From IMG/VR virus record IMGVR_UViG_3300008112_000002, positions 1 to 36,287 of that record: a stretch of DNA of 36,287 bases, one strand, 5' to 3'. Positions 1-36,287 of the stretch are shown here, piece after piece. Every line of letters starts with the position of its first letter. The stretch's first letter is position 1. The stretch is from a virus. The notes under the pieces are model-generated. The model had not been told where the DNA came from, searched no databases, and saw only the letters and a list, made by a program, of their open reading frames with translations. Both the position numbers and the translations under genes were made by a program.

Positions 1-114
1 CAATACGCTGTTTGCCGCTACGGGCGCGGTGTTTGTCAAAGCAATAGTGAACTGGTCAGTGTCAAGGTTAGCCACTGTCACCATGTTTTTAGCCCAGGCG
101 TGAAATTTATTCCA
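1..114. repeat. Terminal direct repeat, copy 1 (identical to 36174..36287)
   Basis: The 114 nt caatacgctgtttgcc...gtgaaatttattcca occur at both window ends. The repeat lies inside coding sequence, so it is a circular-closure or terminal-redundancy overlap rather than a physical end. Confidence 0.95.
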
Positions 115-123
115 GGTTGCCAT
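1..123 (-). CDS. 5' part of the wrap-around virion gene (same gene as 35892..36257); possible upstream start at 123
   Basis: Minus-strand ATG at 123..121 directly follows the portal stop (TAAATG). It is in frame over 13 codons (MATWNKFHAWAKN) with the ATG at 84, which is equivalent to 36257. Codons 14-41 duplicate the N-terminus MVTVANLDTDQF...ANSVL. Confidence 0.5.
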   Translation of the reverse strand, partial: MATWNKFHAWAKNMVTVANLDTDQFTIALTNTAPVAANSVL

Positions 124-2523
124 TTATTCATCCGTTTCTATTCTTACAGTTTTTCCATTTGACAAAGTTAATTTTTTGTTTTTTCTGATTGCTGAAATAG
201 CTTTTTCTGTATTTTTGATATTTGTTTCAGCAAAATTATTCATTATTTCACCTATCTTATTAACATTATCGCTTACCAAGATGGAGTTTTGCTCAATTTT
301 TTGAATAGATTCTTGCATATTTTGCGCTAATTGATTTATCTTGTCTGGGGTGTTTATTTCCGATCGCAATTTTTCAATCTCAGCATCCTGATTTATTATT
401 TTTCTAGCTTTCATTTCATTATCTAATTGCATCGACTCTATTTCTAATTGTTCTTTTTGGCTTATTTGTACCGGTTGCGTTTCTATTGGTGGAAGTATTT
501 GTTGTTGAACAGGTTCAATTTTTGGCGCTTCATTGTATTCAAATTGACCTTGTTCAGCATCGCTCAACGTTTTAACCGTTTGGGCACGCTTCAACTCAGC
601 AGATGCAATAGTTTCTACCGTATCAGCCCTAGCTTTAGCAGCTTTAGCCACAGCCTCTTCAGCAGCGGCCTGCAAGAATATCGCGTTCGGGTCTTGGGGT
701 TTGCCCTGTAGCTCAATCATCATAGCTTGGGCTTCTTCTTCGGTCGGTTCAATAGCGCCGATTTTTACCAGACGCTTACGGAAAAAGCCTTGCAGTTCGC
801 CGATTCCTTCGCCTTCCATATTCATCATGGCAGCGCTTTGTAAGACTTGCTGTGTTTCTGGGTCTGATGTAATGGCCAGCATTCCCGTGAGAGCACGTAC
901 AGTGGCGGCCTTTTGGCTTGAGCTCGAAGGTCCGACATCAACAGTCACATCATAGTTAGCCTTTGATATGTCATTTTCATAGACCATTTCGCCTTGCTCG
1001 TTGATGCTCGGCTTTAACATTTCGATAGTAGCCGTTTCTTTTGATGCTGTGACTACTTTCATTTTTTTGCGTTCGGCTGAGTATATGTCTTTTGCCATAG
1101 ACAGCCAGACTTGTCCGCATCGCCTCATTGCCTTGGCAAAGTTGCTCATGTAAATAAATGCTTGCATATCTAGGCGCTGTTGTATCATTTCAACAGCCTT
1201 GCCTGAGATATTCGACACCATCTTGTCGGCCTGTTGTGGCGAACCCAATACGTCCTGCATGTCAGTTTCAGTTACTTGCAACAAAGCCGCCATGGCCGGT
1301 GGTATTTGTGGGCTTCGTGTATATCCAACAGGAGGAGCGGCGGTCTCGTTGCCGTTCATGTCCTTAATTGGATTGATGAGCAGATATGGGTAAGACTTAA
1401 TGTTGTCTTCTTGCCACATCACCGTATGACCAGCCACCTGTTCAGGTGTGAGAATGGGCTTTTCTACTGAGCTTACTGCGCTAATCTCGGCCAGTTTTGA
1501 TAGCTGCATATTCTTGATACGTTGCGCATCCTTGGCTAAACGCACATGACCCATGCAGCGCTCAACGTTATCAATAAACCATCTTTTGCCATAGACCGGA
1601 ATAATTGGGATGTTTTTACCTGCAATATAGCCGAAGTCTTCCAATACTTTACCGCCACTTAGCAGGTACTTTCTTACCTTTTTGGTTTTGAATCGCTTGC
1701 GCCTTACTTCAATTGAGCCAACTGCTTCAAGATTAGACAATAGCTCTTCGTCGGCGTCAAAGTCTGACTGTGTGTAGCGCTCTTCCTCGCCGATTGCATT
1801 TCGATAGAAGATAGCGACTTCCGACTTTTCCTCGACGCGGTAATACTCGGCGACATACACTACGTCCGGGGTTTCCCAGTCAAATTCAAGCTGTGTAATA
1901 TCTTTTGCCCATGTTGCCGGGTCGTCTCCCCACGTGTTTTTATAGGCTTCGCGCTCAATTGCTGTAATAACAAAACAATGCTTTGCGTCGCTCTTGTCTT
2001 GTCTTTTTGCTTCCAAGTCAAAGAATACAGACGAATCTGCATCAAATATCGGTTCTATTCTAATGCGCTGACTGTCATCGTCTGGGTCTTCTTCATTTTC
2101 GTATTCTGTTCGTATCCGCCATGCACCAAAACCACCAGATACAGCCTCTTCGAATGCGTTATCGTAGGCCTCATCAGCTGTACTATCTTGCTCATCAGCG
2201 CGATACAGTCCATCAAGCATATCGGCTGTTTTCTTTTCTGTGTCGCCGTCTTTGCTGATAAAGTCAACCGTTATTCGATTGTTTCGGTATTCATTAATGA
2301 TACGAATTACCGACAAGTGGATTTTATTGACCTCAAATTTTGGTTTGTTAGCGTAAACCTCAGCCAGATTTCCTTCCCATTGCGCACCAGCAATAGAATA
2401 GAATCGACGGTCTTGCAAGCATTGTAAGCGCTCGCTTCTTAATGCTGATTGAATAGTGCTGAATTCAGTAAGCGCCTGAGCGTGTATTTCAGTCAGTCGC
2501 TGTTCGGTGGATTTACGTGCCAT
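124..2523 (-). CDS. Portal protein, P22 gp1 type, with a long C-terminal coiled-coil extension
   Basis: 799-aa ORF. Blocks RFYSIAGAQWEG, GGFGAWRIRTEYENE, RIEPIFDA and DKSDAKHCFVI are colinear with P22 gp1 (GVGAWRLVTDYED, RREPIH, DKSDARHCTVI). It sits directly downstream of terL. Confidence 0.93.
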   Translation of the reverse strand: MARKSTEQRLTEIHAQALTEFSTIQSALRSERLQCLQDRRFYSIAGAQWEGNLAEVYANKPKFEVNKIHLSVIRIINEYRNNRITVDFISKDGDTEKKTADMLDGLYRADEQDSTADEAYDNAFEEAVSGGFGAWRIRTEYENEEDPDDDSQRIRIEPIFDADSSVFFDLEAKRQDKSDAKHCFVITAIEREAYKNTWGDDPATWAKDITQLEFDWETPDVVYVAEYYRVEEKSEVAIFYRNAIGEEERYTQSDFDADEELLSNLEAVGSIEVRRKRFKTKKVRKYLLSGGKVLEDFGYIAGKNIPIIPVYGKRWFIDNVERCMGHVRLAKDAQRIKNMQLSKLAEISAVSSVEKPILTPEQVAGHTVMWQEDNIKSYPYLLINPIKDMNGNETAAPPVGYTRSPQIPPAMAALLQVTETDMQDVLGSPQQADKMVSNISGKAVEMIQQRLDMQAFIYMSNFAKAMRRCGQVWLSMAKDIYSAERKKMKVVTASKETATIEMLKPSINEQGEMVYENDISKANYDVTVDVGPSSSSQKAATVRALTGMLAITSDPETQQVLQSAAMMNMEGEGIGELQGFFRKRLVKIGAIEPTEEEAQAMMIELQGKPQDPNAIFLQAAAEEAVAKAAKARADTVETIASAELKRAQTVKTLSDAEQGQFEYNEAPKIEPVQQQILPPIETQPVQISQKEQLEIESMQLDNEMKARKIINQDAEIEKLRSEINTPDKINQLAQNMQESIQKIEQNSILVSDNVNKIGEIMNNFAETNIKNTEKAISAIRKNKKLTLSNGKTVRIETDE

Positions 2524-2547
2524 GCTTGCCCCTGTTTGCCGGATTTT

Positions 2548-3771
2548 CTACCATTTAGAGATAATTGGCAAGGGAATAACTGTTTGCGGTTTAACCGTTT
2601 GCGCTCGTCTTGCCCCTTCGCAAGCATACCTTAGAGAATCAATGACGTGGTTTTTCTTGTCCTCTAGTATGGGCAAGATTTTACCAGTCATCGGGTCAGT
2701 CTTATATGAGTACATCGTCAGCTCGTCAATAGTATGAGTGCAACGCGGATGCACGACAATATCATAAGACTTGAGCCACTCTATCCCTTCTTCTACTGAC
2801 TTTGACCCTTTGACGGCCGGCATAATCTTAGGAAATCCGTTTTTCCTCATGTGCGCAATTGTTTCAGGGCGTGAAGAATCGGCGGTAATCGGCCATTTTT
2901 CGGATTCTGGCACTGTCATAAATAGGTCAGGCGTATTAACAATCTCACAGCCAACCATATAGGCTTCATAATCAATGTATAGCTTACGCCCAATAATATG
3001 GCAGCGCACCAGTACAGTTGGATCTACAGCATAGCCCCAGTCTGCGCCCAGCCTATGGATTGCATCTGGTGGCGCGTCAAATTCCTCAACCCTCCAATTC
3101 TTAAACACACGAGTAGAGCTATTTTTGACGTACTGACCACGCCAAACGTGCGCGTATTTGTCTGGGTCGCGGTCTCTGTCATACTCCATTTCAGCCCGTA
3201 ATACATCCGGAAACCATGGATTGTCGTCAAAGTTGACCTCAACTATTACCGCTCCTGGCGGCACTTTGTTGCCCCTAAGCAATACGTCCACCGGGTCAGT
3301 GGCTTCGCTAGGGTTCCAAGTAAACCACAGTTCAGAGTCTGGCTTTCTGATTGTCGGTCTTAGTAAATCTAGGCTTCGCTGGCTTAGGCTTTGAGCTTCT
3401 TCCACCCATGCCCTGTCGTATCCTTCCAGAGATTTGATTGAATCAGCCGTGTGATTCTGCATCCCCTGAAAGATTATCAAGCCATCACCTTTTTTAGCTT
3501 TGATGACAGATTCTTGTATTTCAAAATAAGCGCCTGCATTCATCGACTCAATCTTGAGTTCTAATAGGCGTTTGACGGATTGGTTTAATGATTTTTGGAT
3601 TTCACGGACACATACGCTTCTACTGTTTTGGTCTAGGATGTGTTCCTCAATCATCATTTCAGCGAATGCGTGAGACTTTCCCGAACCGCGTCCACCGTGC
3701 GCTCCCTTATATCGAGCAGGCTGTAATAATGGAGCCGCCCATTTGGGAGTTTCAATCTTTAGCGTTGTCAA
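2548..3771 (-). CDS. terL: Terminase large subunit (PBSX / Terminase_3 type)
   Basis: 407 aa. Walker A motif GGRGSGKSHAF near the N-terminus, and size and layout typical of PBSX-family TerL. It lies between the small-terminase candidate and the portal. Confidence 0.92.
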   Translation of the reverse strand: MTTLKIETPKWAAPLLQPARYKGAHGGRGSGKSHAFAEMMIEEHILDQNSRSVCVREIQKSLNQSVKRLLELKIESMNAGAYFEIQESVIKAKKGDGLIIFQGMQNHTADSIKSLEGYDRAWVEEAQSLSQRSLDLLRPTIRKPDSELWFTWNPSEATDPVDVLLRGNKVPPGAVIVEVNFDDNPWFPDVLRAEMEYDRDRDPDKYAHVWRGQYVKNSSTRVFKNWRVEEFDAPPDAIHRLGADWGYAVDPTVLVRCHIIGRKLYIDYEAYMVGCEIVNTPDLFMTVPESEKWPITADSSRPETIAHMRKNGFPKIMPAVKGSKSVEEGIEWLKSYDIVVHPRCTHTIDELTMYSYKTDPMTGKILPILEDKKNHVIDSLRYACEGARRAQTVKPQTVIPLPIISKW

Positions 3772-4099
3772 TGATTACACGCTCGATTTTCATGATCGCC
3801 TGCAATGGGTTGTCTGAATTACCCACATGCTCAGTTCGTGCCAACTTAGGCGCGGCAAACTCAGCCAGCTTTGCGAGTAAATCTAAGGCTTTGCCGGGGT
3901 CAGGCTTTATTTCTCTTTCCAAATCACCCTCTGCCACTATTGTCAGCCACTTGGCAACATTATCAGCATTGCCCTCTAGCAGCTTGTTGATCGTTTCCCT
4001 AAATTCCCTTGTGGCTTTGTTCGGTGTTCCAGCGGATCTTCCTCCGGTCTTTGGTGTTCCTTTTGGCCGACCAAAGCCGGTTTTCGGCTTAGTAGTCAT
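3752..4099 (-). CDS. terS: Putative terminase small subunit / DNA-packaging protein
   Basis: 115 aa with a basic G/P/K-rich N-terminus followed by a helical domain. It overlaps the terL start by 20 nt and has its own promoter upstream. Confidence 0.55.
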   Translation of the reverse strand: MTTKPKTGFGRPKGTPKTGGRSAGTPNKATREFRETINKLLEGNADNVAKWLTIVAEGDLEREIKPDPGKALDLLAKLAEFAAPKLARTEHVGNSDNPLQAIMKIERVIIDNAKD

Positions 4100-4130
4100 T
4101 TTCTATCCATTTTTTACTATAGATAGATTT

Positions 4131-4158
4131 ATTCTACACAATTATGCGGTTTTTGCAA
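4131..4158 (-). promoter_or_regulatory. Sigma70-type promoter upstream of terS (TTGCAA-N16-TAGAAT)
   Basis: Minus strand reads TTGCAAaaaccgcataattgtgTAGAAT. It shares the N16 spacer and the TGTG immediately 5' of the -10 with five other promoters in this genome. Confidence 0.55.
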
Positions 4159-4161
4159 CAC

Positions 4162-4449
4162 TTAACCATTCCACTTTATAGGGTCGCCATCAATATCTAC
4201 TACATAAACAGGCAGTGCCATTGTTTCCGCGTCTGCTTTTATTCGCTCTTTCCATACTCCCGGAACTAGTTTTGGGTATCTTTCTTTTGCAAGCAATCTA
4301 TCCAGTTCTTTAGTCTCACCTTGTTTGAAAAGTTTGTAAACTACTTCCAGCGGCCATTCTGGGTCGTCTGTTTTGTTCCAGCGTATTTGTAAATGCGCCC
4401 CAAACCACTCAACTGGCGCTAATCTTGGCTTGCATTCGGTTAGTGTCAT
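4162..4449 (-). CDS. Hypothetical protein
   Basis: The ORF is open to 4608. The ATG at 4449 forms an ATGA overlap with the stop of 4446..4766. Alternative starts are 4551 (MDKPILYKGHEW..CDECGAIC) or 4608. Confidence 0.5.
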   Translation of the reverse strand: MTLTECKPRLAPVEWFGAHLQIRWNKTDDPEWPLEVVYKLFKQGETKELDRLLAKERYPKLVPGVWKERIKADAETMALPVYVVDIDGDPIKWNG

Positions 4450-4766
4450 TTCATCTGCCTTTGAGCATATAGCTCCGCATTCATCGCAAACGTAGCCCGT
4501 CCCGCTTCTTCCCCGCCATTCATGGCCTTTGTAAAGTATTGGCTTGTCCATGCCAGCATCTCCGCTTGGGAGATGGGGCAGAGTTGCCCGTTGTCTACAA
4601 AGCGCCAAAAACGATCGTATTCGCGCGCAATCTTGCGGCGCTCAACTCGCTTCTTTTTCCACCACAGCACGCCCGTCGTGGTTGTTACGCTTACATCGGC
4701 ATAAAACACCCAATCTATCGGGCTTTGTCCTTTGGTGTGCGTTAAAACAAATTCGCTCAAAATCAT
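4446..4766 (-). CDS. Hypothetical protein, first gene after the early/late junction
   Basis: 106 aa. AGGAG sits 6 nt upstream of the ATG (attAGGAGcgcacaATG). Confidence 0.6.
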   Translation of the reverse strand: MILSEFVLTHTKGQSPIDWVFYADVSVTTTTGVLWWKKKRVERRKIAREYDRFWRFVDNGQLCPISQAEMLAWTSQYFTKAMNGGEEAGRATFAMNAELYAQRQMK

Positions 4767-4791
4767 TGTGCGCTCCTAATTTTTATATATC

Positions 4792-4822
4792 AAAATATAA
4801 GGCTGTATAAGGCTGTATAAGG
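4792..4822. repeat. Tandem 10-mer repeat (minus strand CCTTATACAG x2 plus a partial third copy CCTTATAttt)
   Basis: Plus strand reads aaaatataa ggctgtataa ggctgtataa gg. It lies 25-55 nt upstream of the 4766 start codon. Confidence 0.85.
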
Positions 4823-4823
4823 T

Positions 4824-4915
4824 GGGGCTTATTACCCCGGATGCCCGTAGCCCTATTCGTCAATAGGGTTCACTGGTAAATCCCAGCCATACGCTTTGCA
4901 GGCTACTTTCGTAGC
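4824..4915 (-). promoter_or_regulatory. Cluster of four stem-loops in the intergenic region (possible RNA regulatory element)
   Basis: Minus-strand hairpins are GCTAC-GAAA-GTAGC (4902..4915, GNRA loop), CTGG-GATTTA-CCAG (4873..4886), CCCTATT-GACG-AATAGGG (4851..4868) and GGGG-TAATAAG-CCCC (4824..4838). An alternative pairing GTAGCC/GGCTAC links 4901..4906 with 4847..4852. None is followed by a U-tract. Confidence 0.5.
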
Positions 4916-4949
4916 TCCTGTGCCGGACTGCTCACTAATACGATTATCT

Positions 4950-5135
4950 TTAATCTTTTTCCATGCCCAATAAAGTTTTTATCGCCCACGTCCACTTTCC
5001 TGTTTCCAATTTTGACAAAACAAACATGGTTAAAAGTGCGGCAACAGTTGCGTATAAAATACCAATTGCCATCATTCCGTTAAGAATGAAGAATACCCAT
5101 GTTAGAAAATAAACAATCGGAATTGCTAAAAACAT
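4950..5135 (-). CDS. Small two-TM membrane protein
   Basis: 61 aa with two hydrophobic segments (FLAIPIVYFLTWVFFILNGMMAIGILYATVAALLTMFVL). Strong SD (ctAAGGAGAGaattATG). The start is 38 nt downstream of the tRNA-like element. Confidence 0.7.
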   Translation of the reverse strand: MFLAIPIVYFLTWVFFILNGMMAIGILYATVAALLTMFVLSKLETGKWTWAIKTLLGMEKD

Positions 5136-5173
5136 AATTCTCTCCTTAGTGAGTTGTTAATCCCCGTGCGTGT

Positions 5174-5268
5174 TGGTGGAGGCGGTTGGATTTGCACCAA
5201 CTGACCAAAAGGAAACGGATTTACAGCGCTGTAAGTCCGCCGCGACCCGCTGTCGTCGCCGCGCCTCC
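5174..5268 (-). ncRNA. tRNA-like RNA (acceptor stem + T-arm + encoded CCA; anticodon arm replaced by a palindromic hairpin)
   Basis: Minus strand reads GGAGGCG-CG-GCGAC/GACAGCGG/GTCGC-GG-CGGACTTACA/GCGC/TGTAAATCCG-TTTCCTTTTGGTCA-GTTGG/TGCAAAT/CCAAC-CGCCTCC-A-CCA. It has a perfect 7-bp acceptor stem, a 5-bp T-stem with a 7-nt loop, and GG in the D-like loop. There is no 7-nt anticodon loop. Confidence 0.55.
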
Positions 5269-5535
5269 AAGTCCCCGTCTTTCCGGGGCGTCATCTAGGT
5301 GCTGCATTTCAAACTGCCTAGCCAATTTCTCATAACCGATTAGCAGCGTCCGTTTTGTTAGTGGCGGGCGCTGATCTCCCGCATGTCTGCATTGCAAAGT
5401 CAGGTACGGGTCATCAAACTAGCAGACAGAAGACTCTTTGACACCGTTTTTGCGTATCAGCCTACGCATTCACTAACACGACTAAAACTTGATTAGCTCC
5501 CTTGCGGGCGGTCGTCCTGGCCATGGGACAGTTCA

Positions 5536-5697
5536 TCAAGTCTCATGCGTCTTATTTTCCCTCATTTTCGCTATCTTATCCAACATTTCCCGCTTTTCAA
5601 TTAGCGCTTTTGCTTTCTTTTCTGCCTCCGCTTTACTCAGTCCAGCGTCGTATTGAAGTATTGCGGCTCGTTCTTCAAATGCTTCACGGTCAATCAT
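5536..5697 (-). CDS. Hypothetical protein (53 aa, below ORF-track cut-off)
   Basis: MIDREAFEERAAILQYDAGLSKAEAEKKAKALIEKREML... The FEERAAI..YD.GLS..EAE motif recurs in many phage and plasmid proteins. ATGA overlap with the upstream gene stop at 5694. Confidence 0.65.
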   Translation of the reverse strand: MIDREAFEERAAILQYDAGLSKAEAEKKAKALIEKREMLDKIAKMRENKTHET

Positions 5698-5897
5698 TTC
5701 ATGCACTCCCAATACTTGCCGTTAAAAACTGGCTTACCTTCGTTTTTAATGCACAATGCGCGGTATTCTGATGCAGGGTCTTTATTGATTGCGTGCTTGT
5801 ATAGTGAAAACATACTATACGCGACTACAAAAAATAAAAAAACAGAAAGCACCGCAATTACCACTATATGTACAATTTCAAAAATAGCATCTTTCAT
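5694..5897 (-). CDS. Small membrane protein
   Basis: 67 aa with one clear TM segment (IVHIVVIAVLSVFLFFVVAY). ATGA overlap with the upstream gene. Confidence 0.6.
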   Translation of the reverse strand: MKDAIFEIVHIVVIAVLSVFLFFVVAYSMFSLYKHAINKDPASEYRALCIKNEGKPVFNGKYWECMK

Positions 5898-6181
5898 GTG
5901 TTTTTTTCCTCTAGTTTTTCTGCGACTGCGCGAATCAAGTCAAAAACGCCACTCATCTCATACGATTCAGGTTGATGAACCAAGTGCGTGTCAGCAAGTT
6001 TTTTAACTTCCTTCTCTGTCAGCCCTTGCCATTCGCGCTGCGGCTGGGGTGAAGCCTGTTCCATTGAAAGATAAATTCGCTCCAGCAAGGAAGCAGACAT
6101 AGCGATGTGGCCTGTTTCCAACAACACATTCAGCAACACAGCATGCCCAGCTTCGATCATTTCTTTCGTCACCTGTTTCAT
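5894..6181 (-). CDS. Hypothetical protein, member of the KL(K/E)EKNT-tail paralog set
   Basis: 95 aa. It contains REWQGLTEKEV and ends AEKLEEKNT. ATGA overlaps at both ends. Confidence 0.7.
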   Translation of the reverse strand: MKQVTKEMIEAGHAVLLNVLLETGHIAMSASLLERIYLSMEQASPQPQREWQGLTEKEVKKLADTHLVHQPESYEMSGVFDLIRAVAEKLEEKNT

Positions 6182-6384
6182 GTGTTTTTCTCCTTTAATT
6201 TTGTTTCAACGGCGCGCAAACTTTCGCGAATCATGTCGTCAAGCCAGTCAGTTCCGCTATCGGGCACTTTGAGCTTGATGGCTGCGTATTGGCGCAGGGT
6301 CATGCCAAAGAATGTCTCGATACCTGCCGGGCCATGATCCACTTGACCTGGAAACGCTGGCCCACCATCCTCGATGTTGCTCAT
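6178..6384 (-). CDS. Hypothetical protein, KLKEKNT-tail paralog
   Basis: 68 aa ending VETKLKEKNT, with ATGA overlaps at both ends. Confidence 0.65.
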   Translation of the reverse strand: MSNIEDGGPAFPGQVDHGPAGIETFFGMTLRQYAAIKLKVPDSGTDWLDDMIRESLRAVETKLKEKNT

Positions 6385-7178
6385 GTGTTTTTCTCCTTTA
6401 GTTTGGCTTCTATTGCATCAAACACAGGCTTTCCGACCATAGTTTCACATTCGTTTTCAATAGTTAAGCGTTCTTGCTCCGTCAGCCCTTGCCATTCGCG
6501 TCGCTCCTGCTCTGGCGGGGCGGTGTGGAGTTTCGCTCCAATATATTTGGACATATCGAAAGGATTTCCATCGGGCGTTTGCATAGTAATCTGGCCAGCT
6601 TCATTGCGCTTAATTACAGCCATTGGCTCCTGCTCTGGTGCTGGTAGCTCATGCGCCGGTTGAACTTTGGCAAACATTTCGAGGAAACGAGCAGCGCCTT
6701 GGTTAGCTGTATATCGGTCGCCGCCTGCGTCCACAAAAGCCATTGCAATGTTGCAATGCCAAGCCCAAGCATACCCAGGGTCGTCTTGCATGGCTTGAAT
6801 CACCGTCTGCACAGCTTGGGCAATCTGTTCCTGCTCTGGTGCTAATGCGGCCTCTATCTCTTGCTGCACGTCAGTAAAACGCTGAAGTGGGTCTGGCTGC
6901 GCTAGTCGTTCACGTAGGTCTTTCCTTAATTTTCCGTAATTAGCGTACCCACTAATCCTATCTTCTTTATATAGCGCATCATGCGCTTGTTCTAAAAGTT
7001 TTCGGTCAGTCATACCCACCCCGCGCTGATTACGCGGGTCTGGCTTGGCTAGTCGTTCACGTAGGTCATTAAAAGCGTGGTACTGAAGATAGCGCCACTC
7101 AGCTTTTGTCATGTCGTTTTTGCTATCCAACGCCACCATCGCTTGATACATTATTTCTCGGTCAGTTTTGTCAGTCAT
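6381..7178 (-). CDS. Hypothetical protein with internally duplicated N-terminal module and KLKEKNT tail
   Basis: 265 aa. The module MTD..DR....QA..AL...LRERLA.PDP occurs twice. The DNA repeats are 6889..6920 and 7036..7067. The C-terminus reads RREWQGLTEQE...IEAKLKEKNT. Confidence 0.75.
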   Translation of the reverse strand: MTDKTDREIMYQAMVALDSKNDMTKAEWRYLQYHAFNDLRERLAKPDPRNQRGVGMTDRKLLEQAHDALYKEDRISGYANYGKLRKDLRERLAQPDPLQRFTDVQQEIEAALAPEQEQIAQAVQTVIQAMQDDPGYAWAWHCNIAMAFVDAGGDRYTANQGAARFLEMFAKVQPAHELPAPEQEPMAVIKRNEAGQITMQTPDGNPFDMSKYIGAKLHTAPPEQERREWQGLTEQERLTIENECETMVGKPVFDAIEAKLKEKNT

Positions 7179-7483
7179 TTCATACCCTTTCCAATTTCAG
7201 CAGCAGCACGGACAACCGCTCGGCGCGCTGCTTTTCTAGCATCTTTACCTAAAGGTTCGCTATAAAACACCCCATCAAAACAAGCATTTGCGGATTGATC
7301 TGTAATTATCAGTTCTATTTTTAAATCGACTTGTAGCCTTCTATTGTCGCCATCGTCGTCGAGCGGGTTCCACTTAATGCCTGGAAGTACCTCTGCAAAA
7401 CACCAAGGGTCAACATCGCCGTGCCATGTAATTTTAATTCCGATGGCCTTCGCAGCAAGTTCCAGCATTTTACGGTCAGTCAT
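7175..7483 (-). CDS. Hypothetical protein (N-terminus MTDRKMLELA, paralogous to the internal module of 6381..7178)
   Basis: ATG at 7483; the ORF track starts at a GTG at 7489. The 22 nt at 7473..7494 repeat 7003..7024 with one mismatch. Confidence 0.7.
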   Translation of the reverse strand: MTDRKMLELAAKAIGIKITWHGDVDPWCFAEVLPGIKWNPLDDDGDNRRLQVDLKIELIITDQSANACFDGVFYSEPLGKDARKAARRAVVRAAAEIGKGMK

Positions 7484-7557
7484 GCCCACCCCGCAGCGCT
7501 TACAAACTCATCCCATGTTAGGGATACTTCTTTGTCTTCTAAAATGATTATGGTCAT
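7480..7557 (-). CDS. Possible 25-aa micro-ORF
   Basis: MTIIILEDKEVSLTWDEFVSAAGWA. It is preceded by the same CAGGAGAATGAAA cassette that precedes the genes starting at 7825 and 14661. Its stop forms an ATGA overlap with the ATG at 7483. Confidence 0.3.
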   Translation of the reverse strand: MTIIILEDKEVSLTWDEFVSAAGWA

Positions 7558-7576
7558 TTTCATTCTCCTGTTTATT

Positions 7577-7825
7577 TCAACTGCTTTGCAGTCTTCCTTC
7601 CAATTTACCTGCCGAATACCCAGACAAATACAGTTTGAATAGTTCGTTCAAGCGACCGTTATCGTAGTAAGTTACAAATATTTTTTTTTCTTTTCCGCTT
7701 GGCATTTTTACAAATTGCTGTTCTGACCGCTCCACTTTACAACCGACATATATTTCAAAATCATGAAGTTTTTTTTCAAAAGAATTGAGCACTTCATATA
7801 TTTCGCCCGTTGTGTACATGTCCAT
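7577..7825 (-). CDS. Hypothetical protein (AT-rich, with its own promoter)
   Basis: 82 aa with SD cassette CCAGGAGAATGAA-ATG and a promoter at 7860..7887. Confidence 0.65.
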   Translation of the reverse strand: MDMYTTGEIYEVLNSFEKKLHDFEIYVGCKVERSEQQFVKMPSGKEKKIFVTYYDNGRLNELFKLYLSGYSAGKLEGRLQSS

Positions 7826-7859
7826 TTCATTCTCCTGGTATCGTTAGTCGATGCAGAGA

Positions 7860-7887
7860 ATTATACACACTTAATCAGACTATGCAA
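7860..7887 (-). promoter_or_regulatory. Sigma70-type promoter (TTGCAT-N16-TATAAT)
   Basis: Minus strand reads TTGCATagtctgattaagtgtgTATAAT. It is nearly identical to the promoter at 16144..16171. The -35 overlaps the stop codon of the RuvC-like gene. Confidence 0.7.
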
Positions 7888-8311
7888 GCCATTTTATTCC
7901 GCCATGTGAGAAAACGCACATTGCAGCGTCGCGCTCGTGTTGGTTGCTCTTTTTGTCCCAGCCAGTCAGCTTGTTAAAAGTCTCAGCGTCCAGTTTGCGG
8001 CCTTTGTGCTTCGGGCTTATTCCGTGGGCGCTGATTTTCATTTCTTCGCATAGGGCGCATATTAAATTGCATATAGCGTCCACTTGGCCGACATTCCGGG
8101 CTATCTTTAGCCTGGCGGCCTGGCTAGTCCCACGGCTCCAGACTGGCGAAGTCAAGCGCGAATCCTCGAATATCACGCTTTTGACTGAAAGGCTAGAAAG
8201 CAGCGTTATTAGCTGAATCGGCGTCCAGGTGGTTAGCTTTGTAAGCTTTCCGTCTTCAAATATAGCTACTCCCGTATTTGTACCTGGGTCAAGTCCGACG
8301 ATCATACTCAT
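7880..8311 (-). CDS. RuvC-like Holliday junction resolvase
   Basis: 143 aa. N-terminal IVGLDPGTNTGVAIF (first catalytic Asp motif), IFEDS (Glu) and C-terminal HERDAA (His/Asp pair), in RuvC order. Confidence 0.7.
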   Translation of the reverse strand: MSMIVGLDPGTNTGVAIFEDGKLTKLTTWTPIQLITLLSSLSVKSVIFEDSRLTSPVWSRGTSQAARLKIARNVGQVDAICNLICALCEEMKISAHGISPKHKGRKLDAETFNKLTGWDKKSNQHERDAAMCVFSHGGIKWLA

Positions 8312-8450
8312 TTATCAGCTTTGTCACGCCAGCAGAAAAGTTCCCGCCGCCGATCTTTTTCGCTTTTTCGTGCGCTTTTTTAGAAATGTAAATGTTTACG
8401 CGCTTTGCGTCTTCAATTGTTTTTGGCTTGCCGATTTTTTTAGTGTCCAT
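8289..8450 (-). CDS. Ribbon-helix-helix (Arc/CopG-like) DNA-binding protein, 53 aa
   Basis: MDTKKIGKPKTIEDAKRVNIYISKKAHEKAKKIGGGNFSAGVTKLINEYDRRT fits a beta-strand RVNIYIS followed by two helices. There is no SD, and the ATG lies 7 nt after a TAGAAT -10. The ORF is below the track cut-off. Confidence 0.6.
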   Translation of the reverse strand: MDTKKIGKPKTIEDAKRVNIYISKKAHEKAKKIGGGNFSAGVTKLINEYDRRT

Positions 8451-8457
8451 AAATCTC

Positions 8458-8485
8458 ATTCTACACACTTACGCGGCAGGTTCAA
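8458..8485 (-). promoter_or_regulatory. Sigma70-type promoter (TTGAAC-N16-TAGAAT) giving a probably leaderless RHH transcript
   Basis: Minus strand reads TTGAACctgccgcgtaagtgtgTAGAATgagatttATG. Confidence 0.55.
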
Positions 8486-8553
8486 GCCTTTTGTCCCAAT
8501 CGCACTCAAAAGAAAATGGAAGCCTGCCAAATATCTGCATTAGCTCCCGCTCT

Positions 8554-8775
8554 TTAGGGCTTAACGCGCAGCCTTTCGACATCTCTAAGCCAGCCTGATG
8601 ACTTCGCACAGGCAAGAATGCTGGTTTTGACGCGCTCGGCAATGTCGCGTCCGAGCCGGGCTTCAATGTATCGCAAGTAGTCCGCGACTTTATCTCTTTC
8701 CCCATGCTGAAAATTCTCGACGGCGCAGCAGAAACGCTCAAAAGTCTCGGCGCGTTCATTCGTTTGCAGGCTCAT
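8554..8775 (-). CDS. Hypothetical protein
   Basis: 73-aa helical-looking ORF (MSLQTNERAETFERF...). It competes with the overlapping frame 8469..8759, which looks less protein-like. Confidence 0.5.
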   Translation of the reverse strand: MSLQTNERAETFERFCCAVENFQHGERDKVADYLRYIEARLGRDIAERVKTSILACAKSSGWLRDVERLRVKP

Positions 8776-8917
8776 TCAAGTATTCGATTATTTGTTGTGC
8801 TGATATGATTGTTTGCGCTAAAAACAACAATGCAGCGTTTTTGTCTTTCATCATTAGCTCTGGCAACTTACGCCCGGCTTCTTGTATTTTGAGTACATCT
8901 TCGCTGTAGTCTTTCAT
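8756..8917 (-). CDS. Hypothetical protein (53 aa, below cut-off)
   Basis: MKDYSEDVLKIQEAGRKLPELMMKDKNAALLFLAQTIISAQQIIEYLNEPANE. A TAAATG junction links it to the upstream gene. Confidence 0.5.
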   Translation of the reverse strand: MKDYSEDVLKIQEAGRKLPELMMKDKNAALLFLAQTIISAQQIIEYLNEPANE

Positions 8918-9106
8918 TTAGTAAATCCTCACTGTAGTCATCCATTGATGACTACTTTCTTGTTTTGCAAGATGAAGTAATAAATGCTGCATCATCAATT
9001 CTGCGTTGTAGTCATCCGACTCTATCTTGCCTAGTATTTCATTTAGGCTGTAAGGTTTTTCAATGTGGCCAGCTTTACTTAAAGCCACGCGCATTAGTCT
9101 GCTCAT
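8918..9106 (-). CDS. Hypothetical protein
   Basis: 62-aa ORF packed tightly against its neighbours. Confidence 0.55.
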   Translation of the reverse strand: MSRLMRVALSKAGHIEKPYSLNEILGKIESDDYNAELMMQHLLLHLAKQESSHQWMTTVRIY

Positions 9107-9128
9107 TGTTTTTCCTTTTCACATAACC

Positions 9129-9175
9129 CTACGTTCCAGCGGTTTCGCTACGTTTACCGCTGAACTCGGCGTTAG
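9129..9175. repeat. 47-bp direct repeat, copy 1 (pairs with 9531..9577; 43/47 identical)
   Basis: ctacgttccagcggTttcgctacgTtTaccgctgaactcGgcgttag, where capitals mark the four differences from copy 2. Confidence 0.9.
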
Positions 9176-9311
9176 GAACTATGACACCGTGTATTTCGCA
9201 AAACATAGTTTTATTTTTTTCATCAATTTGAAGCGCATTAAAACATTCTGGACATGCCAAAATAAAACCTTTGTTTATTTCTTCCATTGCCTCTTGAAAG
9301 TTAATACCCAT
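9129..9311 (-). CDS. Small zinc-ribbon-like protein with shared C-terminal tail NAEFSGKRSETAGT
   Basis: 60 aa with CPEC...C..H. SD AAGGA lies 7 nt upstream. The last 14 codons are repeated at the end of 9531..9818. Confidence 0.6.
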   Translation of the reverse strand: MGINFQEAMEEINKGFILACPECFNALQIDEKNKTMFCEIHGVIVPNAEFSGKRSETAGT

Positions 9312-9495
9312 GTTTCAATCCTTTAATTGTCAAAATTGTGGTCTTTCAATTCAAGCAAAAGACCATAAGCGCCATGAAATAACAGGCGATGTTTATTACG
9401 AATGTCCATCGTGTAAAACAAAAAACAAAATGACCCAAATACCAACAGAAGAAGGTTCCCCAATTAAATTTATTCCCAACGGTATACTGAAATAG
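9310..9495 (+). CDS. Possible zinc-ribbon protein, the only plus-strand candidate gene
   Basis: 61 aa with CQNC-x22-CPSC. No minus-strand ORF covers 9312..9530. There is no SD. Its ATG overlaps the minus-strand ATG of 9129..9311 in the palindrome CATG. Confidence 0.4.
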   Translation: MFQSFNCQNCGLSIQAKDHKRHEITGDVYYECPSCKTKNKMTQIPTEEGSPIKFIPNGILK

Positions 9496-9530
9496 AATTT
9501 TTATTCATCACATATAACCTTTACCTAACA

Positions 9531-9577
9531 CTACGTTCCAGCGGATTCGCTACGCTCACCGCTGAACTCTGCGTTAG
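9531..9577. repeat. 47-bp direct repeat, copy 2
   Basis: See 9129..9175. The two copies are spaced 402 bp apart. Confidence 0.9.
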
Positions 9578-9818
9578 CCGTCAGGGTGAAATTGACCGTG
9601 TTGAACCACTCTTCGGGGAATTCGCGCAAGTACAGCGTCGTTGAAAATCCGCTAATCTCCGTTTCCTCAACCGTGAATTCGGCTCCCACTTTTAGACCTA
9701 GCCGCCCGAGCCTGTCCTTGTCCACCTGTTCTCCGTTGTTCGGGAACGCAAACACCACCTTCGTTCCTTCCGGTGCGTCAATCGGCATGCACTTCATTTC
9801 TTCATAGGTTTTTACCAT
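9531..9818 (-). CDS. Hypothetical protein with shared tail NAEFSGERSESAGT
   Basis: 95 aa with SD GGAGAG upstream. Confidence 0.65.
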   Translation of the reverse strand: MVKTYEEMKCMPIDAPEGTKVVFAFPNNGEQVDKDRLGRLGLKVGAEFTVEETEISGFSTTLYLREFPEEWFNTVNFTLTANAEFSGERSESAGT

Positions 9819-9821
9819 GTT

Positions 9822-9992
9822 TTACTCTCCTTTAGGTAGTTCTGGTAACGGCATCCAAAGGGTAGGTTGCCACTGCAAATATCTTTGTGCACAATGAGAA
9901 AACCATCCATCAACGAGCCATTCGACAGTACCGCCAGATACAATTATGCTAGTCCCATCCTTCGGTGCAGTCTCTATAGGTTGCCAAGTCAT
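9822..9992 (-). CDS. DUF551-like small protein (56 aa, below cut-off)
   Basis: MTWQPIETAPKDGTSIIVSGG...WMPLPELPKGE is paralogous to 14168..14398 (MEWRPIKTAPKDGTWVLLKGG...WMPLPK). Confidence 0.7.
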   Translation of the reverse strand: MTWQPIETAPKDGTSIIVSGGTVEWLVDGWFSHCAQRYLQWQPTLWMPLPELPKGE

Positions 9993-9993
9993 T

Positions 9994-10143
9994 TCATCTC
10001 TCCTTTGTTTTTTTGAAGCATGTATTGGACTGCGCTACCGCCTCTATAAGTACTTCCATTTCATGAATAAGAAATTTTATAATTTCAATCAGTTCCTCTC
10101 GTGAAAGCGTGTCAATTTCTTTTCCCTTCCATGTATGTATCAT
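9994..10143 (-). CDS. Hypothetical protein (49 aa, below cut-off)
   Basis: MIHTWKGKEIDTLSREELIEIIKFLIHEMEVLIEAVAQSNTCFKKTKER. SD GAAGGAGAG, with a promoter at 10168..10195 directly upstream. Confidence 0.55.
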   Translation of the reverse strand: MIHTWKGKEIDTLSREELIEIIKFLIHEMEVLIEAVAQSNTCFKKTKER

Positions 10144-10167
10144 TTCACTCTCCTTCATTTTGTGTGT

Positions 10168-10195
10168 AGTTTACACAATAAAATATAACTGTCAA
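10168..10195 (-). promoter_or_regulatory. Sigma70-type promoter (TTGACA-N16-TAAACT)
   Basis: Minus strand reads TTGACAgttatattttattgtgTAAACT. It has a perfect -35 that overlaps the stop of 10192..10659. Confidence 0.6.
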
Positions 10196-10659
10196 TCAAA
10201 AACTATCCCATCAAATCCTAAATTGCGCGGTTTTTTGTTTTCTTGCTTCATGTACTCATCTTCAATCTGTTTCGACTTTGCGGTTAAATAAGCGTCAACT
10301 TTATAAAGCCATTTCGCTGGCATTATTTTCCCTTTTTCGTCCAAATCAGTCTTTTTAGGCATCAGTTCAGGGTAATGCTGTTTGAGTATAGGTTTGTAAT
10401 AGTGCCAAGGAAAGGCTATACGACCCACCATTGCTTTTCTAATGTCTGCCGATAGTTCCACCACATCCTTGCCATCTTCTTGCATCCAGCGCGTTATAGC
10501 CATGCTTGCGTATGGTGCGCGTCCAAAGTGGCAATTACAGTACCAATGCTGGCCATCAATGCTGTTACCGGCTGGCGCATCGCAGTTGTGAGCATTGCAT
10601 CCTGTTGACTTTGGCTCTTCCTGTTCTTTTTTAACGGTCAATTCCTTAAACTTTTTCAT
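10192..10659 (-). CDS. Hypothetical Cys/His-cluster protein downstream of the replication gene
   Basis: 155 aa with the cluster C..H.C...WYCNCH. ATGA overlap with the DUF1376 gene. Confidence 0.65.
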   Translation of the reverse strand: MKKFKELTVKKEQEEPKSTGCNAHNCDAPAGNSIDGQHWYCNCHFGRAPYASMAITRWMQEDGKDVVELSADIRKAMVGRIAFPWHYYKPILKQHYPELMPKKTDLDEKGKIMPAKWLYKVDAYLTAKSKQIEDEYMKQENKKPRNLGFDGIVFD

Positions 10660-11417
10660 CTGTGATATTTCCCTTCTAAAACCTTAGCAAAGTTATTTGG
10701 CCTCATCAGCCATTCAAAATCAGCCCGGAACGGAACTTTCCCATTCCTGCCATCAGCGCTACCAATCAAAAACTTAGATTCAGCCACTTTCAAAAAATAC
10801 GATTCAAAAAACTCAAGACCTTCGCTTTCCGTTTCCCAACTATCAGCCTGGCAGACTTCCCGCCATCGGCTTGCAGCATAAGCCTGTCGGGTTTTTGTCA
10901 TTACCGCCACTTGTGGGCAGGTTGGCAGCGCTTTGTGGTACAGATCAACTAACTTTTCAACAGGGCATCTTAAAGGTGCATCGCGTGAGCGATCACTAAG
11001 ATACGTAGTATCTTTATCTTTTATATTGGTTATTGGTTTATGGTTAGTGGTTAGGTGGAGGTTCGTGTCTTGTTCGTTCACGGTTCGTTCACGGTTCGTT
11101 CGTCTTTTTTCTTCGCGCTCTTTTGCTATTCTTGCGTTAGTGCTTGAATTTTCGTGATATTTATCAATTTCATCCTGTATTCTTGACTGAAAATACACAC
11201 CGTTGTTTTCTGTAAAGAATTTTTCTAAAACAAACCGGACTGCCTCTTTTTCTTGGTCAGTTCTAGCCCAACACCAGTCATAAGCCTGTTCGATTGTCGG
11301 GAATTGTTCACGGTCATAGCACGCATCCATCAGAAGCGTGTACGCTCCGTGCTCAAGCATGGAAAGCCTTCCAGCTTTTTTGTGGTAATCCCCGATGTTT
11401 CTTTTGAAGTAATGCAT
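10656..11417 (-). CDS. DUF1376 (YdaU-like) replication-associated protein
   Basis: The N-terminus YFKRNIGDYHKKAGRLSMLEHGAYTLLMDACYD matches the characteristic DUF1376 opening. 253 aa, with SD AAGAGG. Confidence 0.7.
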   Translation of the reverse strand: MHYFKRNIGDYHKKAGRLSMLEHGAYTLLMDACYDREQFPTIEQAYDWCWARTDQEKEAVRFVLEKFFTENNGVYFQSRIQDEIDKYHENSSTNARIAKEREEKRRTNRERTVNEQDTNLHLTTNHKPITNIKDKDTTYLSDRSRDAPLRCPVEKLVDLYHKALPTCPQVAVMTKTRQAYAASRWREVCQADSWETESEGLEFFESYFLKVAESKFLIGSADGRNGKVPFRADFEWLMRPNNFAKVLEGKYHR

Positions 11418-11422
11418 ACAAT

Positions 11423-11512
11423 CCTCTTTGGTGGACGATCCCGTGTGAGAATTACCGGGAGCATTCGACTCGGTGGAGTCATTGAGGCGGCATCGAGACC
11501 GTCCCCAAAGAG
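11423..11512 (-). promoter_or_regulatory. Structured 5' leader that pairs with the SD of the DUF1376 gene
   Basis: On the minus strand, CTCTTTGGGGACG (11512..11500) pairs with CGTCCACCAAAGAG (11437..11424): 13 bp with one bulge. The 3' arm contains part of the SD (AAAGAGGattgtATG). Inner hairpins include GACTC-CACC-GAGTC and CCCGG..CGGG. Confidence 0.45.
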
Positions 11513-11551
11513 AACTGTATCAATGCTCCATTTACGCTTCTCACGGCGCAA

Positions 11552-11860
11552 TTAGATTTTATTCGTTTGCTTCAAAAATGCAAGCCCCTGCTTAGTAATC
11601 GCCCACACTCGTGCGGGTCGTCCTTTTTTGCTCAGCCTTGTATCAGTCGTAACTCTGACATAATTTGTCATCTCTGGCAGTCGTCGGCTTATTTGGTACT
11701 TGTCCAAACAGCAATTCACTGCAATTTCGTCAGCTGTGCCGCCTTGCATGTCGACTAATGCTAGTAAAATAGCGCGGTAGTGGCAGGGCGCAAAGTTTGC
11801 CGCATTCTCGCCAGCATCTTTACTCGTTGACGGGTCAGTCTTTCTTGCTCTCATTTTCAT
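11552..11860 (-). CDS. Winged-helix DNA-binding protein
   Basis: 102 aa. The segment GGTADEIAVNCCLDKYQISRRLPEM...GRPARVWAIT fits an HTH followed by a wing. Confidence 0.5.
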   Translation of the reverse strand: MKMRARKTDPSTSKDAGENAANFAPCHYRAILLALVDMQGGTADEIAVNCCLDKYQISRRLPEMTNYVRVTTDTRLSKKGRPARVWAITKQGLAFLKQTNKI

Positions 11861-12023
11861 CTCCTATGAAATAATCACATCCATTAGCAGGAATCAAAAA
11901 AGCCTCAAAGTCACGCACTACTTGATAGCCAACAGGCCGCCAAGGTGAAGTGAACCGCAAGCATTTATTACGTTGTTCGCACTTTTTAGCCTCGCATCTC
12001 GCCATGTCATAAGGTAATGTCAT
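11835..12023 (-). CDS. Hypothetical Cys-rich small protein
   Basis: MTLPYDMARCEAKKCEQRNKCLRF... The start at 12023 has GGAAGAG upstream. An alternative ATGA-coupled start lies at 12086. Confidence 0.5.
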   Translation of the reverse strand: MTLPYDMARCEAKKCEQRNKCLRFTSPWRPVGYQVVRDFEAFLIPANGCDYFIGDENESKKD

Positions 12024-12082
12024 ATTCTCTTCCTGCAAATCGCTGTTAATTTTTTTCGGTGTGCGAATTAGTATGAAGCAAG

Positions 12083-12394
12083 TCATATTTGACCTTTGCA
12101 CGGCCATGTAGCGCCAAACACTGCTATCACAATTACATATCCGTCTAAATGCCGATATTTTGGCTCTATCTTTAGGTGGTTATGCACAACATCACGCGCT
12201 TGTCCGAAAGTAACTCCATCGGGGGAGCAGTGGGCAGTTCCGCGTGTAAACTGGAAAATGCCTGTTATGTACCCCAAGGCATACGAACGAAGCATATATT
12301 CATTGCTTTCTATGTTGTCCAGGAGTGTGTTTCCTGTCACTTGTGCGCTTGCGGTAGAGGCGGCGAACAGTAGGGCGGCTAATGACTTTTTCAT
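12083..12394 (-). CDS. Secreted Rap1a/Tai4-like (T6SS amidase-immunity family) protein
   Basis: Signal peptide MKKSLAALLFAASTASA-QV, followed by LGYITGI....HCSPDGVTFGQARDVVHNHL..EPKYRHL.......ATWPC. I recognise this as the Rap1a-family pattern with its two conserved Cys. Confidence 0.5.
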   Translation of the reverse strand: MKKSLAALLFAASTASAQVTGNTLLDNIESNEYMLRSYALGYITGIFQFTRGTAHCSPDGVTFGQARDVVHNHLKIEPKYRHLDGYVIVIAVFGATWPCKGQI

Positions 12395-12573
12395 GCTTTC
12401 TCCTTAATAGTTTCAATCAATAAACGTATTCCATTTGAACTGTCTAACGGTCGTTTGCCGTTTTCTTTTAAGTATTTCCTGCCCTGCTCGTCAATCCATA
12501 ACTTTCCTGCTTGACGTATATTTACTGTCTGAGCCACGTTCAGGCGTTGTAGTGTTCCAGTGTGCGTGTACAT
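12391..12573 (-). CDS. Hypothetical protein
   Basis: 60-aa ORF with one-nt (TAATG) and ATGA couplings to its neighbours. Confidence 0.5.
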   Translation of the reverse strand: MYTHTGTLQRLNVAQTVNIRQAGKLWIDEQGRKYLKENGKRPLDSSNGIRLLIETIKEKA

Positions 12574-12860
12574 TAAATCACCTTTATTAAGTCACGTTCA
12601 AAAAGTTGAGCTATGGTTTTTCGGTGTGCTTCTTCCCAAATCTCTATGCGCTCTGCTTTGTTTAATGTGCTGCCCTGGTCAATATCAGCATGACACCTGA
12701 AACACAAAGCCGCTACGCGGTAATCATGCGCCTTTATCCCCCTTCCTTTTCCGTCTCTGAGTTGGTTCGAGTGTGCCGCTACGACCGTGCCATCTTCCGC
12801 ACCGCAATGCTGGCATGGAATTTCACGGCAGGCTTCAAGTAGTTTGCGGTTGCGGTACAT
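12573..12860 (-). CDS. DUF1364 (YbcO-like) putative nuclease
   Basis: CQHCG...VAAHSN...ALCFRCHADID is the Cys4/His pattern and size (95 aa) of lambdoid YbcO. Confidence 0.65.
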   Translation of the reverse strand: MYRNRKLLEACREIPCQHCGAEDGTVVAAHSNQLRDGKGRGIKAHDYRVAALCFRCHADIDQGSTLNKAERIEIWEEAHRKTIAQLFERDLIKVI

Positions 12861-13062
12861 TGCTCATTGCCTCGTCTAGTGTTGTATATTTGCCGACAAG
12901 TTTGTTATCAACTGACCACGGCTTTTTGTTTTTTGGAACTTTTACGCAAGAAAGAAAGCATCTATAAAACCCGTCAAATTCATTTGGTCGTATCCAATAA
13001 GGAATGGTTTTATGCGCCCAAATATCACCGCTAGGCAAATTTACAAGCTCAAAATCATTCAT
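12835..13062 (-). CDS. Hypothetical protein
   Basis: 75-aa ORF overlapping both neighbours on the same strand. Confidence 0.5.
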   Translation of the reverse strand: MNDFELVNLPSGDIWAHKTIPYWIRPNEFDGFYRCFLSCVKVPKNKKPWSVDNKLVGKYTTLDEAMSNVPQPQTT

Positions 13063-13420
13063 TTTCAGCCTTCCATGCTTTTATATACTCAATCAATTCT
13101 GACATTTCTGCCTTGCTCATGGTGCTGGTGCGTTTATAAAGCACGTCCATTCCCTGACCATCCACGGCTTGGACATACACTGCGCCGCCGCCTGTAGCGC
13201 GTAACCATGCACTTGTCATTAGGCGCTTCCATTGCTCCACGTCTAATGTCATGCCGCACCACTTACGCCCTACAAGCTCCTGCAATTCAGCGTGTAAAAG
13301 CGCATTTTGTTCAAGGTTGCGCGTCGGTTCCGTCACTTTCACCACCCAACCATCTGGCGCTTGCCGGATAGCTTGGATGGCGTTTTCTCGTGCAGCCTGG
13401 TGGACTAAACGAAACATCAT
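13055..13420 (-). CDS. ninB: NinB/Orf-family recombination mediator
   Basis: 121 aa. The blocks RNLEQNALLHAELQEL....W.G...D.EQWKRLMTSAW are colinear with lambda NinB (RSLDQNRKLWACLGDV...WHGRWLDAESWKCVFTAAL). Confidence 0.75.
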   Translation of the reverse strand: MMFRLVHQAARENAIQAIRQAPDGWVVKVTEPTRNLEQNALLHAELQELVGRKWCGMTLDVEQWKRLMTSAWLRATGGGAVYVQAVDGQGMDVLYKRTSTMSKAEMSELIEYIKAWKAENE

Positions 13421-14158
13421 TTATTTACTTCCCGCATCTTTGCCGTCGCACTGTGCAACATCAGTCCATGTATTTTTTTCTGCATTCTTAACTTGGCCAA
13501 TCTTTTTAATAGCTGTCCTTTTTTGACTGCTTACTTTTGACCATAGCGCGGCCTTTTGATCAATGTCTAAGGTTTGTATAGCCTTGGTGTATGCGTCGAA
13601 TGCGCCTTGGTCATCAGCGCCTTCAATTTCCATCGAAAAGTCAAGAATTAGGGCGCGTTCCTGTTCGTTACACTTGTCAAAATAGTCCATACCACCTACG
13701 TTAGCGGGTATTTGCATTTTTTTTTCAGCGGGTTTTGGCTTGCTTGTTGCGTTACCATCGTCATCTTCTGGCGCAATGCCACACACTGCCATCAAACTAT
13801 AACGTCGCGCATACGTTAAAGCCGAGCCGTACCCTTGCGGGTCTTGCTTGCTTGTTGGTACGCGCAAAATCCCGCCGCTGATCTGCTCACCGCTTTCGTG
13901 CATCAGTATTGTTTCCACCGCCACGCCAGATTCACACTCGTGGGTTTTTTGCATCAGGGCAAAGCCGTTTTTGTGCAGACTGTCGATTACAGCTTCGACG
14001 CAAGCGCTTAAATCAGCGTATCGGCTGCGGAAATGCGGGTTAGTGCTGGTTTTCAGTGCTGCGCCGAATCCTGCCTGGGCGCGTACAAATGCGGCTGATG
14101 CTTTCATTAAATACTCCTCTTCACGTTGTACTGTTTCGTAAAATTCCTGTTGGCTCAT
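13421..14158 (-). CDS. erf: ERF-family single-strand annealing protein
   Basis: 245 aa. NPHFRSRYADLSACVEAV and SALTYARRYSLMAVCGI are hallmark ERF blocks. Confidence 0.8.
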   Translation of the reverse strand: MSQQEFYETVQREEEYLMKASAAFVRAQAGFGAALKTSTNPHFRSRYADLSACVEAVIDSLHKNGFALMQKTHECESGVAVETILMHESGEQISGGILRVPTSKQDPQGYGSALTYARRYSLMAVCGIAPEDDDGNATSKPKPAEKKMQIPANVGGMDYFDKCNEQERALILDFSMEIEGADDQGAFDAYTKAIQTLDIDQKAALWSKVSSQKRTAIKKIGQVKNAEKNTWTDVAQCDGKDAGSK

Positions 14159-14167
14159 AAATCCTCC

Positions 14168-14398
14168 TTATTTAGGTAGTGGCATCCAATTGGTAGGGTT
14201 TTCGTAGGTTGAACTCCAGCCAGAATCCCAATATGCATAAGTCCAGTACCCATCCCAATAATCGGTCATAAACTTGGCGACAACGGGGCGGTCGTCTCCG
14301 TCAATTTTTTCATAAGAACAAGATTCTTGGGTATTCCCACCTTTCAAAAGAACCCATGTACCATCTTTAGGTGCTGTTTTTATAGGCCTCCATTCCAC
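14168..14398 (-). CDS. DUF551-like protein
   Basis: MEWRPIKTAPKDGTWVLL...WMPLPK. Paralog of 9822..9992. Confidence 0.7.
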   Translation of the reverse strand: MEWRPIKTAPKDGTWVLLKGGNTQESCSYEKIDGDDRPVVAKFMTDYWDGYWTYAYWDSGWSSTYENPTNWMPLPK

Positions 14399-14661
14399 TT
14401 AATTTCTCCTGTAGAAATGGTAGGCAGAACCTGTTTGGCCTTTAACTCAACTTTTTTATATGTAGGCTTTATGGCTAGAATATCCAGTTCCAAATGGTTT
14501 ACTATTTCTTTTACCACTTGATTTATGGGTACTTGGTTTGGCAAATAAGAAGCAATATTTTTTGTTGGATATATAGATACGTTACTTTCTAGTGCATCTA
14601 ACCGTTCTTTTAAGTAAGCTAACTGTTCTTTTAATTCAGCTATTTCTTTATTACTAAACAT
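14380..14661 (-). CDS. Hypothetical coiled-coil protein
   Basis: Start MFSNKEIAELKEQLAYLKERL is preceded by CAGGAGAATGAA. The longer track ORF (to 14694) would run through the promoter. Confidence 0.6.
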   Translation of the reverse strand: MFSNKEIAELKEQLAYLKERLDALESNVSIYPTKNIASYLPNQVPINQVVKEIVNHLELDILAIKPTYKKVELKAKQVLPTISTGEIKWNGGL

Positions 14662-14683
14662 TTCATTCTCCTGTAAAACTATA

Positions 14684-14711
14684 ATTATACACACTTAATC
14701 TATTAAATCAA
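14684..14711 (-). promoter_or_regulatory. Sigma70-type promoter (TTGATT-N16-TATAAT)
   Basis: Minus strand reads TTGATTtaatagattaagtgtgTATAAT. Confidence 0.6.
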
Positions 14712-14934
14712 CTTGCCCTTTCAAATATTTTTTTCGGTGCAGCTCCCATCTCACAAATGTTAGCTGTTGCGAGATAATCCTACGCTGTCTTTCCAAGTCG
14801 TCTATGGTCGCTTCAAGCGCGTCCAGCTCAGCCTGGTCGCCGTCTGGTGCAAAAAAAGCAATGGCGTTTTGCCAAGCTCGTCTAAATTTTGATGCTGGGA
14901 AGTACAGTTTGAAAAACTCTTTGATATCAGTCAT
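14695..14934 (-). CDS. Hypothetical protein
   Basis: 79-aa ORF with ATGA coupling upstream. Confidence 0.6.
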   Translation of the reverse strand: MTDIKEFFKLYFPASKFRRAWQNAIAFFAPDGDQAELDALEATIDDLERQRRIISQQLTFVRWELHRKKYLKGQVDLID

Positions 14935-15173
14935 TTCTCACCTCTTGCTAGTATGGCTTCCTCAATAGCTTCAGCGTCTCTACCGGCAGCAACTTCGCTA
15001 CAAAGCGCAGCACACTTTTTGCGTACTTTTGCTTCGAGTAATTCAGCGAAGCGTTCAAGTTCATCGTGCCAATCGGCACCTTCAATCCACACGCGCAGTT
15101 CACCTTCATGGTGCGTAAGCGCGCTACCAAGCCCAGCCTCTTGCGCCATGTGGATAATGTCGTCTTTAATCAT
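14931..15173 (-). CDS. Hypothetical protein
   Basis: 80-aa acidic helical ORF with a TAAATG junction upstream. Confidence 0.6.
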   Translation of the reverse strand: MIKDDIIHMAQEAGLGSALTHHEGELRVWIEGADWHDELERFAELLEAKVRKKCAALCSEVAAGRDAEAIEEAILARGEK

Positions 15174-15305
15174 TTATGCCCCCAATGCCTGAAAAATAGC
15201 CTGCACCTGCTCATAAGTCAGGCCGAAAGAAAGAATTAGCAAAGCCGCAAAAGACACGCCAGCCAGCCCCCAAGTTATGCACTCCATTACAATACGTCCT
15301 ATCAT
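15174..15305 (-). CDS. Small membrane protein (43 aa, below cut-off)
   Basis: MIGRIVMECITWGLAGVSFAALLILSFGLTYEQVQAIFQALGA contains one TM segment. ATGA coupling upstream and TAAATG downstream. Confidence 0.5.
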   Translation of the reverse strand: MIGRIVMECITWGLAGVSFAALLILSFGLTYEQVQAIFQALGA

Positions 15306-15481
15306 TTTGCTTCCTCTAGTATGCGTCTTGCTGTTTTTTGTTCAATGTAGCGCGCAAATAGCTCCAAGTCATCGTAATTAGTCAAATCCATTTCGCGCCA
15401 TTCTTCAAACTTTCCGACTAGGGACTTACCACCCCAAGAAATAGCGCCCGTTTTTGTATGGAAAAACACTTTTGCTTTCAT
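15302..15481 (-). CDS. Hypothetical protein (59 aa, below cut-off)
   Basis: MKAKVFFHTKTGAISWGGKSLVGKFEEWREMDLTNYDDLELFARYIEQKTARRILEEAK fills an otherwise empty gap. Confidence 0.55.
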   Translation of the reverse strand: MKAKVFFHTKTGAISWGGKSLVGKFEEWREMDLTNYDDLELFARYIEQKTARRILEEAK

Positions 15482-15490
15482 TTCATCTTC

Positions 15491-15694
15491 TCAATCTCTA
15501 TCGCCACCATTTTCGTGACGACACGAAAATGCTATGCTTTCTAAATAGTAATCGCGTTGTGAGTTGTTTGCTTTGCGTAGCGTCTCATCATCAATCACAA
15601 TTAGCTTTTTGCCGTGCAACCAAACAATATATGAAGGTTCTATTTCTATCACCTCTTCTATTGTTTTACCTTTGAATTTTCCGAATTCAATCAT
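15491..15694 (-). CDS. DUF3820-like protein
   Basis: FGKFKGKTIEEVIEIEPSYIVWL matches the FGKYKG...P.Y..W signature. Confidence 0.55.
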   Translation of the reverse strand: MIEFGKFKGKTIEEVIEIEPSYIVWLHGKKLIVIDDETLRKANNSQRDYYLESIAFSCRHENGGDRD

Positions 15695-15870
15695 TTCGCC
15701 CTCAACTCTTCCAATTTTTCGCGCAGGCAGTCAGTTAAATACGGGTAACTTGTGCCAGCATTGCCCTCTAAAATGACCGAAACCAGTGTTTCTATGCTGT
15801 AATTGCCGAAGCCAGCAATTTCAATTCTCTCGTCTTTGAAAATTACTGCGTATTTGAATATGCTATTCAT
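15691..15870 (-). CDS. Hypothetical protein
   Basis: The start MNSIFKYAVIF at 15870 overlaps the upstream stop by 8 nt. The track ORF start at 15936 would overlap by 74 nt. Confidence 0.5.
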   Translation of the reverse strand: MNSIFKYAVIFKDERIEIAGFGNYSIETLVSVILEGNAGTSYPYLTDCLREKLEELRAK

Positions 15871-16111
15871 GATTCCACCCGTTCCATGCGTGTACTCGCT
15901 CTTGTTCCGCTTCGATTTTTGGCTGCCAGTATCCATAAACTAACGCTTCAAGCGACGCCGCGACATTCTCCGCGCCAGTGCCGTTGTTGTGGTACTGTTT
16001 CATTGCTTTAAGTAAACGCTCGGCTATTGCCTTGCGCTCCGGTGTCATCTGGTCGAAAAAAATCATTTCGCCAGTGGCTTCTGCAACATTGTGTCCGGTG
16101 TATGGGTTCAT
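15863..16111 (-). CDS. Hypothetical protein, first early gene
   Basis: ATG at 16111 with AGGAGA 5 nt upstream. The track start at 16126 is a TTG. Confidence 0.6.
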   Translation of the reverse strand: MNPYTGHNVAEATGEMIFFDQMTPERKAIAERLLKAMKQYHNNGTGAENVAASLEALVYGYWQPKIEAEQERVHAWNGWNHE

Positions 16112-16143
16112 ATAATCTCCTGTCAATGATTAGTATTATACAC

Positions 16144-16171
16144 ACTCACAAAGACTATGCAAGCAATTTTT
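16144..16171 (-). promoter_or_regulatory. Early sigma70-type promoter (TTGCAT-N16-TATAAT)
   Basis: Minus strand reads TTGCATagtctttgtgagtgtgTATAAT. It lies immediately downstream of the late terminator. Confidence 0.7.
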
Positions 16172-16186
16172 TGTGGCAAAAAAAAG

Positions 16187-16213
16187 CCCGGCACTAGGCC
16201 GGGCGAATTGCTG
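16187..16213 (-). terminator. Rho-independent terminator ending the late/lysis operon
   Basis: Minus strand reads GCCCGGC-CTAGT-GCCGGGC followed by TTTTTTTT, 34 nt after the holin stop. Confidence 0.85.
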
Positions 16214-16246
16214 GACAGGCCAGCCAGGAGATGAAACAACGTCAGT

Positions 16247-16783
16247 TTACTTGCTTTGCCCTCTACTGACAAACCAGTAGCCTATCACCGCCGAAGCCTG
16301 CCCGGTTATCCAAGCGAAAGCCTGCATTGCGGCTTCATATTGTTGCTGCTTGCTCAGGGTTCCCCAGCCAGCGCCTAAGAGCTCGACTAATAGCCAGTTT
16401 AAGTATAACGCCATGCCGACGAGCACAAGTGTCAGGTTAGGCCGTATCAAGCGTCTGTAAACGTCTGTCAATATCAACAACCATGCCCAGCCTTTCGCGC
16501 TCTTAATCTCGTCAGCGTCCAGCGTATCGGCTGCATGCGCTTGTCCTATGGCGGTCATTCTGGCCGATTCTATGCTTCCCTCAGCCTCAGCAACGGCCAC
16601 CTGTAACCTGCCCTCGGCTTCGACTTTGGCTAGTTCTCTATCTTCTTTCCTAAGTTCTAGCTCATGAGCTTGGTCAAGTTTTTTGATCTCAATGTCGGCT
16701 TTTTTGTTCAAGAAGGCAAATATGCCACCGATCAAACTACCGACAGTACTCGACCCTAATATCGCTAAAATTGCGCTTAACAT
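16247..16783 (-). CDS. Holin, 3-TM GTA-holin (DUF3154) type
   Basis: Start MLSAILAILGSSTVGSLIGG with SD GGAGGTGA. It has an N-terminal TM, a central charged coiled coil and two C-terminal TM segments. It is the last gene of the late operon, next to the lysin candidate. Confidence 0.55.
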   Translation of the reverse strand: MLSAILAILGSSTVGSLIGGIFAFLNKKADIEIKKLDQAHELELRKEDRELAKVEAEGRLQVAVAEAEGSIESARMTAIGQAHAADTLDADEIKSAKGWAWLLILTDVYRRLIRPNLTLVLVGMALYLNWLLVELLGAGWGTLSKQQQYEAAMQAFAWITGQASAVIGYWFVSRGQSK

Positions 16784-17202
16784 GTCACCTCCAAAGTAAA
16801 CGGTTTCCCGCCTGCCCAATTCATCAATTTACGCAATGCAGGCCGTGAAACAAGTCCAGCGCGTTGCATACGTCCGTCTGGTATCTTGATTGCGCCTAGT
16901 CTTTCGCACGGGGCTATGCAGCCGTGCAATTGAGTTACCCATCCCTTATCCACATTCCCGGCAAGATTCGACGCATGTATTAAAATATGGTCTCTGCCCG
17001 GTACATTTCTCACCCCGTAAACTCGCCCGAATCGTGGGCTATTGACCAAGGCGCATTCATATGTACCCACCGGAATGCAGCTTACCCGTCTTTGATTTTC
17101 TCGCCACGGCAATTCAACCGTGTGCAAAGTGTTGCCACCAAACAACAAACGTCCGAACGTACCTTGCTCTGTACTCTGTCCACGTTTGAGCGTGACTATC
17201 AT
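16777..17202 (-). CDS. DUF5675-like protein, candidate endolysin
   Basis: GTFGRL....TLHTVELPWRENQRRVSCIPVGTYEC...SPRFGRVYGVRNVPGRDHILIHASN......LHGCI is the DUF5675 pattern with a His...Gly-Cys pair. It occupies the position between membrane lysis proteins and the holin. Confidence 0.5.
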   Translation of the reverse strand: MIVTLKRGQSTEQGTFGRLLFGGNTLHTVELPWRENQRRVSCIPVGTYECALVNSPRFGRVYGVRNVPGRDHILIHASNLAGNVDKGWVTQLHGCIAPCERLGAIKIPDGRMQRAGLVSRPALRKLMNWAGGKPFTLEVTC

Positions 17203-17357
17203 CTGTCTATACAAGAAGCCACGAGCTTGTACTCTTTTGGCATGTCTTTCAATAGCTTTGCCTTGGCCAGTTCGCAGGTTTGTTGTGAGCCGTGAACGGT
17301 CACAACGGGGTGTGTCATAACGCCAGCGACAATAAAAAAGCTAATCAAATAGGTCAT
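17199..17357 (-). CDS. Small membrane/secreted lysis-cassette protein (52 aa, below cut-off)
   Basis: MTYLISFFIVAGVMTHPVVTVHGSQQTCELAKAKLLKDMPKEYKLVASCIDR. ATGA overlaps at both ends. No lipobox. Confidence 0.5.
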   Translation of the reverse strand: MTYLISFFIVAGVMTHPVVTVHGSQQTCELAKAKLLKDMPKEYKLVASCIDR

Positions 17358-17623
17358 TTTTCCACCTTCACCAATCTTTGCTCAATCTGCACAATTTTTG
17401 CGTCGATTATCTGGTCTTTAACTTTTAGTTCCATGAGTTCTTTTGACATAGCTTGTTGAGTTTGCATAACCTCTTTTCCCAATCTCACAGCGCTTTCTAG
17501 CTGTGTTTTAAGGTCAGATGCTTGCCAACCGGCATAAAACAGAGAAGAAGCCACCACCCCAAACCCGCCTATTAGCCAAGTTATTGGAACTTCGTACCTT
17601 ACCGTTAATCTTTGCTGTTCCAT
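17354..17623 (-). CDS. Membrane-anchored coiled-coil protein (Rz-like i-spanin or holin partner)
   Basis: 89 aa with an N-terminal TM (ITWLIGGFGVVASSLFYAGW) followed by a coiled coil. Confidence 0.45.
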   Translation of the reverse strand: MEQQRLTVRYEVPITWLIGGFGVVASSLFYAGWQASDLKTQLESAVRLGKEVMQTQQAMSKELMELKVKDQIIDAKIVQIEQRLVKVEK

Positions 17624-17798
17624 AAGTCCCTTTTCCCACCCAAAGCGTATTCTATATCTGCCGGACTAGGCACTTCCTTGAAAGTGTAACGCCAGCCGTT
17701 TGCATTCAAATCATCTACACCTGCACGCAAATACCTCAAATAGTACATTTTTATCTACTGTCGGAAAATGTAAATAACACCTTTTTATGCTCAAAAAA

Positions 17799-19925
17799 TT
17801 ACGCTTCCGCAATTCCGAATCTTTTCCACGTTCCGGGTGATCCTGCTGTTATACACAACGATCCAGTATAACCGCCAGCTAAAGCGCCGCCACTAAATAA
17901 AATCCTGTCTCCTGCTTGCCATGTTCCGCTTGGTGGCGTTGTATCTGCTGATAAAAAACTTCTATTTGCTGTGAAAATTCCAATATAATTTTGGCTTACT
18001 TGGTCATATACTTTTTGAATTGGGATAATCCTTTGGCCAGAATATGCGGTTCCAGCGCTACCTTTATAAATGTTGTTGACAAAAACAGATGCTGTGTCGT
18101 AGTCACCGTCAGTTGCTAAAACATAAGCAATGCCACCTGTCACTACCTCTCTGACAGTACAATTCAACACTGAGATGTTAGTTCCAGCGGTTCCCACCAC
18201 AATGCCTCTATTTTGAATATCTTCACTATAACTACCAGAAAAACAGTTTTGCACGGTGACATCAACTCCACCATCAACAATGATCCCGCACTTTGTCGTC
18301 CATGATGACCATATACCGTTCCTTTGTGCTTGTACTCCATCAATAATTATTGACCTGATATTTGCATTGTTTTTGATCGCAATTCCATCGCGTTGTGAGT
18401 AATAATAATTGCCTTTTTCTATTTTGATATTTGATGAGCTTTGATCTATATATAAACCATAATTATGATTGAAACAGTTAGCATCCTTAACATACACCCC
18501 GTTTACAAATTCTAAACGTATGCCATCCTCATTAGTATTTGCGCCAATACCTGCCGTGGTGAATTGTTCTAAAGTAATATCACCTTGCATAATGGTGTCG
18601 AATATAGGCGAATAACCACCACCAACTGCACCAGCAATATTGTCTGCATAAGTATCAATATATGCGCCAAACAGTCTGGAATTAGTACCTTGTACGTTTT
18701 TGATACTGTTACCACGACAAGCAAAAAACCTAACAGCACTTTGTGCAAATTCAAAACCTAAATCACCGCCAACATGGTTATAAATTGCATATGTTGTACC
18801 TGCTGTTTTGATGTTTTCAGCCTTGATTCCATAACAAGCGCTTAAACGTATCGCCCTAGTTCCTATATCAGGCGACGCAAGTGGAAACGACAAATTTCCT
18901 GTCGTTAGGTTTCTAATTATGATGTTATTCGGATGCGTTGTATAACATAATCCGGCATCATAATCCGTTCGAGTCTGAGGGATGTTGGATGACGACACAG
19001 TACCGACGTTGCCCCAGTCAAAATGAATACCGCTGCAAGTGCTTGAGTCTGGTATGTATATGTTTTCAAGAATACCATTGTGAATACCACCCATGCCTTG
19101 CAGAGCAGGACAGTTAGGGCGAGTTGTATGCAAGGTTATATTTTTAATAAACCAGTTATTTGCATATTGGTAATACCCTGGGTTTCCAGGTGTATAACCT
19201 TGGTTATTAGCCTCTCCTAATGATATAGCAGCATGCCAAAAATACTGGCTAGATGGAGAGCCTGTTGATATTGCGTAGATTGAACCGTTTTCTATTCCAG
19301 AATTTGTTCCTATTCTTACACCAGGTACATCACCACTTCCCAGCGTCATATTCCAGCAAGCACCGCACATATCAACTTTGACATTATTTTTAATCGCCGG
19401 GGCAGGACTCATTGCATAAGTTTTCCCATTTTCACAAAACAATTTTCCGCCACCTATAGACTCCAAATAATCAATAGCAGTCTGAATAGCCGAGTAATCG
19501 TTAGTTACGCCATTACCAACGGCACCAAAATCTTTTATTGACACAAACTGCGCTAATTTAACTTCAACATTTGTGGGTGAAGAATTAGGAAATGGCGGGT
19601 CGTATGCAATACCTTGAGAGTCAGGATTAATACCTGATGCGTCATTGAATGTATATATTAGTATCCCTTTTTTATCCTGCACCAAAATACTAAAATTAGG
19701 CGAATCTACATACACCTGAGCCGGTGTTCCAGAATTAGATATATAACCATTCAACGTGCGCAACGGTTGCGCTGCCGGTATCGTTAGATCACGGTCAAAA
19801 TAGACTTGAAGCGGGTTTGTTTGTGGCGCTAGATAAGGCTGCCCTATCCAGACATAACCAGCATCTAAAGGCTGGCCGTCACTGTCTTGGAATACTGGGA
19901 AAGGTACTTGTACGGATAAGGGCAT
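17799..19925 (-). CDS. Tailspike, right-handed beta-helix / pectate-lyase-3 type depolymerase
   Basis: 708 aa. The particle-binding N-terminus is followed by KDFGAVGNGVTNDYSAIQTAIDYL (Pectate_lyase_3 opening) and many beta-helix rungs rich in N/G/I. Confidence 0.8.
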   Translation of the reverse strand: MPLSVQVPFPVFQDSDGQPLDAGYVWIGQPYLAPQTNPLQVYFDRDLTIPAAQPLRTLNGYISNSGTPAQVYVDSPNFSILVQDKKGILIYTFNDASGINPDSQGIAYDPPFPNSSPTNVEVKLAQFVSIKDFGAVGNGVTNDYSAIQTAIDYLESIGGGKLFCENGKTYAMSPAPAIKNNVKVDMCGACWNMTLGSGDVPGVRIGTNSGIENGSIYAISTGSPSSQYFWHAAISLGEANNQGYTPGNPGYYQYANNWFIKNITLHTTRPNCPALQGMGGIHNGILENIYIPDSSTCSGIHFDWGNVGTVSSSNIPQTRTDYDAGLCYTTHPNNIIIRNLTTGNLSFPLASPDIGTRAIRLSACYGIKAENIKTAGTTYAIYNHVGGDLGFEFAQSAVRFFACRGNSIKNVQGTNSRLFGAYIDTYADNIAGAVGGGYSPIFDTIMQGDITLEQFTTAGIGANTNEDGIRLEFVNGVYVKDANCFNHNYGLYIDQSSSNIKIEKGNYYYSQRDGIAIKNNANIRSIIIDGVQAQRNGIWSSWTTKCGIIVDGGVDVTVQNCFSGSYSEDIQNRGIVVGTAGTNISVLNCTVREVVTGGIAYVLATDGDYDTASVFVNNIYKGSAGTAYSGQRIIPIQKVYDQVSQNYIGIFTANRSFLSADTTPPSGTWQAGDRILFSGGALAGGYTGSLCITAGSPGTWKRFGIAEA

Positions 19926-22288
19926 TATTGTTGCTCCTGAGTAGATACCGCTGTTAAACCTGATCTAATCCAGATCATTTGATCTTCTAACTTAATTGGC
20001 AAATTTGCAGCGCGCGCAAAGTTTTTGAATTGTTGAGATAGCACCAACTTGCGTAATTGTTGCTCACTAACTTTCGTTCCTTTAGTGGCGGCCTCTACTG
20101 CCAACTTTTGAAACTCTGGGCTTTTGAACAAATCAGATGCTTTTTGTACGGTTGCTGCGCCGCTATTAGTCATCCATTTCACAATGTCTGGCGCAATAAA
20201 TCCACCGCCCGGCACTGTGCTTGCCACTCCAGTTGCGATACGTTGCGCCATTGCGCTTTCCATTACCTTGCCAGTGATTCCATTAACTGCATTTTCAGCA
20301 AGTATCTGGTTTGCTTTCCCGGTCTGTGGTATCCGAGCGCTGGCATCCGCTACACGTTTTGATAGCTCATAAAGTGCTTGAGATGTTTTTTCCCAATCCT
20401 TGCCCATTATTTTTGCAAACTGAGCATAAACTGGCGGATTGGCTCTCAATCCTCGATAAACCTTAACATATTCTGTCGGGCTGAAAGCCACTTCAGCACC
20501 AGCACGACCAGCCGCTCGGCCTTGAGTAACTGCGGCTAGTCCGGTAGCCAAAGTCTGGCGTTTGAGCTCATCAGGAACAGTATTCATCACTTTCATTAAC
20601 TTATTAAACTGTGCAGAACTCCCGCCCTTACCTGCCGCGCCGCTAATAGATGAAACAATCAAATTACCGACGCTTCCGTCAATCTCTTTTCCAAATGCAC
20701 CAATAATTCGATTTTCAAGCCCTTTTTGTTTTGCTGTGAGTAAGTTTGCTGCCTTGAGTTGTTTCGCTAAATCATCGCCGCCAATCACTGCAACATTGTC
20801 TAACTGGTCTTTAGCTAATGCCCCATATAATCTTTTGAGCGTAGCCGACGTCATGTCGCCATATTCAGACTGTAACCCGCCTATGGCCTTACCAATAGAG
20901 TCTTTTTCGCGCAACAAACGACCATAAGTGATATTGCCTTCATCTAGTATTTTGAAAAGATTTTTTTCTTGCGGTTTTAATCCGTTTTCCCCTACCTCGG
21001 ATATTATTTCATCCAGAGACTGGCGCAAATTTGAAAGTTCAACAGTTGAGCTTTTTTGCATGGAATTATCAACCGCATCATATAATTGACGCGCTTCTTT
21101 GTTTAAGTCTGATCTTGTTGTTTTTAATGTATTAAGTATGTTTTCAGATACCGCACCTGTAGCTGGCCTTCCTTCAATAAAAGCCGCGTCGAATTGCTGT
21201 GATATTTCGTCGCCACGCGACATAAAGTTGCGCAGCGTTTTTTCCCATGCCGCCTCTGCTTCACCTCCAACCAGCGCCCTAGTTAAACCAACAGCGCTCC
21301 TAACTTGCGGATTATCTGCAAATACATCAATTGGCAAATCTATCCCTAACTGATCTGCCATTTGTTTTGCTTGCGGATTTATCTGTGATAATTCAGCAAG
21401 TTTTTCGCGCGCCGCCGTTGAGCCCGGCATGATTCCTGATGCTTTTTTTGCCAAACCCAGCACATCAACAGCACCGCGCATGTCTGTTTCTGGAATTGCG
21501 GCAACAGTCTCTGGAATTGCAGCACTAGGAACGGTTTTCGGTGCAACCGCAACAGGAGCAGTTTGGGTAGCCGCTTGTTGAGCAGGAACAGTCTCTGGTA
21601 CTGCTGCCATTGGCGCGCCAGGTTGAGTTACAGGGCGCTGCCTTATTCTTTGCAGTGCCTGTCTTGCTATCGGCGTAGCCGCTTGTATTCCTTTTTGCAG
21701 CCCCAAACCAAAAGCGCCGCCAGCACCAGCCATGCCAACATCAGCAACATCAAACGTGCCACCAGTGCCAGCTTGCGTAGCTTCGATGGCTGCTTGAGTG
21801 CCTGCGCCAAAAGCAACAGCGCCAGGAATTGTTCTGCTTAATGCGGCCATAGGAGCGCGCGCTGGTGTGAATGCTGCAATGCCACCAAGCGCACGTGGGA
21901 TGTCACCCATCGTGAAGCCTGGGGGTATGGCATATTCTTTTTGATCGACCGATGAGCGCATCAAGTAGTTTCCCTTGGCATCTTGACGAACTTGCACACC
22001 TGGAAAGTTTGCTTTTAGTATCTGAACGGTTTCTTTAGGATTCGACAACAACGTACCAAGCGCAGTCTTAAAGGATGCCACGCTCATTTGATTAAGCTCT
22101 GGCATTCCAGTCCATTCTGGCAGTGTTTGAGTTTCTGGCGTTGCTCTACGTGAGCCGGTAATCATTTCCCCAATTGATGCTATAAAACCGGGTTTTTGTT
22201 CTACTGGTTTTGTTATTGGCAAATCAGACTCAGGAACAGTCTGCCCTTTCAATTCATCCGGCAAATCAGATAATGGAACTGGCGTCAT
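19925..22288 (-). CDS. Large internal virion / DNA-ejection protein (gp16 position)
   Basis: About 787 aa, Ala/Gly/Gln-rich. ATGA overlap with the upstream gene (alternative ATG at 22300). It is the last of three ejection-type genes before the tailspike. Confidence 0.6.
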   Translation of the reverse strand: MTPVPLSDLPDELKGQTVPESDLPITKPVEQKPGFIASIGEMITGSRRATPETQTLPEWTGMPELNQMSVASFKTALGTLLSNPKETVQILKANFPGVQVRQDAKGNYLMRSSVDQKEYAIPPGFTMGDIPRALGGIAAFTPARAPMAALSRTIPGAVAFGAGTQAAIEATQAGTGGTFDVADVGMAGAGGAFGLGLQKGIQAATPIARQALQRIRQRPVTQPGAPMAAVPETVPAQQAATQTAPVAVAPKTVPSAAIPETVAAIPETDMRGAVDVLGLAKKASGIMPGSTAAREKLAELSQINPQAKQMADQLGIDLPIDVFADNPQVRSAVGLTRALVGGEAEAAWEKTLRNFMSRGDEISQQFDAAFIEGRPATGAVSENILNTLKTTRSDLNKEARQLYDAVDNSMQKSSTVELSNLRQSLDEIISEVGENGLKPQEKNLFKILDEGNITYGRLLREKDSIGKAIGGLQSEYGDMTSATLKRLYGALAKDQLDNVAVIGGDDLAKQLKAANLLTAKQKGLENRIIGAFGKEIDGSVGNLIVSSISGAAGKGGSSAQFNKLMKVMNTVPDELKRQTLATGLAAVTQGRAAGRAGAEVAFSPTEYVKVYRGLRANPPVYAQFAKIMGKDWEKTSQALYELSKRVADASARIPQTGKANQILAENAVNGITGKVMESAMAQRIATGVASTVPGGGFIAPDIVKWMTNSGAATVQKASDLFKSPEFQKLAVEAATKGTKVSEQQLRKLVLSQQFKNFARAANLPIKLEDQMIWIRSGLTAVSTQEQQ

Positions 22289-23619
22289 TTGTATACCCAT
22301 CCACCATTTCTAAACACCATCGGTCGCCCTGATTTTGACACACCCTCTGCACCTTCACTTCCTGTTTTTGGTGCAAGCGGAACTGCTGGAGTTGCTGGCG
22401 GTATTTCTTCCGCTGTATAAAATATATTTGATGTATTTAACCCATAACCTTTTGCTATACGTTCAATTCCTTTTCTGACTTGTCCTTCTTGTTGTTGTGC
22501 TGTGCTATAAAGTTTATTTGCTTGTCCTTTGAATGATTTTCTTTGTGATTCTGAAAGTCTTTCGCCGCTCTTAACACGGTTATATAAATTACGCACTCGA
22601 TCATCTACGCCAGCCGCATTTTGTGCGGTTGCAAATTCACCCTCACGAACAACAGAGCCAGGGTCTAGCATTTTCATGTAACCGAATATCAAAGACAAAT
22701 CACCAACAGCACTATCCTCAGATGCCAATATGCGTGAATATGCAGATTTAACTTCTTGATAGCCTTTTGTTTGATCGCTGTATTCTTTTCTAAATTTTGT
22801 TTCTGCCTCAGGGCGTTTATCGGCAGGAATAATTCCTGATGATATTTGATCTGCCTCAGCTTGCGCGCGTGCCGCAGTCGCACCTGACGCTTTTGCCGCA
22901 GCATCTTGCGCTCGTCGCGCCGCTTTTGCTTGTTCTATTTGAGCTTCAGTTAATCCAATTTCTAATCCAAATTTATCCGGGGCATATTTTGCCTCTGCTT
23001 CTTTTGTGATTGCTTCAGCAGTCAATTTCCTAAGTTGAATAGGTGCTTCTTCGGCTTTTTGTTTTGTTTCTTGCGCTTTTGCGATATTGTCTAACGCTTC
23101 TTTAGCACCTGGTATAGGCGCAAGTAATAACGTGCCTACCTTGATAGCATCAGCCGGATTTTCACGCGTACGCGCTGCCAGTTGTTTGTAAAACTGTGCA
23201 TTCTGTGGATTCTGTTCAGCCTCAGCGCGTTGTTCTAATAGCTCCGCTGCATATTCCGGTTTTCTTTCCAGCGCAGACATGACCTGCAAGCCAAAATTCA
23301 GACTGGCTTTGTTTTCAGACTCTGATATTTGCTTGACGTATGGTTCAAATGCTGCCTGTTGGTCTTTAGACAAAAAGCTCAGGAATGTGGAAGCATCCCG
23401 AATGGTAGGGTTGGGGTTAGTAAAAAAAGCCGTTCGTGCTTGATTGAATCGCTCTGCTTGTAACCTTTGCTGTTCTAGTTGCTGTTGTTGTTGTTGCGCC
23501 AATAGCTCGCGTTGTTGACGTGCTGCCTGTAATTCAGCAAGCGAAGCGCCAAACTTTACACCCTGCAAAGCAGACTCGAACGGGTCTTGTACCATGCTCC
23601 TGTAGTCATACGGTTGCAT
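22285..23619 (-). CDS. Internal virion / ejection protein (gp20 position)
   Basis: 444 aa, Gln/Ala-rich coiled coil (QQQQQQLEQQRLQAE). Confidence 0.55.
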   Translation of the reverse strand: MQPYDYRSMVQDPFESALQGVKFGASLAELQAARQQRELLAQQQQQQLEQQRLQAERFNQARTAFFTNPNPTIRDASTFLSFLSKDQQAAFEPYVKQISESENKASLNFGLQVMSALERKPEYAAELLEQRAEAEQNPQNAQFYKQLAARTRENPADAIKVGTLLLAPIPGAKEALDNIAKAQETKQKAEEAPIQLRKLTAEAITKEAEAKYAPDKFGLEIGLTEAQIEQAKAARRAQDAAAKASGATAARAQAEADQISSGIIPADKRPEAETKFRKEYSDQTKGYQEVKSAYSRILASEDSAVGDLSLIFGYMKMLDPGSVVREGEFATAQNAAGVDDRVRNLYNRVKSGERLSESQRKSFKGQANKLYSTAQQQEGQVRKGIERIAKGYGLNTSNIFYTAEEIPPATPAVPLAPKTGSEGAEGVSKSGRPMVFRNGGWVYK

Positions 23620-24306
23620 TTATAGACCTCCCCATCCGCCAGCCTCTGGAGCTGTCCAGTCAAACGTCGAAGGCGCGGGTTTGCTAAATGATTCAAACGG
23701 CGATTTTCCAGTCATACCATAGTAAGCACCGAATCCTTTACCAATCGTAGCGAATGGATTCGGCTGCGCCAAGGCTCCTCCTGCTAATGCCGCTCCTTGT
23801 TGCGCTAATAGGTTAGATACTTGAGTACCCATTGCCTGCCCAGCAGTACCTACTCCTACCGCTGATTGTTGGCCAAGTGAAGTAAGGCCGCCTAACCGTG
23901 CATATTGCCGATTTATTTCGTCCTGAAGCATGGCCGGCCTAAATTGAGCAAGTGCGCCTTGTATATTCCCGCCACGTAAACCGCCAGTCGCAGACGCTCT
24001 CTGTAGCATGGCTTCTTCGCCTTGCCTTACTTGAGCCTGGTATAGTGGTGAAGTTTCTAGTGCGGATATAGCGCGCTGTTGCGCATCAGAACCACCAAGG
24101 CCAAGCAAGGCTTGCTGTTGTTGTAAGGCAGGAGCGCCTGCCTCAACGTAAGGCTTTAGAAGTTCGCGGATAAAGTCAAATTGACGGCGCTGTTCGGCTA
24201 TTCCTTGTTGAGATGCGCCAGCCTGTATATTTGCCGCATCCTCAGCCGAATCACCACCAATTAATTCGCTACCTATTCCTACAATTGCGCTTACCGGGTC
24301 AGGCAT
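23620..24306 (-). CDS. Internal virion / ejection protein (gp7 position)
   Basis: 228 aa, Gly/Ala/Gln-rich and low in complexity. Confidence 0.5.
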   Translation of the reverse strand: MPDPVSAIVGIGSELIGGDSAEDAANIQAGASQQGIAEQRRQFDFIRELLKPYVEAGAPALQQQQALLGLGGSDAQQRAISALETSPLYQAQVRQGEEAMLQRASATGGLRGGNIQGALAQFRPAMLQDEINRQYARLGGLTSLGQQSAVGVGTAGQAMGTQVSNLLAQQGAALAGGALAQPNPFATIGKGFGAYYGMTGKSPFESFSKPAPSTFDWTAPEAGGWGGL

Positions 24307-24817
24307 GGCTAAACTCCTTCAAATAATCTTCTAATTTTTCGCCATACATATTCATGACGTAATACGACAGGGTTTTGGCTTTTTCATGCCCATGGCAAAG
24401 CGTTACTACCATCATCACGACATCATAAAAACCTGCACGCCAAATAAACGAACGCGCATCAGCTTCGTTTTCTCTTTCGACATAATCTGAGGCTTGCCAT
24501 TTCATGATGAGATTAGCCACCAAAGGCAATAACGATGAGGAATTGGCCTGAAAAAATGGATTAGAAAACATTCCTACCAGTGAATACCAGATTGCGTTGT
24601 CTAGATCTTGACGTTCAATCTGATCGCCATCCGCAACGTCATCCCAAACCTGAGTTACGTGCCAAAGCATACACAGCCAGTCAATGGCTGATTCTGGTAA
24701 TAGTAGGTTTTTGAAATGTTGCTTGAGTATGCGCATATTATCCCCCGCGCTGCCGGTTGCGCATAACTCAGCGCTCACATTTTCGCAAGGTTTTACGCTT
24801 TCGTCAATCTTCATCAT
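24299..24817 (-). CDS. Hypothetical helical protein in the tail/ejection module
   Basis: 172 aa. It contains WDDVADGD. No family recognised. Confidence 0.6.
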   Translation of the reverse strand: MMKIDESVKPCENVSAELCATGSAGDNMRILKQHFKNLLLPESAIDWLCMLWHVTQVWDDVADGDQIERQDLDNAIWYSLVGMFSNPFFQANSSSLLPLVANLIMKWQASDYVERENEADARSFIWRAGFYDVVMMVVTLCHGHEKAKTLSYYVMNMYGEKLEDYLKEFSHA

Positions 24818-25190
24818 CTTCCCGCTCTTCCCACGCTTGGCATGATCTCAAGTCGTGGCAAATAAACTCGAACTTCTCGCAATAGCCTCTGAACCCTGCA
24901 TTCACATCCCATTTATTTTGGGGTATGCGCTCCATCTTGACTTGGGTTATGGTGCTGTTGTCGTAATACTCGCAATTCGAGCATCGACGGCGACGCGCTT
25001 CTTTTTCGTCCACTTGCATGGCTTTTGCCAAACCAGACCAAAAGGATTTATTTGCTGTCGGGTCAATGCTTGGTTTTTCAGGTCCGAGCATCCAGTCGTC
25101 AATCACAATCTGAGTATTCTTTTTGTTTTCCGATGCGGTAATAAATTCCTCAGATTCAGGAAGTCCGCCCATTATGTTGAATTTAATCAT
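24804..25190 (-). CDS. Cys-cluster (HiPIP-like) protein in the tail/ejection module
   Basis: Start MIKFNIMGG with SD GAGGAAG. The C-terminal half reads CSNCEYY-x27-GYCEKFEFICHDLRSCQAWEE, followed by an acidic tail. Confidence 0.6.
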   Translation of the reverse strand: MIKFNIMGGLPESEEFITASENKKNTQIVIDDWMLGPEKPSIDPTANKSFWSGLAKAMQVDEKEARRRRCSNCEYYDNSTITQVKMERIPQNKWDVNAGFRGYCEKFEFICHDLRSCQAWEEREDDED

Positions 25191-25197
25191 AGCTTCC

Positions 25198-25533
25198 TCA
25201 CGTGATTTCACGACCGCTTATACGAAGCGTCAGTGATGTTGCGTTGCTGGCGATAGTGCTTATAAATGCACTAGGGTCTAATGCTTGGCCAACTAGCTCA
25301 GGACATAGATAGGTTTCATCTGGTACTAAAGTCCGATTATCAATAATCAAATTGCTATTACTAGCACTACCGCCTGACTGCACCAGATTAACTGAAAACG
25401 TGCGATTAACGGTGTCCGTATTGGTTACTGTGGCTTTATCAATAATTGCTCGACAAGTCACCGCCGTATATTGAGTCGTTTGCGTCGCTTCCATTTGCTT
25501 AGGCGCGACTAATGTTTTCACTAAGACTGCCAT
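25198..25533 (-). CDS. Small beta-rich virion-module protein
   Basis: 111 aa, Thr/Ser/Asn/Val-rich. Similar in size and composition to 29224..29526. Confidence 0.6.
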   Translation of the reverse strand: MAVLVKTLVAPKQMEATQTTQYTAVTCRAIIDKATVTNTDTVNRTFSVNLVQSGGSASNSNLIIDNRTLVPDETYLCPELVGQALDPSAFISTIASNATSLTLRISGREIT

Positions 25534-26301
25534 TTAATCCCCCACTTTTGAAACCGTTAATATCACTGAAGGTATGGCAGGAACAACTGCTCCAGCCGCC
25601 TGAGCGGTAATCTGCACGGCTGTATCAGAAGCCGACCACATCAATTCTGAATAATCATTGGCTTTCAACTTATAGAAAAAATTCCACGCAGCAACCAGCT
25701 CCCCATCAGTGCTTTTTAGCCGTATTTGTGACGCGCTTTGAGCGACATTAACACCGTTGACTCTAAGCCAAATAAATGCAAGATGATTACCACCGTGTGT
25801 ATTGTCAAATTGCGCTGAAAATTGTATGTTGTAAATTCCCTCAGTATCTACAATTACGCGCGAATTAGGTGAGCCAATATAAACACCAGACGATAAATCA
25901 GTCGTATTAAACGTCATCGCATAAGCGGTATTGATCAGAGCCGCTGTTTGTGTCGTGGTATCGTAAAAAGAACCATATCTGATGCGTTTATCAGGAACCG
26001 CGACAGGTTCCATGCTTAGGCCATCAACTTTAGTAGAAAGGTCACTAATCAAAGACAGAACCTGATTAGTTTTTGATTCCAACAATCCCAAACTTAGGTT
26101 TGTTTCTTCTTCAAATTTTGCGATTGTTGCAATAGCTTGCTGTGCTGTATTTAATGCAGAATCTGAGCCTAGATCTAAATTAGAAGTACTACCACCCGGC
26201 GCAATTTCTTCAACTGTATTAAACAATTGTTCGAACTGCTTAATCTGCTCTGGGTCTTTAAGAAAACTAGCCAGCTGATTACGGGTGAGTTTCAGATTCA
26301 T
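25534..26301 (-). CDS. Putative tail needle (gp26 position): coiled-coil shaft plus C-terminal C1q/TNF-like knob
   Basis: 255 aa. The N-terminal approximately 100 aa are heptad-like. The C-terminal approximately 140 aa alternate beta-strands (GIYNIQFSAQFDN, LAFIWLRVNG, AAWNFFYKLKANDY). It lies directly after the gp10-like gene. Confidence 0.5.
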   Translation of the reverse strand: MNLKLTRNQLASFLKDPEQIKQFEQLFNTVEEIAPGGSTSNLDLGSDSALNTAQQAIATIAKFEEETNLSLGLLESKTNQVLSLISDLSTKVDGLSMEPVAVPDKRIRYGSFYDTTTQTAALINTAYAMTFNTTDLSSGVYIGSPNSRVIVDTEGIYNIQFSAQFDNTHGGNHLAFIWLRVNGVNVAQSASQIRLKSTDGELVAAWNFFYKLKANDYSELMWSASDTAVQITAQAAGAVVPAIPSVILTVSKVGD

Positions 26302-26302
26302 A

Positions 26303-27694
26303 TCAATACGCCAGCGGGGTGAGTTGCGCTTCTAATCGAAGAAAAGATAAATGCGCGTCAGAATCACCTCTAAATCTTTGAACACGCCAATTTCTCATAT
26401 GTCCTTGCTGAAACCAACACAGTCTCTTATTTGTTCCAGTAGTTCCACAGTTTATAAATTTATCTTGGCTCCATGACTTGCCGTCTATAGAATAACTCGT
26501 GCTGATCTGTGGATTAGTGCCTAGCGCCACACTGCCAGTCAAAGCAATTAACTCTAACTGGTGAAATATACCGCCCCGGCTTTCGTTGTACATTATCGTC
26601 GTGCCAAATTCCCAGCGCACCTTTTGCCCCCAATTTGTCCCCACGTTATCCACAAGATAACCAACAGACGATGACTGAGGATCACCGACTAACCACTTAT
26701 CGTATGCCCACACAAAATTTCTCGCGCGATACTGGCTAAATCCTGAAAGACTACTTGTCAGGGTAAACCAAACCTGCCCTAATTCAGCGGCTGCCGCGTC
26801 ATAAACAACGGTTCTATCTGGCAGGTGAACATACAAATACTGATGATTCTTGTCGTTTCTGGTTTCAAGTTTGCACAATGATAGCTGACCTTCCGTATAA
26901 GTCAGCAACAGTTGATCTATTTCCTGAGTGCTAATCTTTTTGGTTTGTCCATTTGCTGCCAAATAAATACCTGGCGCTTCATTGCGTCCGCCACCTAAAA
27001 ACGCCACTGCTTCGATATAAACGCAACAGGTATGAGTGCCAATGGAGCCTTTGGCTATGTGCGCACCTTCTATCCTAGAGAATGGGAAAAACTCACCACC
27101 AACGTTATCAAATACTTCTATGGTGTGACGGTTAAGTGCATATATTTCGTTTCTTAACTCTAGTAATGCTTTTACTGGGTCAGGGTCTAATTCAGACGAG
27201 CCATACTTCAAAGGATTTACTTGTGCTGGGTCGCTGAGTTCCGTTACCACTAAATTAGCGCCGTCCGTGGTCATGAAGTAACCATCAATCCAGCACACAT
27301 CTAAAACTGTGCCCAAGTCTGAGTCAGTCACTTGGCTTAATACTGAGCCATTCCAATAGAAAAGATTTCCACCGGATGCTATAGCTAGTCTGTCAAAACT
27401 ATAATCCATTGAGACCAGTTCACTACCGCCCACATCGCCAAGGGTTGTGACCGTTCCATCACTGTCCACTCTTACTAACTTCGTTCCCATGACGCGATAA
27501 CAAACGCCATTCCACTCTATCCCTCCACGATCTATGCCAGATCCTGTTCCATTGCTTACGATACCTTCAGCAGGTTTTAGAAAGCCAGCGCTTATGCCTG
27601 TTTTTGCAGGAACAGGAATAAGATTGACCGGGTACGATGTGCGTAACTCAGGTGTGTTGTCAGTGTAGATACCGTTTAGAATAGGTATTTGCAT
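26303..27694 (-). CDS. P22 gp10-like tail hub protein
   Basis: 463 aa. The N-terminus ILNGIYTDN...YPVNLIPVP parallels P22 gp10 (MMKGMGKDF...YLPVNMLATP). Size and position after the gp4-like gene agree. Confidence 0.7.
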   Translation of the reverse strand: MQIPILNGIYTDNTPELRTSYPVNLIPVPAKTGISAGFLKPAEGIVSNGTGSGIDRGGIEWNGVCYRVMGTKLVRVDSDGTVTTLGDVGGSELVSMDYSFDRLAIASGGNLFYWNGSVLSQVTDSDLGTVLDVCWIDGYFMTTDGANLVVTELSDPAQVNPLKYGSSELDPDPVKALLELRNEIYALNRHTIEVFDNVGGEFFPFSRIEGAHIAKGSIGTHTCCVYIEAVAFLGGGRNEAPGIYLAANGQTKKISTQEIDQLLLTYTEGQLSLCKLETRNDKNHQYLYVHLPDRTVVYDAAAAELGQVWFTLTSSLSGFSQYRARNFVWAYDKWLVGDPQSSSVGYLVDNVGTNWGQKVRWEFGTTIMYNESRGGIFHQLELIALTGSVALGTNPQISTSYSIDGKSWSQDKFINCGTTGTNKRLCWFQQGHMRNWRVQRFRGDSDAHLSFLRLEAQLTPLAY

Positions 27695-27738
27695 GACTTA
27701 CCATTCAGTCGCGCCAACACGAGCAAGACGAGCATCCT

Positions 27739-28737
27739 TCATGCCGACACTACCTTCATTACAGCAAAACGTATGACAATTGCCTCAGATAATGAACCAG
27801 CAGTGCCGTTGCGCACACTAATCAAGGTTGAACCAGCGCCACATTGCGGATTAAACGTATATGCTCCCGCCGTCCCTCCAGAAATATGGTTCAGTATCAA
27901 AATATCCCCAGCCTCAATAGTTGAGTTTGTCAGAGTGAAAGATACTGTGGTGTTAGCTGCCAATGCAGCGCCGTCCATAGTAATGGAGCCGCATTGCTTG
28001 TTTAAGGTTACAGCCGTGGCCTTACCAGATCCAGCGCCTTGAGTAACTGTCCCACCAGCTCCAGTGTCATAGCCTTGCTTCCCTGTGCCATTGACTAGTT
28101 GGCTTCCAGAAGTGGCCAGACTTGTTCCGGTAGCGACACCCAATACAGGAGTCACTAGAGTGGGCGATGTAGCAAACACCAGCGCGCCACTTCCAGTATC
28201 ACCAGTGACAGCCGTTGCGAGGTTTGCCGATGTCGGATTTGTTAGGAAGTCTTGAATAGCCGCGCTATATGGCGCAGAGTCAGTCGTTAGCGCATACCAA
28301 GAGTTTGTGGCTTGATAAAATCTTAAGCGTACTGCAGCGCCTGCGCGAAGGGTAGTCACAGAACCATTAACAGCCGTTGCGCCATTCAATGAAAAGGAAA
28401 ATGAAGTAATGGCTTGCGTTGTCGTCACCAATACCTCAGTGCCATCAGCCGTTACTGTATTCAGCGGTAAGGTAATCGAACCACTAGCCAAAGTTCCAGC
28501 AGGCTGTAGCAGAATCCATTGTTGTTGAGACACAGGAGACGGCACCGGAATACTGAAGCCAGTAGTTGGCACATACAAATTCACCGCCATCGTTGGGCTG
28601 GCAAAGTTTTGCTGAAAGTAGGCAAGCAACGATGAAACCGGCAAGCGTCTAGCATCGCCATTATTCGGACTATAAACAGGTATTTGATCGCCAGATGATG
28701 CACTGTCTAGCAGGGGAAGTTGATTGATTGCCGCCAT
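27739..28737 (-). CDS. Tail fibre-like protein
   Basis: 332 aa. The N-terminus INQLPLLDSASSGDQIPVYSPNNGDARRLPVSSLL is typical of fibre attachment domains. The rest is Thr/Ser/Gly/Ala-rich. Confidence 0.6.
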   Translation of the reverse strand: MAAINQLPLLDSASSGDQIPVYSPNNGDARRLPVSSLLAYFQQNFASPTMAVNLYVPTTGFSIPVPSPVSQQQWILLQPAGTLASGSITLPLNTVTADGTEVLVTTTQAITSFSFSLNGATAVNGSVTTLRAGAAVRLRFYQATNSWYALTTDSAPYSAAIQDFLTNPTSANLATAVTGDTGSGALVFATSPTLVTPVLGVATGTSLATSGSQLVNGTGKQGYDTGAGGTVTQGAGSGKATAVTLNKQCGSITMDGAALAANTTVSFTLTNSTIEAGDILILNHISGGTAGAYTFNPQCGAGSTLISVRNGTAGSLSEAIVIRFAVMKVVSA

Positions 28738-28744
28738 AATGTCC

Positions 28745-29224
28745 TCAGTATTCTAAATAGCCGTCTTGGCCTGTCTGTATCTTGTCTTCGTGCGCTTCCA
28801 GGAATGGAAAATCAATGCCGCCCCATGTTCTATTTCCAGCGCCGCTAGGCATCATGCCGCTAATCTGTTGTTCAGCAGGCATTACAGCTCGACCTAATAA
28901 CGTTGTGTACCCACTTCGTGCGCTTGCCTTTGTGTCAGAAGATACAATTCGCCCATACCCCGGAGCTATCTTAATTGCTAGATTAGTGATGATCGCTTCA
29001 TTAGCAACATCGGGAACTTGGCTTTCTTCATCCAAGTCGCTAGATTGTGGACTAGATGGTATTGGATAGCCTACTCTAATACCCTTGCCGTTCCAATAGG
29101 CCATCATGGTATCTAAGCGCCTTAATGCTGACTGCAATTGCTCTGGCTGTAAATCAAAAACGTAGTTGGCCATGCCTATTTCACCAAAGGCGGCCTCAAC
29201 AAATTGGCGCTTGGTGTAGCCCAT
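28745..29224 (-). CDS. P22 gp4-like head-to-tail adaptor
   Basis: 159 aa. LQPEQLQSALRRLDTMMAYWNGKGIRVGY and NLAIKIAPGYG are colinear with P22 gp4 ([27 protein letters not shown]...NLACRIAPDYA). Confidence 0.75.
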   Translation of the reverse strand: MGYTKRQFVEAAFGEIGMANYVFDLQPEQLQSALRRLDTMMAYWNGKGIRVGYPIPSSPQSSDLDEESQVPDVANEAIITNLAIKIAPGYGRIVSSDTKASARSGYTTLLGRAVMPAEQQISGMMPSGAGNRTWGGIDFPFLEAHEDKIQTGQDGYLEY

Positions 29225-29526
29225 TAAATACCAGCCTCGCCCGGTTCAATGCGCAAACTAGGAGTTCCAACTGTGGCAATATGAGCCACTGTATCGTGAT
29301 CCATGTTTTTTTGAATCACAATAACTTGGCCTGGTCTCAACATTACATCAGCGGTAGTCGCCGTGCTTGCACCCACAGAAGTCCGAACGTGAATAGTGTT
29401 TGTGCTGTCTAGGTTTTGTAAACGTAAACATTTATTACCAGCGCCAATCGTTACCGTTCCCGAAGTAACCGAAGTCGATACCGTTTGACCAGCGCCATAA
29501 CTTGCCATGAATGGACCGATAATCAT
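29224..29526 (-). CDS. Small beta-rich virion-module protein
   Basis: 100-aa ORF with ATGA and 1-nt couplings to its neighbours. Confidence 0.6.
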   Translation of the reverse strand: MIIGPFMASYGAGQTVSTSVTSGTVTIGAGNKCLRLQNLDSTNTIHVRTSVGASTATTADVMLRPGQVIVIQKNMDHDTVAHIATVGTPSLRIEPGEAGI

Positions 29527-29831
29527 GATTTCCCCTTGATAGCCTCTTCAATTGCAGACATTAGCTTCTTATCTGACCAGCGCCCATCTACTTTGATTCC
29601 TAACTCATCAGCCTTTTGAAGCATTTCATCACGAGTTGGTTGATCGTTAATTAGTGCGTTTGTTTCTTCTTTTAGGCCTTCGTTTAGACCAAGTGCTGTC
29701 AAAAAATCAACGTCCCAGCCGTTTGCTTTTTCGGCTTCATAATCTTCCGGGTCTATTACTTTGCTGTCATAAGTCAGACCAGCTGGGGCAAAATGCGCAC
29801 CGCCTTTTTTGTAAACGATAAAATCGCTCAT
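29523..29831 (-). CDS. Hypothetical protein with C-terminal HeH/Rho-N-like motif
   Basis: 102 aa. [32 protein letters not shown] resembles the HeH motif. Confidence 0.55.
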
Positions 29832-29977
29832 TTCATTTTCTTTCCGGCTTTCTTAGCCGCTTTGCGCGCAGTCGATAAAGCAATAGCTACCGCTTGCTTT
29901 TGTGGCTTGCCTGCTTTCATTTCGGCTGTAATGTTCTTGCTGACCGTCTTTTGACTGTAACCTTGCTTGAGTGGCAT
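29828..29977 (-). CDS. Small basic conserved phage protein (49 aa, below cut-off)
   Basis: [62 protein letters not shown] overlap downstream. Confidence 0.65.
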
Positions 29978-29987
29978 AAATCCTCCT

Positions 29988-30012
29988 AAAAGATGGGAGG
30001 CCGAAGCCTCCC
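29988..30012 (-). terminator. Rho-independent terminator/attenuator after the capsid genes
   Basis: Minus strand reads GGGAGGC-TTCG-GCCTCCC followed by ATCTTTT, directly after the stop of 30018..30632. Confidence 0.7.
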
Positions 30013-30017
30013 ATTTA

Positions 30018-30632
30018 TTACGCGATACGGTACGTCACAAAGGTATCAGCAGCCGTTTTCCGGGTACGGAAGCGAGCCGCGTTACCAGACGCAGCACCAG
30101 TGGCAGCGCCACCAACAATCGTATGACCAGTATTAGCTGTCACGGTCAAAGCGAAAGCCGCCAGTGTTATCAGAGTCCAGTCCACCGAATCGTTTACCAA
30201 AAATTCAGAGGCTAGGTCTAAGTTAGCACCAGTAGGCAGTTGGATGTTGCGTCCTGCCGTCGGAGTTGCTGTAACGATACCAGACAATAAGTCAGCGGCA
30301 GAAAATGCCATTGAACCACCATCAGCAATAACGACTGGCGTTACTTGTTGCTGTACATTAAGACGCCCTTGGGTAACAACAGGGGCAGTGCCAACTTCAT
30401 AATACACAGGCTGACCACCAGTGGATTCAATAACGATGGTCGCGCCAGACGCATAAGCGCCGAATACGGTTTGACCGTTCGTTACCGTACCCAGCAAAGT
30501 GGTCTGGTCGGGATAGTTGGGAAAGCCAAGACGGCGCGAAACTTGCGCTTGGCCTTGGGTATAAACGGCAATGCTCTCGGTCGCCGGAACCGTTACGGTA
30601 ACAATACCGTTTGGAGCTAAGATATTAGACAT
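30018..30632 (-). CDS. Putative capsid decoration/cement protein
   Basis: 204 aa, beta-rich. It lies immediately after the coat gene and before a terminator, with SD GAGAGGA. Confidence 0.45.
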
Positions 30633-30648
30633 GGTTTAATCCTCTCTA

Positions 30649-31923
30649 TTACGTTTGCGAGAACATGATAATGCCGGTCATTTCTGGATGTTTATTGACC
30701 ACGCCATACAAAGTATCGACACGATATTTAGTCTTCATCGTATTGATGTCGTATTGTTTGGTCATCACCAACTCAATGCCTTGATCTGTAGAAGCACGCA
30801 TTACAGCAGCACCAGCATCGGCAGGCACAGCATAACGACCTGGCAGAATTTCCAGAGCATCTTTTTGCCAGAACGGGTTCATATTACCAGCAGCGGTATT
30901 CAAGAAAACGATAGGCGCGGTACTTGCGGTAGCTGATACAACGACGTTTTGATACTGAGCCTCAGCATCGGAGCCGCCTTGGTTAGAGATGATTGGAGGG
31001 CTAACAACCATCTGAGTGCTATTCAGCACGCTAATAACGCGGAAAGTTTTCAGGGTTCCGGTGTTGGCTTTGGTAATGTGATGAGCAGCAAACACGTTGG
31101 CAATAGTAAACGCATCACCAGCCGCCACGTTAGTGGTAGAGGAAATGGTAATGGTCTGGAAACGGTTATCGACGTTTGCAGTTTCGCCAGTGGTTGCTAC
31201 GCTAGTAGCACGGGGCACATAGAAGTTATTTGCTGATGCACGGGTATCAACCGTCAAACCAGCCCCACCCAATTGAGCCGCTTTACGAAGTGCGTAGTCA
31301 AGTTTGAAGGTTTCAAACGAAGCTACACGGCCAACATAAGCGCGACGGTAGGCGGTATCGGTCACTTCATTACCAAACGAACGGGAAGCCTTAGACAAAT
31401 CAGAAGCCATGCCGTTGTAGTCACGGGTTGACAATGCCAGATAACGATCTTCAAACATAATGCCGCGTTCGTTCATTACCGCTTCGATTTCAGCCACATC
31501 ATCAAAACCAGAGGCAGCACCAGTACGCTTAACAAACAAAGTGCCTTGAAGGGCAGCAACGTTCATAATGGCGACGTTAATATCTGATGCAAGTTTCTGT
31601 TTAGCTGCATCGCCCAGACGACCTTCTTGCAAGCTATCACGTAGCTCGGTAGCAGTCATAACCCAAGGAACTGAACGACCGAAGCCAATAGTGGCGGGCA
31701 CACTCAATTGAGTGTAGTCGTCGAAGTTTGCAGTCATGTCAGTGCCAGAATACGAAGTGGCAATGTACGGCTGGGGACGCCAAATAATGTTATTGGTGCG
31801 CTCCATCATGCTTTGATCGGTGTTGTAAATGTTTACATTGCGCGACAACACCAGTGCGTCTTGGAAACCTTCGAGAAGGTTCTCAAACGCTACGCGCTCT
31901 TCTTTCGAGAAACTATTTGCCAT
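30649..31923 (-). CDS. Major capsid protein, P22 coat type
   Basis: 424 aa. The size, the position after the scaffold, and the N-terminus SKEERVAFENLLEGFQDALVLSRNVNIY fit the P22 coat family. Confidence 0.85.
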   Translation of the reverse strand: MANSFSKEERVAFENLLEGFQDALVLSRNVNIYNTDQSMMERTNNIIWRPQPYIATSYSGTDMTANFDDYTQLSVPATIGFGRSVPWVMTATELRDSLQEGRLGDAAKQKLASDINVAIMNVAALQGTLFVKRTGAASGFDDVAEIEAVMNERGIMFEDRYLALSTRDYNGMASDLSKASRSFGNEVTDTAYRRAYVGRVASFETFKLDYALRKAAQLGGAGLTVDTRASANNFYVPRATSVATTGETANVDNRFQTITISSTTNVAAGDAFTIANVFAAHHITKANTGTLKTFRVISVLNSTQMVVSPPIISNQGGSDAEAQYQNVVVSATASTAPIVFLNTAAGNMNPFWQKDALEILPGRYAVPADAGAAVMRASTDQGIELVMTKQYDINTMKTKYRVDTLYGVVNKHPEMTGIIMFSQT

Positions 31924-32038
31924 GATTGGCTCCTAAAAAATGAGTGACTATTGCGGATAATCCGCGCCTGTTTACTCACCAATAGAGCCGGTGGCCGCTA
32001 AACTGTCTGCCATTTATGGCTGGCGATACCTTTTCCTG

Positions 32039-32067
32039 ATTGTAAAACTACGTCAATCTTTTTGCAA
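32039..32067 (-). promoter_or_regulatory. Sigma70-type promoter upstream of the coat gene (TTGCAA-N17-TACAAT)
   Basis: Minus strand reads TTGCAAaaagattgacgtagtttTACAAT. It lies in a 203-nt gap between scaffold and coat. A hairpin GCGCAT..ATGCGC lies at the scaffold stop. Confidence 0.55.
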
Positions 32068-32126
32068 GCCTGTAGTGACAGACTGCTACGCAGACTGACA
32101 CTCAGGCCAAATGGCGCATCACTACG

Positions 32127-32951
32127 TCATGCGCTTTTCTTTTTTAACTGTGCTTTGTACCGCATAACTTTGGTTAAATCACCAGTTCTCGCCGCTTCCT
32201 CACGAAGGCGATCAAGTGTTGAATCTACCGAGCCGGAAACCCGGCCAGTTCCTTGAACAGTTCGCTCAGGTGGGGGTATTGTTTTTTTGTTGACCACTTT
32301 TAATTCCTTTTCAAGTTTGGCAATGGCAAAAGCAAATTTAACCGGGTCACTTATCCTACTTAATTCCTGCGCTTTTTTCGGATTCTTGCCCAAAGCATAA
32401 ACCACTAGAGCAGGATTATCCGCGCCCTGAATAATCACGCCTTGTTGCGTAACATTGAATAATTCCTGAGCCATGAACTCAGCATCATCATAATCTTTGA
32501 CTTTTAGCTCGTTCTTGGCTTTAGTGTATGAATCCAGCTTGTTTTGCCAGTCCCTTACTTGATTATCTTCGGACTGCCTGATTTTTTCCTGTTCGATGTC
32601 GTGAATTCGTTTCTTTTCGTACCATTTGTCGAGTTCAGCATCAAACTTCTCAGCATCGTAGTCAAAGTCCTCAAGTTTTGGCTTTTGTGCCAGCTTTACT
32701 TTTGGCGCGGATTGATTGATCTGTGACTCTAGCTCACGGATGCGACGCTCTTTCTCTCTGTTTGCCTTGCGCAGCTCACGAACCCAGTCAGGCGCTCTTG
32801 CTTCCTCTTCTTGAGGCGCTTCGTCACCAATTGTAATTGTGACTTCCTCTGTTGGTTCCTCTTGCTGTTCTTCGGCTTGCTCTTCCTGCGCTTCTTCTAT
32901 CTGCGCCTCTTCTTGCTCAGTCTCTTGCTGGATTTCTTGCTCGACTTCCAT
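32127..32951 (-). CDS. Scaffolding protein
   Basis: Start MEVEQEIQQ with SD GAGGA (the track GTG at 32969 is less likely). It has a very acidic N-terminus, long charged helices and a basic C-terminus, and lies directly upstream of the coat gene. Confidence 0.7.
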   Translation of the reverse strand: MEVEQEIQQETEQEEAQIEEAQEEQAEEQQEEPTEEVTITIGDEAPQEEEARAPDWVRELRKANREKERRIRELESQINQSAPKVKLAQKPKLEDFDYDAEKFDAELDKWYEKKRIHDIEQEKIRQSEDNQVRDWQNKLDSYTKAKNELKVKDYDDAEFMAQELFNVTQQGVIIQGADNPALVVYALGKNPKKAQELSRISDPVKFAFAIAKLEKELKVVNKKTIPPPERTVQGTGRVSGSVDSTLDRLREEAARTGDLTKVMRYKAQLKKKSA

Positions 32952-32990
32952 AATTTCCTCTATTCTCACTCATAGGCTGAGTGGTTGCCG

Positions 32991-33812
32991 TTAGTGAACC
33001 GTTATCCCAATAGTGCTCAACAAAACACGCGTTTCATATTCCTCAAGTTGTAAGTATGCCTCGATAATTTCCACCTCCTCTTGCAAGATTGATTTTAATT
33101 CAGCCGCTGCAAGTGTCAATTCTTTTTCTTTTTCAGCCTGTATAGAGTCAGTTACCTTGCGTTCTATTTGAATAGCCTCAAGTTTTGCTAGTTCACGCTG
33201 TAAGCTTTCAAGCTGTTTAATTTCCCCAGAATAGTCGGCAAGTTTGCGAATAATGCGCTTTGCCTGTGGGCGCTCAGACTTCGCCATCGTTTCGGCAATG
33301 TCTCGCATATCCTGAGCTTCAATCCTGCGTAGAGAATCTTCGAGAATCTCGCGTTCGCGTCCCCATCCTTTTTTACGCTTGGCTGTTCCTGATCCACTAA
33401 TAATAATAGGATAATAAATTAACTGCGCATTATTTCCATTATATGAATAGACACCACTTTCAGCATTGATCGTGTAAGCGCCTGAAAAGGGGACATAAGT
33501 TAAATTAACATTATTCCCGCTGTAACCGTATATGCCGCCATCAGCAGTAAGCAGTCGGCTATAAAGCAGGTTCGCATTGTCGCCGCTATATGTATAAGTG
33601 CCGCCATCCGCTGTTAATGTATAAGAACCAACAGGCGTGTAAATTAAACTAGCGTTATTCCCGCTATATGTGTAAGTACCACCCTCGGCAGTTAGCAAAA
33701 GGTTATAAAGCAGGTTGGCATTATTGCCAGAATAATTGTATGTACCGCCGTCGGCAACTAGAGTATAAGCCCCGCCTGCCGCTGCTTGGTTAAAAAGAAG
33801 CAGCAGTGACAT
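32991..33812 (-). CDS. Tandem-repeat protein (5 x approximately 24-aa YT.xADGGxYxYSGNNAxLxY units) with C-terminal coiled coil
   Basis: 273 aa. The repeats are visible directly in the translation, followed by a basic linker KRKKGWGRE and then helical heptads. Confidence 0.7.
   Translation of the reverse strand: MSLLLLFNQAAAGGAYTLVADGGTYNYSGNNANLLYNLLLTAEGGTYTYSGNNASLIYTPVGSYTLTADGGTYTYSGDNANLLYSRLLTADGGIYGYSGNNVNLTYVPFSGAYTINAESGVYSYNGNNAQLIYYPIIISGSGTAKRKKGWGREREILEDSLRRIEAQDMRDIAETMAKSERPQAKRIIRKLADYSGEIKQLESLQRELAKLEAIQIERKVTDSIQAEKEKELTLAAAELKSILQEEVEIIEAYLQLEEYETRVLLSTIGITVH
33407..33767. repeat. Intragenic tandem repeat array (approximately 72-bp units, alternating two subtypes)
   Basis: It encodes YTLVADGGTYNYSGNNANLLYNLL / LTAEGGTYTYSGNNASLIYTPVGS / YTLTADGGTYTYSGDNANLLYSRL / LTADGGIYGYSGNNVNLTYVPFSGA / YTINAESGVYSYNGNNAQLIYYP. 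Confidence 0.8.
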
Positions 33813-33815
33813 GGC

Positions 33816-33977
33816 TTACAGCGTCAATAGTTGATTCAGCGTTTCCTGAGTGGCCGCAATATCAGCATCAATTCTTTCAACCTGCTTAATATCGCCCAAA
33901 CTGACGGCAGATGCGCGAAGTTGTGAAAGATACACAAGTCTTGCTTTGCACATATTGATGAGGTCATTGATTGTCAT
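33816..33977 (-). CDS. Hypothetical helical protein (53 aa, below cut-off)
   Basis: MTINDLINMCKARLVYLSQLRASAVSLGDIKQVERIDADIAATQETLNQLLTL fills the gap between its two neighbours exactly. Confidence 0.55.
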   Translation of the reverse strand: MTINDLINMCKARLVYLSQLRASAVSLGDIKQVERIDADIAATQETLNQLLTL

Positions 33978-33978
33978 A

Positions 33979-35415
33979 TTAAACTACCTGTTGTCTGAGC
34001 ATTACGGTGGAAGTGTTAAGAATCATATAAACGTAGCGAATTTCAGTAGCCCCATCAAAATAAGTCACGTCGAACGCTGTATCACCAATAAGTGCCGCGC
34101 CGTTTGGAAACAACATGGTATTCCACCCTTCCATTGAGCTGGTGGCGAAATTATAACGGAACCAGCGGCCAGTCGCTTCTTTTTGGATATAGAGGAAATC
34201 CTCCATATACGAATACTTTGTGCCAGTGGTGAATGTTTCCGTTGCAGGAGAATAAGTCACGCCACTAACCCATGTATTCGCTGCGATGTCATAGTAATCC
34301 AGCACCGCACCAGCAGCACCACGGAATGAATAGATGCGGCGGCCATTCAATATGGCATTCTCACCAGTCCAATCGCTTTCCTTGACATCCCAAACCCAGT
34401 GGGCAGACATCCCAGTGCCGGGCGCAGCGGCTCTTGCAGCGGTAGGGGTAAGCGTAGCCCATGTGTTTGTGCTGATTGTATAGCGATAAAGCGTGACCGC
34501 GTTATTGCCCATGTAATAAAGGAAATCGTCATTGCCTTCGATTGAATAGGTCGAAGTTACATCTGGCTGCGTAGTCCATGCAGTGCCTACAGTAATGACG
34601 GTTGCAGTATTGCTCGCAATCGTGCGAATTTGCCCGGCTCCCGTGCCACCCGTGATGCGTATTTGGTAGTTTGTCCACTGGTTAACTGTCCAGTTATTAG
34701 TGCTGTTAGTAAGTGTCGAAGCACCGCCAGCCGTTGCCGTGCCGGTGGCAAACGATAGAAACCCAGAATCCATCCATGACGGCGTAGAAATCAGCTTGCC
34801 ATCCGTTGCAAGCGATGCCGGAAGTCCGGTCTGCGATAGCGTTGTCCATGTGTTCGTGGCGAGGTCATACTTGCGGAATGAGGCCGCCGCCAGCGTACCC
34901 GCGCCAACCACATACCAGCAAGGCGTCATAAGGCGGTAGGTGGTAGATGCGGAAAACGCGGAAGCCTGAGTTGCCACAGTAATCGTGGCATTCGTACCAA
35001 TAGTATTACTGACAATCGTCAACGTAACGCCAGCATTCGGACCACCCGTGATATGGACGCTATAGCCGCGCAAGTCGCGCGCAAGCGTTTGGTTTGTGAC
35101 AATCGTCGAGGTCGTCCCGCCTGTTGCGGTAAGCTGTGCCGCACCAACTGCCGTACCCACGCTGAACCCAGACGCAACCCCAGCAGCACCAGCGCCAAAA
35201 GTACCAGCCAAACCTGGCGAAGGCGTTGCAACCCATCCATCCTCAGATGGCAGATAAAGCCATGCCGTAGTGTTTGCCGTCACATAAAGCTGCTGTTGCC
35301 TGTAATGGCGGCTTGATGCAATAAACGCACCTGCCACTGTTGCTGTGGGCGCTGGCGTGCAAAATTCCCAGCGTTTAAGGTCAAGAATTTTTCTGTTTCC
35401 GTTTGTTGTTGGCAT
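33979..35415 (-). CDS. Kelch-type beta-propeller protein (virion-module insertion)
   Basis: 478 aa with recurring blades: FRKYDLATNTWTTL, LYRYTISTNTWATL, LDYYDIAANTWVSG and WFRYNFATSSMEGW. Confidence 0.7.
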   Translation of the reverse strand: MPTTNGNRKILDLKRWEFCTPAPTATVAGAFIASSRHYRQQQLYVTANTTAWLYLPSEDGWVATPSPGLAGTFGAGAAGVASGFSVGTAVGAAQLTATGGTTSTIVTNQTLARDLRGYSVHITGGPNAGVTLTIVSNTIGTNATITVATQASAFSASTTYRLMTPCWYVVGAGTLAAASFRKYDLATNTWTTLSQTGLPASLATDGKLISTPSWMDSGFLSFATGTATAGGASTLTNSTNNWTVNQWTNYQIRITGGTGAGQIRTIASNTATVITVGTAWTTQPDVTSTYSIEGNDDFLYYMGNNAVTLYRYTISTNTWATLTPTAARAAAPGTGMSAHWVWDVKESDWTGENAILNGRRIYSFRGAAGAVLDYYDIAANTWVSGVTYSPATETFTTGTKYSYMEDFLYIQKEATGRWFRYNFATSSMEGWNTMLFPNGAALIGDTAFDVTYFDGATEIRYVYMILNTSTVMLRQQVV

Positions 35416-35418
35416 TTT

Positions 35419-35883
35419 TTAACTCACTGAAATGTTGCGACGAAGAGCATCCGCACCCAAACGCATAAGGGCAGGGATTTGGTCGTTAGCGGCAAAACCG
35501 CCAATCTGTGTCTGGTTGGTAAGAGTCGAAACGGTGCTTACCGTCGTGACGCCTGTTACAGTCGAAACAGTTCCTACCGTTGTAATCGTGGCAAGCGTGA
35601 GACCAGCTGTGATTGAATCAATCGCCACCCGCATCCTTGCTGCCGTGTCTGGCTGCATCAGGCCAATGGTGCGCGTGAGTGCTTGAATTGCACAGCGCAC
35701 CGCTTCCAATGCTTCGATTGCTTCGCCGTAAAGAGCAGCAGGCAAGGGGTTGGCTTGTGTGCCAATGGGTGTTGTGCTGTTCTCCGTAGCGTCAACCAGC
35801 TTCATCATCTGGTATTGTATGCCGTCAATATCGTCCGTGGCAATTTGTTCGCCCGTACCCGGTAATGTTACGTCATTAGCCAT
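35419..35883 (-). CDS. Hypothetical virion-module protein with TV(S/G)T repeats
   Basis: 154 aa. The stretch TTVGTVSTVTGVTTVSTVSTLTNQ is encoded by an imperfect 36-bp tandem duplication around 35523..35594. Confidence 0.6.
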   Translation of the reverse strand: MANDVTLPGTGEQIATDDIDGIQYQMMKLVDATENSTTPIGTQANPLPAALYGEAIEALEAVRCAIQALTRTIGLMQPDTAARMRVAIDSITAGLTLATITTVGTVSTVTGVTTVSTVSTLTNQTQIGGFAANDQIPALMRLGADALRRNISVS

Positions 35884-35891
35884 TTTTTACC

Positions 35892-36257
35892 CTACGATAA
35901 AGTAATTGCAGCGCCAGTTAAGTCAACAGTAAATGTTTCACCGTTTGCCATGGTTATGCTTGAACCATAATCCCACCATGAAACCACTGGGTCGAGCGGT
36001 GAAGTAAGCGTGTTGTCATAAAGGACAGCATAACGAAACGAAGGTACAGAGCCTGAAGCTGTCAGAGTCAAGTCTTGAAACACAAGCGTATAAACGCCTC
36101 CAGTTTGCGAAGAGCTTGTCGTAGTGATGTTTCGGCTGGTTAGGTTCGTGTAGCTGATTTCCGTTATATCAGCCAATACGCTGTTTGCCGCTACGGGCGC
36201 GGTGTTTGTCAAAGCAATAGTGAACTGGTCAGTGTCAAGGTTAGCCACTGTCACCAT
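35892..36257 (-). CDS. Hypothetical beta-rich virion-module protein; the ORF stays open to the window edge and continues at 1..123
   Basis: 121 aa from the ATG at 36257. The frame has no stop up to 36287. In the circular genome an ATG 13 codons upstream (window position 123) abuts the portal stop. Confidence 0.65.
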   Translation of the reverse strand: MVTVANLDTDQFTIALTNTAPVAANSVLADITEISYTNLTSRNITTTSSSQTGGVYTLVFQDLTLTASGSVPSFRYAVLYDNTLTSPLDPVVSWWDYGSSITMANGETFTVDLTGAAITLS

Positions 36258-36287
36258 GTTTTTAGCCCAGGCGTGAAATTTATTCCA
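36174..36287. repeat. Terminal direct repeat, copy 2
   Basis: Identical to 1..114. Confidence 0.95.

What the first reader, a model, noticed from the sequence alone, without database searches (positions are those of the whole stretch)
5174..5268. tRNA-like RNA with acceptor stem, T-arm and encoded CCA but a sealed, palindromic anticodon arm
The element lies in the only large non-coding gap of the genome (5136..5535, 400 nt). That gap has no ORF of 60 aa or more in any frame and is visibly more GC-rich than its flanks. On the coding (minus) strand, nt 5268 to 5174 read GGAGGCG CG GCGAC-GACAGCGG-GTCGC GG CGGACTTACA-GCGC-TGTAAATCCG TTTCCTTTTGGTCA GTTGG-TGCAAAT-CCAAC CGCCTCC A CCA. This gives a perfect 7-bp acceptor stem, discriminator A and a genomically encoded CCA. 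The T-arm has a 5-bp stem and a 7-nt loop that keeps the T54/C56/A58 equivalents, with G at position 55. The D-like arm has GG in its loop, so a tRNA elbow could form. Where the anticodon loop should be there is a 10-bp helix with one C/A mismatch, built on the perfect 14-nt palindrome TTACAGCGCTGTAA. Removing 9 nt would recreate a canonical CUUACAA (Val-UAC-like) loop. The variable region is 13-14 nt and essentially unpaired, and the total length is 95 nt. A strong SD and a 61-aa two-TM protein gene follow 38 nt downstream. The genome has no integrase, so a tRNA-derived attP is not an easy explanation. Possible roles (inference) are an RNase P/Z processing signal between early and late RNA, a decoy for anticodon nucleases or other tRNA-directed host defences, or an aminoacylatable tRNA mimic.
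Basis: partly seen in the sequence, partly recalled or inferred. Interest (0 to 1): 0.8.

Follow-up and report, generated by a model that had tools for sequence, protein, structure and literature searches.

The report
Broken phage tyrosine tRNA gene
The "tRNA-like RNA with a sealed anticodon arm" is a phage-carried tyrosine tRNA gene that picked up a 9-base insertion in its anticodon loop, so it is most likely a recently disabled accessory gene and not a new kind of RNA.

Summary
Window 5268..5174 (minus strand) folds into a cloverleaf with a 7-bp acceptor stem, a T arm, A73 and an encoded CCA, and the anticodon arm is closed by the palindrome TTACAGCGCTGTAA.

Related sequences explain it. Five viral contigs from five metagenomes, plus a more distant one, carry the same gene without 9 nt. 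There the loop is the canonical CUGUAAA (anticodon GUA, Tyr). These copies score 42.9 and 39.5 bits against Rfam tRNA (threshold 29).

A tRNA-Tyr covariance model built without the window sequence matches the window end to end (73.1 bits). Its only anomaly is 14 nt where the loop model has 5. Cellular tRNA-Tyr genes share the acceptor stem, the T stem and A73.

- The insertion allele is real: three other assemblies carry it.
- It is unique: none of 108 viral tRNA-Tyr hits sharing this anticodon arm has an insertion.
- The window lineage has also lost A14, which is invariant in the 12-sequence tRNA-Tyr alignment.
- The gene is dispensable: a near-identical phage lacks it precisely, and 80 relatives found by their large terminase lack it.

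The best reading is a freshly inactivated phage tRNA-Tyr gene. A selected non-decoding decoy or processing role is not excluded but has no support. Interest is low.

The parts
5174..5268 (-). Whole element: phage tRNA-Tyr(GUA) gene, class II, carrying a 9-nt insertion (95 nt including the encoded CCA)
   Evidence: Model R1 hit of 73.1 bits, E about 1e-16, matching model positions 1-85 of 85. The minimum-energy fold is a cloverleaf. Intact homologues score 42.9 and 39.5 bits against Rfam tRNA.
5262..5268 (-). Acceptor stem, 5' strand GGAGGCG
   Evidence: Pairs with 5178..5184. The same stem occurs in cellular tRNA-Tyr genes. Six of its 7 pairs covary in alignment A1.
5242..5259 (-). D arm: stem GCGA/TCGC and loop CGACAGCGGG. 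The first loop base is C where A14 is invariant in the 12-sequence alignment
   Evidence: The close homologue L001 and the more distant L105 both have A at this position.
5215..5240 (-). Anticodon arm: stem GCGGA/TCCGT enclosing a 16-nt loop that pairs with itself
   Evidence: -10.3 kcal/mol, against -4.9 for the intact arm.
5226..5234 (-). The 9-nt insertion TTACAGCGC, an inverted copy of CTGTAA plus CG. It is absent from all homologues with an intact loop
   Evidence: Alignments. In one search the window has 14 nt where the model has 5.
5221..5234 (.). Perfect 14-bp palindrome TTACAGCGCTGTAA created by the insertion
   Evidence: one occurrence in the window, none other with up to 3 mismatches.
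5222..5224 (-). Former anticodon GTA (Tyr), now base-paired inside the sealed helix
5202..5214 (-). Long (class II) variable region TTCCTTTTGGTCA with a 2-bp CC/GG stem
   Evidence: Both stem pairs covary in A1.
5185..5201 (-). T arm GTTGG-TGCAAAT-CCAAC, with G at position 55
   Evidence: The stem is identical to cellular tRNA-Tyr genes. G55 occurs in 8 of 74 distinct viral tRNA-Tyr genes that share this anticodon arm.
5174..5184 (-). Acceptor 3' strand CGCCTCC, discriminator A73 and encoded CCA

Best explanation
The element is a phage-borne, bacterial-type class II tRNA-Tyr(GUA) gene. It sits as an optional cassette in the intergenic region between the replication/recombination genes and the terminase genes of a circular, co-directionally transcribed 36-kb phage with P22-like head, portal and ejection-protein genes.

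In this lineage a 9-nt insertion landed between C32 and U33 of the anticodon loop. The insert is an inverted copy of the adjacent CTGTAA plus CG. The loop now pairs with itself (UUACA/UGUAA, GCGC tetraloop) and the anticodon is buried.

Inferred consequences:
- The RNA is probably still transcribed with its neighbours. Its acceptor and T arms are intact, so RNase P and the 3' processing enzymes probably still trim it.
- It cannot decode. It is best regarded as a recently inactivated, dispensable tRNA gene (a pseudo-tRNA).
- The mutation is of the type that extends the arms of an imperfect inverted repeat. Such changes are usually attributed to template switching during DNA synthesis.
For: 1. 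**Homologues have the normal loop.** Five viral contigs from five metagenomes carry the same gene with the canonical 7-nt loop CUGUAAA and no other length change. A more divergent homologue, L105, also has the intact loop, so the insertion is the derived state.
2. **The intact copies are tRNAs.** They score 42.9 and 39.5 bits against Rfam RF00005, whose threshold is 29.
3. **The window matches a tRNA-Tyr model.** Model R1, built without the window sequence, aligns to 5268..5174 full length at 73.1 bits. The only irregularity is +9 nt in the anticodon loop.
4. **Tyr identity.** Cellular tRNA-Tyr genes of Acidobacteriota and Betaproteobacteria share GGAGGCG/CGCCTCC, GTTGG/CCAAC, A73 and CCA. The cloverleaf covaries: 97.8% of cells are paired, 17 of 23 pairs have double changes, and 0 of 500 shuffles reach the observed values.
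5. **A second lesion.** A14, invariant in the 12-sequence alignment, is C in the window only.
6. **The gene is dispensable.** L245 is 97.7% identical to the window over the 562 nt immediately upstream of the tRNA start and lacks the tRNA precisely. None of 80 phages with 78-98% identical large terminase has it.
7. **The sealed form is a one-off.** All 108 viral tRNA-Tyr hits with this anticodon arm, among 120 returned hits, have a 7-nt loop.
8. **The allele is real.** Three other assemblies show it, and one of those differs from the window by a 218-bp indel.
9. **Decoding matters in the one tested case.** For T5-like phage tRNA-Tyr, changing the anticodon or the stems abolished rescue from retron-Eco7 (PMC11555353).
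10. **Origin.** Mutations that extend quasi-palindrome arms through template switching are documented (PMC7202029, PMC3820800).
Against: - All copies of the insertion allele are 100% identical, so there has been no time to see decay or constraint. Neutrality is inferred, not shown.
- Apart from A14C, the rest of the tRNA is untouched. Against L001 there are 3 substitutions in 86 nt, compared with about 6 in 132 nt of upstream flank. The data therefore also fit a retained function.
- The insertion is a neat perfect palindrome that leaves the cloverleaf as the minimum-energy fold. A selected change could look like this.
- I could not derive the exact 9 nt from a simple one-step template switch on the intact sequence.
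- Expression and processing are untested.
Confidence: 0.68

Rival explanations
1. Selected non-decoding tRNA-Tyr mimic. The sealed allele keeps the acceptor, T and variable arms. It could act as an uncleavable decoy for a host nuclease that targets tRNA-Tyr, as a sink for TyrRS or another tRNA-binding factor, or as an RNase P 'punctuation' site that frees the mRNA of the 61-aa gene 38 nt downstream.
For: - The cloverleaf remains the minimum-energy fold and the acceptor and T arms are intact.
- Defences that deplete tRNA-Tyr exist, and phages counter them with their own tRNA-Tyr (PMC11555353).
- Among the loci fetched, the insertion allele and the 61-aa gene occur together, and only in the window lineage.
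Against: - In the one tested system, rescue needed an intact anticodon and intact stems.
- The sealed form occurs in a single near-clonal lineage and in none of 108 other viral tRNA-Tyr hits.
- A near-identical phage and 80 relatives do without the gene altogether.
- The extra A14C change hits a position that is invariant in the 12-sequence tRNA-Tyr alignment, which does not fit selection to keep the tRNA fold.
Confidence: 0.12
2. The change matters at the DNA level. The new 14-bp perfect palindrome could be a binding site for a dimeric protein. Alternatively, the insertion could be an escape mutation that destroyed a target of DNA-directed host immunity (a CRISPR protospacer or another nuclease site) inside a gene the phage can afford to lose.
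For: - It is a perfect palindrome, unique in the genome.
- It lies in a dispensable gene.
- It sits in an intergenic control region at the early/late boundary.
Against: - No second copy or half-site-related sequence exists elsewhere in the genome, even allowing 3 mismatches.
- The AGCGCT core is common, with 17 sites in the genome, so it is not a special site.
- No candidate binding protein or matching spacer was identified.
Confidence: 0.08
3. The lengthened anticodon hairpin, followed directly by UUUCCUUUU, acts as a new intrinsic terminator or attenuator between the early genes and the packaging genes.
For: The hairpin energy doubles from -4.9 to -10.3 kcal/mol, and the hairpin is immediately followed by a U-rich variable region.
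Against: - The terminator scan does not flag it.
- The stem has an internal C.A mismatch and an A/U-rich upper half, and CC interrupts the U tract.
- By my own rough estimate it falls well short of typical terminator hairpin strength.
- The terminase and portal genes downstream have no good promoter-like site of their own in the scan.
Confidence: 0.05
4. The 9-nt insertion is an assembly or sequencing artefact at a hairpin-forming site.
For: Palindromic sequence is error-prone for some library and assembly methods (my own background knowledge, not tested here).
Against: The identical insertion appears in three further assemblies from different sample accessions (JGI 3300021584, JGI 3300034010, NCBI GCA_031545105.1). 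One of them differs from the window by a 218-bp indel.
Confidence: 0.03
5. It is a tRNA-derived attP core, or a short protein-coding gene (ORF 5157..5294).
For: The 3' half closely resembles the 3' end of cellular tRNA-Tyr genes. A 45-aa ORF overlaps the element.
Against: - The tRNA is full length, with a complementary 5' half.
- It has two mismatches (positions 55 and 57) to the nearest cellular T loops, and no representative genome carries the G55 form.
- No integrase was found in any ORF of 170 aa or more that I scanned.
- In L001 the ORF is frameshifted and hits a stop. In L245 the tRNA and the part of the ORF that overlaps it are absent.
Confidence: 0.02

Closest known systems
Phage-encoded tRNA-Tyr(GUA) genes, e.g. 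those of T5-like phages (PMC11555353) and the large viral clade with anticodon arm GCGGA-CUGUAAA-UCCGU found here
   Same: - The same anticodon arm sequence, the class II variable arm, A73, and C at position 8 with the G9-G10-C11 D-arm start seen in about 46 of 74 viral sequences.
- The G55 variant recurs in 8 of 74.
- It is an accessory gene with a patchy distribution among related phages.
   Different: The window copy has 9 extra nt that bury the anticodon, and C instead of A14. No other member examined has a loop longer than 7 nt.
Cellular bacterial tRNA-Tyr genes (Thermoanaerobaculia/Acidobacteriota; the Betaproteobacteria Piscinibacterium and Uliginosibacterium)
   Same: - Identical acceptor stem GGAGGCG/CGCCTCC in the acidobacterial genes L331, L333-L337 and L339; the other cellular genes differ at position 6 of the 5' strand.
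- Identical T stem GTTGG/CCAAC or CCAGC, A73, CCA and CUGUAAA loop.
- Piscinibacterium has a similar short variable arm.
   Different: The cellular genes have U8, a 3-bp D stem with a GAGYGG-type D loop, and U55. The phage gene has C8, a GCGA/UCGC D stem, G55 and, in the window, the insertion.
tRNA pseudogenes and mutations that extend quasi-palindrome arms by template switching (PMC7202029, PMC3820800)
   Same: It is a short insertion that turns the loop of an imperfect inverted repeat (the anticodon arm) into a perfect palindrome, disabling the gene.
   Different: I could not reconstruct the exact 9 nt by a single switch on the intact sequence. The CG in the centre is untemplated, or is copied from elsewhere (ACAGCG also occurs in the D loop).
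Dedicated tRNA mimics: the tmRNA tRNA-like domain, bacterial Y RNA (YrlA) tRNA-like modules, and plant-virus 3' tRNA-like structures (from my own knowledge)
   Same: An acceptor/T-arm unit with CCA but no usable anticodon.
   Different: Those are conserved families with their own architecture. Here ARAGORN finds no tmRNA, the best tmRNA-type Rfam score on the homologue is 17.5 bits against a threshold of 47, and the sealed form is a single derived allele of a normal tRNA.

Membership tests
tRNA (Rfam RF00005) / bacterial class II tRNA-Tyr | Cloverleaf with a 7-bp acceptor stem and D, anticodon and T arms, supported by covariation | tested here: met
   Minimum-energy cloverleaf. R1 full-length hit at 73.1 bits. 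97.8% of cells paired and 17 of 23 pairs with double changes across 12 tRNA-Tyr sequences.
tRNA (Rfam RF00005) / bacterial class II tRNA-Tyr | Score at or above the Rfam gathering threshold (29 bits) | tested here: not met
   The window gets no tRNA hit even at E <= 10. The intact homologues L001 and L105 do pass, at 42.9 and 39.5 bits. Even they are lost by Rfam's default filters and by ARAGORN.
tRNA (Rfam RF00005) / bacterial class II tRNA-Tyr | 7-nt anticodon loop with U33 and an exposed anticodon | tested here: not met
   The window has a 16-nt loop that pairs with itself, burying GUA. The feature is met in L001-L005 and L105.
tRNA (Rfam RF00005) / bacterial class II tRNA-Tyr | Tyr identity set: G1-C72, A73, a long variable arm and a GUA anticodon (identity rules from my own knowledge) | tested here: met
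   All four are present in sequence and shared with cellular tRNA-Tyr genes. Accessibility of the anticodon is lost in the window allele.
tRNA (Rfam RF00005) / bacterial class II tRNA-Tyr | Conserved core nucleotides U8, A14 and T54-U55-C56 | tested here: not met
   The window has C8, C14 and G55. C8 is common and G55 recurrent in phage tRNA-Tyr genes. C14 is unique to the window.
tRNA-derived attP core of a temperate phage | Only the 3' part of a host tRNA, identical to the host gene, next to an integrase gene | tested here: not met
   The gene is full length. No integrase was found. No identical sequence occurs in 185,579 representative genomes, and the nearest cellular genes differ at positions 55 and 57.
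tmRNA (one-piece or permuted) | tRNA-like domain plus a tag reading frame and pseudoknots, detected by ARAGORN or Rfam | tested here: not met
   ARAGORN finds 0 genes. The Rfam permuted-tmRNA model scores only 17.5 bits against a threshold of 47, on the T arm and CCA of the homologue.
Intrinsic (Rho-independent) terminator | Strong G+C-rich hairpin immediately followed by an uninterrupted U tract | tested here: not met
   Not flagged by the scan. The hairpin is -10.3 kcal/mol with a C.A mismatch, and the tail is UUUCCUUUU.

The most novel reading that the evidence does not exclude
The sealed-anticodon allele is not a dead gene. It would be a selected, non-decoding tRNA-Tyr mimic made in one mutational step from a phage tRNA. 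It keeps every surface except the anticodon loop. It could therefore titrate a host nuclease or sensor directed at tRNA-Tyr, or serve purely as an RNase P processing site for the newly acquired downstream 61-aa gene.
Probability: 0.1. Interest if true: 0.7.

Novelty: new member of a known kind. Interest (0 to 1): 0.22.

Why it matters
As it stands, this is a small natural-history note. It shows a phage accessory tRNA caught just after inactivation, and it illustrates how freely such genes are gained, broken and lost at one recombination-prone spot in a phage genome.

There is a practical lesson too. This clade of phage tRNA-Tyr genes (C8, sometimes G55) is missed by ARAGORN and by Rfam's default filters even when intact. 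A lone mutant copy can therefore look like a mysterious 'tRNA-like' RNA.

If the minority reading were true, and a one-step conversion of a tRNA into an uncleavable decoy had been selected, it would add a new route to phage counter-defence against tRNA-targeting immunity.

Tried and rejected
- **Standard detectors on the window.** ARAGORN and Rfam (gathering mode and E <= 10) found nothing. This turned out to be uninformative, because the same tools also miss the intact homologue.
- **Phage GenBank collection.** BLASTN of the 800-nt region found no match.
- **Metagenome scan.** It returned no copy of this gene. L168, which has 4 extra nt at the same loop position, has no 5' acceptor strand and was dropped.
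- **Relatives found by their large terminase.** None of the 80 loci has this tRNA, and ARAGORN detects no tRNA in them.
- **T-loop pattern.** GGTGCAAATCC...CTCCACCA mostly retrieved phage permuted tmRNAs, which are unrelated to the element.
- **Donor or second copy of the palindrome in the genome.** None found.
- **Coding reading.** Rejected, because the ORF is frameshifted and stopped in L001.
- **attP reading.** Rejected.
- **Terminator reading.** Weak.
- **One-step template-switch derivation of the exact 9 nt.** I attempted this by hand and did not find one.
- **Consensus fold of the upstream 110-nt module.** With only four sequences it gave no usable covariation.

Full report
**What the window is.**
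The 36,287-nt window has a 114-nt terminal overlap, so it is a complete circular or circularly permuted contig with 45.5% GC. All convincing genes lie on the minus strand.

- Morphogenesis genes are P22-like: portal (PF16510), large terminase, scaffold, coat (PF11651), a gp10-like stabilisation protein, ejection proteins and a beta-helix tailspike.
- The rest of the genome is a lambdoid-style early set: Erf, NinB, HNH endonuclease, an O-like/primosomal replication protein and a RuvC-like resolvase.
- None of the ORFs of 170 aa or more that I scanned (all but one with PHROGs, ten of them also with Pfam) matched an integrase or recombinase family.
- The nearest cultured relatives by coat protein are Ralstonia and Pseudomonas podophages at 57-58% identity. 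Two uncultured freshwater phages reach 61-68%.

In transcription order, the 400-nt gap 5136..5535 lies after the last early gene (5536..5697). It precedes a 61-aa ORF, three small ORFs, the large terminase and the portal.

**Checking the observation.**
Folded alone, its minimum-energy structure is the proposed cloverleaf: -39.7 kcal/mol, z = -2.5. The palindrome TTACAGCGCTGTAA is at 5221..5234 and is unique in the genome. ARAGORN and Rfam report nothing.

**What it is.**
An exact search with the T arm and acceptor 3' strand found five viral contigs from five different metagenomes (L001-L005). They carry the same element, but the anticodon arm reads GGCGGA-CTGTAAA-TCCG. That is a normal 5-bp stem and 7-nt loop with anticodon GUA, so the window has nine extra nucleotides.

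- In permissive mode, Rfam's tRNA model scores the intact copy at 42.9 bits (E = 6e-8, threshold 29).
- A more divergent homologue, L105 (91% identical), scores 39.5 bits. L105 also has the 7-nt loop, so the insertion is the derived state.
- I aligned 12 tRNA-Tyr sequences, none from the window: these two, five other viral or metagenomic sequences and five cellular ones.
- The cloverleaf is paired in 97.8% of cells. Seventeen of 23 pairs show changes on both sides. No shuffle or slid register comes near these values.
- The covariance model built from this alignment hits the window only at 5268..5174: 73.1 bits, E about 1e-16, all 85 model positions. The single irregularity is 14 nt where the anticodon loop model has 5.

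**Tyrosine identity and origin.**
A scan of one genome per bacterial and archaeal species, using the T arm and acceptor with position 55 left free, returned 13 loci. Twelve are tRNA-Tyr(GUA) genes, from Acidobacteriota and from the Betaproteobacteria Piscinibacterium and Uliginosibacterium. They have the T stem GTTGG/CCAAC or CCAGC, A73 and CCA, and the acidobacterial genes L331, L333-L337 and L339 also have the identical acceptor stem GGAGGCG/CGCCTCC. All have U55.

The 13-nt 'unpaired variable region' is therefore the long variable arm of a bacterial class II tRNA-Tyr.

Of these, 108 hits are tRNA-Tyr genes with the identical arm GCGGA-CUGUAAA-UCCGU.

- Among 74 distinct sequences, about 46 start the D arm with C8-G9-G10-C/U11, like the window.
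- Eight have G55 and one has C55.

None of the 108 hits has a loop longer than 7 nt.

**The insertion allele.**
The inserted TTACAGCGC can equally be written as CTTACAGCG one base to the left. It is an inverted copy of the adjacent CTGTAA plus CG, which makes a perfect 14-nt palindrome.

In RNA, the arm becomes a 5 + 5 bp helix with one C.A mismatch and a GCGC loop. Its energy is -10.3 kcal/mol, against -4.9 for the intact arm. The anticodon GUA is paired inside the helix.

The allele is not an assembly artefact.

- Looking up contigs that encode the identical flanking proteins gave a 35.7-kb contig from JGI 3300021584, a contig from NCBI GCA_031545105.1 and one from JGI 3300034010. All carry the insertion.
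- All are otherwise 100% identical to the window, except for a 218-bp indel in the first. This is one near-clonal lineage seen several times.
- The window lineage also carries A14 to C, at a position that is invariant in the alignment and is A in both L001 and L105.

**The gene is dispensable.**
L245 (JGI 3300028430) is 97.7% identical to the window over the 562 nt immediately upstream of the tRNA start. It runs straight from ...CGGGGAC into CAACACG..., skipping the tRNA exactly and continuing into different genes. None of 80 viral loci whose large terminase is 78-98% identical has this tRNA, and ARAGORN detects no tRNA in them.

Three states therefore exist at one hot spot: intact, sealed and absent. 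The 61-aa gene downstream is also an indel. It is absent from L001-L005 and from L245.

**Rejected readings.**
- *Coding.* From the same ATG, the 45-aa ORF is frameshifted in L001 and stops inside the anticodon loop.
- *attP core.* The gene is full length, differs from cellular T loops at positions 55 and 57, is not found in any representative genome, and there is no integrase.
- *tmRNA.* There is no ARAGORN call, and the best Rfam tmRNA-type score on the homologue is 17.5 bits against a threshold of 47.
- *Terminator.* The longer hairpin is followed by UUUCCUUUU. It is weak and mismatched, and the scan does not flag it.

**Most likely mechanism.**
*Shown:* this is a tRNA-Tyr gene whose anticodon loop has been closed by a 9-nt inverted-duplication insertion, in one lineage, in a gene that close relatives lack.

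*Inferred:* the RNA is still made as part of the rightward-to-leftward transcript. Because the acceptor and T arms are untouched, it is probably still cut by RNase P and trimmed at its 3' end. It cannot decode, and the allele is neutral or nearly so.

The mutation belongs to the class that extends the arms of quasi-palindromes, generally ascribed to template switching during DNA synthesis (PMC7202029, PMC3820800). I could not reproduce the exact 9 nt with one switch.

A decoy role has no support from the only experimental parallel. T5-like phage tRNA-Tyr rescues infection from the tRNA-Tyr-depleting retron-Eco7, but only with an intact anticodon and intact stems (PMC11555353). I give the pseudogene reading 0.68 and a selected non-decoding role 0.12. 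DNA-level explanations get 0.08, a terminator 0.05, and artefact, attP or coding together 0.05.

**Novelty.**
Phage tRNA-Tyr genes are well known. This is a new, damaged member of that kind. It is of modest interest as a snapshot of tRNA gene turnover and as a caution about detector blind spots.

Noticed in passing
window 4950..5135 (-): The 61-aa, two-hydrophobic-segment ORF with a strong Shine-Dalgarno 38 nt after the tRNA is itself an indel. It is absent from L001-L005, where other non-coding sequence takes its place, and from L245, where different genes follow. It has no PHROG hit. It looks like a moron inserted at the same hot spot.
   Followed up: partly
window 5271..5382 (-); L001 2160..2263 and 2459..2565: A conserved non-coding module of about 110 nt lies directly upstream of the tRNA and ends in the hairpin CCCCG-GAAAGA-CGGGG. 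It is present twice in tandem in L001, L003 and L005. One candidate stem (CTAGG...CCTAG at 5321..5295) shows a G-C to A-T double change in L001. With four sequences the consensus fold was uninformative. Its function is unknown.
   Followed up: partly
window 5452..5478 (-) and 4900..4939 (-); L001 2100, 2356, 2721; L105: A box (G/T)TGTTAGTGAA followed by a short hairpin recurs at the borders of the non-coding modules and after the 61-aa gene (TATTAGTGAG variant). It also occurs in the distant homologue L105. It could be a promoter-like or nut-like signal, or a recombination boundary. This was not tested.
   Followed up: partly
L001 2568..2653, L105 564..648, L161 3309..3393: Intact phage tRNA-Tyr genes of this clade (C8, G55) are missed by ARAGORN and by Rfam's default gathering-mode filters, although the two scored in permissive mode (L001 and L105) reach 42.9 and 39.5 bits. 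Phage tRNA censuses based on these defaults will undercount them.
   Followed up: yes
L006-L121 (viral contigs), e.g. L021 10887..11273, L011 6224..6606: More than 100 viral contigs carry ...GGACGGGGGTGCAAATCCCCCCAxCTCCACCA. Every one tested is a permuted (two-piece) tmRNA by Rfam (RF04321, RF01849 or RF01850), often right after a TTGACA/TATAAT promoter. By construction of the search pattern, all have G instead of U at T-loop position 55.
   Followed up: partly
L009 995..1064 (similar sequences in L023, L025, L050, L069, L092, L096, L099): These are elements of about 70 nt of the form GGGGGAAAC.TAGATTCGACG...GGACGTGGGTGCAAATCCCACTTCCTCCACCA. They look like a tmRNA tRNA-like domain with almost nothing between the two halves. 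L009 scores 47.5 bits on RF00023, just at threshold.
   Followed up: no
window 7335..7552: A 218-bp segment is present in the window but absent from the otherwise identical 35.7-kb contig of JGI 3300021584.
   Followed up: no
L154 (metagenome contig ERZ1669248.139), around 5577 on the minus strand: A class II tRNA-like gene has about 17 extra nt inside its anticodon loop (GGAC-TCGAGATCCCACGATCCAAG-AAATCC). It is possibly an archaeal-type intron. It is unrelated to the window.
   Followed up: no
window 1..114 and 36174..36287: There is an exact 114-nt terminal direct repeat, so the contig is a complete circular or circularly permuted genome.
   Followed up: yes
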